Positions 1 through 64,000 of a stretch of DNA of 64,000 nucleotides are shown in pieces. This DNA is from Octopus vulgaris (Eukaryota). The notes under the pieces are model-generated. The model saw only the letters and a list, made by a program, of their open reading frames with translations, made no database searches and was not told the DNA's origin. The first letter of the stretch is position 1; every line of letters begins with the position of its first letter. The stretch spans positions 49,538,001-49,602,000 of the forward strand of contig OX597827.1 of assembly GCA_951406725.2 (NCBI GenBank), read 5' to 3'. The position numbers and the translations under genes were made by a program.

Positions 1-33
<33 letters not shown>

Positions 34-252
34 GACGGGCTCTTCTCAGTTACCATCTACCAAATCCACTCACAAGGCTATGCTATAGTAGAAGACATTT
101 GCCCAAGATGCCACGCAGAGTGACCGAACCCAGAACCATGTGGTTGGGAAGCAAGCTTCCTACCACACACACACACACATACAAATTTACTCATAAATGT
201 TTACATACATATTACATCTTTAAAAAACTACATAAACGTGTTTGTGTGTGTA

Positions 253-294
<42 letters not shown>

Positions 295-1377
295 TATGTG
301 TGTTTCATTATAGATCCTGTCTAATGATTATATAAAAGATGCAAGTGTTAATAGACTACTCAGCTATTTAAGATATAATTCAAAAGACAGGTAAGCTTCT
401 ATGATTAAACTAATTGGCAACATCGTTAAAACTAAATGAAATTCTATACACACCACTTTTGCTATTGATGTATTACAAGGAGGTATTATATATCTTATTG
501 TTGCCGTTTAGCCCCAGGTCAGTCGTGATCAAGCATTCTGCCCATGACAATCCAATCAATTTTTTTAGGTTTACTGTACTCCAGACTACATTATCCAATG
601 TGTTCTTTCTTTTCAAACAGTATGATGAAGTTTGAGGGAGTTTTAACTGTTATTTCTTGCATGCTGAACAACTTTCCAGAAGCTTCCTTATTGACCTGTT
701 TAAGTGCTGTACAAGATGTACATACGTGTGTAAAAATCTGTGTAAGTGATCCATTAAATGACATTAGAGCCATCCTCGTTAAGTGTTGTGTGTGTGTGTG
801 TGTGTGTGAATGCTTACATGTATATGTTCACGTCTACATGAATAAACATCATCATGACAAGTATGCAAGTATTTTCGGAAATAGAAGGAAGGAAAAAAAA
901 ACAAAAAACTCCCCAGTTGTAATAGCTTTGAAGAGGATAGAAATTTCCTTTCCTCAGTGTGGGGTTTCCCAACAGGGATTGTATGTTGATTGGAACAGAA
1001 TTAGCCAATCAGAAACAAGGGAGGCAAATATCAGTTTATATATATATATATATAGAAAAGGATTTCATTCCATGGAGTGTTACACTTTCATTCAGTCAGG
1101 CAGAGTGCTGAGATTGAAAAAAAAATTTTTCTCTTTTACTTTATTTTATAAGATTTCCTCTTTACTAGAGAGAAGAGTGAAGTTGTAAGGCATTACTAAT
1201 GAAAACAGAAGGACACTGACATGTACTAGCAGTAGATATCTGAATTATTTGACTCACAACAGACTGAGCAGTATCTGTAGACAATAAACAATACTAACAA
1301 CAACAAGAACAATAATAATAAACACAGCAAATCATAATACATAAATCACTCTCCTTCATATTTACATAATACAAACA

Positions 1378-1883
1378 ATGACATACAAACTGTACTTCTT
1401 CTGCGTGTGCGCAGTATTATTCACAAAGTGCATACCTGGGGTGCTTAACCTTCAAACAAATAATTTGACCACTGCAAAACCTGAACCAGTCACAACCACC
1501 TTGGACACATACACAGCAACCCAAGAAGCCTTCACATCTAAATTTGAAGATGGAAGAGTAGAAGATGAAGATGAACAAGATCTACCTCAAAACAAAACAC
1601 AGATTAATGAAGATTTTATTTCTGCAATAAAGCTGAGAAAATTACTTTTCTCAACAATGACACCAATACTGTGTGCCCTTGGAATTCTTGGAAATATCAT
1701 GAACTTGATCGTACTCTGCCAGAAACAGATGAGAGGGTCTACCAACTGCTTCCTGATAGCACTTGCTGTTTCTGATATGATGCTTCTCGCCATGCAGATA
1801 GGACCCTTGATCGTATCCACTGAGAACGTTATTGGCTACTCACGAAAGTATATAATTACTTCTCGTTACTTAAGAATTATTCG
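1378..1883 (+). CDS. Class A (rhodopsin-like) GPCR, FMRFamide-receptor-like/srw-like, coding exon 1 (N-terminus, TM1-TM2)
   Basis: ATG at 1378, hydrophobic N-terminus, TM1 ILCALGILGNIMNLIVL (GN motif), TM2 FLIALAVSDMMLL (LAxxD). Donor CG|GTGAGT at 1883/1884, phase 2. Confidence 0.92.
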
Positions 1884-2430
1884 GTGAGTACTCACAAAAT
1901 TTTTTAATCTTTCTATTTGTGTTATGAAAATCAAATTGAAATGATTAATCTTTGTAAAAAGAAAACTAAAATGTGTGGTGGTTTATAAGTTTACAAATTT
2001 TAGGATTTTCAAACTCATCTTTGAAAAGGAAAAATTTTTAAGAATTCGTGTTTTCACTATATTTCATCAGCTAGATCTTCAACTATTGCAAGTGTTTTAT
2101 ACATGAAAATACAAGTAGTACCAAACTAAGAAAGAATATTTCTAATCTACAAACTTGGAAACCTTATTCTTAAAGTTATGGGATTACATTCTTATCTATT
2201 GAAACTAGTTTAGGATTTAAAGTTCTTTGTTCAAATTTAGCATGGTATTGTATACACATCCAGGAATAAGACATCTGGTGATGGTCAGTGACCAAACTAA
2301 TCAAAATGTAGGATTGATATCAATATTGAAAATTCATTAAAACACACATAAGGTGAATAGTAAAACAAAAAAAATCTTTCCTTATTTATATAATCACACT
2401 TTAAACATTTACTGTGTAATTATTTGAAAA

Positions 2431-2597
2431 TGAATGAATGAATGAATGAATGAATGAATGAATACATACATACATACATACATACATACATACATACATA
2501 CATACATACATACATACATACATACATACATACATACATACATACATACATACATACATACATACATACATACATACATACATACATACATACATAC
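2431..2597. repeat. (TGAA)n-(ATAC)n tetranucleotide microsatellite
   Basis: Direct reading. Confidence 0.97.
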
Positions 2598-2674
2598 AAT
2601 ATCGCAGACACATACACAAGGTATGTGTTTTGCTAGTCCGTGGGTAGGCTGCTCTTATAGGCATAAGAGAATAT

Positions 2675-2815
2675 ATTATTTACATTTGATGGATATTTGT
2701 CTCATCTTGTTTGTTGTTAACACAACATTTCGGCTGATGTACCCTCCAGCCTTCATCAGGTGTTTTGTTGTGTAAACAACAAGATGAGGACTAATATCCA
2801 TCAAATGTAAATAAT
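2675..2815. repeat. Inverted repeat (arms of about 50 bp) around the hammerhead; likely a Penelope-like element remnant
   Basis: attatttacatttgatggatatttgtctcatcttgttt...acacaaca versus tgttgtgtaaacaacaagatgaggactaatatccatcaaatgtaaataat. Confidence 0.75.
2719..2764 (-). ncRNA. Penelope-type minimal hammerhead motif inside the GPCR intron
   Basis: The minus strand reads aacac-CTGATGA-a-ggctg-gagggtacat-cagcc-GAAA-tg-TT-gtgtt. Stems I and II are perfect 5-bp helices. Confidence 0.62.
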
Positions 2816-3133
2816 TATTATTATTATTATTATTATTAAGATTGCAAGCTGGCAGACCCATTAGCCAAACGAAATGCTTAGTGGCATTTCATTCGTTTTT
2901 ACATTCTGAGCTCAAATTCCACTGAGGTGAATCTTGCCTCTCGTCCTGTTGGGGTTTGATAAAATAAGTACCAGTCAAGTACTGAAGTCAATGAATTGAC
3001 TTGCCCCTCTCCTCAAAAACTGCTGGCCCTATGCCAAAATTTGAAACCATTATTACATATGTTTTTGAAATATTACCTCACCTATATCTTAATTAAATGT
3101 TTTATCTGATATTATGTGTTATTTAATTTACAG

Positions 3134-3905
3134 GTATGTGACATCAAATTTCTTCATTACATGCACCAGTTGGTTGACCGTGGCAGTGACAATTGAACGA
3201 TTCATAGCAATACGGTTTGCTCTTAAAGCAAAAATTATGTGCACCGTGTATCGAGCCAAAGTAGCTATTATAGCAATTTTTATCACATCATTTGTATTCC
3301 ATTTCTCAAAATGGTTTGAGTATGGAGTCAATTTTGATCACACAAATAGAGCTCCAGTAACTTCGATGCCATTATCACACAACAAAGCCTACATGAGCTT
3401 TATGCATTCAACAAACATAGCAATAGCTGTTTTCATCCCAGAGATTTCGCTTTCCATTCTCAACACCTTGCTTGTATTTTACCTCGTCAAGCATACGGCA
3501 TCAACAAAACATATGAAGAAGCAGACTTCACAGGAAATCGCCCACATCACAACCGTTGTCATTACAATGGTTTTGGTGTTTATGATGTGTCATTCTATTG
3601 GACTTTATCTTGCCATTAGCATCTCTATCTATGATAGAAACAGTGTGCTGGGCACACCAACAGGTGTTAGGCTGAGAGCAATAAATAATTTCCTAGTTCT
3701 CATCAATTCCAGTGTCAACTTCATTCTCTACACAGCTATCAGCCAACGATTCCGAAGCACCATGAAAGGCATCTTCATGAGCTGTACCAAGTCTGGTTAT
3801 AAATTACCCAATGGTCAAAGAGCATATGGTTCAGCCAGCTCATCAAAAACTAAATCAACATCATCAGGTCACAGTAAACGAAGTAATAAAGAGTCAGTAG
3901 TATAA
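3134..3905 (+). CDS. Same GPCR, coding exon 2 (TM3-TM7, C-tail); spliced CDS 1278 nt = 425 aa
   Basis: Acceptor tttacag|G at 3133/3134 completes the Arg codon in phase. TM3 SWLTVAVTIERFIAI, TM5 FIPEISLSILN, TM6 VFMMCHS, TM7 INSSVNFILY, helix 8 SQRFR, Ser-rich tail, TAA at 3903-3905. Confidence 0.93.
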
Positions 3906-4156
3906 ATCGAAAAGAAGAATTATTAGAAATTGGACCTAAAGTGTGAAATAATTTACATAAATAATTGTGAAAAACAAAGTTCTGGAAACTGAAAATCATT
4001 TACATTTTTTTTTTTTTTTTTTACAAAACTATAACAACTTTTCAAAACTGAACAACAAACTAAAATACTGAACCAATGGTTCTCAACTACTTTTTACTTA
4101 TGGAACCTCTTTGATTCCTATTTTATTTGGGTGAATCCTCATAACCATTCAATGTT

Positions 4157-4209
<53 letters not shown>

Positions 4210-4835
4210 CAGTTAGACAAACAGACAGCAGACAAAGTAAACAGTGATATTTTTTCTAAATTGATGTGAGCACACTGTTAATTGTTGCCTGCAGTACAAT
4301 ATAACCAGTGTTTGCAGATTCATTGAAGCAAATAATTGTGTGTAGATATATAAGTGTATATATGTTGTGTGTGTGTGTGTGTGTGTGTGCACGCGTGCAT
4401 GCTTGTGTGTGTGTGTGTGTGTGTGTGTGCGTGCTTGGGTGTGTTCTTTACTTCTTTAATTTTTTTTAGCCATCACAGCTAAGGCCTGTGTGTATAAACA
4501 TATATTTTACACAGGCACACACACACACATATGAGGGGGTGAATATTCATATGCTTTTATTCTTTTATTTGCCTCACTCATCATACAGTGTCCATGCTGG
4601 GGTACCATGTCCAAGGATTTTGGTCAAGCAGCTCAACACCAATACTTATTTATTCAACTGCAAAGATGTAGTTTTGACATAAAGAGACACAACTTAGACA
4701 CCAGTAAATATAAACACATTACAAAAACACACAATGCACACACACACACACACATGCGCACACACACACACAATAAGATTCCACATATTTTTCTGCTAGT
4801 ATGATTGACTTATTTGACATGTAGTAAAACTACAT

Positions 4836-5168
4836 GTAGGCATGGCTCTGAGTAGTTACGAAGTTTGCTTAGCAACCACATGATTTTGTGTTCAGTTCTA
4901 CTTATTGGGTTCCTTGGGTAAGTGTCTACTGTAGACCCAAGTTGGCCAATATCTCTAGCTTAGAGTGTATCACCATCATCATTTAATACATTTAATATCT
5001 ATGCCAGCATGGAAAACAGATGTTAAATGAGGATGATACATTCTAAGCTGGAGATATTGGTCAACTTGAGTCTACAGTAGACACTTGCCCAAGGTGTGAT
5101 GCAGTAGAATTGAGCACAGAATCATGCAGTTGCTAAGCAAACTTCTTAACCACACAGCCACGTTTGCA
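4836..5168. repeat. Imperfect foldback with arms of about 150 bp containing SINE head sequence
   Basis: aagtgtctactgtagacccaagttggccaatatctctagcttaga is mirrored by tctaagctggagatattggtcaacttgagtctacagtagacactt. The match extends outward to aagtttgcttagcaac/gttgctaagcaaactt. Confidence 0.8.
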
Positions 5169-5559
5169 TCTATTTTTAACCACCTATCAAATAATCATTT
5201 ATAGTCGATTACAGATTCCATAAAGTATTTAATAGAAACTGTATTAAGGTCAGTTATAATTACATAGCTAATATTTGTAATATCTCAGCTTGTAAATCTC
5301 ATATGATAAGAATAGATAATGCAGTATGTACTTGTAAAAATAAAGAGTTATGCTCTCTTGGTAATTTCCAAATTATATAGCCAATATTTATAAACTAATG
5401 TTTCTTCTTTAACTGGAATTTCTACCACTAAACATTGCATTTTCTGCAAGACAGAAAACATCTTCAAGAATTTTTATCTAAACTACACTACATGTTTTCA
5501 GGAAGAAATATTAGATAGGTGTTCTTTATGTGCCACCAGCATGAATGCACTTGACTTGT

Positions 5560-6128
5560 CAAGTCCTCTCAAGCACAGCACATCACAAAAGGTCTTGGTC
5601 ACTAGTCATTGCCTCTGTGAGGCTCAGAGTTACAAAATCGTGCTTCACCACCCCATCCCATGTCTTCCTGGGTCTACCTCTACCACAGGTTCCCTCTACA
5701 GTTAGAAATCAGCACTTGTTTACACAATACTTGTCCATATGCATCACAGTCGTCTTTCTTGCACACCACAACTGATGTCTCTTATGCCTAACTTTTCTCT
5801 CAAGATGCTTACATTCTGTTGAACATGCACACGGACATTGAACATCCAGTGAAGCACACTAGCTTCATTTCCTTCAAACCTACACATATCTTCAGCTATC
5901 ACAGCCCATGTTTCACTGCCATGCAGCATAGCTGTTTGCACACAGGCATCAAACAATCTCCCTTTCACTCTGAGAGAGAGGCCCTTTGTTGCCAGCAGGT
6001 GTAGGATCTCTCTGAACTTTGCCCAGCCTAATCTTATTCTCACAGCTACGCTCTCAGAGCATCCACTTCCACTACTAACTTGGTTCCTTAGATAACAGAA
6101 GCTATCAGCTACCTCTAACTTGCCCCTC
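5560..6128 (-). mobile_element. RTE-clade LINE, degraded 3' ORF fragment
   Basis: RIRLGWAKFREILHLLATKGLSLRVKGRLFDACVQTAMLHGSETW...LREKLG..RRL; same family as the copies at 38.3 kb and 48.6 kb. Confidence 0.85.
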
Positions 6129-6131
6129 TAG

Positions 6132-6184
<53 letters not shown>

Positions 6185-6534
6185 TCACACACACACACAT
6201 ACATGCATGTGTCAGTTGTAAATGTATGTACATGTTTCTGTATATAGACATTGTTCTTGTATATTATATAACAAATTGTATATAGTGTAAATAAAATATC
6301 TAAATATTTTAATCTTGACTTTTGTTCAATATTCTTTTTCATAATGATAAAGATGACATGTTTTTTGTTTCACAAATCCAACCATTAGAAATACATCTAC
6401 ACATACATACACATATTCACACACAAACATATATATGGGTGTATATACATACCTACCGACCTACATACATACATATATACATACATACATACATACATAT
6501 ATACATATATATATATACATCAGATGTTTTACAC

Positions 6535-6792
6535 ATCGCTGGTCACAATGCGTTCGCATTGTTTTAGCCTTCGAATGACGCCACCCCGCTGGCTAAGCGA
6601 GCAGGCCAACAGAAGACTGAGAGAAAGAGTGCTGAAAGAGTACAGCAGGGATCACCACCCCCTGCCGGAGCATCGTGGAGCTTTTAGGTGTTTTCGCTCA
6701 ATAAACACTCATAACGCCCGGTCTGGGAATCAAAACCGCGATCCTACGACCGCGAGTCTGCTGCCCTAACCACTAGGCCATTGTGCCTCCAC
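6535..6792 (-). mobile_element. tRNA-derived SINE, family D (related copy at about 9545-9922)
   Basis: Minus-strand head GTGGAGGCACAATGGCCTAGTGGTTAGGGCAGCAGACTCGCGGTCGTAGGATCGCGGTTTTGATTCC has A-box and B-box-like motifs and a tRNA-like layout. Confidence 0.75.
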
Positions 6793-6857
<65 letters not shown>

Positions 6858-7716
6858 GACATATATGTATGTGTGTATATATATATATATATATGTGTGT
6901 ATGTATGTATATACACACACACATACATACACACATGTATATACATATGTATGTATATATACACACACACTCATACATACGTGTACATGTGTGTGCACAT
7001 GTATAATGATCTGGCAATTAAAAAAAAATTATACAGCATTTCACATAATGAGGAAGATCCCTTAAAAATCCTCACCACAGCAGTAAAGTGTATTATACTA
7101 AGTAACTGTGGTTTTCTCCCTCCAGTTGTGCTTTTTCAAACCCTTCCAGAAACTTTTATTGTTTGTCTCTTACTTGTTTCAGTCATTAGACTGCGGCCAT
7201 GCTGGGGCACTGCTTTGAAGAATTTTTAGTCAAATGAATCAATCCCAGTACTTCTTTCCTTTTTTAAGCCTGTTACTTATTCTGTCGGTTACTTTTGCCA
7301 AACCGCTAAGTCACAGGGATGTACACACACCAACACCAGTTGTCAAGTGATGGTGATACAACAACACACACACACCTAGATATAAATATATATGATGGGC
7401 TTCTTTTGTTTTCCATCTACTAAACTCGACTAGTACTTATTTTACTGATGCTGAAAGGACGGAGAGTAAAGTTAACTTTTGCAGGTTTGCAACTCAGAAC
7501 TACCAATCTCAACCAACCATTGTTCAGTTGTGAGAAATATATACAGTTTTGTTTTGTTTTGGTTTTTTAATTGCTTCCTAAGTAAAGGGAACACTACTGA
7601 TGTAATAGCTTCCAGTGCCTCAAAGACAGTTAGAAGGAAATTACCTTCAAATTAGAAACCAGTACCAAATCCTTACAGCAGGCAAGGTACTTAAGGACCA
7701 AGTGGTGACAGTTTAA

Positions 7717-7938
7717 CCCTTTCGTTACCGTATTCATTTTGAGATGCTCTGGGTTTCTTTCAATTAATTGTAAATATAACGAAGAATTTAGTAAAATAAC
7801 TTACTTATCATTCAGCTACTGTTAGGATCATAAATTGTGACTAAGGTTTGGTGGTATATTTTAATGAAAAACTTACGAAAACAAGACATTTATACTACAG
7901 AGCCAGAGCCGGTTTTGGCCGGGTTAGTATCAAAAGGG
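7717..7938. mobile_element. piggyBac-like MITE
   Basis: TTAA on both sides (7713-16 and 7939-42), termini CCCTTT...AAAAGGG. Related copies at 29523-29730, about 30248-30450 and about 62522-62732. Confidence 0.8.
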
Positions 7939-8552
7939 TTAAATCAACTTGTCATACTTTCTGATAATGTTATACGCAATAAACTGCCAACTTAACCAAG
8001 AGAATATTTATTTTTCATCTACATAATACCATGAAAACGGAGCATTTGGTGGGCAGGGTATAATTTAGTCAGAGAGAATTAATCCATCTATGACTGTTGC
8101 ATGCACTCTGAGGTTAGTCAAACTGATGTGACTGATATCCGAGCAGAACAACTGCATCAAAAACATGGGCAAAATTTGAATACTTGCAACAGAATGAATT
8201 CATAGAGCCTGATGGTGATGTTAGGACTACCACACACAAAAAAACACCAGCCATAAAGAATTTTTTCATCCCTTTTTTTAACCAGAATTTAACAATCATT
8301 TTACATTATTATACAGTTTACCTAGCTGTCTAGTGTATGAATGGTAAAGTTATTTGAGAGAGAGTATGACTATCACTCTGTTCAACTGCAGGTTTATCTC
8401 TCACCCAGAGAACCCCATCAAGCCAGAACTAATGAAAGGACATACGTTATACATTCATTTATAAGACATACAGAAAATTTGACGGTTTTTGTATTTACGC
8501 TGAGAGACTACCATGATAAAGCAGGACTATAACTAGGCTGACAGGGACTATC

Positions 8553-8748
8553 AAACAACAACAATACTGCTGCTGCTGCTGCTACCACTACTACTACTAC
8601 CACTACTATTACTACTATTACTACCACCACCACCACCACTACTACTACTATTATTACTACCACCACCACCACCACTACTACTACTACTACCACCACTACC
8701 ACTACCACTACTACTACCACTACCACTACTACTACCACCACCACTACC

Positions 8749-8782
<34 letters not shown>

Positions 8783-8799
8783 ATACTACCACTACTACA

Positions 8800-8831
<32 letters not shown>

Positions 8832-8881
8832 TACTACTACCACTACCATTACTACTACCACTACTACCACTACCATTGCTA

Positions 8882-8933
<52 letters not shown>

Positions 8934-8979
8934 CACCACCACAACCAGCACTACCACTACTACTACTACTACTACTACT
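8553..8979. repeat. (ACT/ACC)n trinucleotide microsatellite
   Basis: Direct reading; it produces the spurious poly-Val ORF. Confidence 0.97.
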
Positions 8980-9024
8980 CGTACGCAGACTTTAAAAAAT
9001 GAAATAAAAACGATCTGCACTCAC

Positions 9025-9186
9025 CTGCAATTGATTGTTTGCTACTTTGGAGGCCTTCAGCTCATTTCGACATGCATCCAGCTCCTCTTTTAATCGAGTA
9101 GCACCGTCTTTTAATGTTGTTATGTGGCTTGATGCTGATGACAAATTCTCTTCACTATTTCGCACCATAAGCTGAAAGTTCTGGAG
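9025..9186 (-). CDS. FAM184A: FAM184-like internal exon (54 codons, phase 0-0)
   Basis: LQNFQLMVRNSEENLSSASSHITTLKDGATRLKEELD resembles the FAM184A segment recalled as LQDMVRKSEQGLGSAEGLIASLQDSQERLQNELD. Acceptor ttcttcag|CTC (a second in-frame CAG lies 6 nt downstream), donor CAG|gtgagt. Confidence 0.85.
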
Positions 9187-9501
9187 CTGAAGAATGAACA
9201 ATTTATAACACTTGCTTAATATTTAGTTATGTATATTAACTTATATGTGCACACACACACACACACACATATGCACACATGCATGCACACAAGCATATAC
9301 ATACCATATACCCAATAAGTAAAGCACCGCCTTTAGTCTAACAAATCGACGCCAGGACTTATTCTTTGTAAACCTACTACTTATTTTATCAGTCTATCTT
9401 GCTGAACTGCTAAGTCACAGGGACATAAACACACCAGCATTGGTTGTCAAGAGATGGTGGGGGACAAACACAGACACACAAATACACACACACACATATG
9501 C

Positions 9502-9537
<36 letters not shown>

Positions 9538-10206
9538 TCATCATCACTCCGGCGGTTATGATGACAAGGGTTCCAGTTGATCTGATCAATGGAACAGTCT
9601 GCTCATGAAATTAACATGTAAGTGGCTGAGCACCCCACAGACATATGTACCCTTAACATAGTTCTCGGGGAGATTCAGCATGACACAGTGTGTAACAAGG
9701 CTGGCCCTCTGAAATAGAGGTACAACAGAAACAGGAAGAAAGAATGAGAAGAAGTTGTGGTGAAAGAGTACAGCAGGGTTTGCCACCACCCCTTGCCAGA
9801 GCCTCATGGAGCTTTAGGTGTTTACGCTCAATAAACAAACACAATGTCCGGTCCGGGAGTCAAAATCGAGATCTCACAACCGGGAGTCCGCTGCCCTGAC
9901 CACTGGGCCATTTCGCCTCCACACACACAACAACAGTTGTCATATATACCATAGATTTTAACATACAAGTCATCTTTGTATGTATGCATGCTGGCCTGTA
10001 AATTATTGAAAATTGCATGTCTTCCAACACAAAATTAAGACAGAAGAGAAACAAGAAAGCCAGTACAAAAGCGGTGTGACTAAGAGAATATAATAAAAAG
10101 AATTTGATGGACAAAATTACAAACTAAATGCAAATTCTCAATATGAAATCAATAGAAACAAATTTTTTTAATCAAGGAGGTAATAATAATGACACAATCT
10201 ACCTAC

Positions 10207-10317
10207 CTTTACTTCGGCGTTAGTAAGCTGACTTTTCAGTTCCTGCCCAATCTTCTCAAATTCTTCAACTACGGATCTATTCTGTTGCTTCAGCTGTTGA
10301 ACTTCTTTGTCAAACTC
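10207..10317 (-). CDS. FAM184A: FAM184-like internal exon (37 codons, phase 0-0); too short for the ORF track
   Basis: Hand translation EFDKEVQQLKQQNRSVVEEFEKIGQELKSQLTNAEVK. Acceptor tatag|GAG, donor AAG|gtaggt. Confidence 0.8.
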
Positions 10318-10429
10318 CTATAGTTTTGAAAAAGGAATTAAAACTGAATTTGACTTCCTAATAACGATTGTCTTATATATATCAGAGCAGGCTACAATAG
10401 TGAAAGAGTGAACTAAATGCTGGAATACA

Positions 10430-10475
<46 letters not shown>

Positions 10476-10477
10476 TC

Positions 10478-10674
10478 CTTTACTTGTTTCGGTCATTTGA
10501 CTATGGCCATGCTGGAGCACCACCTTTAGTCTAACAAACCAACGCCAGGACTTATTCTTTGTAAACCTACTACTTATGTTATCAGTCTATCTTGCTGAAC
10601 TGCTAAGTCACAGGGACATAAACACACCGACATTGGTTGCCAAGAGATGGTGGGGGACAAACAGACACACAAAT

Positions 10675-10734
<60 letters not shown>

Positions 10735-10741
10735 ATTTATA

Positions 10742-10807
<66 letters not shown>

Positions 10808-10816
10808 ATTTATAAA

Positions 10817-10865
<49 letters not shown>

Positions 10866-10872
10866 GTATGTA

Positions 10873-10925
<53 letters not shown>

Positions 10926-11048
10926 GATGGGCTTCTTTCAATTACTGTCTATCAAGCCCAATCACAAGGCTTTGGTTGGCCCGAGGTCGGGCCTGAGTGC
11001 AGAACCATGAGGTTGGGAAGCAAGCTTTTTATCACACAGCCACTCTTG
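10478..11048 (-). mobile_element. tRNA-derived SINE, family B, with expanded internal (TA)n
   Basis: Same head and tail as the copies at 13805, 16602 and 34273. Confidence 0.75.
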
Positions 11049-11169
11049 CGCATGCATATATATGGTGGTTGTCTACTCCTTATGCAGGACCTTATATATT
11101 GTTACTTGTATGTGGCTTGAATGAAGGCAGCATGTGAATGATATGGCAACACCAAGCAAACATTTAATA

Positions 11170-12120
11170 GTAACTCTTATTGCATAGCTCAAGTAATATT
11201 GAGGTTGGTCATGAATTATAAAGCTCTACAACAGGTCAACACAATTGAAGGAATAATTTAGTAGCATTCATAAATAGTTGATAACAAAAGCTTTCTACTG
11301 AAGTTTGTCAAGATAAGAGAAAAATCTATACAATCTATACAGTAGATTCATATCAACCAACTATATCAACATATCCAACCTGAGCAGAAAGTCATGAAAT
11401 TACTATTATAGATGGCAAGAGAGTGTGTGGAGCAGGACCACAAGTTACAGCACAATTTGAACGTTGGTACTAAAACAAGCCTTTATATAACTCTTGTACC
11501 AAGATGATCCAGAAAGATCTAGAAGAACCTATCACATGAAGTCTGGCTGCTGATTGGTCAATAGCTAAACCTCTCACATGAACAAGGTTATGCTATGTCA
11601 CCTGTCAAAGAAACGATTATACAACATGATTCTGAAGTAGGACATGTCACAGGGTGTGTGGTTCTCAGCAGTAAAATACCAGATGGATCTGAGGATGAGA
11701 GATTGTGTTGCATTGACATCTACATCTCCTGGAAGAGTAAGAAAACAATGCTCTTATTCTTCACATCAAAATCTATGCCTCAAAAACACAGACCCAAAAT
11801 TCCTACCTAAGACACACATAGATTAGAAGTTTCTGAAATGATGTTGGCAGTCTGTATAATGTAAGTATAAAAATAAGACAGGCATAGAAACACTTCCAGA
11901 AGCAAAGCTTTTCATGAGATATACAAAATTTCAGAGGTAATCAGTGACCGAAGTGGTTCAACCTTGTAATAAAGAGGCCTAAACAATAACTACATGACAT
12001 CAGGTTTCTTAATTCCTAGACCACATGTTAGACTACCTAGATGTAAGCAGCCTAGATTTGTGAAGAGACAGGACAACCTTTCACAACAGCAGCAAACAGC
12101 TGTCTAGCTGGCAGAAGAAA
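11170..12120 (+). mobile_element. Possible highly decayed non-LTR retrotransposon remnant
   Basis: Broken-frame fragments such as KIPDGSEDERLCCIDI resemble a PD-(D/E)xK restriction-like endonuclease region. No intact ORF. Confidence 0.25.
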
Positions 12121-12208
12121 GCAAGGGCCTACTAAGAATTGAGCAGCTAAGAAAAAGAAAAAAGATATGAGTGTAAGTCTACATAAAGAAAATAGGATAG
12201 AAAGTCAC

Positions 12209-12415
12209 CTCTTTCTGTTTTTGGAATTTGTCCAACATGTCATTTTGTATCTTCATGATGCTTTTCTGCTCTGCTTCTTTCATCAGAGCAATCTCTGCTT
12301 CCTTCTGTTTTATGAGAGCCTCTTTTTCTTCTTCATATTTTACCTTTATTTCATGAGTGTTTTCATCCATCTGTGACTCTATGATCATCTTTTCAGAGTT
12401 AGCATCGTGTAGCAT
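12209..12415 (-). CDS. FAM184A: FAM184-like internal exon (69 codons, phase 0-0)
   Basis: MLHDANSEKMIIESQMDE...DKFQKQKE. Acceptor ttatcag|ATG, donor GAG|gtgact. Confidence 0.82.
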
Positions 12416-12541
12416 CTGATAATATAATAAAACAGTCGTATACAGTAAATAAAATTTTTAAAAACCATGAGTTTGCTATAAAAGGATATATGAAAGATTT
12501 GTGTGTGTGTGTATGTGTATCAATATATATGTATGTATCTT

Positions 12542-12760
12542 GGCGAGCTGGCAGAAACGTTAGTGCACCAGGCGAAATGCTAAGCGGTATTTCGTCTGTC
12601 ATTACGTTCTGAGTTCAAATTCCGCTGAGGTCGACTTCGCCTTTCATCCTTTCGGGGTCGATAAATAAAGCACCAGTTTCGCACTGGGGTCGATGTAATC
12701 AACTTAATCCCTTTGTCTGTCCTTGTTTGTCCCCTCTCCCTTGTGGGCAATAAAGAAATA
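12542..12760 (+). mobile_element. tRNA-derived SINE, family A (core resembles the Nin/Deu domain)
   Basis: GGCGAGCTGGCAGAAACGTTAG...GAGTTCAAATTCC (B-box)...GCCTTTCATCCTTTCGGGGTCGATAAA. Other copies near 2848, 15555, 24045, 26073, 28351, 50911(-), 58172, 59575 and 61694(-). Confidence 0.85.
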
Positions 12761-13804
12761 TATATATGTATGTATCTATAAGTATGTATTCATACACACA
12801 AACACACACATACATACATACAGACATACAAATTATTTCTGCTTGCTTCAAAGTTTGGAATGTCTAACAACGGCTGAATCAGTTCTTATTTGAAGTTGCT
12901 GCCCTTCTAAATGAGTTTGGGACCATGTCTTGCTCATACTTAACATTTAGCACATAGCATCTATGACTTGGCGCTGTTCCTGACCTGTTTTATTGTACAC
13001 ACACACACACACATTCACACACACTCGTGTATGTGAGCAATAACTAAATTCACACACAAGGCTTTGCTGATCTAAATGATGTAGCTGAAGATAGTTCTCC
13101 AAGGTGCAGCACAGTGGGGCTGAACCATGTGGTTAACAAAACAAACTTATTATCTAAAAACTTATATTCAGATACATACATTATCATCATTTAATGCCTA
13201 CTTTCCATGCTAGCATGAGCTGGAAAGTTCACCACAATTGGAACCAACATTTATTTCAAATGGCACTATACCCTTAGCTGAGTCACAGGACCTCATTTTA
13301 CCCACATTTCCTTTTCTACTTGGTTTCTACCATTTGATGCTCTTCCTAACACTAATCCCTTTCTAGAGTGTACTGGGTACATTTTTTCGATGTACCAATA
13401 CTAGAAGAGTGTCGTGTCTTTCGAAGGACTAAAGGGCCCTCACAACCTCACACGTTATAGCGTGTACAGGATGCATTTTCCGTAACTCTAGTATAAGAGA
13501 GGGTGATGCTTCCTTGACATTGCTAAAGGGAGCTTATAACTACACAACCCTTTCTCACTCACCAACCTCTCTGAAAAGTGAGGAACCTTGAGTGATAGAA
13601 AAATGAATGACAATGGTGAGAGGGATGAGGAAAGAAGTATACAATGGGAGTCTGCAACAGTTGGAAATGATCTTTCCATGATGAAGGTTGAAGTAGGAGA
13701 TTTAGGAAACAGAGAGACCCTTCTGGTGAGAGGCTAATGGTGGATGGACCTCAACTGTCACAACTGATGGAAGGACTCTGAAGATTGATATAAATATGAA
13801 GACT

Positions 13805-14219
13805 CTCTTACTCTTTTACTCTTTTACTTGTTTCAGTCATTTGACTGCGGCCATGCTGGAGCACCGCCTTTAATCGAGCAACTCGACCCCGAGACTTATT
13901 CTTTGTAAGCCCAGTACTTATTCTATCGGTCTCTTTTGCCGAACCGCTAAGTGACGGGGACATAAACACACCAGCATCGGTTGTCAAGCAATGCTAGGGG
14001 GGACAAACACAGACACACAAACACACACACGCATACATATATATATACATATATACGACAGGCTTCTTTCAGTTTCCGTCTACCAAATCCACTCACAAGG
14101 CATTGGTCGGCCCGGGGCTATAGCAGAAGACACTTGCCCAAGATGCCACGCAGTGGGGCTGAACCCGGAACCATGTGGTTGGTTAGCAAGCTACTTACCA
14201 CACAGCCACTCCTGCACCT
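13805..14219 (-). mobile_element. tRNA-derived SINE, family B, near full length
   Basis: Head GGAGTGGCTGTGTGGTAAG...GGTTCAG, CORE-like CTTGGGCAAGT, internal CA/TA microsatellite, (GTAAAAGA)n tail. Confidence 0.85.
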
Positions 14220-14400
14220 ATTTTAACTGCTGGATATTTTAACAAAAAAAGAATATATAATTGACAGCATTTAATTTTCAATTCAATAATGAAACAATGA
14301 TAAATCTCATCATTGTTTGATTTCACTTTTTCAATATCAGTGTCAAATCGACACTGGAAAAAGTATATGTATTTGTGAAGGGATCTGACTTCTCATCGAC

Positions 14401-14468
14401 AACCATGATTGTCACACACTGATGAAAGGTAAACACCTTGAAACTCGGGTACGTGTGTATCATGAGTT
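14401..14468 (+). ncRNA. Type I hammerhead ribozyme motif with extended stem I
   Basis: CTGATGA 14419-25. Stem II aaggt/acctt with loop aaac. GAAA 14440-43, ctcggg, GTA cleavage triplet ending at 14451. Stem I cacac/gtgtg plus distal catgat/atcatg. Confidence 0.72.
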
Positions 14469-15554
14469 GAAGACGGGGAGGATGACTCCTCTTCACAAAT
14501 ACTGACAGGACACAGATAGTGTGTCTATAGCCAGCTGGAGGAGATATCTTCCTGGGGCTACAAACTACAGTAGCATCCACCCTTATGGGTTAGCCATATT
14601 CAAATGGCATATATGCATCAATAATGAAAGTTTATTTGCAATTACTAAGGGAAAAATAAAATTTTAAGTACAAATAGCTGTTCGACTTTGAAAACGTTTT
14701 AATTTTTAAACACAATATTAAAAAACAGATTTTCTAGAGGTGACAAGACTACAGACTCGAGATATTTGCAGAGAATTGATAATTCAGAGAAGTAATATTA
14801 AATACTAAGAGAATTAATATTAAATGTGATACAATAGCGTTAGGAAGGGCATCCAGCCGTAGAAACACTGCCAGATCAGACTGGGCCCGATGCAGCCTTC
14901 TGGCTTCACAGACCCCAGTTGAACCGTCCAACCCATGCTAGCATGGAAAGTGGACGCTAAATGATGATGATGATAATGATGAATAGCAACCAACACACTC
15001 CCTTATCAGACAAACATGTAACTTCTTACCCTAAAAGGATATCACATTGTTCCTGTTTCTAATGTAATAAAAAATCTGTCTGCCTGACTTATCTTCATAC
15101 AGAGACATGTACACATTCACAAACACACACAAGCTTACATCTACCTGATGTACAAAATACATCTGCAGAAGTGCGTTTGTGTGTGTACATGTACATACAC
15201 ATACATGATCATGTATGTTTTGTGTACAAGGAAACCTATACCAAATGTAGAAACACACATGCATATGTATGCACATTCACACACAAATGCACATACACAC
15301 ATATGCACTTGAATACATGTCTGTGTAATGTACACAGCCACACAATACAGAAACATACATGTGCACACACACACACATATATATATAAATATGCATGTAT
15401 GCATACACATATAGACATACATATATACATGTATGCAAACACACACACATGCGCATGTGCACACACACACATACACACACACACACATGTAACAGGTTTA
15501 ACATTTTGGTTACAGCTAAAGAGATATTCTTCAGTCAATTAAAACTTCCTAGAA

Positions 15555-15950
15555 GGCTACGAGCTGGCTGAAACGTTAGCACGCCAGGCGAAATGCTTAG
15601 CAGCATTTCATCTCCCGCTACGTTCTGAGTTCAAATTCCGCCGAGGTCAACTTTGCCTTTCATCCTTTCAGGGTCAATTAAATAAGTACCAGTTATGCAC
15701 TGGGGTCGATATAATCGACTTAATCCGTTTGTCCGTCCTTGTTTGTCCTCTCTGCGTTTAGCCCCTTGTGGGTAGTAAAGAAATAGGTATTTTGTCTGTC
15801 TTTACATTCTGAGTTCAAATTCCGCCAAGGTCAACTTTGCCTTTCATCCTTTCAAGGTTGATAAATTAAGTACCAGTTGCATACTGAGGTCGATCTAATC
15901 AACTTAATCCCCTTCCCAAAATTTTTGGCCTTGTGCCTTGAGTACAAAAG
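15555..15950 (+). mobile_element. SINE family A with internal partial duplication
   Basis: Two successive TTCTGAGTTCAAATTCCGCC...GCCTTTCATCC cores. Confidence 0.8.
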
Positions 15951-16019
15951 AATTAAAACTTCCTAGAATGCAATACCACAACAAATAAGATGGAATTATT
16001 CCTAATCAAACAACCAGAC

Positions 16020-16198
16020 CTTTTTAAGCTGTTGTATTTCTGCAGACTTGGCTTCACTATCCTCCTGTAGAACATGCAACTTCATTTTCACCGTTTCTAA
16101 ATCTGTGATAGTCACTTGGTGTTCTTCCAGCTTTTGTCGTAGAGATCGGATTTCTGTTTCTCTTTGGACACGACTGGCTTCTAGGTCACTGACTGTGG
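16020..16198 (-). CDS. FAM184A: FAM184-like internal exon (179 nt, phase 1-0)
   Basis: (A)TVSDLEASRVQRETEIRSLRQKLEE...IQQLKK. Acceptor ttcttacag|CC restores the phase left by the previous exon. Donor AAG|gtctgg. Confidence 0.83.
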
Positions 16199-16601
16199 CT
16201 GTAAGAATAAAACATAATACTGGTGACCATGGGCTATCAACACTGCCAAATGCAAAAACAAAAATGTATGACACACAAGACCATAACTAGCCATAGTAAT
16301 ATCCACAGTACTGACCAATTGCAGTTACATTCTGGACATGGTAAAATCTGTATTTTTGACCAGTGTAACACAGTACTGACCAGTAACATCCACACTCTCG
16401 ATCACAGTAACAACTCCACAGATCACTGAAACATTCAGACCACAATAACACTTGCAGAACTGACCAGCTACAAACATGTGCCTCACCACAGTAGGCCTGC
16501 ACCACTGACCACCCAAATAATCATATCACAGACCAATTACAACCACAGTGAAAACTTCAGCAACACTTACATCACCAATTTCTTAAATGCAAGTTTAATA
16601 C

Positions 16602-17011
16602 TCTTACTCTTTACTCTTTTACTTGTTTCAGCCATTTGATTGCGGCCATGCTGGAGCACTGCCTTTAATCGAGCAACTCGACCCTGGGACTTATTCTTTT
16701 GTAAGCCCAGTACTTATTCTATCGGTCTCTTTTGCCGAACCGCTAAGTAACGAGGACATAAACACACCAGCATCGGTTGTCGAGCAATGCTAGGGGGACA
16801 AACACAGACACACAAACACACACACGCATATATATATATACATATATATGACAGGCTTCTTTCAGTTTCCGTCTACCAAATCCACACAAGGCTTTGGTCG
16901 GCCCGAGGCTATAGTAGAAGACACTTGCCCAAGGTGCCACGCAGTGGGACTGAACCCAGAACCATGTGGTTGGTAAACAAGCTACTTACCACACAGCTAC
17001 TCCTGCGCCTA
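16602..17011 (-). mobile_element. SINE family B, near full length
   Basis: Very similar to 13805-14219. Confidence 0.85.
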
Positions 17012-17218
17012 TGTTGAAATTATTTTCAAAAAGGACTCTCAATGAACGGAAGTGTTATGTCTGTAATATTTTTTGGTTATGGACCAAGATATAATACAAA
17101 AGATATGTTTAAAAGAAAAAGTGAATAGCAATGATGGGATTACTAAGTGGATGGAGCCAAGGATGAGGTGCTGGAGATAAGAATGGTGTGTAATGAGATG
17201 CAAAGTGAACGTTCTTAC

Positions 17219-17339
17219 CAGACAACTTCAAGATATTTGCTTGTTGCCGCTTTATTGTGCTGTCTTTTGTGATGGCCTCTTCTTGCAATAACGTACACAG
17301 AGATTGTTCTTCTGACAATGCCACCTGAGATTCTGCCAA
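17219..17339 (-). CDS. FAM184A: FAM184-like internal exon (121 nt, phase 0-1)
   Basis: LAESQVALSEEQSLCTLLQEEAITKDSTIKRQQANILKLS. Acceptor tttccag|TTG, donor G|gtaaga. Confidence 0.82.
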
Positions 17340-17699
17340 CTGGAAATGATGACAGAGAAATAGAAATATTGGCATAAACAACAAAGAAAAAGTAAAAGGA
17401 GAATCATACAAATGATGGGGTTTTTTTTTATTACTGTTGGTATTGTTTCGTGGGTCCTCTCCAGCATCACCACATGCTAAACTTCATTCTTATAAATAAT
17501 GACCCAAAGATAAAGCTGCATTAGATTAGCTTTTGAGTTTAGCAGAAATGGTAGGCGTACCACAATAAATAAATGTAAATATCCTCCAAAGTCTACAAAT
17601 AAGATGAAGCAGATTAGAGAAAAAGCTACACAGGAATTTTAGTGTTTTTCATCTTTTTCTGACTTAAGTATAAGTCAACAGTCCCTCACAATCTCTTGA

Positions 17700-18420
17700 C
17701 TAAAAGAATAAATGGAAGGACTGATTCTCGCTGCACAAGACCAATGCCTGATCACAAACAACTATAAAAGCAAAATAATCAAAACAGGCCTGAACAGCAA
17801 AACAATGAAAACAGGACCTAACAAGCAAATAGTCAAAACGGGCCCTAACACCAAATGCAGAATGTGCAACCAGCACAATAAGACAATTTACCACATCACC
17901 TCTGGCTGTCTAGTCCTAGCCAAATCTGAATATATATATATACAGACATGACTGAGTAAGTTGTTATATCCCCTGGGCAATATGCCAACCCTACAACATA
18001 AAAAGTAACAGGAAATGGTATAAACATGTTCCAAACAAGGTACATGACAACGACCAGGTCACAATCATCTGGGATATGCCTGTTCAAACTGTTCAAAGAA
18101 ATCAAAGCTAATTCCCCAGACATAATAACCAAGGAGTGGAAAAAAAAATTACCTGTTTACTGATAGACATTGCAGTTCCTTCTGGTCAAAATATTGTCCA
18201 AAAGGAAGTGGAGAAATTATCAAAGCACAAAGATCTTAAAGCTGAAGTATCCAAAATGTGGAGCATGAAGATGAAAACAATACCAGAAATAAGTGGAGCA
18301 TTGGGTATTAAAAACACATGAATAAAAACGTAGAAGCTATACCTGGACCCTCAACACTACACACTATCCAAAAAATAGCCCTGCTAGGAACAGCTCACAT
18401 TCTATGCAAGACACTATTGA
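17700..18420 (+). mobile_element. R4/Dong-type non-LTR retrotransposon 3' fragment (CCHC knuckle and restriction-like endonuclease), frameshifted
   Basis: EGLILAAQDQ..CRMC..TIYHITSGC, IIWDMPV, SPDII, CLLIDIAVP..EKLSKHKDL..GALG, IQKIALLGTAHIL across broken frames. Confidence 0.8.
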
Positions 18421-18489
18421 CTCAATAGTAGAACCCAAATAAAACAATCCACAAACACAGGACACACTCTATACAGTAAATATCCCAGT

Positions 18490-18766
18490 GCCGCCTCGAC
18501 TGGCTTCCGTGCCGGTGGCACATAAAATACACCAATCTGACCGTGGCCGTTGCCAGCCTCGCCTGGCACCTGTGCAGGTGGCACGTAAAAAGCACCCACT
18601 ACACTCACGGAGTGGTTGGCGTTAGGAAGGGCATCCAGCTGTAGAAACATTGCCAGATAAGACTGGAGCCTGGTGCAGCCTTCTGGCTTCCCAGATCCCC
18701 AGTCGAACCGTCCAACCCATGCTAGCATGGAGAACGGACGTTAAACGATGATGATGATGATGATGA
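18490..18766 (+). mobile_element. Repeat family C (RTE 3' UTR or an RTE-tailed SINE) with (GAT)n tail
   Basis: GGCACGTAAAAAGCACCC...GGTTGGCGTTAGGAAGGGCATCCAG...CCCATGCTAGCATGG...(GAT)n. Copies near 14838, 20430(-), 21226, 32400(-), 40140, 49345, 51190 and 52940. Confidence 0.8.
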
Positions 18767-19454
18767 ACATATGCTCTACAAGTCAGATACCCAACAGAAG
18801 AACACAACTCGTATTACACACACAACACACAATATGAACACAGTTTCAGCTGGGTTGGTAATGAAAGGGTTAAAGTATTAGGCAAGTAAATGAGATCATA
18901 TCCTACAGAGATACTGGTGGTTGTGTAGGATTCAACTCATTGATTTATTTATTTATTTACTTCCTCTCAAATGTTACTGTCCTTAACTTTTCTTTTGTAC
19001 TTAGTTATGCTCCACTCCTAAAAAATACAGGTCAGGAGTATTTTTTAGAAGGCTAAGGCTTTCTACACTGATGGAGAAGAAGGAACTAGGTACCTGGTCC
19101 AAATACCTACAACAGACTAGACTTTACTAAACGGTGTCCTTAGGAACATAAGAGGGTGGGGATGATGGTACTAAATGGATTAAGTCTTGTACCCAGGAGC
19201 AGATACCCAATGTCTAATCAACTCCACTCATAAGATTAGAGTAAAAGATACCTGCACATGGTTACATGCACAGCAATTGCACTGCATGGTTGTGAAAATA
19301 ACATCTCAATGAGTGATCAATAAGTAGTCGGTTGGTCAATAAGTTAGTAGGTAAGCAATCTCAAATTTACATCAGATTCACAGGTTATTTATTTCAAATT
19401 ACACACGTCATTCTTTTGGCACCATGACATGAACATAAACCTGCAAAAATTATA

Positions 19455-19820
19455 TCTTTATATATAAAAGTGAAGTTGTGTGTCTGTCTCCTACGATTTA
19501 GATTCCAAACTACTCCCACATTTTGCGGTGCAGTTTAACCAAAATCGGGTATCTTATAGTCGTGATTCATATCGAGCCCTTCTGGGTATTAGCGCGCGTC
19601 TACAATGAGTCTACGATTTAAAAAAAATTTACCATCATTTTTTTCGCTATTATATAAGGGAAGTAACTCTCTAAAAATGTCTACCATGAGTCAACGATTT
19701 AAAAAAAATTTACCATCATTTTTTTTCCATTTTTTTGCTATTTTTTGGCTATAACTCTCTAAAAATGCTTATATAGTTATTTCCCTTACAAACCCGAGCA
19801 ACGCCGGGCAATACTGCTAG
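19455..19820 (+). mobile_element. Non-autonomous Helitron (short copy)
   Basis: A|TC 5' end, subterminal hairpin CCCG-agcaacgc-CGGG, CTAG|T 3' end, no TSD. Ends 65 bp from the FAM184-like donor at 19886. Confidence 0.85.
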
Positions 19821-19885
19821 TCAAAAATAAAATCCCAAAGAGAAACAAAACAGAAAAAAAAAAAGAAATGGGTATCATATCTCAC

Positions 19886-20386
19886 CTTTGAGTTTAAGTT
19901 AGAAGTGCTGTCATCCCTGTCTTCTAACTCCTTCTTGAGAAGAGCCAACCGTGATTTATACTTGTCAGATTCTTGCTGAATCCGACTAATCTCGTTCTCA
20001 AGATGTTCAACTCTGCGACTGTACTCCCCCTTCACCTTACTCACTTCTTGCTCTAATTTCCCTTTGTCAGACCCCCAGATATGAAAACTGTCTTTAAGTT
20101 CTTTATCTTTCTCTTCAATTAACAGAGATATTTGTTCCATGTGTGCATCCTTCATTTGAGTTATTTTCGTCTCCCATTCTAAGTTCAGATGACTTTTTGC
20201 CTGCTCAAAATCACTAACTTGGTTCTTCCAATGTTCAGCTTCATTCTTGTAGAATGTTATCTGCTGGTCGCTGGCCATGTTTTCATGCTCTTTTATGTTT
20301 TTGGCATCGAGAAGGGTCTTGATTTCCTCCTGGTAGTGCTTATGGAGTTCTTCTATCACAGAATGGTGCTTGTCTTTGAGTTCTTT
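19886..20386 (-). CDS. FAM184A: FAM184-like internal exon (167 codons, phase 0-0)
   Basis: Open coiled-coil frame KELKDKHHSVIEELHK...STSNLNSK. Acceptor tttttcag|AAA, donor AAG|gtgaga. Confidence 0.87.
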
Positions 20387-20881
20387 CTGAAAAAGTAAAA
20401 AAATTATATAATACATATCAACATTATCACCATCATCATCATAATTTAACTCCCATTTTCCTTGCTCACAGAGGTTGGCTGGTTTGACAGGAGCTGGCCA
20501 GCTCAAGAGCTGCCCGGGTACCATGTCGGTTTTGGCATGGTTTCTATGGCTAGATGTCCTTCCTAACACTAACGACTTGTGTGTATATGTGCGTGTGTGT
20601 AAGTATATATATATATATATATATAATAAAAATTAGGGAATAAATCCAAACTTACAATTATTTATTAGCCTTAATTAGCTCCCTATTTATTGGTTTATGT
20701 TCTAGTATTATAAATATACTAAGTGATTTGTAGTACATATTATATTAGTTTATTTTAGTTATATAGGTTCTGTTTTTAATTATAGTTAGATTATAGATGG
20801 TTTTTCATTGTATTAATAAATATTTTATTACTGAATAATAAATATTTAATGGTTTATTGAATATTGAGTCTGATTCTGAAA

Positions 20882-20944
20882 CCACCTGATGAATGTCTAC
20901 TACTTATAGAATCGATGACTGAAGACACGAAACGATCGTAGTGG
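20882..20944 (+). ncRNA. Penelope-type minimal type I hammerhead ribozyme motif
   Basis: Stem I ccac/gtgg, CTGATGA 20886-92, stem II (a)tgtct/agaca(c), GAAA 20929-32, palindromic stem III ACGATCGT, GTA triplet ending at 20940. It sits in an AT-rich segment of about 20620-21040. Confidence 0.68.
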
Positions 20945-21160
20945 ATATTAATAATTGTTACATTTCTAAATAATATAAATTAATTTATGGGCTTAAGTCT
21001 TTCTTTGTTTGATTTGCATAATAGTGGTTTTGTCTCTAATTTAATATAATATATACATATATATATATACACACACATATATATATACATATATATATAC
21101 ATATATATATACACACATATATATACATATATATATATACATATATATATACACACACAC

Positions 21161-21224
<64 letters not shown>

Positions 21225-21430
21225 CTGGCACCTGTGTCAGTGACACGTAAAAAGCACCCACTACACTAACAGAGTGGTTGGCGTTAGGAAGGGCATCCAG
21301 CCGTAGAAACATTGCCAGATCAGACTGGGCCTGGTGCAGCCTTCTGGCTCCCCAGACCCCAGTTGAACTGTCCAACCCATGCTAGCATGGAAAGCGGACG
21401 CTAAATGATGATGATAATGATGATATATAT

Positions 21431-21465
<35 letters not shown>

Positions 21466-21588
21466 GATAGATATATATATATATATATGTATATATAGAT
21501 ATATATATAGATATATATATATATGTGTATATATAGATATATATATAGATATATATATATTGTGTATATATATATATATATATATAAT

Positions 21589-21647
<59 letters not shown>

Positions 21648-23055
21648 TCGGTTTTAATGCTTGAACATGAAGTAGATAAAGCTATAAATATTAACATGTA
21701 AATAACAGGTTGAAAAGAATCCTTTGGGTGAAAAAAAATTCAATAGATTCCCATGGTACTTGAACACACACAACTTTTATGACATAATATATATATCCAT
21801 ATATATTATAGTATATTATATTATGTCATATCATTATGACCAAGGGCCAGGATAACTGGTGATATGAGTGTCTTGAGATGTGTACATACAAACACACACA
21901 CACATGACTGGGCACTTTACCCAATTTCTTTTTTCCTTAAGATACCCTCGGCATCTCTTCCTTGATGCCCTTTACTTTTCTTACTACCCAGAAACATTTC
22001 ATTTGTTATCCCCATTCTTCATCCATTAATACCATTCTCTCTTACCCACAATTCATTAATCAATCCACCGCCGCCGCCGCCGCCACCACCACCACCACCA
22101 CCATACACTTCTCACCTTCTCATGCACTACACCCTCCCTTTCACTTCCCCATTCACTCCTGCAACCTACCGAACATTGCCCCCCTCTCTTGTCCTTCTCC
22201 TCTCTACTGTTTAATCATTGCTGTTCTGCTGTTCACCACTGTCAGTCATTCCCTACTTTCCCCACTCTCGTTGCTCTACACTTCTATCTTCTTTTCAAAA
22301 AATGTGAGGAGTCACGTATCTTCTCAACAGCAACAAACCAAACCTGTTCCACTCTGACCCCTTTTACCAATTTTTTACCAATCTTTTACCTCTTCATCTC
22401 CTAACACAAAATTTCCACCCAACCCACCAAGGTTCATAGTCTTTCAAATTACATTAAAGTTTTACTAGTTCTGGGGCCATGTAAAACACACATTATACAC
22501 ACTGTAAAGTGATTGGCTTTAAGAAGGGCGCATCTGGCCATAGAAATTTCTGATTTTGGAACATTGTTTTTAATTTTATTTAGAAATGTTATTTTCACTT
22601 GAAGCAGTTAGAAGGTGGAACTCCAATATGGTCAGAACCATAATATTTTAAAACAACTAAAGAAATTAAATAGATAACAAAAACTATTTAAAAAATAGTT
22701 AGAAAGACACACACATTTGAATCAAAATGGATAATTCGATTTAACGGTAGCGAAATGGTGTAAGGGAGATAACATTGCTGCTAATTACCTCCCTTGGAAC
22801 AGATTTCCATATTTATCTCTATTTCTAAAATAAACGTTTTTAATTTGAATTTCATCACGAATCTTTTGTTGCCGGTATTTTTTCTCTGTTTGGCATGAGT
22901 TGAGAGGCTATGATAGCAACTTGCCATTCATCGTAGCCCTCTTAGTCAGTACACAGCAACAGACAAATGCTCAACTTTGTTGCATTTTTTTTTGTTTCCT
23001 TTTCGGAATGCTTTTGTAGCTGGACTCTGGGTAACTCACCCCCATCAACAACCAT

Positions 23056-23146
<91 letters not shown>

Positions 23147-23256
23147 GTCTGTTTGTCTGTCTGTATGTATGCATGCATGCATATATATATATATATATCT
23201 GTTTGTTTGTCTGTCTGTCTGTATGTATGTATGTATGTATGCATGTATGCATGCAC

Positions 23257-23294
<38 letters not shown>

Positions 23295-23452
23295 GGGGGG
23301 GGAGATGATATCATCTTTCACTCTTCCTTAACTTTTCAAATTTAAATTTTGTAGCATTAATAGTTTCTAAGATAAAATAGTAAACAACCAAGCATACAAG
23401 CTGAACAAAAAAGGAGAGGTACCTAAGTTTTGAAAACATTAGACTGAAATAC

Positions 23453-23821
23453 CTCAGATTTATCAAAAGATTTTAACTTCTCCTGAAAGGCTTTCTTCTC
23501 TTCAAGCATTTCTCCTGAAAATTCCCACAGTTTTTTCCGATAGTTTATCTCAGCTTGGTGCAGTTTTTCTGTCATTTCAATCTGGTAGTCTTCAAAGTCT
23601 TCAGTGAACTTTTTCTGTTGTTCCTGCTGACAGCTGACCAACTTCTCAAGATCAACAATTCGGTCGTGGTGCTTGTTGACTTCCAACAGTTTTTCTTTGT
23701 ATTGAAGGAGTTTAACTTTCATCTGAGATCCAAGCTTCTCTAAATCTTCTTTGTGTTGATCTCTTAGGTGCAACAGCATGTTTTCATGTTCATCTTTTTT
23801 AGTGTTCAAAGCATAAATCAC
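23453..23821 (-). CDS. FAM184A: FAM184A/B-like coiled-coil protein, internal exon (123 codons, phase 0-0)
   Basis: Begins VIYALNTKKDEHE, matching the FAM184 N-terminal signature (recalled as KVIYALNTKNDEHE). Acceptor tttaaag|GTG, donor GAG|gtattt. Confidence 0.88.
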
Positions 23822-24789
23822 CTTTAAACAAAAAGAACAAGAGACAAGCATTGATTAAATATTATTTCCATGAAAAAAATAAGGTGGCAAGCACCAGGCT
23901 AAATATCTTAAAGTAGTTTTTTTTTTTAAAGAAAAAATAGGAACAAAAAAGGATCTCTAAATATCTCCTTTTTAAGGATCAGTTTTTTAAACCTTAGTTC
24001 CAAACTGCTAAGTGTATGGAAAATAGAAAAAGTCTATACCAATAAGGCGGCAAACTGGCAGAAACGTTAGCATGCCGGGTGAAATGCCTAGCAGTATTTC
24101 TTCTACCGTTACGTTCTGAGTTCAAATTCTGCCGAGGTCGACTTTGCCTTTCATCCTTTTGGAGTCGATAAATTAAGTACCAGTTACAAACTGGGGGTCA
24201 ATGTAATCAACTTAATCCCTTTGTCTGTTCTTGTTTCTCCCCTCTATGTTTAGCCCCTTGTGGGCAATAAAGAAATAGGAAAAAGTCTATACTATTGAGT
24301 AGGACACCAGTCTAGCTTTATATCTCCAGAATGATCTGTTGATATAAATTGCAGCTAAGTGACTTGAAGCACACAAAATTAAATATAGCAGCCAAGAACC
24401 CATTACTGTTTCCATATTACCATTGTTCTGGAGTAAAGTATGTACCATGGGAAGATAGCAATGTAATTAGCTGTCATTGACTGCTACAGAGTGACAGACA
24501 CTGTATACATAATTGATTAATGTTCAATGTTTTATTGGTATACATAGTGTTGTGTTGAATGTCACCAATTGGCAGTTCCCTGACGAGGGAGAAAGGGAGA
24601 GCAGTAGCAACTGTCGTACTGGGTACACCTTGTCTACCTTGTTCGTCAACATGAAAATCTATGGGAGTGTACAATTAGACTGGAGGAAGGAGAGGATGCA
24701 GCATGTTGAGGCTATTGCACTGCATTGCATATGATTCATCACTGCATGTTTGGATTATGCAGTATGGTCCTTAGTGAAGTATAAACATG

Positions 24790-25207
24790 GTATAAAAGCA
24801 CCAGGTTTGCTAACTTAGAACTACATATCACAACAAGAACAGAAAAAGAACAAAAACAAAAAATATTGCTGCTATTTATCAGCCTATTTATGGAGTTAAG
24901 ATGGCTCAAATGAAAGGTCGTATCCGAAAGCCATGATTGGTCAGTTTACACACTGGCGCGAAATAGGTAGAGAGACAGACCGCGCTTAGATGCTAACCAA
25001 TCAGATCAGTGGACACAACAAGGTTAAACTAGCCAAAGATGTTTGTAATCTCAAACGAGATCATTCCTAATGTTTTTCTCAAACAGTAAAGATAGCAATG
25101 AAGATAGCAATATTGCTACAGTATAAAAGTACCAGGTTTGCTAACTTAGAACTACATATCACAACTAGAACAGAAAAAGAACAAAAACAAAAAATATTGC
25201 TGCTATT
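24790..25207. repeat. 87-bp direct repeats (24790-24876 and 25121-25207) flanking a 244-bp insert
   Basis: gtataaaag(c/t)accaggtttgctaacttagaactacatatcacaac(a/t)agaacag...tattgctgctatt occurs twice with two mismatches. Confidence 0.9.
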
Positions 25208-26072
25208 CTAGTTGTTGTAGTGTAGCACCAGTTTAGCAGACCCATGGCACACAGGTAGTAAACATAAACCAAACAACCCAGTGCAATCCAAAGGTTTGCT
25301 TCTCCAACAATTAGAACAAGAACAACATCAGCAATAGTAACAAAAATGCAACGCAACAAGAATAACAAAATCAATAGCAGCAGCAGCAACAACAACAACA
25401 ATAACAACTCCAAACTCAATACAGATAGTCTCTCCCCATGAAATATAAGCACATGCTGCTTGAACTGAGAAATGAATGAAAGAAAACAAAAGAATAAAAT
25501 TAAATATTTATCACAAGTATAATCAACACCCATAATGTCAATTACTGAACCTTCTGCACCAAATGGAGTGTTATTTATTTATTTGTTTATTTTTGGTAGC
25601 AGTGGAGAGGTGGGGGGGCAGGCTTAAACTGTCACCCTGTTTTATGCCTCTATTTGGGCACTGAGTACCTTTATGAGAATTCACTGTGTTGCAAACACTC
25701 TGGGCAGGTCTTTAGTTCACACATAACCCATGAGTAGTGGCTTTTTCAACCCATCTTCCCAGGCTTAGCAACCATCCAAAATAGCTTATGAGATTTCTTC
25801 TTCCCTTCCCCCTCGACGACCTTGGAAACCCTTTATAAAAAAGAGTCGTGCTAAATGTCTTTGTTCTTCTGACTAAGACATAGAAATAATGTTTAGCTCA
25901 TCAATGACATCAATTATCAGGTGAGTAAGCTCATTAAACTTTTATGCAGGACTATGACTATCTGTTCACTTGAAGGGAGGTATCAAGAATTACACCAGCA
26001 TCCCTTCGACCAGTCTAATTTAATATAGCACAGCTTCAAGCTGATCATACAAACTATTAGAAATAGTAGTCA

Positions 26073-26450
26073 AAGGCGGTGAGCTGGCAGAATCATTAGC
26101 ACGCCGGGCGAAATGCTTTGCGGTATTTTGTCCGCCGCTGTGTTCTGAGTTCAAATTCTGCCAAGGTCGACTTTGCCTTTCATCCTTTCGGGGTCGATAA
26201 ATTAAGTACCAGTTATGCACTGGGGTCGATATAATTGACTTAATACCTATGTCTGTCCTTGTTTGTCCCCTCTATGTTTAGCCCCTTGTGGGTAATAAAG
26301 AAATAGGTATTTTGTCTGTCGCTACATTTTGGAGTCGATAAATTAAGTACCAGTTACGTACTGGGGGTCGATGTAATCGACTTAATCCCTTTGTCTGTTC
26401 TTGTTTCGCCCCTCTATGTTTAGCCCCGTGTGGGCATTAAAGAAATAAGA
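26073..26450 (+). mobile_element. SINE family A with duplicated 3' half
   Basis: Family head at 26073; GTCGATAAATTAAGTACCAG...TTTAGCCCC occurs twice. Confidence 0.8.
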
Positions 26451-26963
26451 AATAGTATTTATAACCCTCTTCAAATTTCATCTATTGTCTTAAAAAGAGT
26501 GAAAATACATTTGATAAAGTAGTCCGGAAAAATAATAATGGCAACCGTAATCACTCTGGTCATAAGGGATGGAGCTAAAGACAACACTAAATACTGACAA
26601 CACATCTAAAAGGATAAAAATTGCATTTATGACAGCCTAATGTCATGATATGGGTTTTTAAAAGAAATTTCCATATACGAATACTTAAATACAGACATAT
26701 ACTTAACCCTTTAGCATTCAGATTACTCTACTAAATGCAATGCTTATTTATTCACATTGTTTTGAATTACCAAGCATTATCTTGTAGATATTGTAGATTC
26801 CAATGATATGATTGTTTAGTTTTAGGACATTGTAGGGGAGGTGTGAGAGGACAGACCTGGCTAGCTTGAACATAAAACAATATTTTGGACGAATATGGCT
26901 GGTTTAAATGCTAAAGACTAAAATACAAAACATGTATACACAAACATACTCTCATATGCAGAG

Positions 26964-27092
26964 GACTCATACACTTTCCACTTCCCAGACATTTGTACAT
27001 TGCTGCATGTGCTTTATATGCACTTTTGACAAGTTGTGGTGCACCTGAGCACTGTATACAATAATTTCATTATTATTATTATTATTATTATT
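26964..27092 (+). mobile_element. CR1-like LINE 3' end with (ATT)n tail
   Basis: Matches the 3' UTR of the copy at 53487-53962. A third fragment lies at about 30525-30738 (-). Confidence 0.75.
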
Positions 27093-29522
27093 GAGTGAGA
27101 GAGCAGTTCATGCCATCAAAGTGACACTGGGGTAAAATATACGAAGCCCAATATACCCATCATGACTACCCGTCTGATAAAGGTACACCAGGCACATGCA
27201 TCACAACCATATGTGCGCGACATGGTGATCTCATATCAAGATAAACAGCACATGACCTTGCAGGTGGGGCCCAGTTAGAATTTTCTTCAGGTTGAGTAGC
27301 CCATCCCACTCAAAAGGTCCCTGAATAAGGGTTGTTTAAGGATGTTGAAAGAACCACCCATGTTTCCAGAGGTGAATTATTCAAACCCCAAAGAATCCCT
27401 CTCAACACATGGCTATGATGCACCCCCACTACTTCTGCTCGTGATCAGAGATGCACATATCGTCAGCCACTAAGGGACATGCTCAACTGGTTACGGTCAA
27501 ACAACTGACAAGCAAATCTGTGGTATTGAGCAGAATATTTGCTGTATTATTATTATTATTATTATTATATTTAAACACACATATTCACATTAATGCAATC
27601 TTTCATGTACACAAACTTACATGCAAGAATATCTAAATACACACACATAAATACAAATCCATAAACAATGTAACCATTGAGATATAAGTAATATCTGGAC
27701 AGCCTTAAACTTAGCAATTTGGAAGGGCCAGCAAAAGAGATGGGTCAAGCTACTGCTGCTTTAACTGTCTTATTAAAAGTGGTGGGGGGTAGCTACCATT
27801 AACACCACCATCACCTTCATAAACACCCTGAGCCAATAAGGTGGTTGCTCTACATGGTCGCATGACTTACTAGATATAGCAGTCAAATCCATTTTCAATC
27901 ACCCAACCAGCTTTATAACAGCAGGACACGTTATATAACATGATCCTGGCCACCTCCAAGAAACAGGATTATCATAGCTGGAATACATTTGATCAAGATC
28001 GAACAGGGGCAAAACAACAACAACAATAACAATACCACCATGACCATCATCAAATACACCACAGACAATCGCTACCATCATCACCACCATACCAACAGGA
28101 TTACCACAATCAGCAATAACGCTATTACTGAAGCTACAACTATCACTACCTTCAACACATCCACTACTGACACCACCACCACTACAACTATCATCAGTAT
28201 CACAACTATCACCACCAACATCACTTGAAAAGGGAGCTTCTACATGGTCGCTTGACCAACTAGAAATAGCATCTAAATTGCCCTTGAATTACATCCTACT
28301 GTCTACAACAAGAAAAGAACACACTAGATAATGTAATTCTAGACACTCCTAAGGTGGCGAGCTGGCAGAATTGTTAGCACACTGGGTAAAATGTTTAATG
28401 GTATTTCATCCATCCTTACTTTCTGAGTTCAAATTCCATTGAGGTCAACTTTGCCTTTCATCCTTTCGAGATTCCTTTCGAGATGGATAAAATAAGTACC
28501 AGTTGAGTACTGGGATCAATGTAACCAACTTAACTGCACCTCTCTACCAAGCTATGCCGAGCCAATCTGACAGAGTAGGTTCATCAAACCAGTATGATCT
28601 CAAGCTCAAATTCACAGCCTCCACATCAGACAGTGGTTGCAGGAGAGAAAAGGCTGAGGCCTCCATCCTATGGTGGACTGGACATAAGCAATCCAATCCA
28701 GATACCCCTAAAACATTGGATGCTTATAATTGAAATGCTTCTGATCACATGTTCTGTTCAATCAGGGTTTACATATAAAATTTTTTTATAAATATCACTG
28801 CCATCATCATCCTCACATCCACTACCCCATCCACTACCACCATCACTACAACTTCACCACCACTGCTATCACTCCCATCGCTACCATAACCAATATACAC
28901 AAGCTGAACAGTAAAACCAGGTTGCCTGAAGCTATTATTCTCTATGTTATAAATAAACATCCAACTAACTAAACAACCATCTCAAGCCAACAAGGGTGCT
29001 TCTACATGGCTGCTCAGTCAACTAGAAATAACAGCCAAACAATGGAGCCTTGTAAGAAAAACAAGCTAACAAGGTTCCTTAAATCACACCCTTAAAAAAG
29101 GGAAAGAGAGATGCATTGAATAATGCAGTTCTAAATATATAAAAGACAGAATGGTCTTTTTGTTCACAGCTCAACTGATTAATGTATCTGCTAAGAGAGC
29201 CACTACAGAGTTGCTTGACCTGCTCATAATGGCAACCAAATCTCCCTCAAATCACAAAAGATAGGGCACATCTGTCCAAGGTAGATTATAGAAGATGTGA
29301 TGGTTAAAGCTGCAATGCCTTTGAAGATATATCTGCTCAATCAGGGTTGACCTACTGTTAGCAATAGTAATTTCTACAATAGACTCAAGCTTGCTACTCA
29401 TCTGGGGTCAGAGTATAGTCAATCTAACTGACTCCTACCCCAGTATTTCAATGGAATTTTATCAAATTTAGAATAATGACACGCAAAGTCGATCTCAAGG
29501 AGATCTGAACCTAGAACATTAA

Positions 29523-29730
29523 CCCTTTCAATACCTTCCAGCCCAAGACTGCCCTCTGATTCTATGGTACAAAGTTCATTTTTCAAAGTGACCTTCCATC
29601 AAAATTTCATGTTAACTTATATTCCAAACTAGATTAATGATTATATTGTTATTTTATTAAATTCTTCGTTACTTTCAAGATTAATTGAAACAAAGCAGTG
29701 TATTTCAACAGAAATATGGTCACAAAAGGG
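29523..29730. mobile_element. piggyBac-like MITE
   Basis: TTAA|CCCTTT...AAAAGGG|TTAA; internal sequence related to 7717-7938 in the opposite orientation. Confidence 0.78.
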
Positions 29731-30132
29731 TTAATATAAATGTGGAACGATTAATATTGGATGCCATTAACCCTTTTGGGGTATAAAGGGCTCCTTAGCC
29801 ATAGTGAAGGCAATCTGTCTAGGGAGATAACCTTACAATAAATCACTCAGTCCATAGCTTAGAAATACTGGGTTGACGTCCAACAGGAACAGCTTTGTTT
29901 CATGGAGTTAGGAAAGATCTTCTTTAGTGCTTGGTTTTACAATGCTTTCCAATGGGTGTAGTAGCGGCGTGCGCACACATTATTAGCCATTTGAAAAGAC
30001 TATGGAATTTACAATTAACTGCACCAGGGTTCCTCTTCCCCAGGGAACCAGACTTAATGGTATACCTGTGGATGTAGGTCCAGCCCCTGCTTTGCTGGGT
30101 CCTGTCTCTGATCATGTTGCACCTCCAAAGGC

Positions 30133-30246
30133 TCCAGGGATACAGGCATCCAGCAACAGGACCTCCGTAATGCTATGATGGACCGTGAGGTCTGGCGTGG
30201 CACGGTAAATTCCATTGTGTCGACCACGGTCGAACAATGATGATGA
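30133..30246 (+). mobile_element. LINE 3' terminus (RTE-like) with (TGA)n tail
   Basis: SRDTGIQQQDLRNAMMDREVWRGTVNSIVSTTVEQ* (DRxxWR motif) followed by tgatgatga. Confidence 0.6.
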
Positions 30247-31491
30247 ACCCTTTTGATACCAACTTACCTGAGACAGCCCATAGTTTTGTGATACAAACTT
30301 CCTATTTTAAAGTGATCCAAACCATCAAAATTTCATGTTAATTTATGCTGTAAACACCAGCTTAATAATGACAAAATTAATTTTCTAAATTCTCCACTAT
30401 TTTCAAAATAAATTAAAACAAAAGTAGTGTATTTCAACTAAGGTAACAACAGATGGAAACAAAATACAATCACAAAGCGTATTAAGGGACACAACTAACA
30501 ACAGCAAGGGACTAAATTATATATATAATATAATATAATGAAATTATTGTATACAGTGCTCAGGTGCACCACAACTTGTCAAAAGTGCATATAAAGCATA
30601 TGCAGTAATGTACAAATGTCTGGAAAGCGAACAGTGTATAAGTCAGATACATGCTTGCATGTGTATGGAGGGGGGGAAATCAGGTGTAGTGTTGGCGAAT
30701 CTCAAGAAGCATGGAAGTTTTGAAGGATGCAGTGCTCCAAATTAGATCTCCACTGTTTGTGCATTCCACCATCTTCAATATAACAACAAAAATAATGAAA
30801 ACATGAAATAGAATAATCAGAAAAGAGAAAAAAAAACCTATATTATTTTCACCACTGCCAGCACCACCACCATAACCACCCTCATTACCCTGACTTCACC
30901 ATCATCACCACTACCACCACAACAACCTTTACCCCAGCATCCCCACCACCATTATTATCACCATCACTGCTGTTATTACCCCCAGCACCAGTATCAACAA
31001 CATTAAACCCACCACTGCCCCCTATCACCACCACCACCACAATTATTACCCTAGCACTACCCACCAGCACAATTACCCCCAGCACCTTCACCACCATATT
31101 CCACCACTAACAATAATAATAACAATGAAAATAATCCCATCCCCCAGCACCACTACCACCATCACCACCACCATCCAACACCAATGACCAGAAATTTCTA
31201 TGACTAGCTAAACTACAGCTGATATTTCCAAATATAAATGTCAAATGAGAGAAGTGAGAGTGGGAGGTGAGGCTGCAGTGCAATGTGCGTAGTTTAAACT
31301 GTTCCACCCAGATTAATCACCCTGGAGTGAGTGACACTACAAAGTGGAATACTTTAAAACTGTTGTACACACTCAAACATGCATTGTACTTAACACACGC
31401 AAATAAGTACTATTTTTCAATATACGCAAAAATTACTACAAACACAGACACAGTTGCATTCACATACACATGTGCACACACATACATATGC

Positions 31492-31559
<68 letters not shown>

Positions 31560-32312
31560 ATATATACATATATATGCATGTGAGTGTATGTGCACATTGT
31601 GTGCGTGTGAATGCAGGCATATATACACACATATATACATACATATATAATACATGTAGACATATATATATAAAACATATACATATACACACATATATAT
31701 ATAAAACATATACATATACACACATATACATACACACACATATATTTACAGATATGATATAGTAAACAATATAAACATACATGCATATACTCATATATAC
31801 AGACACACACACACACATAGTTACATACACTCATATAGATGAATGGATGGATAGATGGATGGATAGATGGATGGATTGATGGATAAGTACATACACTCAC
31901 GTACGTATATAATTCTAGTTGCCATAATATTTGGCTGCCAAACAGCAGCCAAATCTCCCTCAAACAGCACCCTACCCTTTTACAGAAAAAGTACACATTG
32001 AAAATTATGTCCTAGATAAGCTAAAAAGATTGTATGTTCATAGTTGGAATGCCTTTGATCATAGGGTTGACTTAAGTTAAATAACATCTAGTCATCATTC
32101 ATACACACATATACACACACACACACATACAAACACATAAATATATACACACACACACACTCACACATACACACACCCACACCAAAGACATACTTTGTGT
32201 GTGTGTGTGTGTGTGTGTGCATGTGAGTGTATGTATGTATGTATGTATATGTAGGTAGAAAACGCATCCAGACATATATACTTACATATGTGCATGTACA
32301 TATATGTATATG

Positions 32313-32346
<34 letters not shown>

Positions 32347-32577
32347 ACCCATGCTAGCATGGAAAGTGTTAAATGATGATGATATAATCATCATCATCAT
32401 TATTTAGCATCTGTTGTCCATGCCGCGCCATGGTTTGACCAGGGCTGGCAAACAGGAAGGCTGCACCAGACTCCAGTCTCATCTGGCATGATTTCTACAG
32501 CTGAATGCCCTTCCTAACGCCAACCACTCCAAGATTGTAATGGATCCTTTTACGTGCTACCAACACAAGTGCCATTT

Positions 32578-32613
<36 letters not shown>

Positions 32614-32815
32614 TCACACATATATATATATAAACAATAGTCTTCTTTCAGTTTCCACCTACCAAACCCACTCACAACATATCAGTCAGCCCAGGGCCAT
32701 AGTAGGAGATACTTGTCAAACGTCCCACACAGTAACACTGAACTCAAAACCATATGTTTGGAAAGCAAAATTCTTACCACACTATCATACATGCATGCAT
32801 CTGTCTGTTTGCCTA

Positions 32816-32856
<41 letters not shown>

Positions 32857-32885
32857 ATGTATGTATGTATGTATGTATGTATATC

Positions 32886-32922
<37 letters not shown>

Positions 32923-33208
32923 CATTTAGACATAGAGATACTAATAAGCTGATGCTAGAATTCAATATATACGCTTCAGAGACAAGCATTAGTCGAGTAC
33001 AGAGTGTAATAAGTGATTAAATAAATGACAAGGGAACAAGAAATTGTGTTATAAACTGCATTAGTTTATAGCTGTTTCTGCAATAAGATGCAATAATGCA
33101 TTGATAGATTGGTGCACAAGCACTTAACTATGAATACATTGCATTCTGATGCAGAAAACAACACCAAGCTAATGAAGCCGTTACATAATTTCTTGTTCTT
33201 GTCATTTA

Positions 33209-33246
<38 letters not shown>

Positions 33247-34272
33247 CCAGCAGAAATTGCCAAAGCATCGATAGAAAAAATTTGTGGTATTTCTTCCAGA
33301 ATTTTTATGTTCTGAGTTCTAACCCTACCAAGGTCAACCATGCTTTTCAACATTTGATATAATAAAGAACTCACCCAAGAAAATAGCTGGTTTTTTGTGG
33401 ATAAATCTGAAACTCCATGCCCACCAACTCCATGCCCACCAACTCCATTGTCCACTCTCTATGTACTTCCACCACTTATTCCCTCCCTCAAATTCACAAA
33501 CTCAACAACCCTGGCTGCCCCAACATCTCTACTTGCTTTTGCCCCACTTCACATATTTCTATGGATGTAGAAGTATTTTCACATTTTCACAACCCCAAGT
33601 TACTATTCCAGCCTCTATTACACTGATCTCATTATTTACCTCCCCAACTCCTAATTCCCTCAAAGCTCCTCTTTGCTCTTCTTCACTTAAAATATTGGTT
33701 TCAAATCTTGGTACTTTCAATATTCAATTTCTATACACAGTCATAGACAACCCTACACCTCTTAAGCTCAAAATTGCTATCTTTTCGGTTTATAGTGCTA
33801 TTTCTCACTATGGTTCACCCATTTTTCACTTTCATAAAGAACAATAGCTTATCTTCCACCTCGGATGCTTCCCTAGCACATCATAATTTACCGGGATTAC
33901 ATACACACACACTTTGAATACCATGCACACTCACAGACACCTCAAGTATCACATTCACTAATCTTATACATCTATACATTCACTAAGACTGAAGACATCA
34001 CACACATATGCACATACACAAATATAACTACAAAATTCACACATGCACACATTCTCAAAATCATACATTCCCACATAGAAACACACTGATATACACACCC
34101 CCTTACCTTACACATACACATCCTCAGCCAAGTTACCAAATATAAACATTTTGCCTTACTATAATGCAGTGCATGCACATCATATACACACATACATGCA
34201 ATTCCTATACCACACATACACAAATCCTATACATCCATACTTCCACATAGCCATATTACATTACACATATAC

Positions 34273-34673
34273 ACTCTTTTACTTATTTCAGTCATTTGAC
34301 TGTGGCCATGCTGGAGCACCACCTTTAGTCAAGCAAATCGCCCCCAGGACTTATTCTTTGTAAGCCTAATACTTATTCTATCAGTCTCTTTTGCCAAACC
34401 GCTAAGTCATGGGGAGGTAAACACACCAGCATTGGTTGTCAAGCGATATTGAGGGGACAAACACAGACCCACAAACACACACACACACATATATATATAT
34501 ATACATATATACGACAGGCTTCTTTCAGTTTCCATCTAACAAATTCACTCACAAGGCCTTGGTCAGCCCAAGGCTATAGTAGAAGACACTTGCCCAAGGT
34601 ACCTCACAGTGGGACTGAACCCGTAACCATGTGGTTGGTAAGTAAGCTACTTACCACACAGCCACTCCTGCGC
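34273..34673 (-). mobile_element. SINE family B
   Basis: Family head and tail present. Confidence 0.83.
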
Positions 34674-37388
34674 TACACTAGTAAACGTATTAGCTTCACA
34701 CATACAAAAATACACACCATTCACCTTATACCAGCACAAACGCATACCAACACTTCACACACATGCACATGATTATCTTCTCCCTCTTCTCCTTCAAATC
34801 ACACAACCACTGCATACACAACCAAATAGTCCACACATTCCTACACATCACATGAATTAATCCCACACTCAAATATCCAACTAGACCCTACAAGTCATAC
34901 GCCTACACATACACGCAGATTGTTATCCCTACTGACAGTTACGAGATAGTTGGCTAATTGAAATCGGCATTTAGGTAGATATATGGATACTTATTGATTG
35001 ATAGTTTGACAGAATGATAAATAAAGAACTAAACTGACACATCCAGAGATGGACAGCTTCCCTAGCAGTGAGCGTCAATCTGATGCACAAACTGACCACA
35101 CAATACATGAGCTACATAGACAGACGTATTTCTTCATAGTTTCATAGAGAAACTTACAGACAGAAAGTTATATATATATATATGTATATGTGTGTGTTTG
35201 TTTACATGTGTGTGTGTGTGTGTGTGAGTGTGTGTGTGTGAGTGTGTGTGTGTGTGTGTGTGCATGTGTGTACATACATATGGTACATACAACCATGAGC
35301 CATACTCGCAACTTTCACCCATCTCCCAACAATTTTACTGGGATTGGAACCTCATTCACCTTCCTCTCCACCATCATCTTCTTTGAGAATGAAACTTTCA
35401 AAAGTCAATGAAGGTTTGGCTGAAGAAGCAAGAATGTCTTTTTAGTCCTTTCAATCACATTCACCATGGCCACTTCCACCACAGCCAGGCAAAGACTACC
35501 TGCCCTTCCCAGCCAAACAAAGACAACTAGACAATCTCAGTAATAATAATTATATGTAACATAGGCACAAGGCCTGAAACATAGGGTATCAACCCCAGTT
35601 TTTCACAGCTCCTTTAGTTTAGAAAATAATAAACATGCCCTTTTAAAGCCTAGCCAGACTCGTGGGCCCGGTTTCCCGGTTTCTATGGCATATGTGTTCC
35701 CCAGCTGGACAGGATGCCAGTCCATCGCAGCATTACTCATTTTTGCCAGCTATGAAATGAAGTGTTTTGCTCAAGAACACATTGCGTTGCCCAGTCCACG
35801 AATCGAAACCACAATCTTATGATCTTGATGCTGACACCCTAACCACTTAGCCACGCGCCTCCACTCCTTTAGTTTAGTAACACCAAAAGGAGAAAATGCA
35901 AAATTGACCTTGCTAGGATCTGAACTCAGAATACAAAAAACCAGACCAAATACTACAAAGCATTTTTTTTTTTCTTACACACTAACAATACTGCCAGCTT
36001 GAAACCCCTTCAATAACAATTATTTCTAACACAGGTGCAAAATCCCACATTTTGTGGAAGGCTATATATAAAAGGATTATGTTACAGGATTATGTAAGAG
36101 ATTCCGTTGAGATTTTGCTGATAATTATCACATCAGTTTAATCAAATTTTTCTCTTGCCTGCAAAATATTCTGGCCTTGTGCCTACAGGAGAAAACATTA
36201 CATTGTTTGATGTGAGGAAGCAAAGCTAAAATCCAAACAGTCTTTTGTATTCGACTGGCTGACAAATATAGTGAGAGTAAGTAGCTGGAAATGTTACTGA
36301 ATTGTTGTATCACATGACAGCACAGAACTTAGTTCTATGCTGCGCGTATGTGTGTGCGTGCATTTGTGTGTGTGTGTGTGTGTATGCACACACAAGCTTG
36401 TATGTGTTTGTGCGTGTGTATTTTCATATGAATGCACAAACAGCACTTACTGGCAAGAAAAATTAGTTCAGTAATAAGATCACTATGATGATCTTATACT
36501 ATACTATTCACACACATACACACCCACACATACACACACACACACACACACACATACATACATACACACAACATGCATGCACATATCTGCGCACACATGT
36601 ACCCAAAGCTAACTAAAATTCTTACAACTTGGGAATGATGATTACTATGAAGACGATGATTGATAGTGATGACAGTGATGACAACTAAAATGATGACAAC
36701 AATGATGATAAAGATGATAATGATGATGATGATGACACCAATAATGATGATGAAGTTAACAAAGATGATACATGATCATCACTACTGTACTGGTAATAAA
36801 GATAATGATAATACTGGTAATAATAATGACAATGATAAAAGAAGATAACAAGAGCATTTACATGACCATGATAAATAGTGATGGTGAGGATGTCAGAACA
36901 ACAGGAACATACAGACAGGATAGATTTGTTGTTTTATTTTTATTTATTTATTTATTTATTTTTTCAGTTTGTTACTCTGAAGAAAAAAACAGTAAGCCTA
37001 TTATAGCCTTCTAAGGCTTTCTTGGACTGGAGAGCAGGCAACAGAATGGTTAAGACAAAGCAGGTATGGTTATAGTACAGTTGTAAGTATAGTGGTACAG
37101 GATAGAGGGAGAAGAGGATAAAAAGGGAGATCAGTTCCAAAGAAATACAGCAGGCTTTGGCAGGAGGCTTGGAGAAAATGTTTAGCATATGATTCTAGGC
37201 TTGGAAGAGTGGCAAGAAGCTGGAAATGATAATTAAACACATTTGTGGGAACGGGGATGCAAAGGCATTGAATGCAATCAGATGGAGAAGGTTGAACTGC
37301 AAAACAACTAATGCAGTTATAGTGTTGGCATATTCAGAGAACAGAGAATCTATTGTATGTAGGTGTGCATGTGCTTATTTAAAAATAC

Positions 37389-37556
37389 ATAGGAGTGGCT
37401 GTGTGGTAAGTAGCTTGCTTACCAACCACATGGTTCAGGGTTCAGTACCACCGCGTGGCACCTTGGGCAAGTGTCTTGTACTATAGCCTCGGACTGACCA
37501 AAGCCTTATGAGTGGATTTGGTAGACGGAAACTGAAAGAAGCCTGTCATATATATG

Positions 37557-37608
<52 letters not shown>

Positions 37609-37828
37609 TGTGTGTGTGTTTGTGTGTCTGTGTTTGTCCCCCCCAACATCACTTGACAACCAATGCTGTTGTGTTTACGTCCCCGTAACTTAGCAGTTCG
37701 GCAAAAGACACCGAAAGAATAAGTACTTGGCTTACAAAGAATAAGTCCTGGGGTTGATTTGCTCGACTAAAGGCAGTGCTCCAGCATGGCTGTAATCAAA
37801 TGACTGAAACAAGTAAAAGAGTAAAGAG
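37389..37828 (+). mobile_element. SINE family B
   Basis: GGAGTGGCTGTGTGGTAAG head through the GTAAAAGAG tail. Confidence 0.83.
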
Positions 37829-38264
37829 TATATATATATACATATATATATATAGATATATATATAGATAGATATATATGCAGACACATACATGTGTCTA
37901 TAGATATGCATACACACAAATAACTATGATTGGCACTCTGTCAGTTACAACAAGGATTCCAGTTGATCTGATTAACAGAACACCCTGCTCATGAAATTGA
38001 TATGCAAGTAGCCGAGCACTCCACAGACATGTGTGCCCATAATGGCTGGCCCTTTTGAAATACAGAGAGTACTCGTTTTTGCCAGCTGAGTGGACTGGAG
38101 CAATGTGTGAAATAGAGTGTCTTGTTCAAAGACACAAACAACATGCTTCCGGTTTTCAAACTCACAACTTTACAATTGTGAGTTGACTACCCTGTCCACT
38201 AAGCCATACACCTTCACATCTTCATAGATACACACACACACACACACGTGTATATATATATATT

Positions 38265-38297
<33 letters not shown>

Positions 38298-38299
38298 AT

Positions 38300-39261
38300 A
38301 TGGAATTCAAAACTGGATGCCTGTGGGAACTGCTGTATACTGATGACCTTGCTCTTATTGCAGAATCTTTAGCAGAATTGGAGAAGAAATTCCAGGCCTT
38401 AAAGTTAACCCAGCAAAGACCAAAGTTGTTGTCAGTAAGAAAGAAGATAAAACTCTCTTTCCATCAGGTAGGTAGCACTGCTCAACATGTAGGAAATGAG
38501 TTGGAAGAAATTGCAGTTGCTGCACCCATTGTGAACTATGGACACATTAGTGGAATCACAGGTAGATTGACAGATAAGTTGTCTTTGTCTGTGGCAAATG
38601 CTCAGGAACAATAAGCACTAAGAGTACAGAGGGCTTAGATTCTCTCAAATGCCAAGGAGGCTCTCTTGAGGATGTAGATAGTTTTTGTTACCTAGGTGAC
38701 CAAAATAGTGATGGTGGAGAATGCTCTGAAAGTATTGTTTCTAAAATAAGAATAGGGTGGAGGAAGTTCAGAGAGTTATTACCTCTGTTGGCAACAAAAG
38801 GACTCTCTCTCTCTCTCACAGTGAAAGGTAGACTGTATGATGCTTGTGTGTGAATGGCTATACTCCATGGTAGTGAGACATCAGCTCTGAATACAGAAGA
38901 CATGTGAAGACTGGAGAGAAATGAAGGCAGTATGCTCCATTAAATGTGCAACATCAGTGTGCATGTAGGATAAAGTGCAAATGTGTTGAGAGAAAAGTCA
39001 GGCATAAAAGGAATCAAATGTAGCATGCAAGAGAGAAGACTTCGATGGTTTGGATATGTGATGTGTATGAATGAAGACAGCTGCATAAAGAAGTGCTGGC
39101 CACTGAAAATGGATGGCACCCACAGAAGAGGGAGACCCAAGAAGACGTGGGATGAAGTGGTAAGGACCGATCTCAGGATGCTGGGCCTCACAGAGGAAAT
39201 GATAATGGACCTAAATGTCCTGCAATGTGAGGTTCTTGAGAAGACCCACCCACATCAGTGA
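38300..39261 (+). mobile_element. RTE-clade LINE fragment (RT C-terminal region), disrupted
   Basis: LWELLYTDDLALIAES (YxDD), FCYLGD, RRLRWFGYVM..RRGRPKKTWDEVV; stops and frameshifts present. Confidence 0.88.
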
Positions 39262-41114
39262 AACTAAGTTCTAGAAGTGCTGTGTGTCTCACTCACATAT
39301 AACAAAAAAAAATTCTCAACAACCCTACCACAACAAACCAAACTACATCTCTTCTCTTCCTCATATTTCCACTTTATGCATTGTGCTTACCTTCCACTCC
39401 CCAATTTTGTCCTCTTGGCCCTGTCTGACTGTATCGTTGCTATACCCTGGCCCCCAATTTGTGTTCCACCCACGCATACAAAGAAAACATTTCATACACC
39501 CTTCCCCAACAAACTAATTTACATCACTTCTCTTTCTCACATTTCCTCCTTCATAAGCTATGCCTACTTCTCACTACCCAATCCTGTCCTCACAGCCCTG
39601 TTTCTATGTATCATTGCTATCGAGTAACCCCCCCATACCACCACCACTACTCTATATACCCAGCTTTTCACCACTCACTTCCTCTCCCCACTCTCTAATC
39701 ATGCTTCTTTGGCAATATCCTGCCACTTATATTATGACCTTTGAACCTCAAAGGTATGCCCTGGCACTTGCCACCATCTATATCTCTCTCTTCCTTTACT
39801 CAACCATCCCATTTATATTCTGATCTCTGTCCCTTGTGAGTGTATCTAGCACTTTGTCACCACCTCTACCCTGCTGTCTCCCACTCTGTCCTTCTCCTGT
39901 ACTTCCCTCAGGTTGGATAACCATGTATCTTCTTTGTGGCAGCACACCTGTTTCTGTCCTCATTGCTGATCTCTCTCTCTCTCTCTCTCTCTCCGGCCAG
40001 GTAACCTTGTACCTTCTCTACGGCAAGACACCTGTTTCTGTCTCTCTGTCTCACCACAACCCTTCATCATCTGACACAAGATCACTGCTTCCAATACAGC
40101 CTCCCCTCTCAAAAGATTTTTGTCTTGCAAGTTACTTGATGACCCTGTCAGTGCAGGTGCCACTTAAAAAGCATCCAGTCCACACTATAAAGTGGTTGGC
40201 ACTTGGAAGGGCACCTAGCTGTAAAAACTTTGCCAAAACTGACCTCACTTATGCTTGTGCCACATAAAAAGCACTAAGTCCATTCTGCTGGGTGGTTGGT
40301 GTTAGGAAAGGCATCCAGCTGTAACAATCCTGCCAAAACAGTCACAGAAGTCTAGTGCAGGCTTCTGCCTGGCTGGTTCCTGTCAAACTGTTCCACCCAA
40401 GCCAGTATGGAAGGCAGATGTTAAATGATGATGATGATATATACACACAAACATACATATCATCAGTAGTCAACATCCAGCTTCTATGCTGGTATGGCTT
40501 GAATGGTTCAAAAGAATTTAATAAATCGGAGATCAACATTATACACCAATATCTACTTCAGTATGGTTTCTATGGCTTGATGCCCTTCCTTATGCCAACC
40601 ATTTTACAGAGTGTTCTGGATGCTTTTTTTATGACACCAGCACTAGTGAAGATTATCTTGTACTTTGCTAGACTACGGATCAAAAGGATGACCCTGTAAT
40701 TGAGGGAGAATGGAAGAGAAAGGCTGTGGTGTTTCTAGGCCAGGTGATGAAGGAGGGTGAGCAAGACGTAAGAAACAGATTTATAGTTGTGATGGAATGG
40801 TAGTAAAGAGAGTCACAGAGTAGGAAAGTTAACACTAATTCAGATCTGGTCACTTTATCAATGTAACTACACATGTGCTGTTGGCGATTTCTTTTCCTTG
40901 GACTTTTCCCTTTCTCCTTTCCGACAAAGAGCTATACTTGAAACATCAAACTCTTTCTTTTTACCGAGCATCAAGCAAATACATATCCTTGTGCTAGTCC
41001 TCTTGTTGTCTGTTAATTTTATTATTTATTTATTTGAACTGACTAAGTATATATATTTCGTTTTAGGATTTGGTTTGCAAGATTCTTTATATGAGGTCGT
41101 GTGTTGAAGCATAT

Positions 41115-41446
41115 TCTGTTGTGTCTAGGGAGAGTCATTTTCTTTTTGTGCCTTATAATTTAACACACTCACCGGTAAAATTTCCACTTATTTCTTATTT
41201 TTATTTTCCTAAAATTTTCGTTATGTCTTCCAACCTTTTCAATAGTCTTGACTCTCAAGTCAAGACTATTGAAAAGGTTGCAAGACTATTGGAAAGGTTG
41301 CAAGTCAAGTCAAGACTATTGAAAAGATTGCAAAACTCAACGAAAATATTAGGAAAATAAAAATAAGAAATAAGTGGAAATTTTACCGATGAATGTGTTA
41401 AATTATAAGGCACAAAAAGAAAATGACTCTCCCCAGACACAACAGA
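41115..41446. repeat. Foldback with arms of about 140 bp and internally duplicated apex; probable Penelope-like remnant (from about 40875)
   Basis: 41115-41253 is mirrored by about 41308-41446. The apex has gtcttccaaccttttcaatagtcttgact-ctca-agtcaagactattgaaaaggttgcaagac. Confidence 0.85.
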
Positions 41447-41454
41447 CTAAGTAT

Positions 41455-41527
<73 letters not shown>

Positions 41528-42157
41528 CATTGGCGCATATACATAGAGAGGAAGGGTGAAAGCAAAGGAACAGAGAGAGAAAAGGGGACAGGGTAACAGA
41601 GAGAGTAACAGGCAGCCAGGCAGACAGACAGTTAGCCAGATCTCCATAGCATGCCAATGTTTGTAAACAGATGGTAACTAAAGGTGTGTGCCTGTCAGTC
41701 AAATACCTTTCCAATAGAATTACACTCTTGGTTGTGTGTGTGTGTGTGTGTGTGCATGCGTGCATATGTGTGTGTGCTTGTGTTTGTGAGTGTGTCTGCA
41801 TGTCTGTGTGCATGTGTATGTGTGTACATGTGTGTGTGTGTCCGTACACATGTATGCTTGTGTATATACAACTGGGTAAACATATATGTCTGTTGAACTT
41901 GTGTCTACATGTATACTTAGGCTTATATATTGGGTAGTATATGATTATATACACTTTTCTGTGTGGGAATACGTGTTTGTATGTGTAAGTGTTAGTGTGT
42001 GTTCCAGTACGTGTTGCTAACGGGGTTTGTGTGACACATCTATGCACTATACTACCCAGTCATTTCATTACAAAGAAAGTCACTATTTCAAAAATAAACA
42101 TCACAAAGAAAGGTATTATTGTGTGTGCAATTCATGTTTTTAATAACTGCCAGTGTG

Positions 42158-42230
<73 letters not shown>

Positions 42231-42307
42231 GGTACAACAAAGCACCAAAGTTCACTGGAAATAGCAGTCAATACATTTACGATGCTATAATAAAGCTTCA
42301 ATGTGTA

Positions 42308-42342
<35 letters not shown>

Positions 42343-43095
42343 AAATCCTCAAAAAGCCTTGTGAAAAACAGCTACCCTGAGTTTCCTGGACAAAATATTT
42401 ATTCATTTCACTATTTATCAAACTGATAAGATGGTTTAGTGACTGCGTTCAATGCAATCAACATTTGAACTACTCATATATATATATTCATCTCCAATGA
42501 AGAGATATTATTAATTAATATCCTAGAAACAGCTGTAAGACCTTATATCTATAAATGCTCTGATATCTATACAGCCTTGGTTTTTTTTATCTTATTACGC
42601 AAAAAATTCTTATATATATATATGTATATATATACAGGAAAAGAGAGACAGACAGACAGAGAGATATATCTATACATCGATATACACACATGTATATAAA
42701 TACAAATATATATTTATGTATATGTTTATGCATATGCATGTATATACATACATACACTTACATATAAACACATACCTATATGTAAATATATATTTTTTTA
42801 TTGAAGAGGTCACGCAATGGCCATTTCACCCAAAAGATCTTTCTGAATATAACCAAATTTGAAATGGCTGTTATATGAACTCCTGGAGAGAAACATATAA
42901 AACTACATTTGTTATGTATTGAGTGCTAAATTTGAAACACGTCTACTTAGTCTGAAAACCTAAAAAAATGAAAACACAATCTGTGCATATACACACATGC
43001 ACACACACACACAAACATATATATGTACACATACATATATGTATATATATATATATGTGTGCATATATATATATATGTATATATGTGCATGTATG

Positions 43096-43126
<31 letters not shown>

Positions 43127-43344
43127 CATCATCATCACACACATATATATATGTATGTATGTGTGTGTGTTTGTGTAGGGGTGGGTGGGTATGCACACAC
43201 AAATTTTTTTAATCGACTTCAATTGAACCAATTACAGTGAAGTAAATACATAAAATGTGCATGTGTGCATTCTCTTCCCTTTACTTACACATCCTGCTTT
43301 GCACCTCTCTTCTTTCACACCACTTCTCTCTCTCTCTCTCTCTA

Positions 43345-44275
<931 letters not shown>

Positions 44276-44653
44276 CTATCCATGCTGTAACTCTCCCCTC
44301 TCTTTCTCTCATTCATTCTCTCTCTCTCCCTCTTTCCCTCTCTTCCTCTCTCTCTCTCCCTTCCGCTTTCCCTCTCTCGCCATTTACACTCCCTCATATC
44401 TCATTCCCTCTCTTTTGTTTCACTTTTACACGCTCGCTCTTATATCACAACTTTTACATCATCCTCCACCCCTTATTCCCTCCCCCACCATAGGCTCCCT
44501 TTGCTCTTTCTGTTCCATAACCTCACATCCACCCACCTCAACCATACTTGCCCTCCCCAGTACTGATGTGTTCCACTCTTCAAACACAGTTTGAGGAGCC
44601 GTACATATATTCATATATACATGCACACACATATACATTCATATATTTACATA

Positions 44654-45288
44654 CTAGCAGTATCGCCCGGCGTTGCTCGGGTTTGTAAGGGAAATAACTA
44701 TATAAGCATTTTTAGAGAGTTATAGCCAAAAAATAGCAAAAAATGCATTAAAAATGGAAAAAATATGATGGTAAATTTTTTGAAAAATCGTTGACTCATC
44801 GTAGACATTTTTAGAGAGTTACTTCCCTTATATAATAGCGAAAAAATGCATTAAAATGGAAAAAAACGATGGTAAATTTTTTTTTAAATCGTAGACTCAT
44901 GTAGACGCTTTCTTAGCCATTTCTGTTTTGGTGTCTTCAAGCCATGAAGTCGTTGTTCTAAAAGAACGCTGGTCTCCTTGACAACGCATTACAACGTTGA
45001 TTTCCTTACACTCCCTTCCCCACAGGTGCAGGTGTGAGCGTGGACGCCAACTCCGCCGCCATCGACACACGAAAAATTATGCATTAAAATGGAATAAAAA
45101 ATGATGTTAAATTATTTTTAAAATCGTAGACTCATCGTAGACGCGCGCTAATACTCAGACGGGCTCGATATGAATCACGACTATAAGCTACCCGAATTTG
45201 GTTAAACTGCACCGCAAAATGTGGGAGTAGTTAGAATCTAAATCGAAGGGGACAGACACTCACACAACTACAGTTTTATATATATAGA
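44654..45288 (-). mobile_element. Non-autonomous Helitron, same family as 19455-19820
   Basis: TC start at 45288 on the minus strand, hairpin, CTAG end at 44654. Confidence 0.85.
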
Positions 45289-45309
45289 TATACATAGCGC
45301 AGTAGTGGT

Positions 45310-45738
45310 GAGATGTGACAGCAAAGAAAAGCATACATTCACTCTCTGCATGCAATTAGACTCGGAAAGTTCGTGAGGACCCCATTGACCCAATTTGCTG
45401 ACTTTTCCGATAGCACACAGGTCTCAATGAATGGTTGAATGACCAAATCCAAGCTTCTCTGCTAGTTCCTCAACAGTTACGATGAGATTTTGTTCCACCA
45501 GGGTTTTCAGGATGTCCTTGTCGAGTTCTACAGATCTTTCAGGATGAGGCTCGTCTTCTAGGCTGTTCCAATATAGCTTTGAAAAAAATAGCTGTTAAAA
45601 TCGAAATGCACTCTTCAAAACTTGCACTATGAATAAGGACAAGATAAAATTACTACCTGCTTTTATAGCAAGTTAATATAAGTAGTTTATCCCATTCCCC
45701 TCTGACTTTTAGTTCAAGCTGTTGAAAAAACCGCATTA
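45310..45738 (-). mobile_element. mariner remnant, internally deleted
   Basis: 45310-45566 is the reverse complement of the transposase fragment at 46641-46897. 45567-45738 is probably mariner 5' non-coding sequence (inference). Confidence 0.7.
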
Positions 45739-46178
45739 TCTCTTATTATAAAAGGCAGATTTTATCTGCCTCCCTTTGGGAGTTATACAAATCTACAATA
45801 TAGGATTTCTTCAATTACAATTTACCTACCATTTTTAAGAGTACAATGCATCGCGTCATGCCAGGTCCAGTTTTTAAAATTTTAACTCCAATTAAGCAAA
45901 ATTTACAGAAAACTCACATTCTGGTGTGTGTGTCAAATGCTTTTCTTAGTCTGGTTTACACCACACGCAAACGCACACACACAGTGGGCAACGAATAAAA
46001 TGAAAGTAAATAGCGACAGTGATTTGAGGAAGACTAAAGTGAAAGTATTCTGTCTATGACGCTGATAGACACATGAGTAAAATGTATGGGAAGCTAAGAG
46101 CTAAGAGTGAGTGAAAATGTTCTTGGGAGAGAGTAATTAGTAATAAAGTAAACATACACTCATACATACATACATACA

Positions 46179-46210
<32 letters not shown>

Positions 46211-46449
46211 CACACACACACATACACACACACATACATACACACACATACATACATACACACATACATACATACATACATATACATACATACATACATA
46301 CATATACATACATACATACACACACACACATACACACACACAGTATTGAAGCTTGAGAACAATCAGATACATTTGCAACACATCTGTTGAAAATATTATT
46401 GTTCACACACATACATATACATATATACATACAGACAGACAGACAGATA

Positions 46450-46483
<34 letters not shown>

Positions 46484-46548
46484 ATCCAGCATGGCCACAA
46501 CCTCAAGGCTGAAACATATAAAAGAATAACAGAATATAAATGTGTGCA

Positions 46549-46900
46549 AAGTACAAGAAATATTAATGCAGTATATGGGGATTGGACAATAAGCGTAAGG
46601 CAGTGTCAATGGTGGTTCCAGAAATCCCGAGCCATAAACTACAGCCTAGAAGACGAGCCTCATCCTGAAAGATCTGTAGAACTCGACAAGGACATCCTGA
46701 AAACCCTGGTGGAACAAAATATCATCGTAACTGTTGAGGAACTAGCAGAGAAGCTTGGATTTGGTCATTCAACCATTCATTGACACCTGTGTGCTATCGG
46801 AAAAGTCAGCAAATTGGGTCAATGGGTTCCTCACGAACTTTCCGAGTCTAATTGCATGCAGAGACTGAATGTATGCTTTTCTTTGCTGTCATATCTCACC
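46549..46900 (+). mobile_element. mariner (Mos1/SETMAR-like) transposase N-terminal pseudogene fragment
   Basis: NINAVYG..ISVRQCQWWFQK..SLEDEPHPERS..TVEELAEKLGFGHSTIH*HL..IGKVSKLGQWVPHEL; the WVPHEL motif is at 46823-46840. Confidence 0.9.
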
Positions 46901-46918
46901 ACTACTGCGCTATGTATA

Positions 46919-47555
46919 TCTATATATATAAAACTGTAGTTGTGTGAGTGTCTGTCCCCTTCGATTTAGATTCCTAACTACTCCCACATTTTGCGGTACA
47001 GTTTAACCAAATTCGGGTAGCTTATAGTCGTGATTCATATCGAGCCTGTCTGAATATTAGCGCGCGTCTACGATGAGTCTACGATTTTAAAAATAATTTA
47101 ACATCATTTTTTATTCCATTTTAATGCATAATTTTTCGTGTGTCGATGGCGGCGGAGTTGGCGTCCACGCTCACACCTGCACCTGTGGGGAAGGGAGTGT
47201 AAGGAAATCAACGTCGTAATGCGTTGTCAAGGAGACCAGTGTTCTTTTAGAACAACGACTTTATGGCTTGAAGACACCAAAACAGAAATGGCTAAGAAAG
47301 CGTCTACATGAGTCTACGATTTAAAAAAAAATTTACCATCGTTTTTTTTCCATTTTAATGCATTTTTTCGCTATTATATAAGGGAAGTAACTCTCTAAAA
47401 ATGTCTACGATGAGTCAACGATTTTAAAAAAAATTTACCATCATATTTTTTCCATTTTTAATGCATTTTTTGCTATTTTTTGGCTATAACTCTCTAAAAA
47501 TGCTTATATAGTTATTTCCCTTACAAACCCGAGCAACGCCGGGCGATACTGCTAG
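46919..47555 (+). mobile_element. Non-autonomous Helitron, inverted twin of 44654-45288
   Basis: A|TCTATATATATAAA...CCCGAGCAACGCCGGGCGATACTGCTAG|T. Confidence 0.87.
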
Positions 47556-47906
47556 TTATATATATATACATACATACATACATACATACATATACACACA
47601 CACTCTCTCTCTCTCACACACATGCACACATTTATATTCTGTTATTCTTTTATATGTTTCAGCCTTGAGGTTGTGGCCATGCTGGATCATGTGTGTGTGT
47701 GTGTGTGTGTCTATCTGTCTGTCTGTCTGTATGTATATATGTATATGTATGTGTGTGAACAATAATATTTTCAACAGATGTGTTGCAAATGTATCTGATT
47801 GTTCTCAAGCTTCAATACTGTGTGTGTGTGTATGTGTGTGTGTGTGTGTGTATATATGTATGTATGTATGTGTGTGTGTATGTATGTATGTGTGTGTGTG
47901 TGTGTA

Positions 47907-47941
<35 letters not shown>

Positions 47942-48586
47942 ATGTATGTATGTATGAGTGTTCCTCAAATCACTATCTCTGGCTATTTACTCTCTTCCAA
48001 GAACATTTTCACTCACACTTATGTGTTAGCTTCCCATACATTTTACTCATGTATCTATCAGCGTGATAGAGAGAAACAAATATTACATCTAGTTTCACTT
48101 TATTCGTTGCCCACTGTGTGTGTGCGTTTGCGTGTGGTGTAAACCAGACTAAGAAAAGCATTTGACACACACACCAGAATGTGAGTTTTCTGTAAATTTT
48201 GCTTAATTGGAGTTTAAATTTTAAAAACTGGACCTGGCATGACGCGATGCATTGTACTCTTAAAACTGCTAGGTAAATTGTAATTGAAGAAATCCTATAT
48301 TGTAGATTTGTATAACTCCCAAAGGGAGGCAGATAAAATCTGCCTTTTATAATAAGAGATACACTCATTCTCCTGCATATACATACATGTATGTATATAT
48401 ACACAAACATTTGCATATATTCTCTCAATCTCACTCTAACTGAAACACACACACACACACAATATAATCATTAGAAAAATATTCTAAATATAAATCCATT
48501 GAACATTTTATAAATGAAATATTGTCCCCTGTAAATATATACAGAGAAACTCAGAGCTCTTGCAAGTAAGTGTATATATATTATAT

Positions 48587-49746
48587 AGGGGCAATAAACA
48601 GTGAAAATGTGCAGAGAACAACTTCTGCCATATCCCAGGGAGAAAAACTAGAAGTAGTTGATAGCTTCTGTTACCTAGGTGATCAAGTCAGTAACGGGGG
48701 AGGGTGCACTGAAAGTGTAGCTGCCAGAATAAGAATAGCCAGGGCAAAATTCAGAGAGCTCTCACCTCTGCTGGTGACAAAGGGCCTCTCGCTCAGAGTA
48801 AAAGGTAAACTGTATGATGCATGTGTACGAACAGCCATGCTACATGGCAGTGAAATATGGGCCGTGATTGCTGAGGACATGTGTAAGCTCGCAAGGAATG
48901 AAGCCAGTATGATCCAATGGATGTGTACTGTCAGTTTACATACTTGACAGAGTGTAAGTACCTTGAGAGAAAAGTTGAACCTAAGAAGAATCAGATGTAG
49001 TATGCAAGAAAGACGACTGCGCTGGTATGGTCATGTGGCAAGAATGGATGAAGATAGCTGTGTGAAAAAGTGCCACACCCTAGCGGTTGGGGGAACTTGT
49101 GGAAGAGGTAGACCCAGGAAGACTTGGGATGAAGTGGTGAAGCATAAGCTTCGAACATTAGGCCTCACTGAGGTAATGACTAGTAACCGAGACTTTTGGA
49201 AATATACTGCCAATTGAGACCATAACTTCATGACCTATGCCAGGAGTGTAACCAGCCTGCTTATGTGTACCTTTCCTTCATCGGACACTAAACTCTGCTT
49301 GCGAAGACCTGTTGAGGCAAGTAAAATCGAAATCAAATTCAATGACTGGCTTCCATGCTAGTGGAGTGCTAAGAGCGAGATCGTTGCCAGAGCGGCTAAC
49401 TGGCTTCCATGCCAGTGGCACGTAAAAAGCACCATTCGAGTGTGATCGTTCCCAGCGTCGCCTTACTGGTACTTGTACTGGTGGCATGTGAAAAAAACAT
49501 TCGAGCGAGGTCATTGCCAGTGCCACTGGACTGGCTCCTGTGCAGGTGACACGTAAAAAACACCATTTAAGCATGGCCGTTGCCAGTACAACCTGACTAA
49601 AAGCACCCACTATACTCTCGGAGTGGTTGGCGTTAGGAAGGGTATCCAGTTGTAGAAACTCTGCCAGATCAAGTTTGGAGCCTGGTGCAGCCATCTGGTT
49701 CACCAGTCCTCAGTCAAATCATCCAAGCCATGCTAGCATGGAAAGC
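48587..49746 (+). mobile_element. RTE-clade LINE 3' fragment followed by repeat family C
   Basis: EKLEVVDSFCYLGD..RIRIARAKFREL..LHGSEIW, RRLRWYGHVARM..GRGRPRKTW, then GCCAGTGGCACGTAAAA subrepeats. Confidence 0.88.
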
Positions 49747-52700
49747 ATGCACACACACACACATGCTCATACATGGCCACATAAATTAACATCTGCATGA
49801 AAAACCACCAAACATATATATAAGTACACAGAGCGCCAGCTCAAGGTACTGGCAACTTGAGCAGTCACCCAGGGCATCCTGTGGTAGGGGACATCAAGGA
49901 GGGCATGAGAAAGATAAAGAAATTTCCATGATTGTCAGCTTGTACATGCCGAAGTTCATCTTCCTTGCAATGCCAGCAACCGTAGGGCCAGCCCTGAATA
50001 CACTCATATGCACACACACATACACACACACGCACACACCTTTAAACATACGTCTGCACATAGTCTCACACACATACAGAACCATACCCATATGTAGATT
50101 TCTACCTACACTATTTCTGACACACACACGCACATATACACATATTTCTACATACATACACATATCCACACATAATGACACATGCATGTACAAACATACT
50201 CACATACACACATTCTCCTGCATATGTAAACAAATTTCTACATACATCCACACACATATACATAATTAACACATACACGTACAAATATACTTGCATACAC
50301 ATACATTCCCCCCTACACACATACACAGAATTCTATATACATTCACCCATACACATATACAAACATAAATTTCTATATATCTCCATATACATATATCTCA
50401 TACATATGTACAAAGATCCAAAATATCTCTAGTCCAAAAGACTTACCCCTTAAATATTTCTGTTGAAATATGTTACTTTTTTTATCTTGATTGATTTTGA
50501 AAATGATGAGGAATTTGCTAAAATAACTTCGTCATTATTAATTTGGTGTTTTAAAACAAAAATTAACAAAATTTTGATGGAAAGTTTTAATTTATATCAC
50601 TAACCCTTTAACATTCAAATGTAATACTTATTCATTCACATCATTTTGAATTAATTATGGATTATCTCATGTGTAGGCATATGGCTTGGTGGTTAGGGTA
50701 TTTAGTTTGTGATTGTAAGGTCATGAGCTCAATTCCTAGTCACACGCTGTGTCCTTGAGCAAGACATTTTATTTTACATGAATGTTGGGCCTCACAGAAG
50801 CAATGACCAAGACCTTTGGCATCATGTCGTACTTGAGAAGGAGACCCATCAAGCTGAGCAAAATCACAGTTGTGGCAGGTACCAGTATCACGTAAATTGG
50901 CACTCATACCTATTTCTTTACTTCCCACAAGGGGCTAAACACAGAGGGGACAAACAAGGACAGACAAACAGAATAAGTCGATTATATCGCCCCCAGTGCA
51001 TAACTGGTACTTATTTAATCGACCCCAAAAGGATGAAAGACAAAGTCAACCTCGGCGGAATTTGAACTCAGAACATAAAGACAGACGAAATACAACTAGG
51101 CATTTCGCCCAGCGTGCTAACATTTCTGCCAACTCGCCGCCTAATTGGCAATCATACCAGTGGCATATAAATGCATCCTAGTGTCACATAAATGGCACCC
51201 GTGTCAGAGGCACATAAAAGCACCTATTACACTCTCGGAGTGGTTGGTGTTAGGAAGGGCATCCAGCAGTAGAAAACCATGCCAAATCAGACTGGAGTTT
51301 TGTGTAGCCTTCCAGCATGTCAGCCCAGTCAAACCGTCCAACCCATGCCAGCATGGACAACAGACATTAAATGATGATGATGGTGGTTATGATGATGATG
51401 ATGATTACTTCAATCCACTCAACTTGGAAAAATGAACTGAACCTGTATTTCAAAAGGGCCAGCCTTGTCACACCCTGAGTCATGCTGAATCCTCTAGTGA
51501 ACTACATTAAGCGTACACATGTCTGTAGAGTGCTCAACCACTTACATGTTAATTTCACAAACAGACTGTTCTGTTAATCAGATCATATGGAACCCTCATT
51601 GTTGTAACCATGTGTGATTAAGGTTGGTGTAAAAGGCCAGTTTAAATGCTAAAGACTTTTTGCATCACAGATCCAAAGCAGTTTCAGATGAGTTGGTATC
51701 AAAAGGGTTAAACAAAAGTCAAAAAAATAACAGCAGCCATTACTTCAAATTTGTTAAATGACTAACAAAATTCTTTTATTTTCTGGATGGTTCCTCTCTG
51801 ACCACTCATTGGCACTCCTACAGTTCACCTTCTTTCATGCTTTAATTCAAAATTCCTCTATTCCCACATACACCATACACCTACTCAAATCTCACTTTAA
51901 CTTTTCAGCTGTTCCATTTTTCCTTTTTTTTTTCTTTTTTTTTTTTTTACCAAATTCTTTAAATTCTGCCACAGACAGAATTTCTGCTATTTCCTCTTAG
52001 CAAGAAAAAAAAAAAAAAAACCTATTGAGCTGAAGTTTTGTCCGTTCTGCTAGAAGACTGTTTATTTATTCCATCTCTTGTGTTAAGTTTATGCCATGGC
52101 TCTGGTCTTGAAGTGTCTTTTTGTGACTGACACTAATTGACTGTATTAGTTTATGTTTGTCTATTATTTATTACTTCTTTTTCATCTCTTTGATTGTCTA
52201 CTTAGTCATCGTCATCAGCATCATCATCAGCAGCAGTAGCAGTGACATCATCAGTCACCATCAACATTAGTTCAATGGCTGTAGTTTATTTCCATGCTAT
52301 CATCACATCCATCACTAACACTATTAACAGCACCAACCTACTTATTTAGTTCCTCTCCCCATCCCTCCACCATCATCATTTTAAAGTGCTCCTTTTCAAT
52401 GCTAGCATCGGCATGGTCATTATTATCAGCATCATCATTATCCTCAGCATCAACATCATCATATTATGGTCCTGTATCATCATTATCAACACCCACATTA
52501 TCATCCTCACTGCCGCTACCACCACCACCTTCATAAACACCATCACTATCACCATCACAGGAAATGACTGGCCGCAATCTTATTTATTTATTTGTAGGGA
52601 AGGAACAGGGAGGGGTTTATTTTATTTATTCATATATCTATTTATTTCTGGACTTTTTTTAATTCAAATCTTCAACAGGTATTAATATAATTACACACAC

Positions 52701-52939
52701 ACTCATGCATATCTTAATTCAGGGGTCGCCAAACTTTTTCAACCATTGACTTCCTTTAGCCACTTCTCCTTCCACATCGACCACCCTCCTCATTTAAAAT
52801 ATCTTAATACTCCACCCTACCCTACCATATCTTAAATGTGTACCAGGTACTGATGCTGGCAATTAAAATGTTAGCTAAAATATACATGTACGACAAATTA
52901 AGAAATTCTATTGAAGATGGCACACTTTTTACATTTGCT

Positions 52940-53310
52940 AAGAGCACCATCCGAGCATGATCGTTGCCAGAGCGGCTAACTGACTTCCGTGCCGGTGGCA
53001 TGTAAGAGGCACCATTTGAGCGTGATCGTTACCAGCATCGCCTTACTGGCACCTGTGCCATTGGCATGTGCAAAAAATATTCAAACAAGGTCGTTGCCAG
53101 TACCGCCTGACTGGCCCCCGTGCCAGTGGCACGTAAAAGCACCCACCACACTCTTGGAGTGGTTGGCGTTAGGAAGAGCATCCAGCAGTAGAAACTCTGC
53201 CAGATCAAGACTGGAGCCTGGTGCAGCCATCTGGTTTGCCAGCCCGCAGTCAAACCATCCAACCCATGCTAGCATGGAAAGCGGACGTTAAACGACGATG
53301 ATGATGATGA
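52940..53310 (+). mobile_element. Repeat family C
   Basis: Subrepeats plus the GGTTGGCGTTAGGAAG core and (GAT)n tail. Confidence 0.8.
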
Positions 53311-53486
53311 AAACTATGTGAAGGAGTATACAGTATTAAACTTTGAATTTTTATGAAATTGTTTTCATGGTTAGAAAACGTGAAAAGCGCATCATATTGC
53401 TGGAATATCTTTTATTGAAATTGACAACATCAATGTAAGGGATTGCAAGCAGTTCATCTGGGTGAGCTGGTCTTAAATAATAATAA

Positions 53487-53962
53487 TATTATAATAATGA
53501 GATTATTGTATACAGTGCTCAGGTGCACAACTTGTCAAAAAGTGCGTATAAAACATATGCAGTAATGTACAAATGTCTGGAAAGTGAACAGTGTATGAGT
53601 CAGATACATGCTTGCATATGTATGGAGAGGGGGAAAATCAGGTGTAGTGTTGGCGAATCTCAGGAAGCATGGAAGTTTTAAAGGATGCAGTGCTCCGACA
53701 ACTAACAACTGATGCCGGCAGTCTGTTCCATGCTTCAGCAACTCTTAGCGTGAAAAAATGTTTCCGAAAGTCATGGGAGCTGTGCTGTTTTCTGACGTTG
53801 TAAACATGTCCACGGGTGTTAGACAGGTGGTGGTTGAAAAGGTGCTCAGAGTTATTGTTTGTAAGATGGTTAATAATTTTATGGGTGTCTGCCAAGTCAG
53901 CTGCCAGACGTCGGAGTTTCAATGTGTCTATGCCCAGGGAAGTAAGGCGTTCAGAATATGGC
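53487..53962 (-). mobile_element. CR1-like LINE, 5'-truncated 3' end
   Basis: PYSERLTSLGIDTLKLRRLAADL..TRGH..RKHFFTLRVAEAWNRLP..FK, then 3' UTR and (ATT)n tail. Confidence 0.88.
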
Positions 53963-54574
53963 AAATGGTCTTTTGCACACCAAACCCCCCATTTGACCCC
54001 TTGGCTATTATTGACCTCCTGTAATTCCTAACCGACCCCTATCTTAATTCAACTGCATGTCAAGAAATGGAAACTAAGTCTTCTGAGATTCTCACCTGTA
54101 ATTCACCAGTATAAAATCCAGGGAAAGGCTGTTGTTATTACAGAGGGAGGTGCTGCTTTCTAGTGTGTTTACCAAAAGGTGGTCGGCAGACTGGTAAGAC
54201 TGAATGGAACTACTCTGAATATGCTTTCCTAGACAGAAGGAAAGAAACTAGAAGAGGGCACTTCCCCATACCTTAGAGATGGCAGAATAATCTGAGATTT
54301 TTGTGTAGGGTTTACCCCAGATTACTCTAAGTGGACTGCCCCACTATTGGGAATACTATTTATTTATATATTTCTTATTCATTTCTCTACTTTCTATTAT
54401 ATATCCTCTGTTATATCCTTTAATGCAGTAGTATCCCACTTTGATTGATGTTAACCCCACATGTTTTTGTTTTTGTAATTTTTCTTTTTGTGCTGTAACT
54501 CATCCTTTTATATTGCCCTCCATGTCTTGGATCCTTGTGGCCAATAAAAGAAATCATTATTCTTATTGTTATCA

Positions 54575-54718
54575 TATTATTATTATTATTATTATTATTA
54601 ATATTATTATCATTATCATTATTATTATTATCATTATTATTATTATCATTATTATTATTATTATTATTATCATTATTATTATTATCATTATTATTATTAT
54701 TATTATTTTTATCATTAT
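54575..54718. repeat. (ATT/ATC)n microsatellite
   Basis: Direct reading. Confidence 0.96.
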
Positions 54719-55022
54719 ATAAGGTTTCATTGAGTGCAGCACCCCAGGTATATTTACAGAGCCTTTGAGACTGGGGTGAGAAAAGGGAGGAAAAGCCATG
54801 ACTAATTCGTTGCTGTAGTTAAGAAGTAAAATGCCTCAAGACATCCAATAAATCAAATGCTTGCAACAGAGTAGGATTCTCTAAAGGAACCCAAAAGCTA
54901 AGTCGTGGTGGTGGTGGTAAACTAGATGATGGATCAAGTCTACCATCCAAGGACAGCTAATGTCCTTCCCACAGACATCCTAGTTTAATTCACAAGCTAC
55001 CTACCTACCCATTTACTTATTT

Positions 55023-55107
<85 letters not shown>

Positions 55108-55115
55108 ATGTATAT

Positions 55116-55762
55116 TCTTTTGTTTGAGTCATTTGACTGCAGCCATGCTGGAGCACCACCTTTAATCAAGCAAATCAGCCTCAGAACTTATTCTTTGTAA
55201 GCCTTGTACTTATTCTATCGGTCTCTTTTGCCGAACTGCTAATTTACAAGAATGTAAACACACCAGCATTGGTTGTCAGGTGATGTTAGGGAGACAAACA
55301 CAGACACACAAACATACACAAACACATGCATGTACATATATATATATATATATGACAGGCTTCTTTCAGTTTTCATCTTTTTTACTTGTTTCAGTCATTT
55401 GACTGCGGCCATCCTGGAGCACCGCCTTTAGTTGAGCAAATCGACCCCAGGACTTATTCTTTGTAAGCCTAGTACTTATTCTATCAGTCCCTTTTGCCAA
55501 ACCACTAAGTTACAGGGACGTAAACACACCAGCATCTGTTGTCAAGCGATATTGGGGGGACAAACGCAGACACACAAACATATGCACACACACACATATA
55601 TATACATATATACGACAGGCTTCTTTCAGTTTCCGTCTACCAAATCCACTCACAAGGCTTTAGTCGGCTATAGTAGAGGACACTTGCTCAAGGTGCCACG
55701 CAGTGGGACTGAACCCAGAACCATGTGGTTGGTAAGCAAGCTACTTACCACACAGCCACTCC
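55116..55762 (-). mobile_element. Two tandem SINE family B copies, one truncated
   Basis: Two GTCATTTGACTGC...CTTATTCTTTGTAAGCC units, near 55128 and 55394. Confidence 0.8.
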
Positions 55763-58171
55763 AGCACTCTCAAATGAAGGTTGAGCTAGAGAAAAATAAT
55801 GACATTTGATGCTGAAGTGAATGGACCTACTTTAAATGATTTCCTCTCTTATCAGCAGCTGTTTCAGAATCAAAAATCCCTGTAGTCTCTAAGGGCACAG
55901 ATAAACTTCAAATAAAGCAGACACTAAGATTTTTTATTTCCTTTTAATAAAATAATTTCATCCCTAAAATACAGATGTAATCATATTTTTATTGAAAACA
56001 ATTCTGAATGTACTCTTCCAGTCTTTTTTTAAATATTTTTGTTTATAACAACTGATACATCTATCTTGTTATGTAATGTTATTATTGTTGTTTAGCCCAA
56101 GGTCAACCCTAATCAAGCAGACCTATAATCAAAAGTATTCTATCCTCGACCATCCCATCTTATTTCCAGATACAATGTATCTAAGACTACATTATTCAAA
56201 GTGACCTTTTTAGTAAGAACCTAGAGAGATTTAAGAGTTGGTGGCAGTGGTAGTTTTAATAGCTTAATCAAAAGAACTGGAAGTAGCCCTAATGTTAGCA
56301 AGCCCTCTAAGACTGGTGAGACTGATGTGGTTTGTGTTCAGCTTCAACACCTATCAGGTAAAATATGGAGGAGAATGTGGACATAGGTTTGGAAAAAGTG
56401 GTCAGTGTTGGGCCTTTGTAATAAGACCCAGCGAGAGTAACTATTGGATGTGAAGTGAGTCAGTTGGGTGAGCTTGAATGGCACTGTGTAGAGGTGGTGT
56501 GCAACTCGATAATTCAGAGGAACAGAACCTACTGTTAGTAATGTTTCTATGACGAGTCTTCAGTCTGACAACATTTTAAGAGCCATTCATCACTAATGTG
56601 GTGGGGGGTGGAGCTAAACGACAATAACAACTCCCTGAACTTCTATGCCTTACTTAGTACTTCTAACCACTAAAGTGACTTTTCCTACTAACTAATTATG
56701 TCCCCTAGGTAACAGGTACAACCTCACACATCCTGTCAGCCCATCTGAGCAACCCATCAACTTTATCACATGGAAGTTTTTGAGCTCGAGGTCTCTCTCT
56801 TTCTCTCTCTCTATATCTCTCTCTCTCTTTCTCTCTCTCCACTAAATCTAAACTTAATGTAATTCCATTTACTTATCAGCAATTTATGTATACAACAAGA
56901 CTGGACAATTTACTCTTAGGAAAGTTGAGTTTAGAAGGCCTCTTTGATGCACAGGGGTGGCTATTTTTGTTTTTGCTTTCAATTTTCTTTTCACCACACA
57001 TGCCGTCTTAATTACAACTTAAGCTGGGTCTACACTGCCTGGTATTCTCTTATCATGGAGAAAGTGGGGAAAGAGGAGGAAATGAAGGAAAAGAGATCAG
57101 GGAAAAAGAAAAAAACAGAACAAAAGAAACAGAAGAAGCGGAAAGAATGTGGAGAAAGTCAGATGTGAATTAGAACAGTTTTGAACATGCCACTTAATAC
57201 TTAACTCAAACTGCATTCAGAAAGTGAATACTTTGGATTATGGAGAATACATTTCAAAAGTTTCACTTCCTACTTTGAAAAAAATAACGTTAACAAAGGT
57301 GTTACCGTTGTTGCTGTTGTTATCTAATTCCTGATCAGACTTGTTCCAGCTGGCCTATAGATAGCTCATGAAAGAAATAGGTGTGATTTATAGATTTAGC
57401 GTTCCAGATATGTTATGTCTCTATCTAAGACAGGAATACACAATGCAGTGTGGCAGTCTAGGTGTATTGCATTTAATCCACTATTTTCTCCTCTAGGAGT
57501 GTACGGGATGTCCAGGGAAGAATAACACCTCTGATGGAAGTACTTATGTTCTGTTTTATGGGAACAAGTCATCACTTTGGTCTCTGCCTGGTACCCATTT
57601 CTCACCTGTAACTCCATGAAGCTGCAGCAAGCACAGTGGCCTACACCCTGGAAAACTGTTTCAATAAGTAAGCTAAAAGTGTGGATAACTGCTGAACCAC
57701 AAAACCTCAATAAGTTAGAGTTTGTTGATTTGAGTTCGTGAAGACTGACTTCAGTTGACCAAGAAAATAAGAACAGTGTGACTCTAACAGTCAAATAAAA
57801 TTCCGGCAAGTATTGTGGAATGTTAACAGCACAATGAGATACTATAGAAATCCTGGTCATCCACTACATCCAGACATAACTTCAGCCATCTTGACCTTTG
57901 AAAGCCACTGGATCAAAACAGGACAGCACAAGTGAGTGAAGCTGACACTGCACTATTCCCCTTCACTTCAATCTAATTCACACATACATCATTGTGTCAC
58001 AATGCCAGTCGTCATTTTATGGATGAATGGACAAGATTAATATCTTCCTGAATATCTATTACTGTTTAACCCCAAGTCAGCTTTGATCTAACAAAAATAG
58101 GATCAAAGGCATTCTATTGATAATCGTTCCATCTTTTCAGACACAGGTTATCTCACATTATTGAGTGTGCC

Positions 58172-58632
58172 AAGGGCAGCGAGCTGGCAGAATCATTAGC
58201 ATGCCGGGTGAAATGCTTAGCAGTATTTTCTCTGCTACATTCTGAGTTCAAATTCCGCTGAGGTCGACTTTGCCTTTCATCCATTCAGGATTGATAAATT
58301 AAGTACCACTTTCTTTACTGCCCACAAGGGGCTAAACACAGAGGGGAAAAAGAAGGACAGACAAATGGATTAAGTTGATTACACCGACCCCAGTGTGTAA
58401 CTGGTACTTAATTTATCAACCCCGAAAGGATGAAAGGCAAAGTCGACCTCGGTGGAATTTGAACTCAGAACGTAACGGCAGACGAAATACCGCTAAGCAT
58501 TTTGCCCGGCATGCTAACGTTTCTGCCAGCTCGCCACCTTGATAAATTAAGTACCAGTGAAATTCTAGGGTCGATGTAATCAACTAGTCCACTCCCACAA
58601 AATGTCAGGCCTTGTGCCTATAGTAGAAAGTA
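58172..58632. mobile_element. SINE family A (-) inserted into SINE family A (+), with a 16-18 bp TSD
   Basis: ttgataaattaagtacca at 58291-58308 and at 58539-58556 flanks the inner antisense copy. Confidence 0.85.
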
Positions 58633-59574
58633 TTATTGAATATGTCATAATCATCCTCCTCCTCGTTACCATCATTCTTATGTCCACTTTTCCATGCTGT
58701 CATGGGTCAGATGGAATTTGTTGAAACTGATTTTCTAAAGCCAGATACCCTTCTTGCCACAAGCCCTCATTCATTTCCAAGCAAGATAATATTTTCCCAT
58801 GGCCTGATATGTTTCCATGGAAGACTGGATATGAATGACATTGCTTCAATGACAGTGCTGACACTCACAACTACCAAACAATGCCAAGATGAGGAGACAC
58901 AAACTCACACACACACACACACACAGATACATATATAAGTATACATATACAACAAGCCTCCTTCAGTTTCTATCTACTAAATCCACTTACAAGGCTTTGG
59001 TTAGCTCAGGGCTATTGTAGAAAATACTTGTCCAAGGTGCCATGAAGTGGAACTGAACCCAAAACCACATGGTTGAGAAGCAAACTTCTTAACCACATAG
59101 CCATATTCTTTTTTTCAAAAGTTATAAGTAGGATGAGCTACCCAACAGAGGGTACTTTATAGACACATCTTGTATACTACCTGTAGCTTACAGTCATGGA
59201 TACAACAGAGTTAGGCGAGGTGGTCTCAGTTGGAGCATGACAGTCCTTGTATTTATCCATGACAGAGTAAATCCCAGTATAACATCAGAGGCTGATGATA
59301 TCATCAATGCAGCACAAATTTTATGTGCATGTTTGTGCTTTAACATTTGTTAAAGGTCATAGTGCTAGTGGTATTATAAAGATGTTGGATAATTGGGATC
59401 ACTGGACATAGTGTGACTGGAAATACATGTGTTACATTTGCTGCACTAAACTGTGTCCCTTGAGTATTTTTCTTTCAATTAATGAATTTGTGTGCAGCCT
59501 GTGATGATGTGTAGTGTACTATGGTATGTTTGTTATAAAGTTCATACTGGATGTAATGTTCTTTTCATAGACGG

Positions 59575-60126
59575 CAGCACGTTAGCAGAAACATTAACAC
59601 ACCAGGCAAAATGCTTAGCAGTATTTCGTCTGTCTTTACATTCTGAATTCAAATTCTGCCAAGGTCAACTTTGCCTTTCATCCTTTCAGGTTCGATAAAT
59701 TAAGTACCAGTTGCATACTGGAGTCGATCAAATCAACTTGCCCCTTCCCAAAACATTTCAGGCCTTGTGCCTAGAGTTCCAGGTTCAGTCCCACTGCGTG
59801 GCACCTTGGGGAAGTGTCTTCTACTATAGCCTCAGGCTGACCAAAGCCTTGTGAGTGGATTTGGTAGGTGGAAACTGAAAGAAGCCTGTCGTATATATGT
59901 ATGTGTGTGTGTATGTGTTTCTGTGTCTGTGTTTGTCCCCCAACATCGCTTGATAACCGATGCTGGTGTATTTACATCCCCGTAACTTAGTGGTTCGGCA
60001 AAAGAGACCGATAGAATAAGTACCAGGCTTACAAAGAATAAGTCCTGGGGTCAATTTGCTCGATTAAAGGCAGTGCTCCATCATGGCCACAGTCAAACGA
60101 TTGAAACAAGTAAAAGAGTAAAAGAG
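59575..60126 (+). mobile_element. SINE family A followed by a 5'-truncated SINE family B
   Basis: Family A core at 59575-59775; family B from GGTTCAGTCCCACTGCG to the GTAAAAGAG tail. Confidence 0.78.
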
Positions 60127-60530
60127 TTTTGTATAAAATATTGGACAACCAACTGATGGATAATGAGTTCAAATCCATTGCAAGTACTTTGTTCTATCTC
60201 TGGATACAGTCATCCTTTTTTTATCCTCTTCGTCATATTTATCTCTGATGTCTCTCAGTTACTGAAGACAACTTTCTTTTCCCCCGTGTGTGGATATGTC
60301 TATGTTATTACCCAATAGATAGAAATAGTAGGCAAATCTGCATCAAATCATGGCCTGATGACTTCAAAAAGAGGACAAAATGGATAATGGAGAAGTAAAT
60401 TACATTGCAGCTAGGGGAAAAAGAAATGGGATAGTCACAGTTAAAATTGCTTTTGATCATGGATCTGTTCAATCAAAGCTGACTTGAGGATACACAGCAA
60501 CAACAATATGGAGAATTACACTACTGTACA

Positions 60531-60593
60531 TACACACACACACATCTATGTATATATGTGTGTATATGTATGTATGTATGTATATGTATGTAC

Positions 60594-60644
<51 letters not shown>

Positions 60645-60985
60645 TAGATATATAAAATATAAGTATAAATATATATATAAACATATGTTGTTATACATAA
60701 AAACATTAATATCCATACACAACATTAGGCATACACCACACACACACACACACACATCTCTATGTATATATGTGTGTATATGTATGTATGTACATATATA
60801 TATATATATGTATGTATGTATGTATGTATATGTATGTATATATATATACACACACACACATACATATACACATAAATATATAAAATATAAGTATAAATAT
60901 ATATATATATATAAACATATGTTGTTATACATAAAAACATTAATATCCATACACAACATTAGGCATACACCACACACACACACAT
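60531..60985. repeat. Tandem duplication of about 230 bp embedded in microsatellite
   Basis: aaacatatgttgttatacataaaaacattaatatccatacacaacattaggcatacaccac occurs twice. Confidence 0.88.
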
Positions 60986-61693
60986 ACAAACACACACACC
61001 ACATGCTGTACACACATGTCCTATCTAATAATGAAATCAGTGTTAGTATCTCATCAGAACTAAATATAAACCAGAAAGCTTCTAGCTGAAGCCAAACAAT
61101 GGTTCCAGATTGATGTCAAACAGATGGAAAAGATTTTTGATATGATGAGTTAGCATGCACTCTCTGCTATTCCTGTGTCGGGGGGGGTAGAGATAAACCA
61201 AAGTACTTCAGATGGTGACCAGGATGGGGGGTGCTGTTTTGTTATGGAGGCCAGAGTCAGCAGAAGCAGTATTTGTATGCTTGAAGATAACAATAATAAT
61301 ATTAATGGCTTACAACATTAAATAATAATGATTTCTACTAAGATAAACGCAACAAACTTGCAGAGAAGGATGTAGTACATTATATTCTACCCTTCACTTC
61401 CCAAGAGTAATAATTTTTTCGGCGATAAGCACAAGGCCTGAAATTTGTGGAGAGCGGGGCTTGCCAGATTACATCAACCTCAGTGCTTGACTGGTATTTA
61501 TTTTATCAACCCTGGGAGGATGAAAGGTAAAGTGAACCTAAAACCAGAAGAAAACCCACTAAGCATTTTAGCCAGCATGCTAATGATTCTGCCAGCTCAT
61601 CACTTTCCCAATAATAATAATTATTATTTCTACTCTAGGCTCAAGGCCTTGAAAATTTTGGGGTAAGAGGGCTAGTCGATTATATTGACTCCA

Positions 61694-62151
61694 GTGCATA
61701 ACTGGTACTTACCCAATTGCCCCCGAAAGGATGAAAGTCAACCTTGGTGGAATTTGAACTCAGAACGTAGCGGCAGACGAAATACTGCCAAGTATTTCGC
61801 ATGGCATGCTAACGATTCTGCCAGCTCACCACATTAATGATGGTGCATAACTGGTACTTATTTAATTGCCCCCAAAAGGATGAAAGGTAAAGTCAACCTC
61901 GGTGAAATTTGAACTCAGAACGTAGCGGCAGGCGGAATACTGCCAAGTATTTCGCCTGGCATGCTAACAATTCTGCCAGCTCACCACTTTAATGATGGTG
62001 CATAACTGGTACTTATTCAATTGCCCCCGAAAGGATGAAAGGCAAAGTCAACCTCGGTGGAATTTGAACTCAGAACGTAGCGACAGACGGAATACTGCCA
62101 AGTATTTCGCCTGGCATGCTAACGATTCTGCCAGCTCACCACCTTAATGAT
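61694..62151 (-). repeat. Three tandem units (149-155 bp) of the SINE family A head and core
   Basis: gtgcataactggtactta recurs at 61694, 61843 and 61998; each unit ends ccagctcaccacNttaatgat. Confidence 0.9.
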
Positions 62152-63095
62152 AATAACAATAATGATTTCAAATTTTGGCACAGGGCCAGCATCAAACACA
62201 GCTGTCCACTTACTTCATCATAAGCACAAGAGAGATGTAGTCATTTAAATTGACTACACATACTTAGCGGTTCGGCAAAAGAGACCGATAGAATAAGTAC
62301 TGGGCTTACAAAGAATAAGTCCCGGGGTCGATTTGATTGACTAAAGGCGGTGCTCCAGCATGGCCACAGTCAAATGACTGAAACAAGTAAAAGAGTAAAG
62401 AGTAAAAGAGTATACATGCACCTCCCCTAGCACTTGACTGGAACTTCAATTTATCAATCCTTGAAGCATGGTCAACTTCAGCAGTATTTGAACTAAAAGT
62501 GTAAAGAGATGTAATGGACAACCCTTTTGATATCAACCCACCTACAGCCCTGGTTTTACACTACAGACTTCCAGTTTAAAATGTTCTAAATTAAAACCTT
62601 CCTTCAAAATTTCATGTTATGTTCCAAATGCCAGCCAATAACAATGATACTTATTTGACTGAATTCTTCATTATTTTCAAATCTAATTGAAACAAAGACA
62701 GTGTATTTTAATAATAATATGGTAACAAAAGGATAACTCCATTGCTCTACAAATTCTACCATCTGGCAAGGAGTCCAAGCTAATGAAGAGCCTGTACAAG
62801 GTTGCTCAGCCCTATAGAAGTAACAGCTGAATTTGTCTCAAATTACACTTTACTATCTATAAAAAAAAAAGAGTGAGAAATACATTGGGACATTTAATCT
62901 GTAATAAATACAACAAAAAATGGGATGACGATGGTTGAAATACCTTTAACCAAAGATCTGCACAATCAGGGCTGATCCACATCTAAGCAACAATAACAAC
63001 ACATCACTCAGTTTAACCTGGAAACATAGCTGGCTTTAACAGAGGACACTCTGTTGCAAGCATGTAGGTCAGGTCTCCAGTTAGAGAGAATCTTC

Positions 63096-63522
63096 GGATC
63101 TTTTCGGTTTGAACGGCAGTTTTTTAAAATAATTCCCATGTAACTAAACACTTTTAAACTTCGTTTACCGGTAGAATGTGTTTATAAAACATCTTTTTCT
63201 CTTGGCTTTATTCAGAAAATTCTATAGTTTGTAAGATATTTGTTGTTTTTTTTCTTCAATTTCTGCAATTTCAACCAATCAATGACGTCTATTGAGGTAA
63301 AAAAAAACATTCTGTGCTGAATGAATATGTCCCTCGTTTAAGAAACAGATTGGATTTATTTACATTTGTGAAGAAAAAAAAATACCATTCCCCCCACCCC
63401 TAATCCTAACCCTAACCCTAAAACAGATTGAAATGCAATAGATCGATACTAGGGTCATAATTATGGGTGACAATTTCATATGACACCGCTAGAAAAAACT
63501 GCCGTTCAAACCGAAAAGATCC
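63096..63522. mobile_element. MITE with perfect 30-bp TIRs and an 8-bp TSD
   Basis: TIR ggatcttttcggtttgaacggcagtttttt. TSD gaatcttc at 63088-95 and 63523-30. Internal (CCCTAA)-like x4 at 63398-63421. Confidence 0.92.
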
Positions 63523-64000
63523 GAATCTTCTTTCCCTCCCACTAAACTAATGTCAGAGACCCTAAAAGGAGTCACAGACACTAGTCTTCCTCCTCTAAGC
63601 TGTTTACAAAAAAATAAAGTGAAAGAATAATGGTAAAACACAGCAGCAGTAGATAATACATGTCAGTGTATAAGATCATTTTTAAGTAACTACTGCATCA
63701 TTAAAAATATAGTCACCTGCTCTGATAAGAACAACATTATACACAGCAGATAAGATAGGATGAACCCTGGGAAAGGAAGTTACAGATGAAAAAACCAGCT
63801 ATCTGATCTGACATGAGGAATTCAAACTAAATGAGGGAACTTCTATAGGGTCACCGAACCTACCAAAAAAATAGTCAAATATCCCTCAAATCACATCCCT
63901 ATTACTGTAGAAAAAATGGAAAGACACGTTGGATAATATAGTCGTGGATATAAATTAAAATGGGGTGAAACTTTTCCTCAAAGGTCTTCTTGATCAGAGT

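Follow-up and report, generated by a model that had tools for sequence, protein, structure and literature searches.

The window, the whole 64,000-nucleotide stretch of Octopus vulgaris DNA that we analysed, contains 54 stop-to-stop frames of 120 amino acids or more, and its unmasked self-comparison is dominated by microsatellites. A repeat finder confirmed that two long pairs of inverted repeats interleave in the order A-B-A'-B', as the original prediction had described. The first pair (44653-45566 versus 46641-47556) aligned in three pieces at 95-98%, and the second (45737-46011 versus 48087-48361) aligned at 98%. The inverted arms measured 236-382 bp with 95-98% complementarity, far above chance.

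The inner block, at 45739-47555 on the plus strand, is a full-length non-autonomous composite Helitron of 1,817 bp, belonging to a group that we call subfamily I; it starts with TC directly after an A and ends with a hairpin and CTAG directly before a T. It divides an outer element of a second group, subfamily II, which lies on the minus strand. The 5' half of the outer element (47556-48359) comprises an autonomous-type 5' end, a further repeat, microsatellites and a SINE scrap, and its 3' half (44654-45738) comprises a mariner leader, a mariner fragment, a short Helitron and a hairpin with CTAG before a T. On the minus strand, the two halves run from 48359 to 47556 and from 45738 to 44654; together they make up 1,889 bp, and this block was likewise inserted between A and T. 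Alignment of the two elements bore out the ends that had been proposed for both of them: the first 40 and the last 45 bases are identical, each element running from TCTCTT after an A to hairpin-CTAG before a T, and the inner one lies between A45738 and T47556 with no target-site duplication. The 3' hairpin of the inner element (47528-47543, plus strand) is an imperfect 16-nt stem with a predicted energy of -4.5 kcal/mol as DNA, located 8 nt before the terminal CTAG. Neither block codes for protein, and both show the features of canonical non-autonomous Helitrons.

The inner element is made up of several distinguishable parts, all on the plus strand. The 5' module (45739-46011) matches an autonomous RepHel Helitron family, of which it represents the first ~273 bp, and includes a small hairpin at about 45753-45771; its counterpart in the outer element, at 48359-48078, is 282 bp long. 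Captured TACA/CA microsatellites with a short spacer are found at 46150-46480 and differ in length among copies. They are followed by a repeat scrap (46482-46541), 73-81% identical to about nine places in the window, which we take to be the 3' part of a dispersed SINE-like repeat. A stop-broken fragment of a mariner transposase, covering its N-terminal HTH region (Pfam HTH_48, Mos1-type, E 2.3e-6), occupies 46549-46918, with its outer counterpart at 45566-45289. In master copies a leader lies upstream of the mariner ATG; it is present in subfamily II, here at 45567-45738 on the minus strand, is deleted in subfamily I, and probably represents the mariner 5' UTR. The last part, at 46919-47555 (outer counterpart 45288-44654), is a short Helitron of 637 bp, named H, which has its own TC start after an A and supplies the 3' end of the composite. 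Free-standing relatives of this short Helitron occur in the window at 19455-19820 and at loci L012 and L037.

We searched the genome for RepHel proteins with Pfam models, scoring 150 of 1,172 candidates, which gave at least 150 matches, and fetching 40 loci. The results showed that the 5' module lies upstream of the frame in 16 of the 18 fetched loci of one RepHel family, and also at locus L133. The module was 94.5-97.1% identical to six autonomous loci and 95% identical over 245 bp to a seventh (alignment lengths 245-287 bp), and the identity between composite and autonomous elements ended at about base 282, where the cargo starts. The protein of the matching family has Pfam Helitron_like_N and PIF1 domains. 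Its 5' end is identical or nearly identical to that of the composite, and its last 30 bases agree with those of the composite at 26 of 30 positions. An element can be recognised as an autonomous partner when its two 30-bp termini are at least 80% identical to those of the non-autonomous one (PMC6544945), and the matching RepHel family reaches this level at both termini. No uninterrupted RepHel frame was found in 19 fetched copies of this family, whose frames reach 359-1,351 aa, the longest stopping inside the helicase. A second, younger RepHel family, to which the majority of loci L117-L136 belong, has frames of up to 1,744 aa, and its last 36 bases are 89% like those of the composite; it was rejected as the source of the 5' module because its 5' end merely resembles the module. 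The simpler guess is that the matching family, rather than the second one, moves the composite copies.

The two ends of the composite thus trace to two different pre-existing Helitrons, the 5' module to the RepHel family and the 3' end to the free-standing short Helitron. The original prediction had a short Helitron gaining an anonymous upstream TC end, but the TC module proved to be the 5' end of an autonomous family. Since transposition depends on the 5' end, the direction of capture would be the reverse, and a 5' end running on to the 3' end of a downstream short Helitron is the likelier course. In such an origin, which would have happened once, a 5' segment of ~280 bp from an autonomous RepHel Helitron, without its own terminator, would have been paired with the hairpin-CTAG of a short Helitron, situated about 1.5 kb downstream in the master form, and the DNA between the two ends would have been carried along as cargo. 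Composite use of a 5' end from one Helitron with the 3' end of another is known in bats (PMC4224331), and read-through has been shown for Helraiser (PMC4778049). An exact-pattern search for a source locus of the cargo, with the mariner but no short Helitron, gave a single match, a mutated master copy, and we therefore infer the capture step from structure only.

The composite, though not the nest, could also have originated by internal replacement of an autonomous element through gap repair or filler DNA, with a later swap of the 3' end, an origin that we regard as unlikely. The same 5' module (about 240-290 bp) occurs on several unrelated cargos with short-Helitron or autonomous-type 3' ends, which suggests that modules are easily exchanged, and filler-DNA capture has been argued for insect Hel1 (PMC6544945). 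However, the cargo looks like unremarkable host DNA rich in repeats, and the short Helitron at its end is complete and has its own TC start after an A, as read-through predicts.

The 5' part of the inner element was then used to search the 2.80 Gb assembly. Of 4,678 candidates, 40 were scored, and 30 loci were fetched, the window itself among them. Inner-type elements were dispersed, and the search for further intact copies that the original prediction had called for was successful: copies at 26 of the 29 other loci aligned with 45739-47555 end to end at 96.2-98.6% identity, while of the remaining three, one aligned in two pieces, one had an internal deletion and one was truncated. A search with a segment specific to the outer element (40 of 2,671 candidates scored, all at 100%) provided a further 30 fetched loci. 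Copies of both subfamilies are dispersed, with ends that are conserved and flanks that are unrelated, and an undeleted master form of ~2.16 kb exists among the copies. Subfamily I, represented by the inner element, is the master minus 299 bp and has neither the second microsatellite nor the 5' leader of the mariner; subfamily II, represented by the outer element, is the master minus a different 158 bp and is without the N-terminal part of the mariner. The inner element carries 92 bp of mariner that is absent from the outer one. Exact diagnostic junctions numbered 496 for subfamily I and 112 for subfamily II, compared with 0 for reversed-pattern controls. The claim that both elements carry the same cargo therefore holds only in part: the ends and the shared parts correspond, the latter at 98.6% identity (17 differences in 1,180 compared non-microsatellite sites), but the middles (inner 46549-46640; outer 47622-47556 plus 45738-45567) do not align, and the elements also differ at 46000-46160.

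We compared both elements with the subfamilies over about 1,180 non-microsatellite sites. The inner element differed from 25 subfamily-I copies by a mean of 9.1 changes (nearest, 2) and from 28 subfamily-II copies by a mean of 18.9 (nearest, 14). The outer element differed from subfamily II by a mean of 8.5 changes (nearest, 3) and from subfamily I by 18.0 (nearest, 16), and subfamily-II alleles were present in both of its halves. These results demonstrate that the inner and outer elements are cousins from different deletion subfamilies, not parent and child. As each subfamily has more than 100 copies elsewhere, the nest is not a copy that landed in its own donor. The mean pairwise distance within subfamilies was ~1%, a value biased low because it comes from best matches only. 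Under a calibration in which a distance of 0.09 equals 25 million years (PMC13282606), this would place the divergence within subfamilies at the order of one million years. The composite family may already be listed in the supplements of that octopus repeat paper.

The left insertion junction (45738/45739, A followed by TC), together with the right one (47555/47556, CTAG followed by T), restores the empty site CCGCATTA followed directly by TTATA. This empty site had been predicted, and it was found with nothing inserted in all 30 of the fetched subfamily-II loci and in locus L015. Because all fetched sisters of the outer element have it, the inner element must have entered between A and T with no base duplicated or lost. 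The same target was seen across 54 full-length copies, in which an A preceded all 49 non-tandem 5' ends and a T followed 43 of the 45 non-tandem 3' ends. All 54 extracted copies started with TC, the extraction having used a 5' motif, and 50 ended with CTAG and 4 with one change in it, the 3' motif of the extraction having allowed one change. Helentron or DINE-1-type elements have sub-terminal inverted repeats and insert between two Ts, and they are not of the TC...CTRR type inserted between A and T. Their features were not found in the composite, which targets A and T and has TC and CTAG ends.

Taken together, it is very probable that a full-length subfamily-I copy inserted in inverted orientation into a subfamily-II copy, between A and T and without duplication, by ordinary rolling-circle transposition from a donor elsewhere. 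The original prediction of an inverted insertion into a sister copy was thus right about orientation and target; the two copies, however, come from different subfamilies, and the outer one was not the donor. Rather than an unusual rearrangement of this locus, the nest is a single event within a large family. We considered whether the nested unit of 3.7 kb had itself multiplied and rejected this, as the assembly contains its left junction (45738/45739) just once.

It is highly improbable that the nest is an assembly error in which reads from two separate dispersed copies were wrongly merged. Both blocks are high-copy repeats, and no read or contig across the insertion junction was seen. Three runs, of each of which about 3 in 100 reads were sampled, yielded 0, 2 and 0 raw reads on window positions 45560-45920, and one contig set yielded 2,298 pieces there, none bridging among the 8 shown. 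In this set, loose ends at 45739 read into the TA/TACA tract, which corresponds to the empty site, and those before 45737 were varied and AT-rich; this does not prove the nest independently. On window positions 48320-48570, four contig sets gave a single piece of 100 bases, which lay in the unique flank, and none at the junction. Against a false join, the breakpoints are base-exact element ends at the canonical target, which an assembler would have no reason to respect. In addition, both outer halves are concordantly of subfamily II, the junction is unique, and comparable nests exist elsewhere (L008 and L084). The base-exact ends at a canonical site and the concordant alleles thus make misassembly unlikely.

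A replication template switch, by which one element would be locally duplicated and inverted to give A-B-A'-B' without transposition, has even less to recommend it. Interleaved inverted arms at 95-98% are the pattern that such events leave, but the deletion and alleles in each block belong to a separate subfamily spread through the genome, each block contains sequence missing from the other, and the breakpoints coincide to the base with TC and CTAG, between A and T, leaving the target whole. The subfamily alleles of the two blocks speak decisively against this explanation and against the least probable one, in which the outer element was the donor of a copy that hopped locally into it: the identity of the shared parts and the physical nesting would fit, but the inner element differs at 2 sites from the closest subfamily-I copy elsewhere and at 17 from the outer element, and it has the mariner segment that the outer element is without. 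Helraiser, moreover, showed no local hopping (PMC4778049).

Under insertion by rolling-circle transposition, the ~2.16 kb master would have been amplified after its origin, yielding the deletion subfamilies, and RepHel transposase acting in trans would have copied a subfamily-II element to the present site. Later, a subfamily-I element would have inserted in inverted orientation into the (TA)n tract of this element, a tract that would represent one of the two favoured target types of the composite family.

We then examined target preference. Uniform insertion predicts 0.04 events of subfamily I in subfamily II and about 4 nests across the family; with only 0.04 such events expected, some insertion bias is needed. 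A (TA)5-like target was found for 30 of 60 non-tandem CTAG-ended copies, compared with 11% of the A-T sites in the window. Among the other 30 copies, 19 had ATAAA starting at +7 to +10, whereas shuffles gave 2.3 and none of 2,000 reached 19. The ends in autonomous loci gave 16/37 for (TA)5-like targets and 11/21 for ATAAA. The favoured targets are (TA)n or T-N5-8-ATAAA, the second of which is like the composite's own 5' end. The target at the nest is of the TA kind and was supplied by the cargo of the composite. Internal nests were also seen at L008, one of the first 29 loci, and at L084, which was picked from a cluster; these are too few for a rate. L004/L095 was rejected as an internal nest and not counted, since the copy there abuts the 5' end of another element.

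Head-to-tail Helitron arrays are usually read as rolling-circle concatemers (PMC5876387). As in those arrays, direct junctions of CTAG with TC are common in the composite family: 287 of 3,577 counted 5' ends lay directly after the CTAG of another copy, counting exact matches. Short starts were in tandem in 33% of cases versus 2.4% for long starts, about 14 times as often. Unlike the arrays of PMC5876387, 19 of the 22 tandem junctions in 20 cluster loci, which were selected around known copies and fetched, joined different element types, which is not expected from a concatemer of one circle. The mixed junctions suggest serial insertion at resident 5' ends instead of concatemers; circles recombining into residents through the shared 5' module would likewise yield mixed arrays.

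A tentative reading, which we put somewhat below even chances, is that the family targets a mimic of its own 5' end (A and T at the insertion point, with ATAAA 7-8 bases in). Resident elements, chiefly those with starts shorter by 2 bases, would then be hot spots, and arrays would grow by serial insertion of unrelated copies and not as concatemers. Such self-targeting would stack ends and breed new composite families, and the nest in the window would be a by-product of the same AT-biased targeting. This lead concerns the family, not the window locus. A preference of Helitrons for inserting near other Helitrons has been noted in maize (PMC3288121 and PMC12477314, both citing Yang and Bennetzen 2009). 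No target motif copying an element's own 5' end was found in the literature searched, which for Helraiser gave no more than a general AT-rich bias on the 3' side of its insertions (PMC4778049). The motif may nevertheless have been published, for instance in Yang and Bennetzen 2009 or in the Helraiser structure paper.

By every feature testable here, the element is a canonical non-autonomous Helitron of the composite (end-bypass) kind. Like bat HelibatN (PMC4778049) and wheat Xuan1 (PMC13286980), it starts with TC, ends with an imperfect 16-nt hairpin and CTAG, inserts between A and T without duplicating the target, codes for no protein and has an autonomous relative with matching ends; it differs from them in its octopus host, its own sequence and its cargo of a mariner fragment and a whole short Helitron. 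As in the compound bat element HelibatN539 (PMC4224331), a 5' end from one Helitron and the 3' end of another mobilise the intervening DNA. Unlike the published account of HelibatN539, the 5' donor is here traced to an autonomous family, the cargo consists of repeats and not of a gene fragment, and no source locus was found. Maize has nested Helitrons and Helitrons with several termini (PMC3288121), which similarly show Helitrons within Helitrons, two 5' ends and internal losses during amplification, but the octopus nest, in contrast to those described there, is inverted, and its junction was found once and has not spread. Given that nested and chimeric Helitrons are known in maize and bats, the octopus nest is ordinary.

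The nest leaves inverted arms of 0.7-0.9 kb at ~98% identity, 1-2 kb apart, which could serve as a substrate for inversion or deletion. The composite family is a clean natural case in which both Helitron ends can be traced to their parents, and the young RepHel families with long open frames in the same genome are a resource for finding an active animal Helitron. If self-targeting is true, tandem Helitron junctions alone would not point to rolling-circle concatemers, and a cell assay could test the target rule directly.

Two forms of the 5' end were distinguished in genome-wide counts and at loci L082-L101, a long form beginning TCTCTT and a short form, two bases less, beginning TCTT. Genome-wide, an A preceded 2,855 long and 435 short ends, whereas the CTAG of another copy preceded 70 long and 217 short ends, an odds ratio of 20 for the short form after CTAG rather than after A. 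Among 22 tandem junctions examined, which came from loci picked around known copies, 19 joined different element types and two joined the same type, with one pair untyped.

In the 3' flanks of insertions outside (TA)n targets, an ATAAA motif began between +7 and +10 in 19 of 30 cases from the composite loci (L002-L081) and in 11 of 21 cases from the autonomous loci (L117-L156). Shuffled flanks gave 2.3 and 1.5, respectively, and the observed count was matched in none of 2,000 shuffles; the background among AT-rich A|T sites within the window was 3.3%. The short start of the composite itself carries ATAAA at +8.

Nesting was also observed at other loci. At L008:153-1912, a subfamily-I copy lies about 400 bp into a sister in the same orientation, and at L084:1800-3616 a subfamily-I copy lies inverted within a different element having the same 5' module. 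A third subfamily of the composite, with a small deletion in the mariner frame, was found among loci L062-L071 and L073-L081, as was the undeleted master form. Further composite families combine the same 5' module with other cargo (L022:1923-3416, L034, L083, L087, L088 and L090), and their 3' ends are of the short-Helitron or the autonomous type.

Within the window, a free-standing short Helitron (19455-19820, + strand; A|TC...CTAG|T) is 86-89% identical to the one inside the composite. Just past the outer element, 48560-49200 (+) may be a decayed LINE reverse-transcriptase tail, which it resembles by eye. About three tandem units of about 150 bp each occupy 61694-62151, and this repeat is also scattered across the window.

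Among the RepHel matches listed, clusters were located at G000:C29:27.64-27.83 Mb and G000:C7:48-59 Mb, and several on C7 share a frame length of 1,120 aa, which suggests that one broken copy was amplified. Loci L117-L122, L125-L132, L135 and L136 (e.g. L120:1521-7665) hold a second autonomous Helitron family, which is very young, with TC at the start, CTAG at the end, open frames of up to 1,744 aa and 98-99.8% protein identity between best-matching copy pairs. This family may be a present source of transposase.
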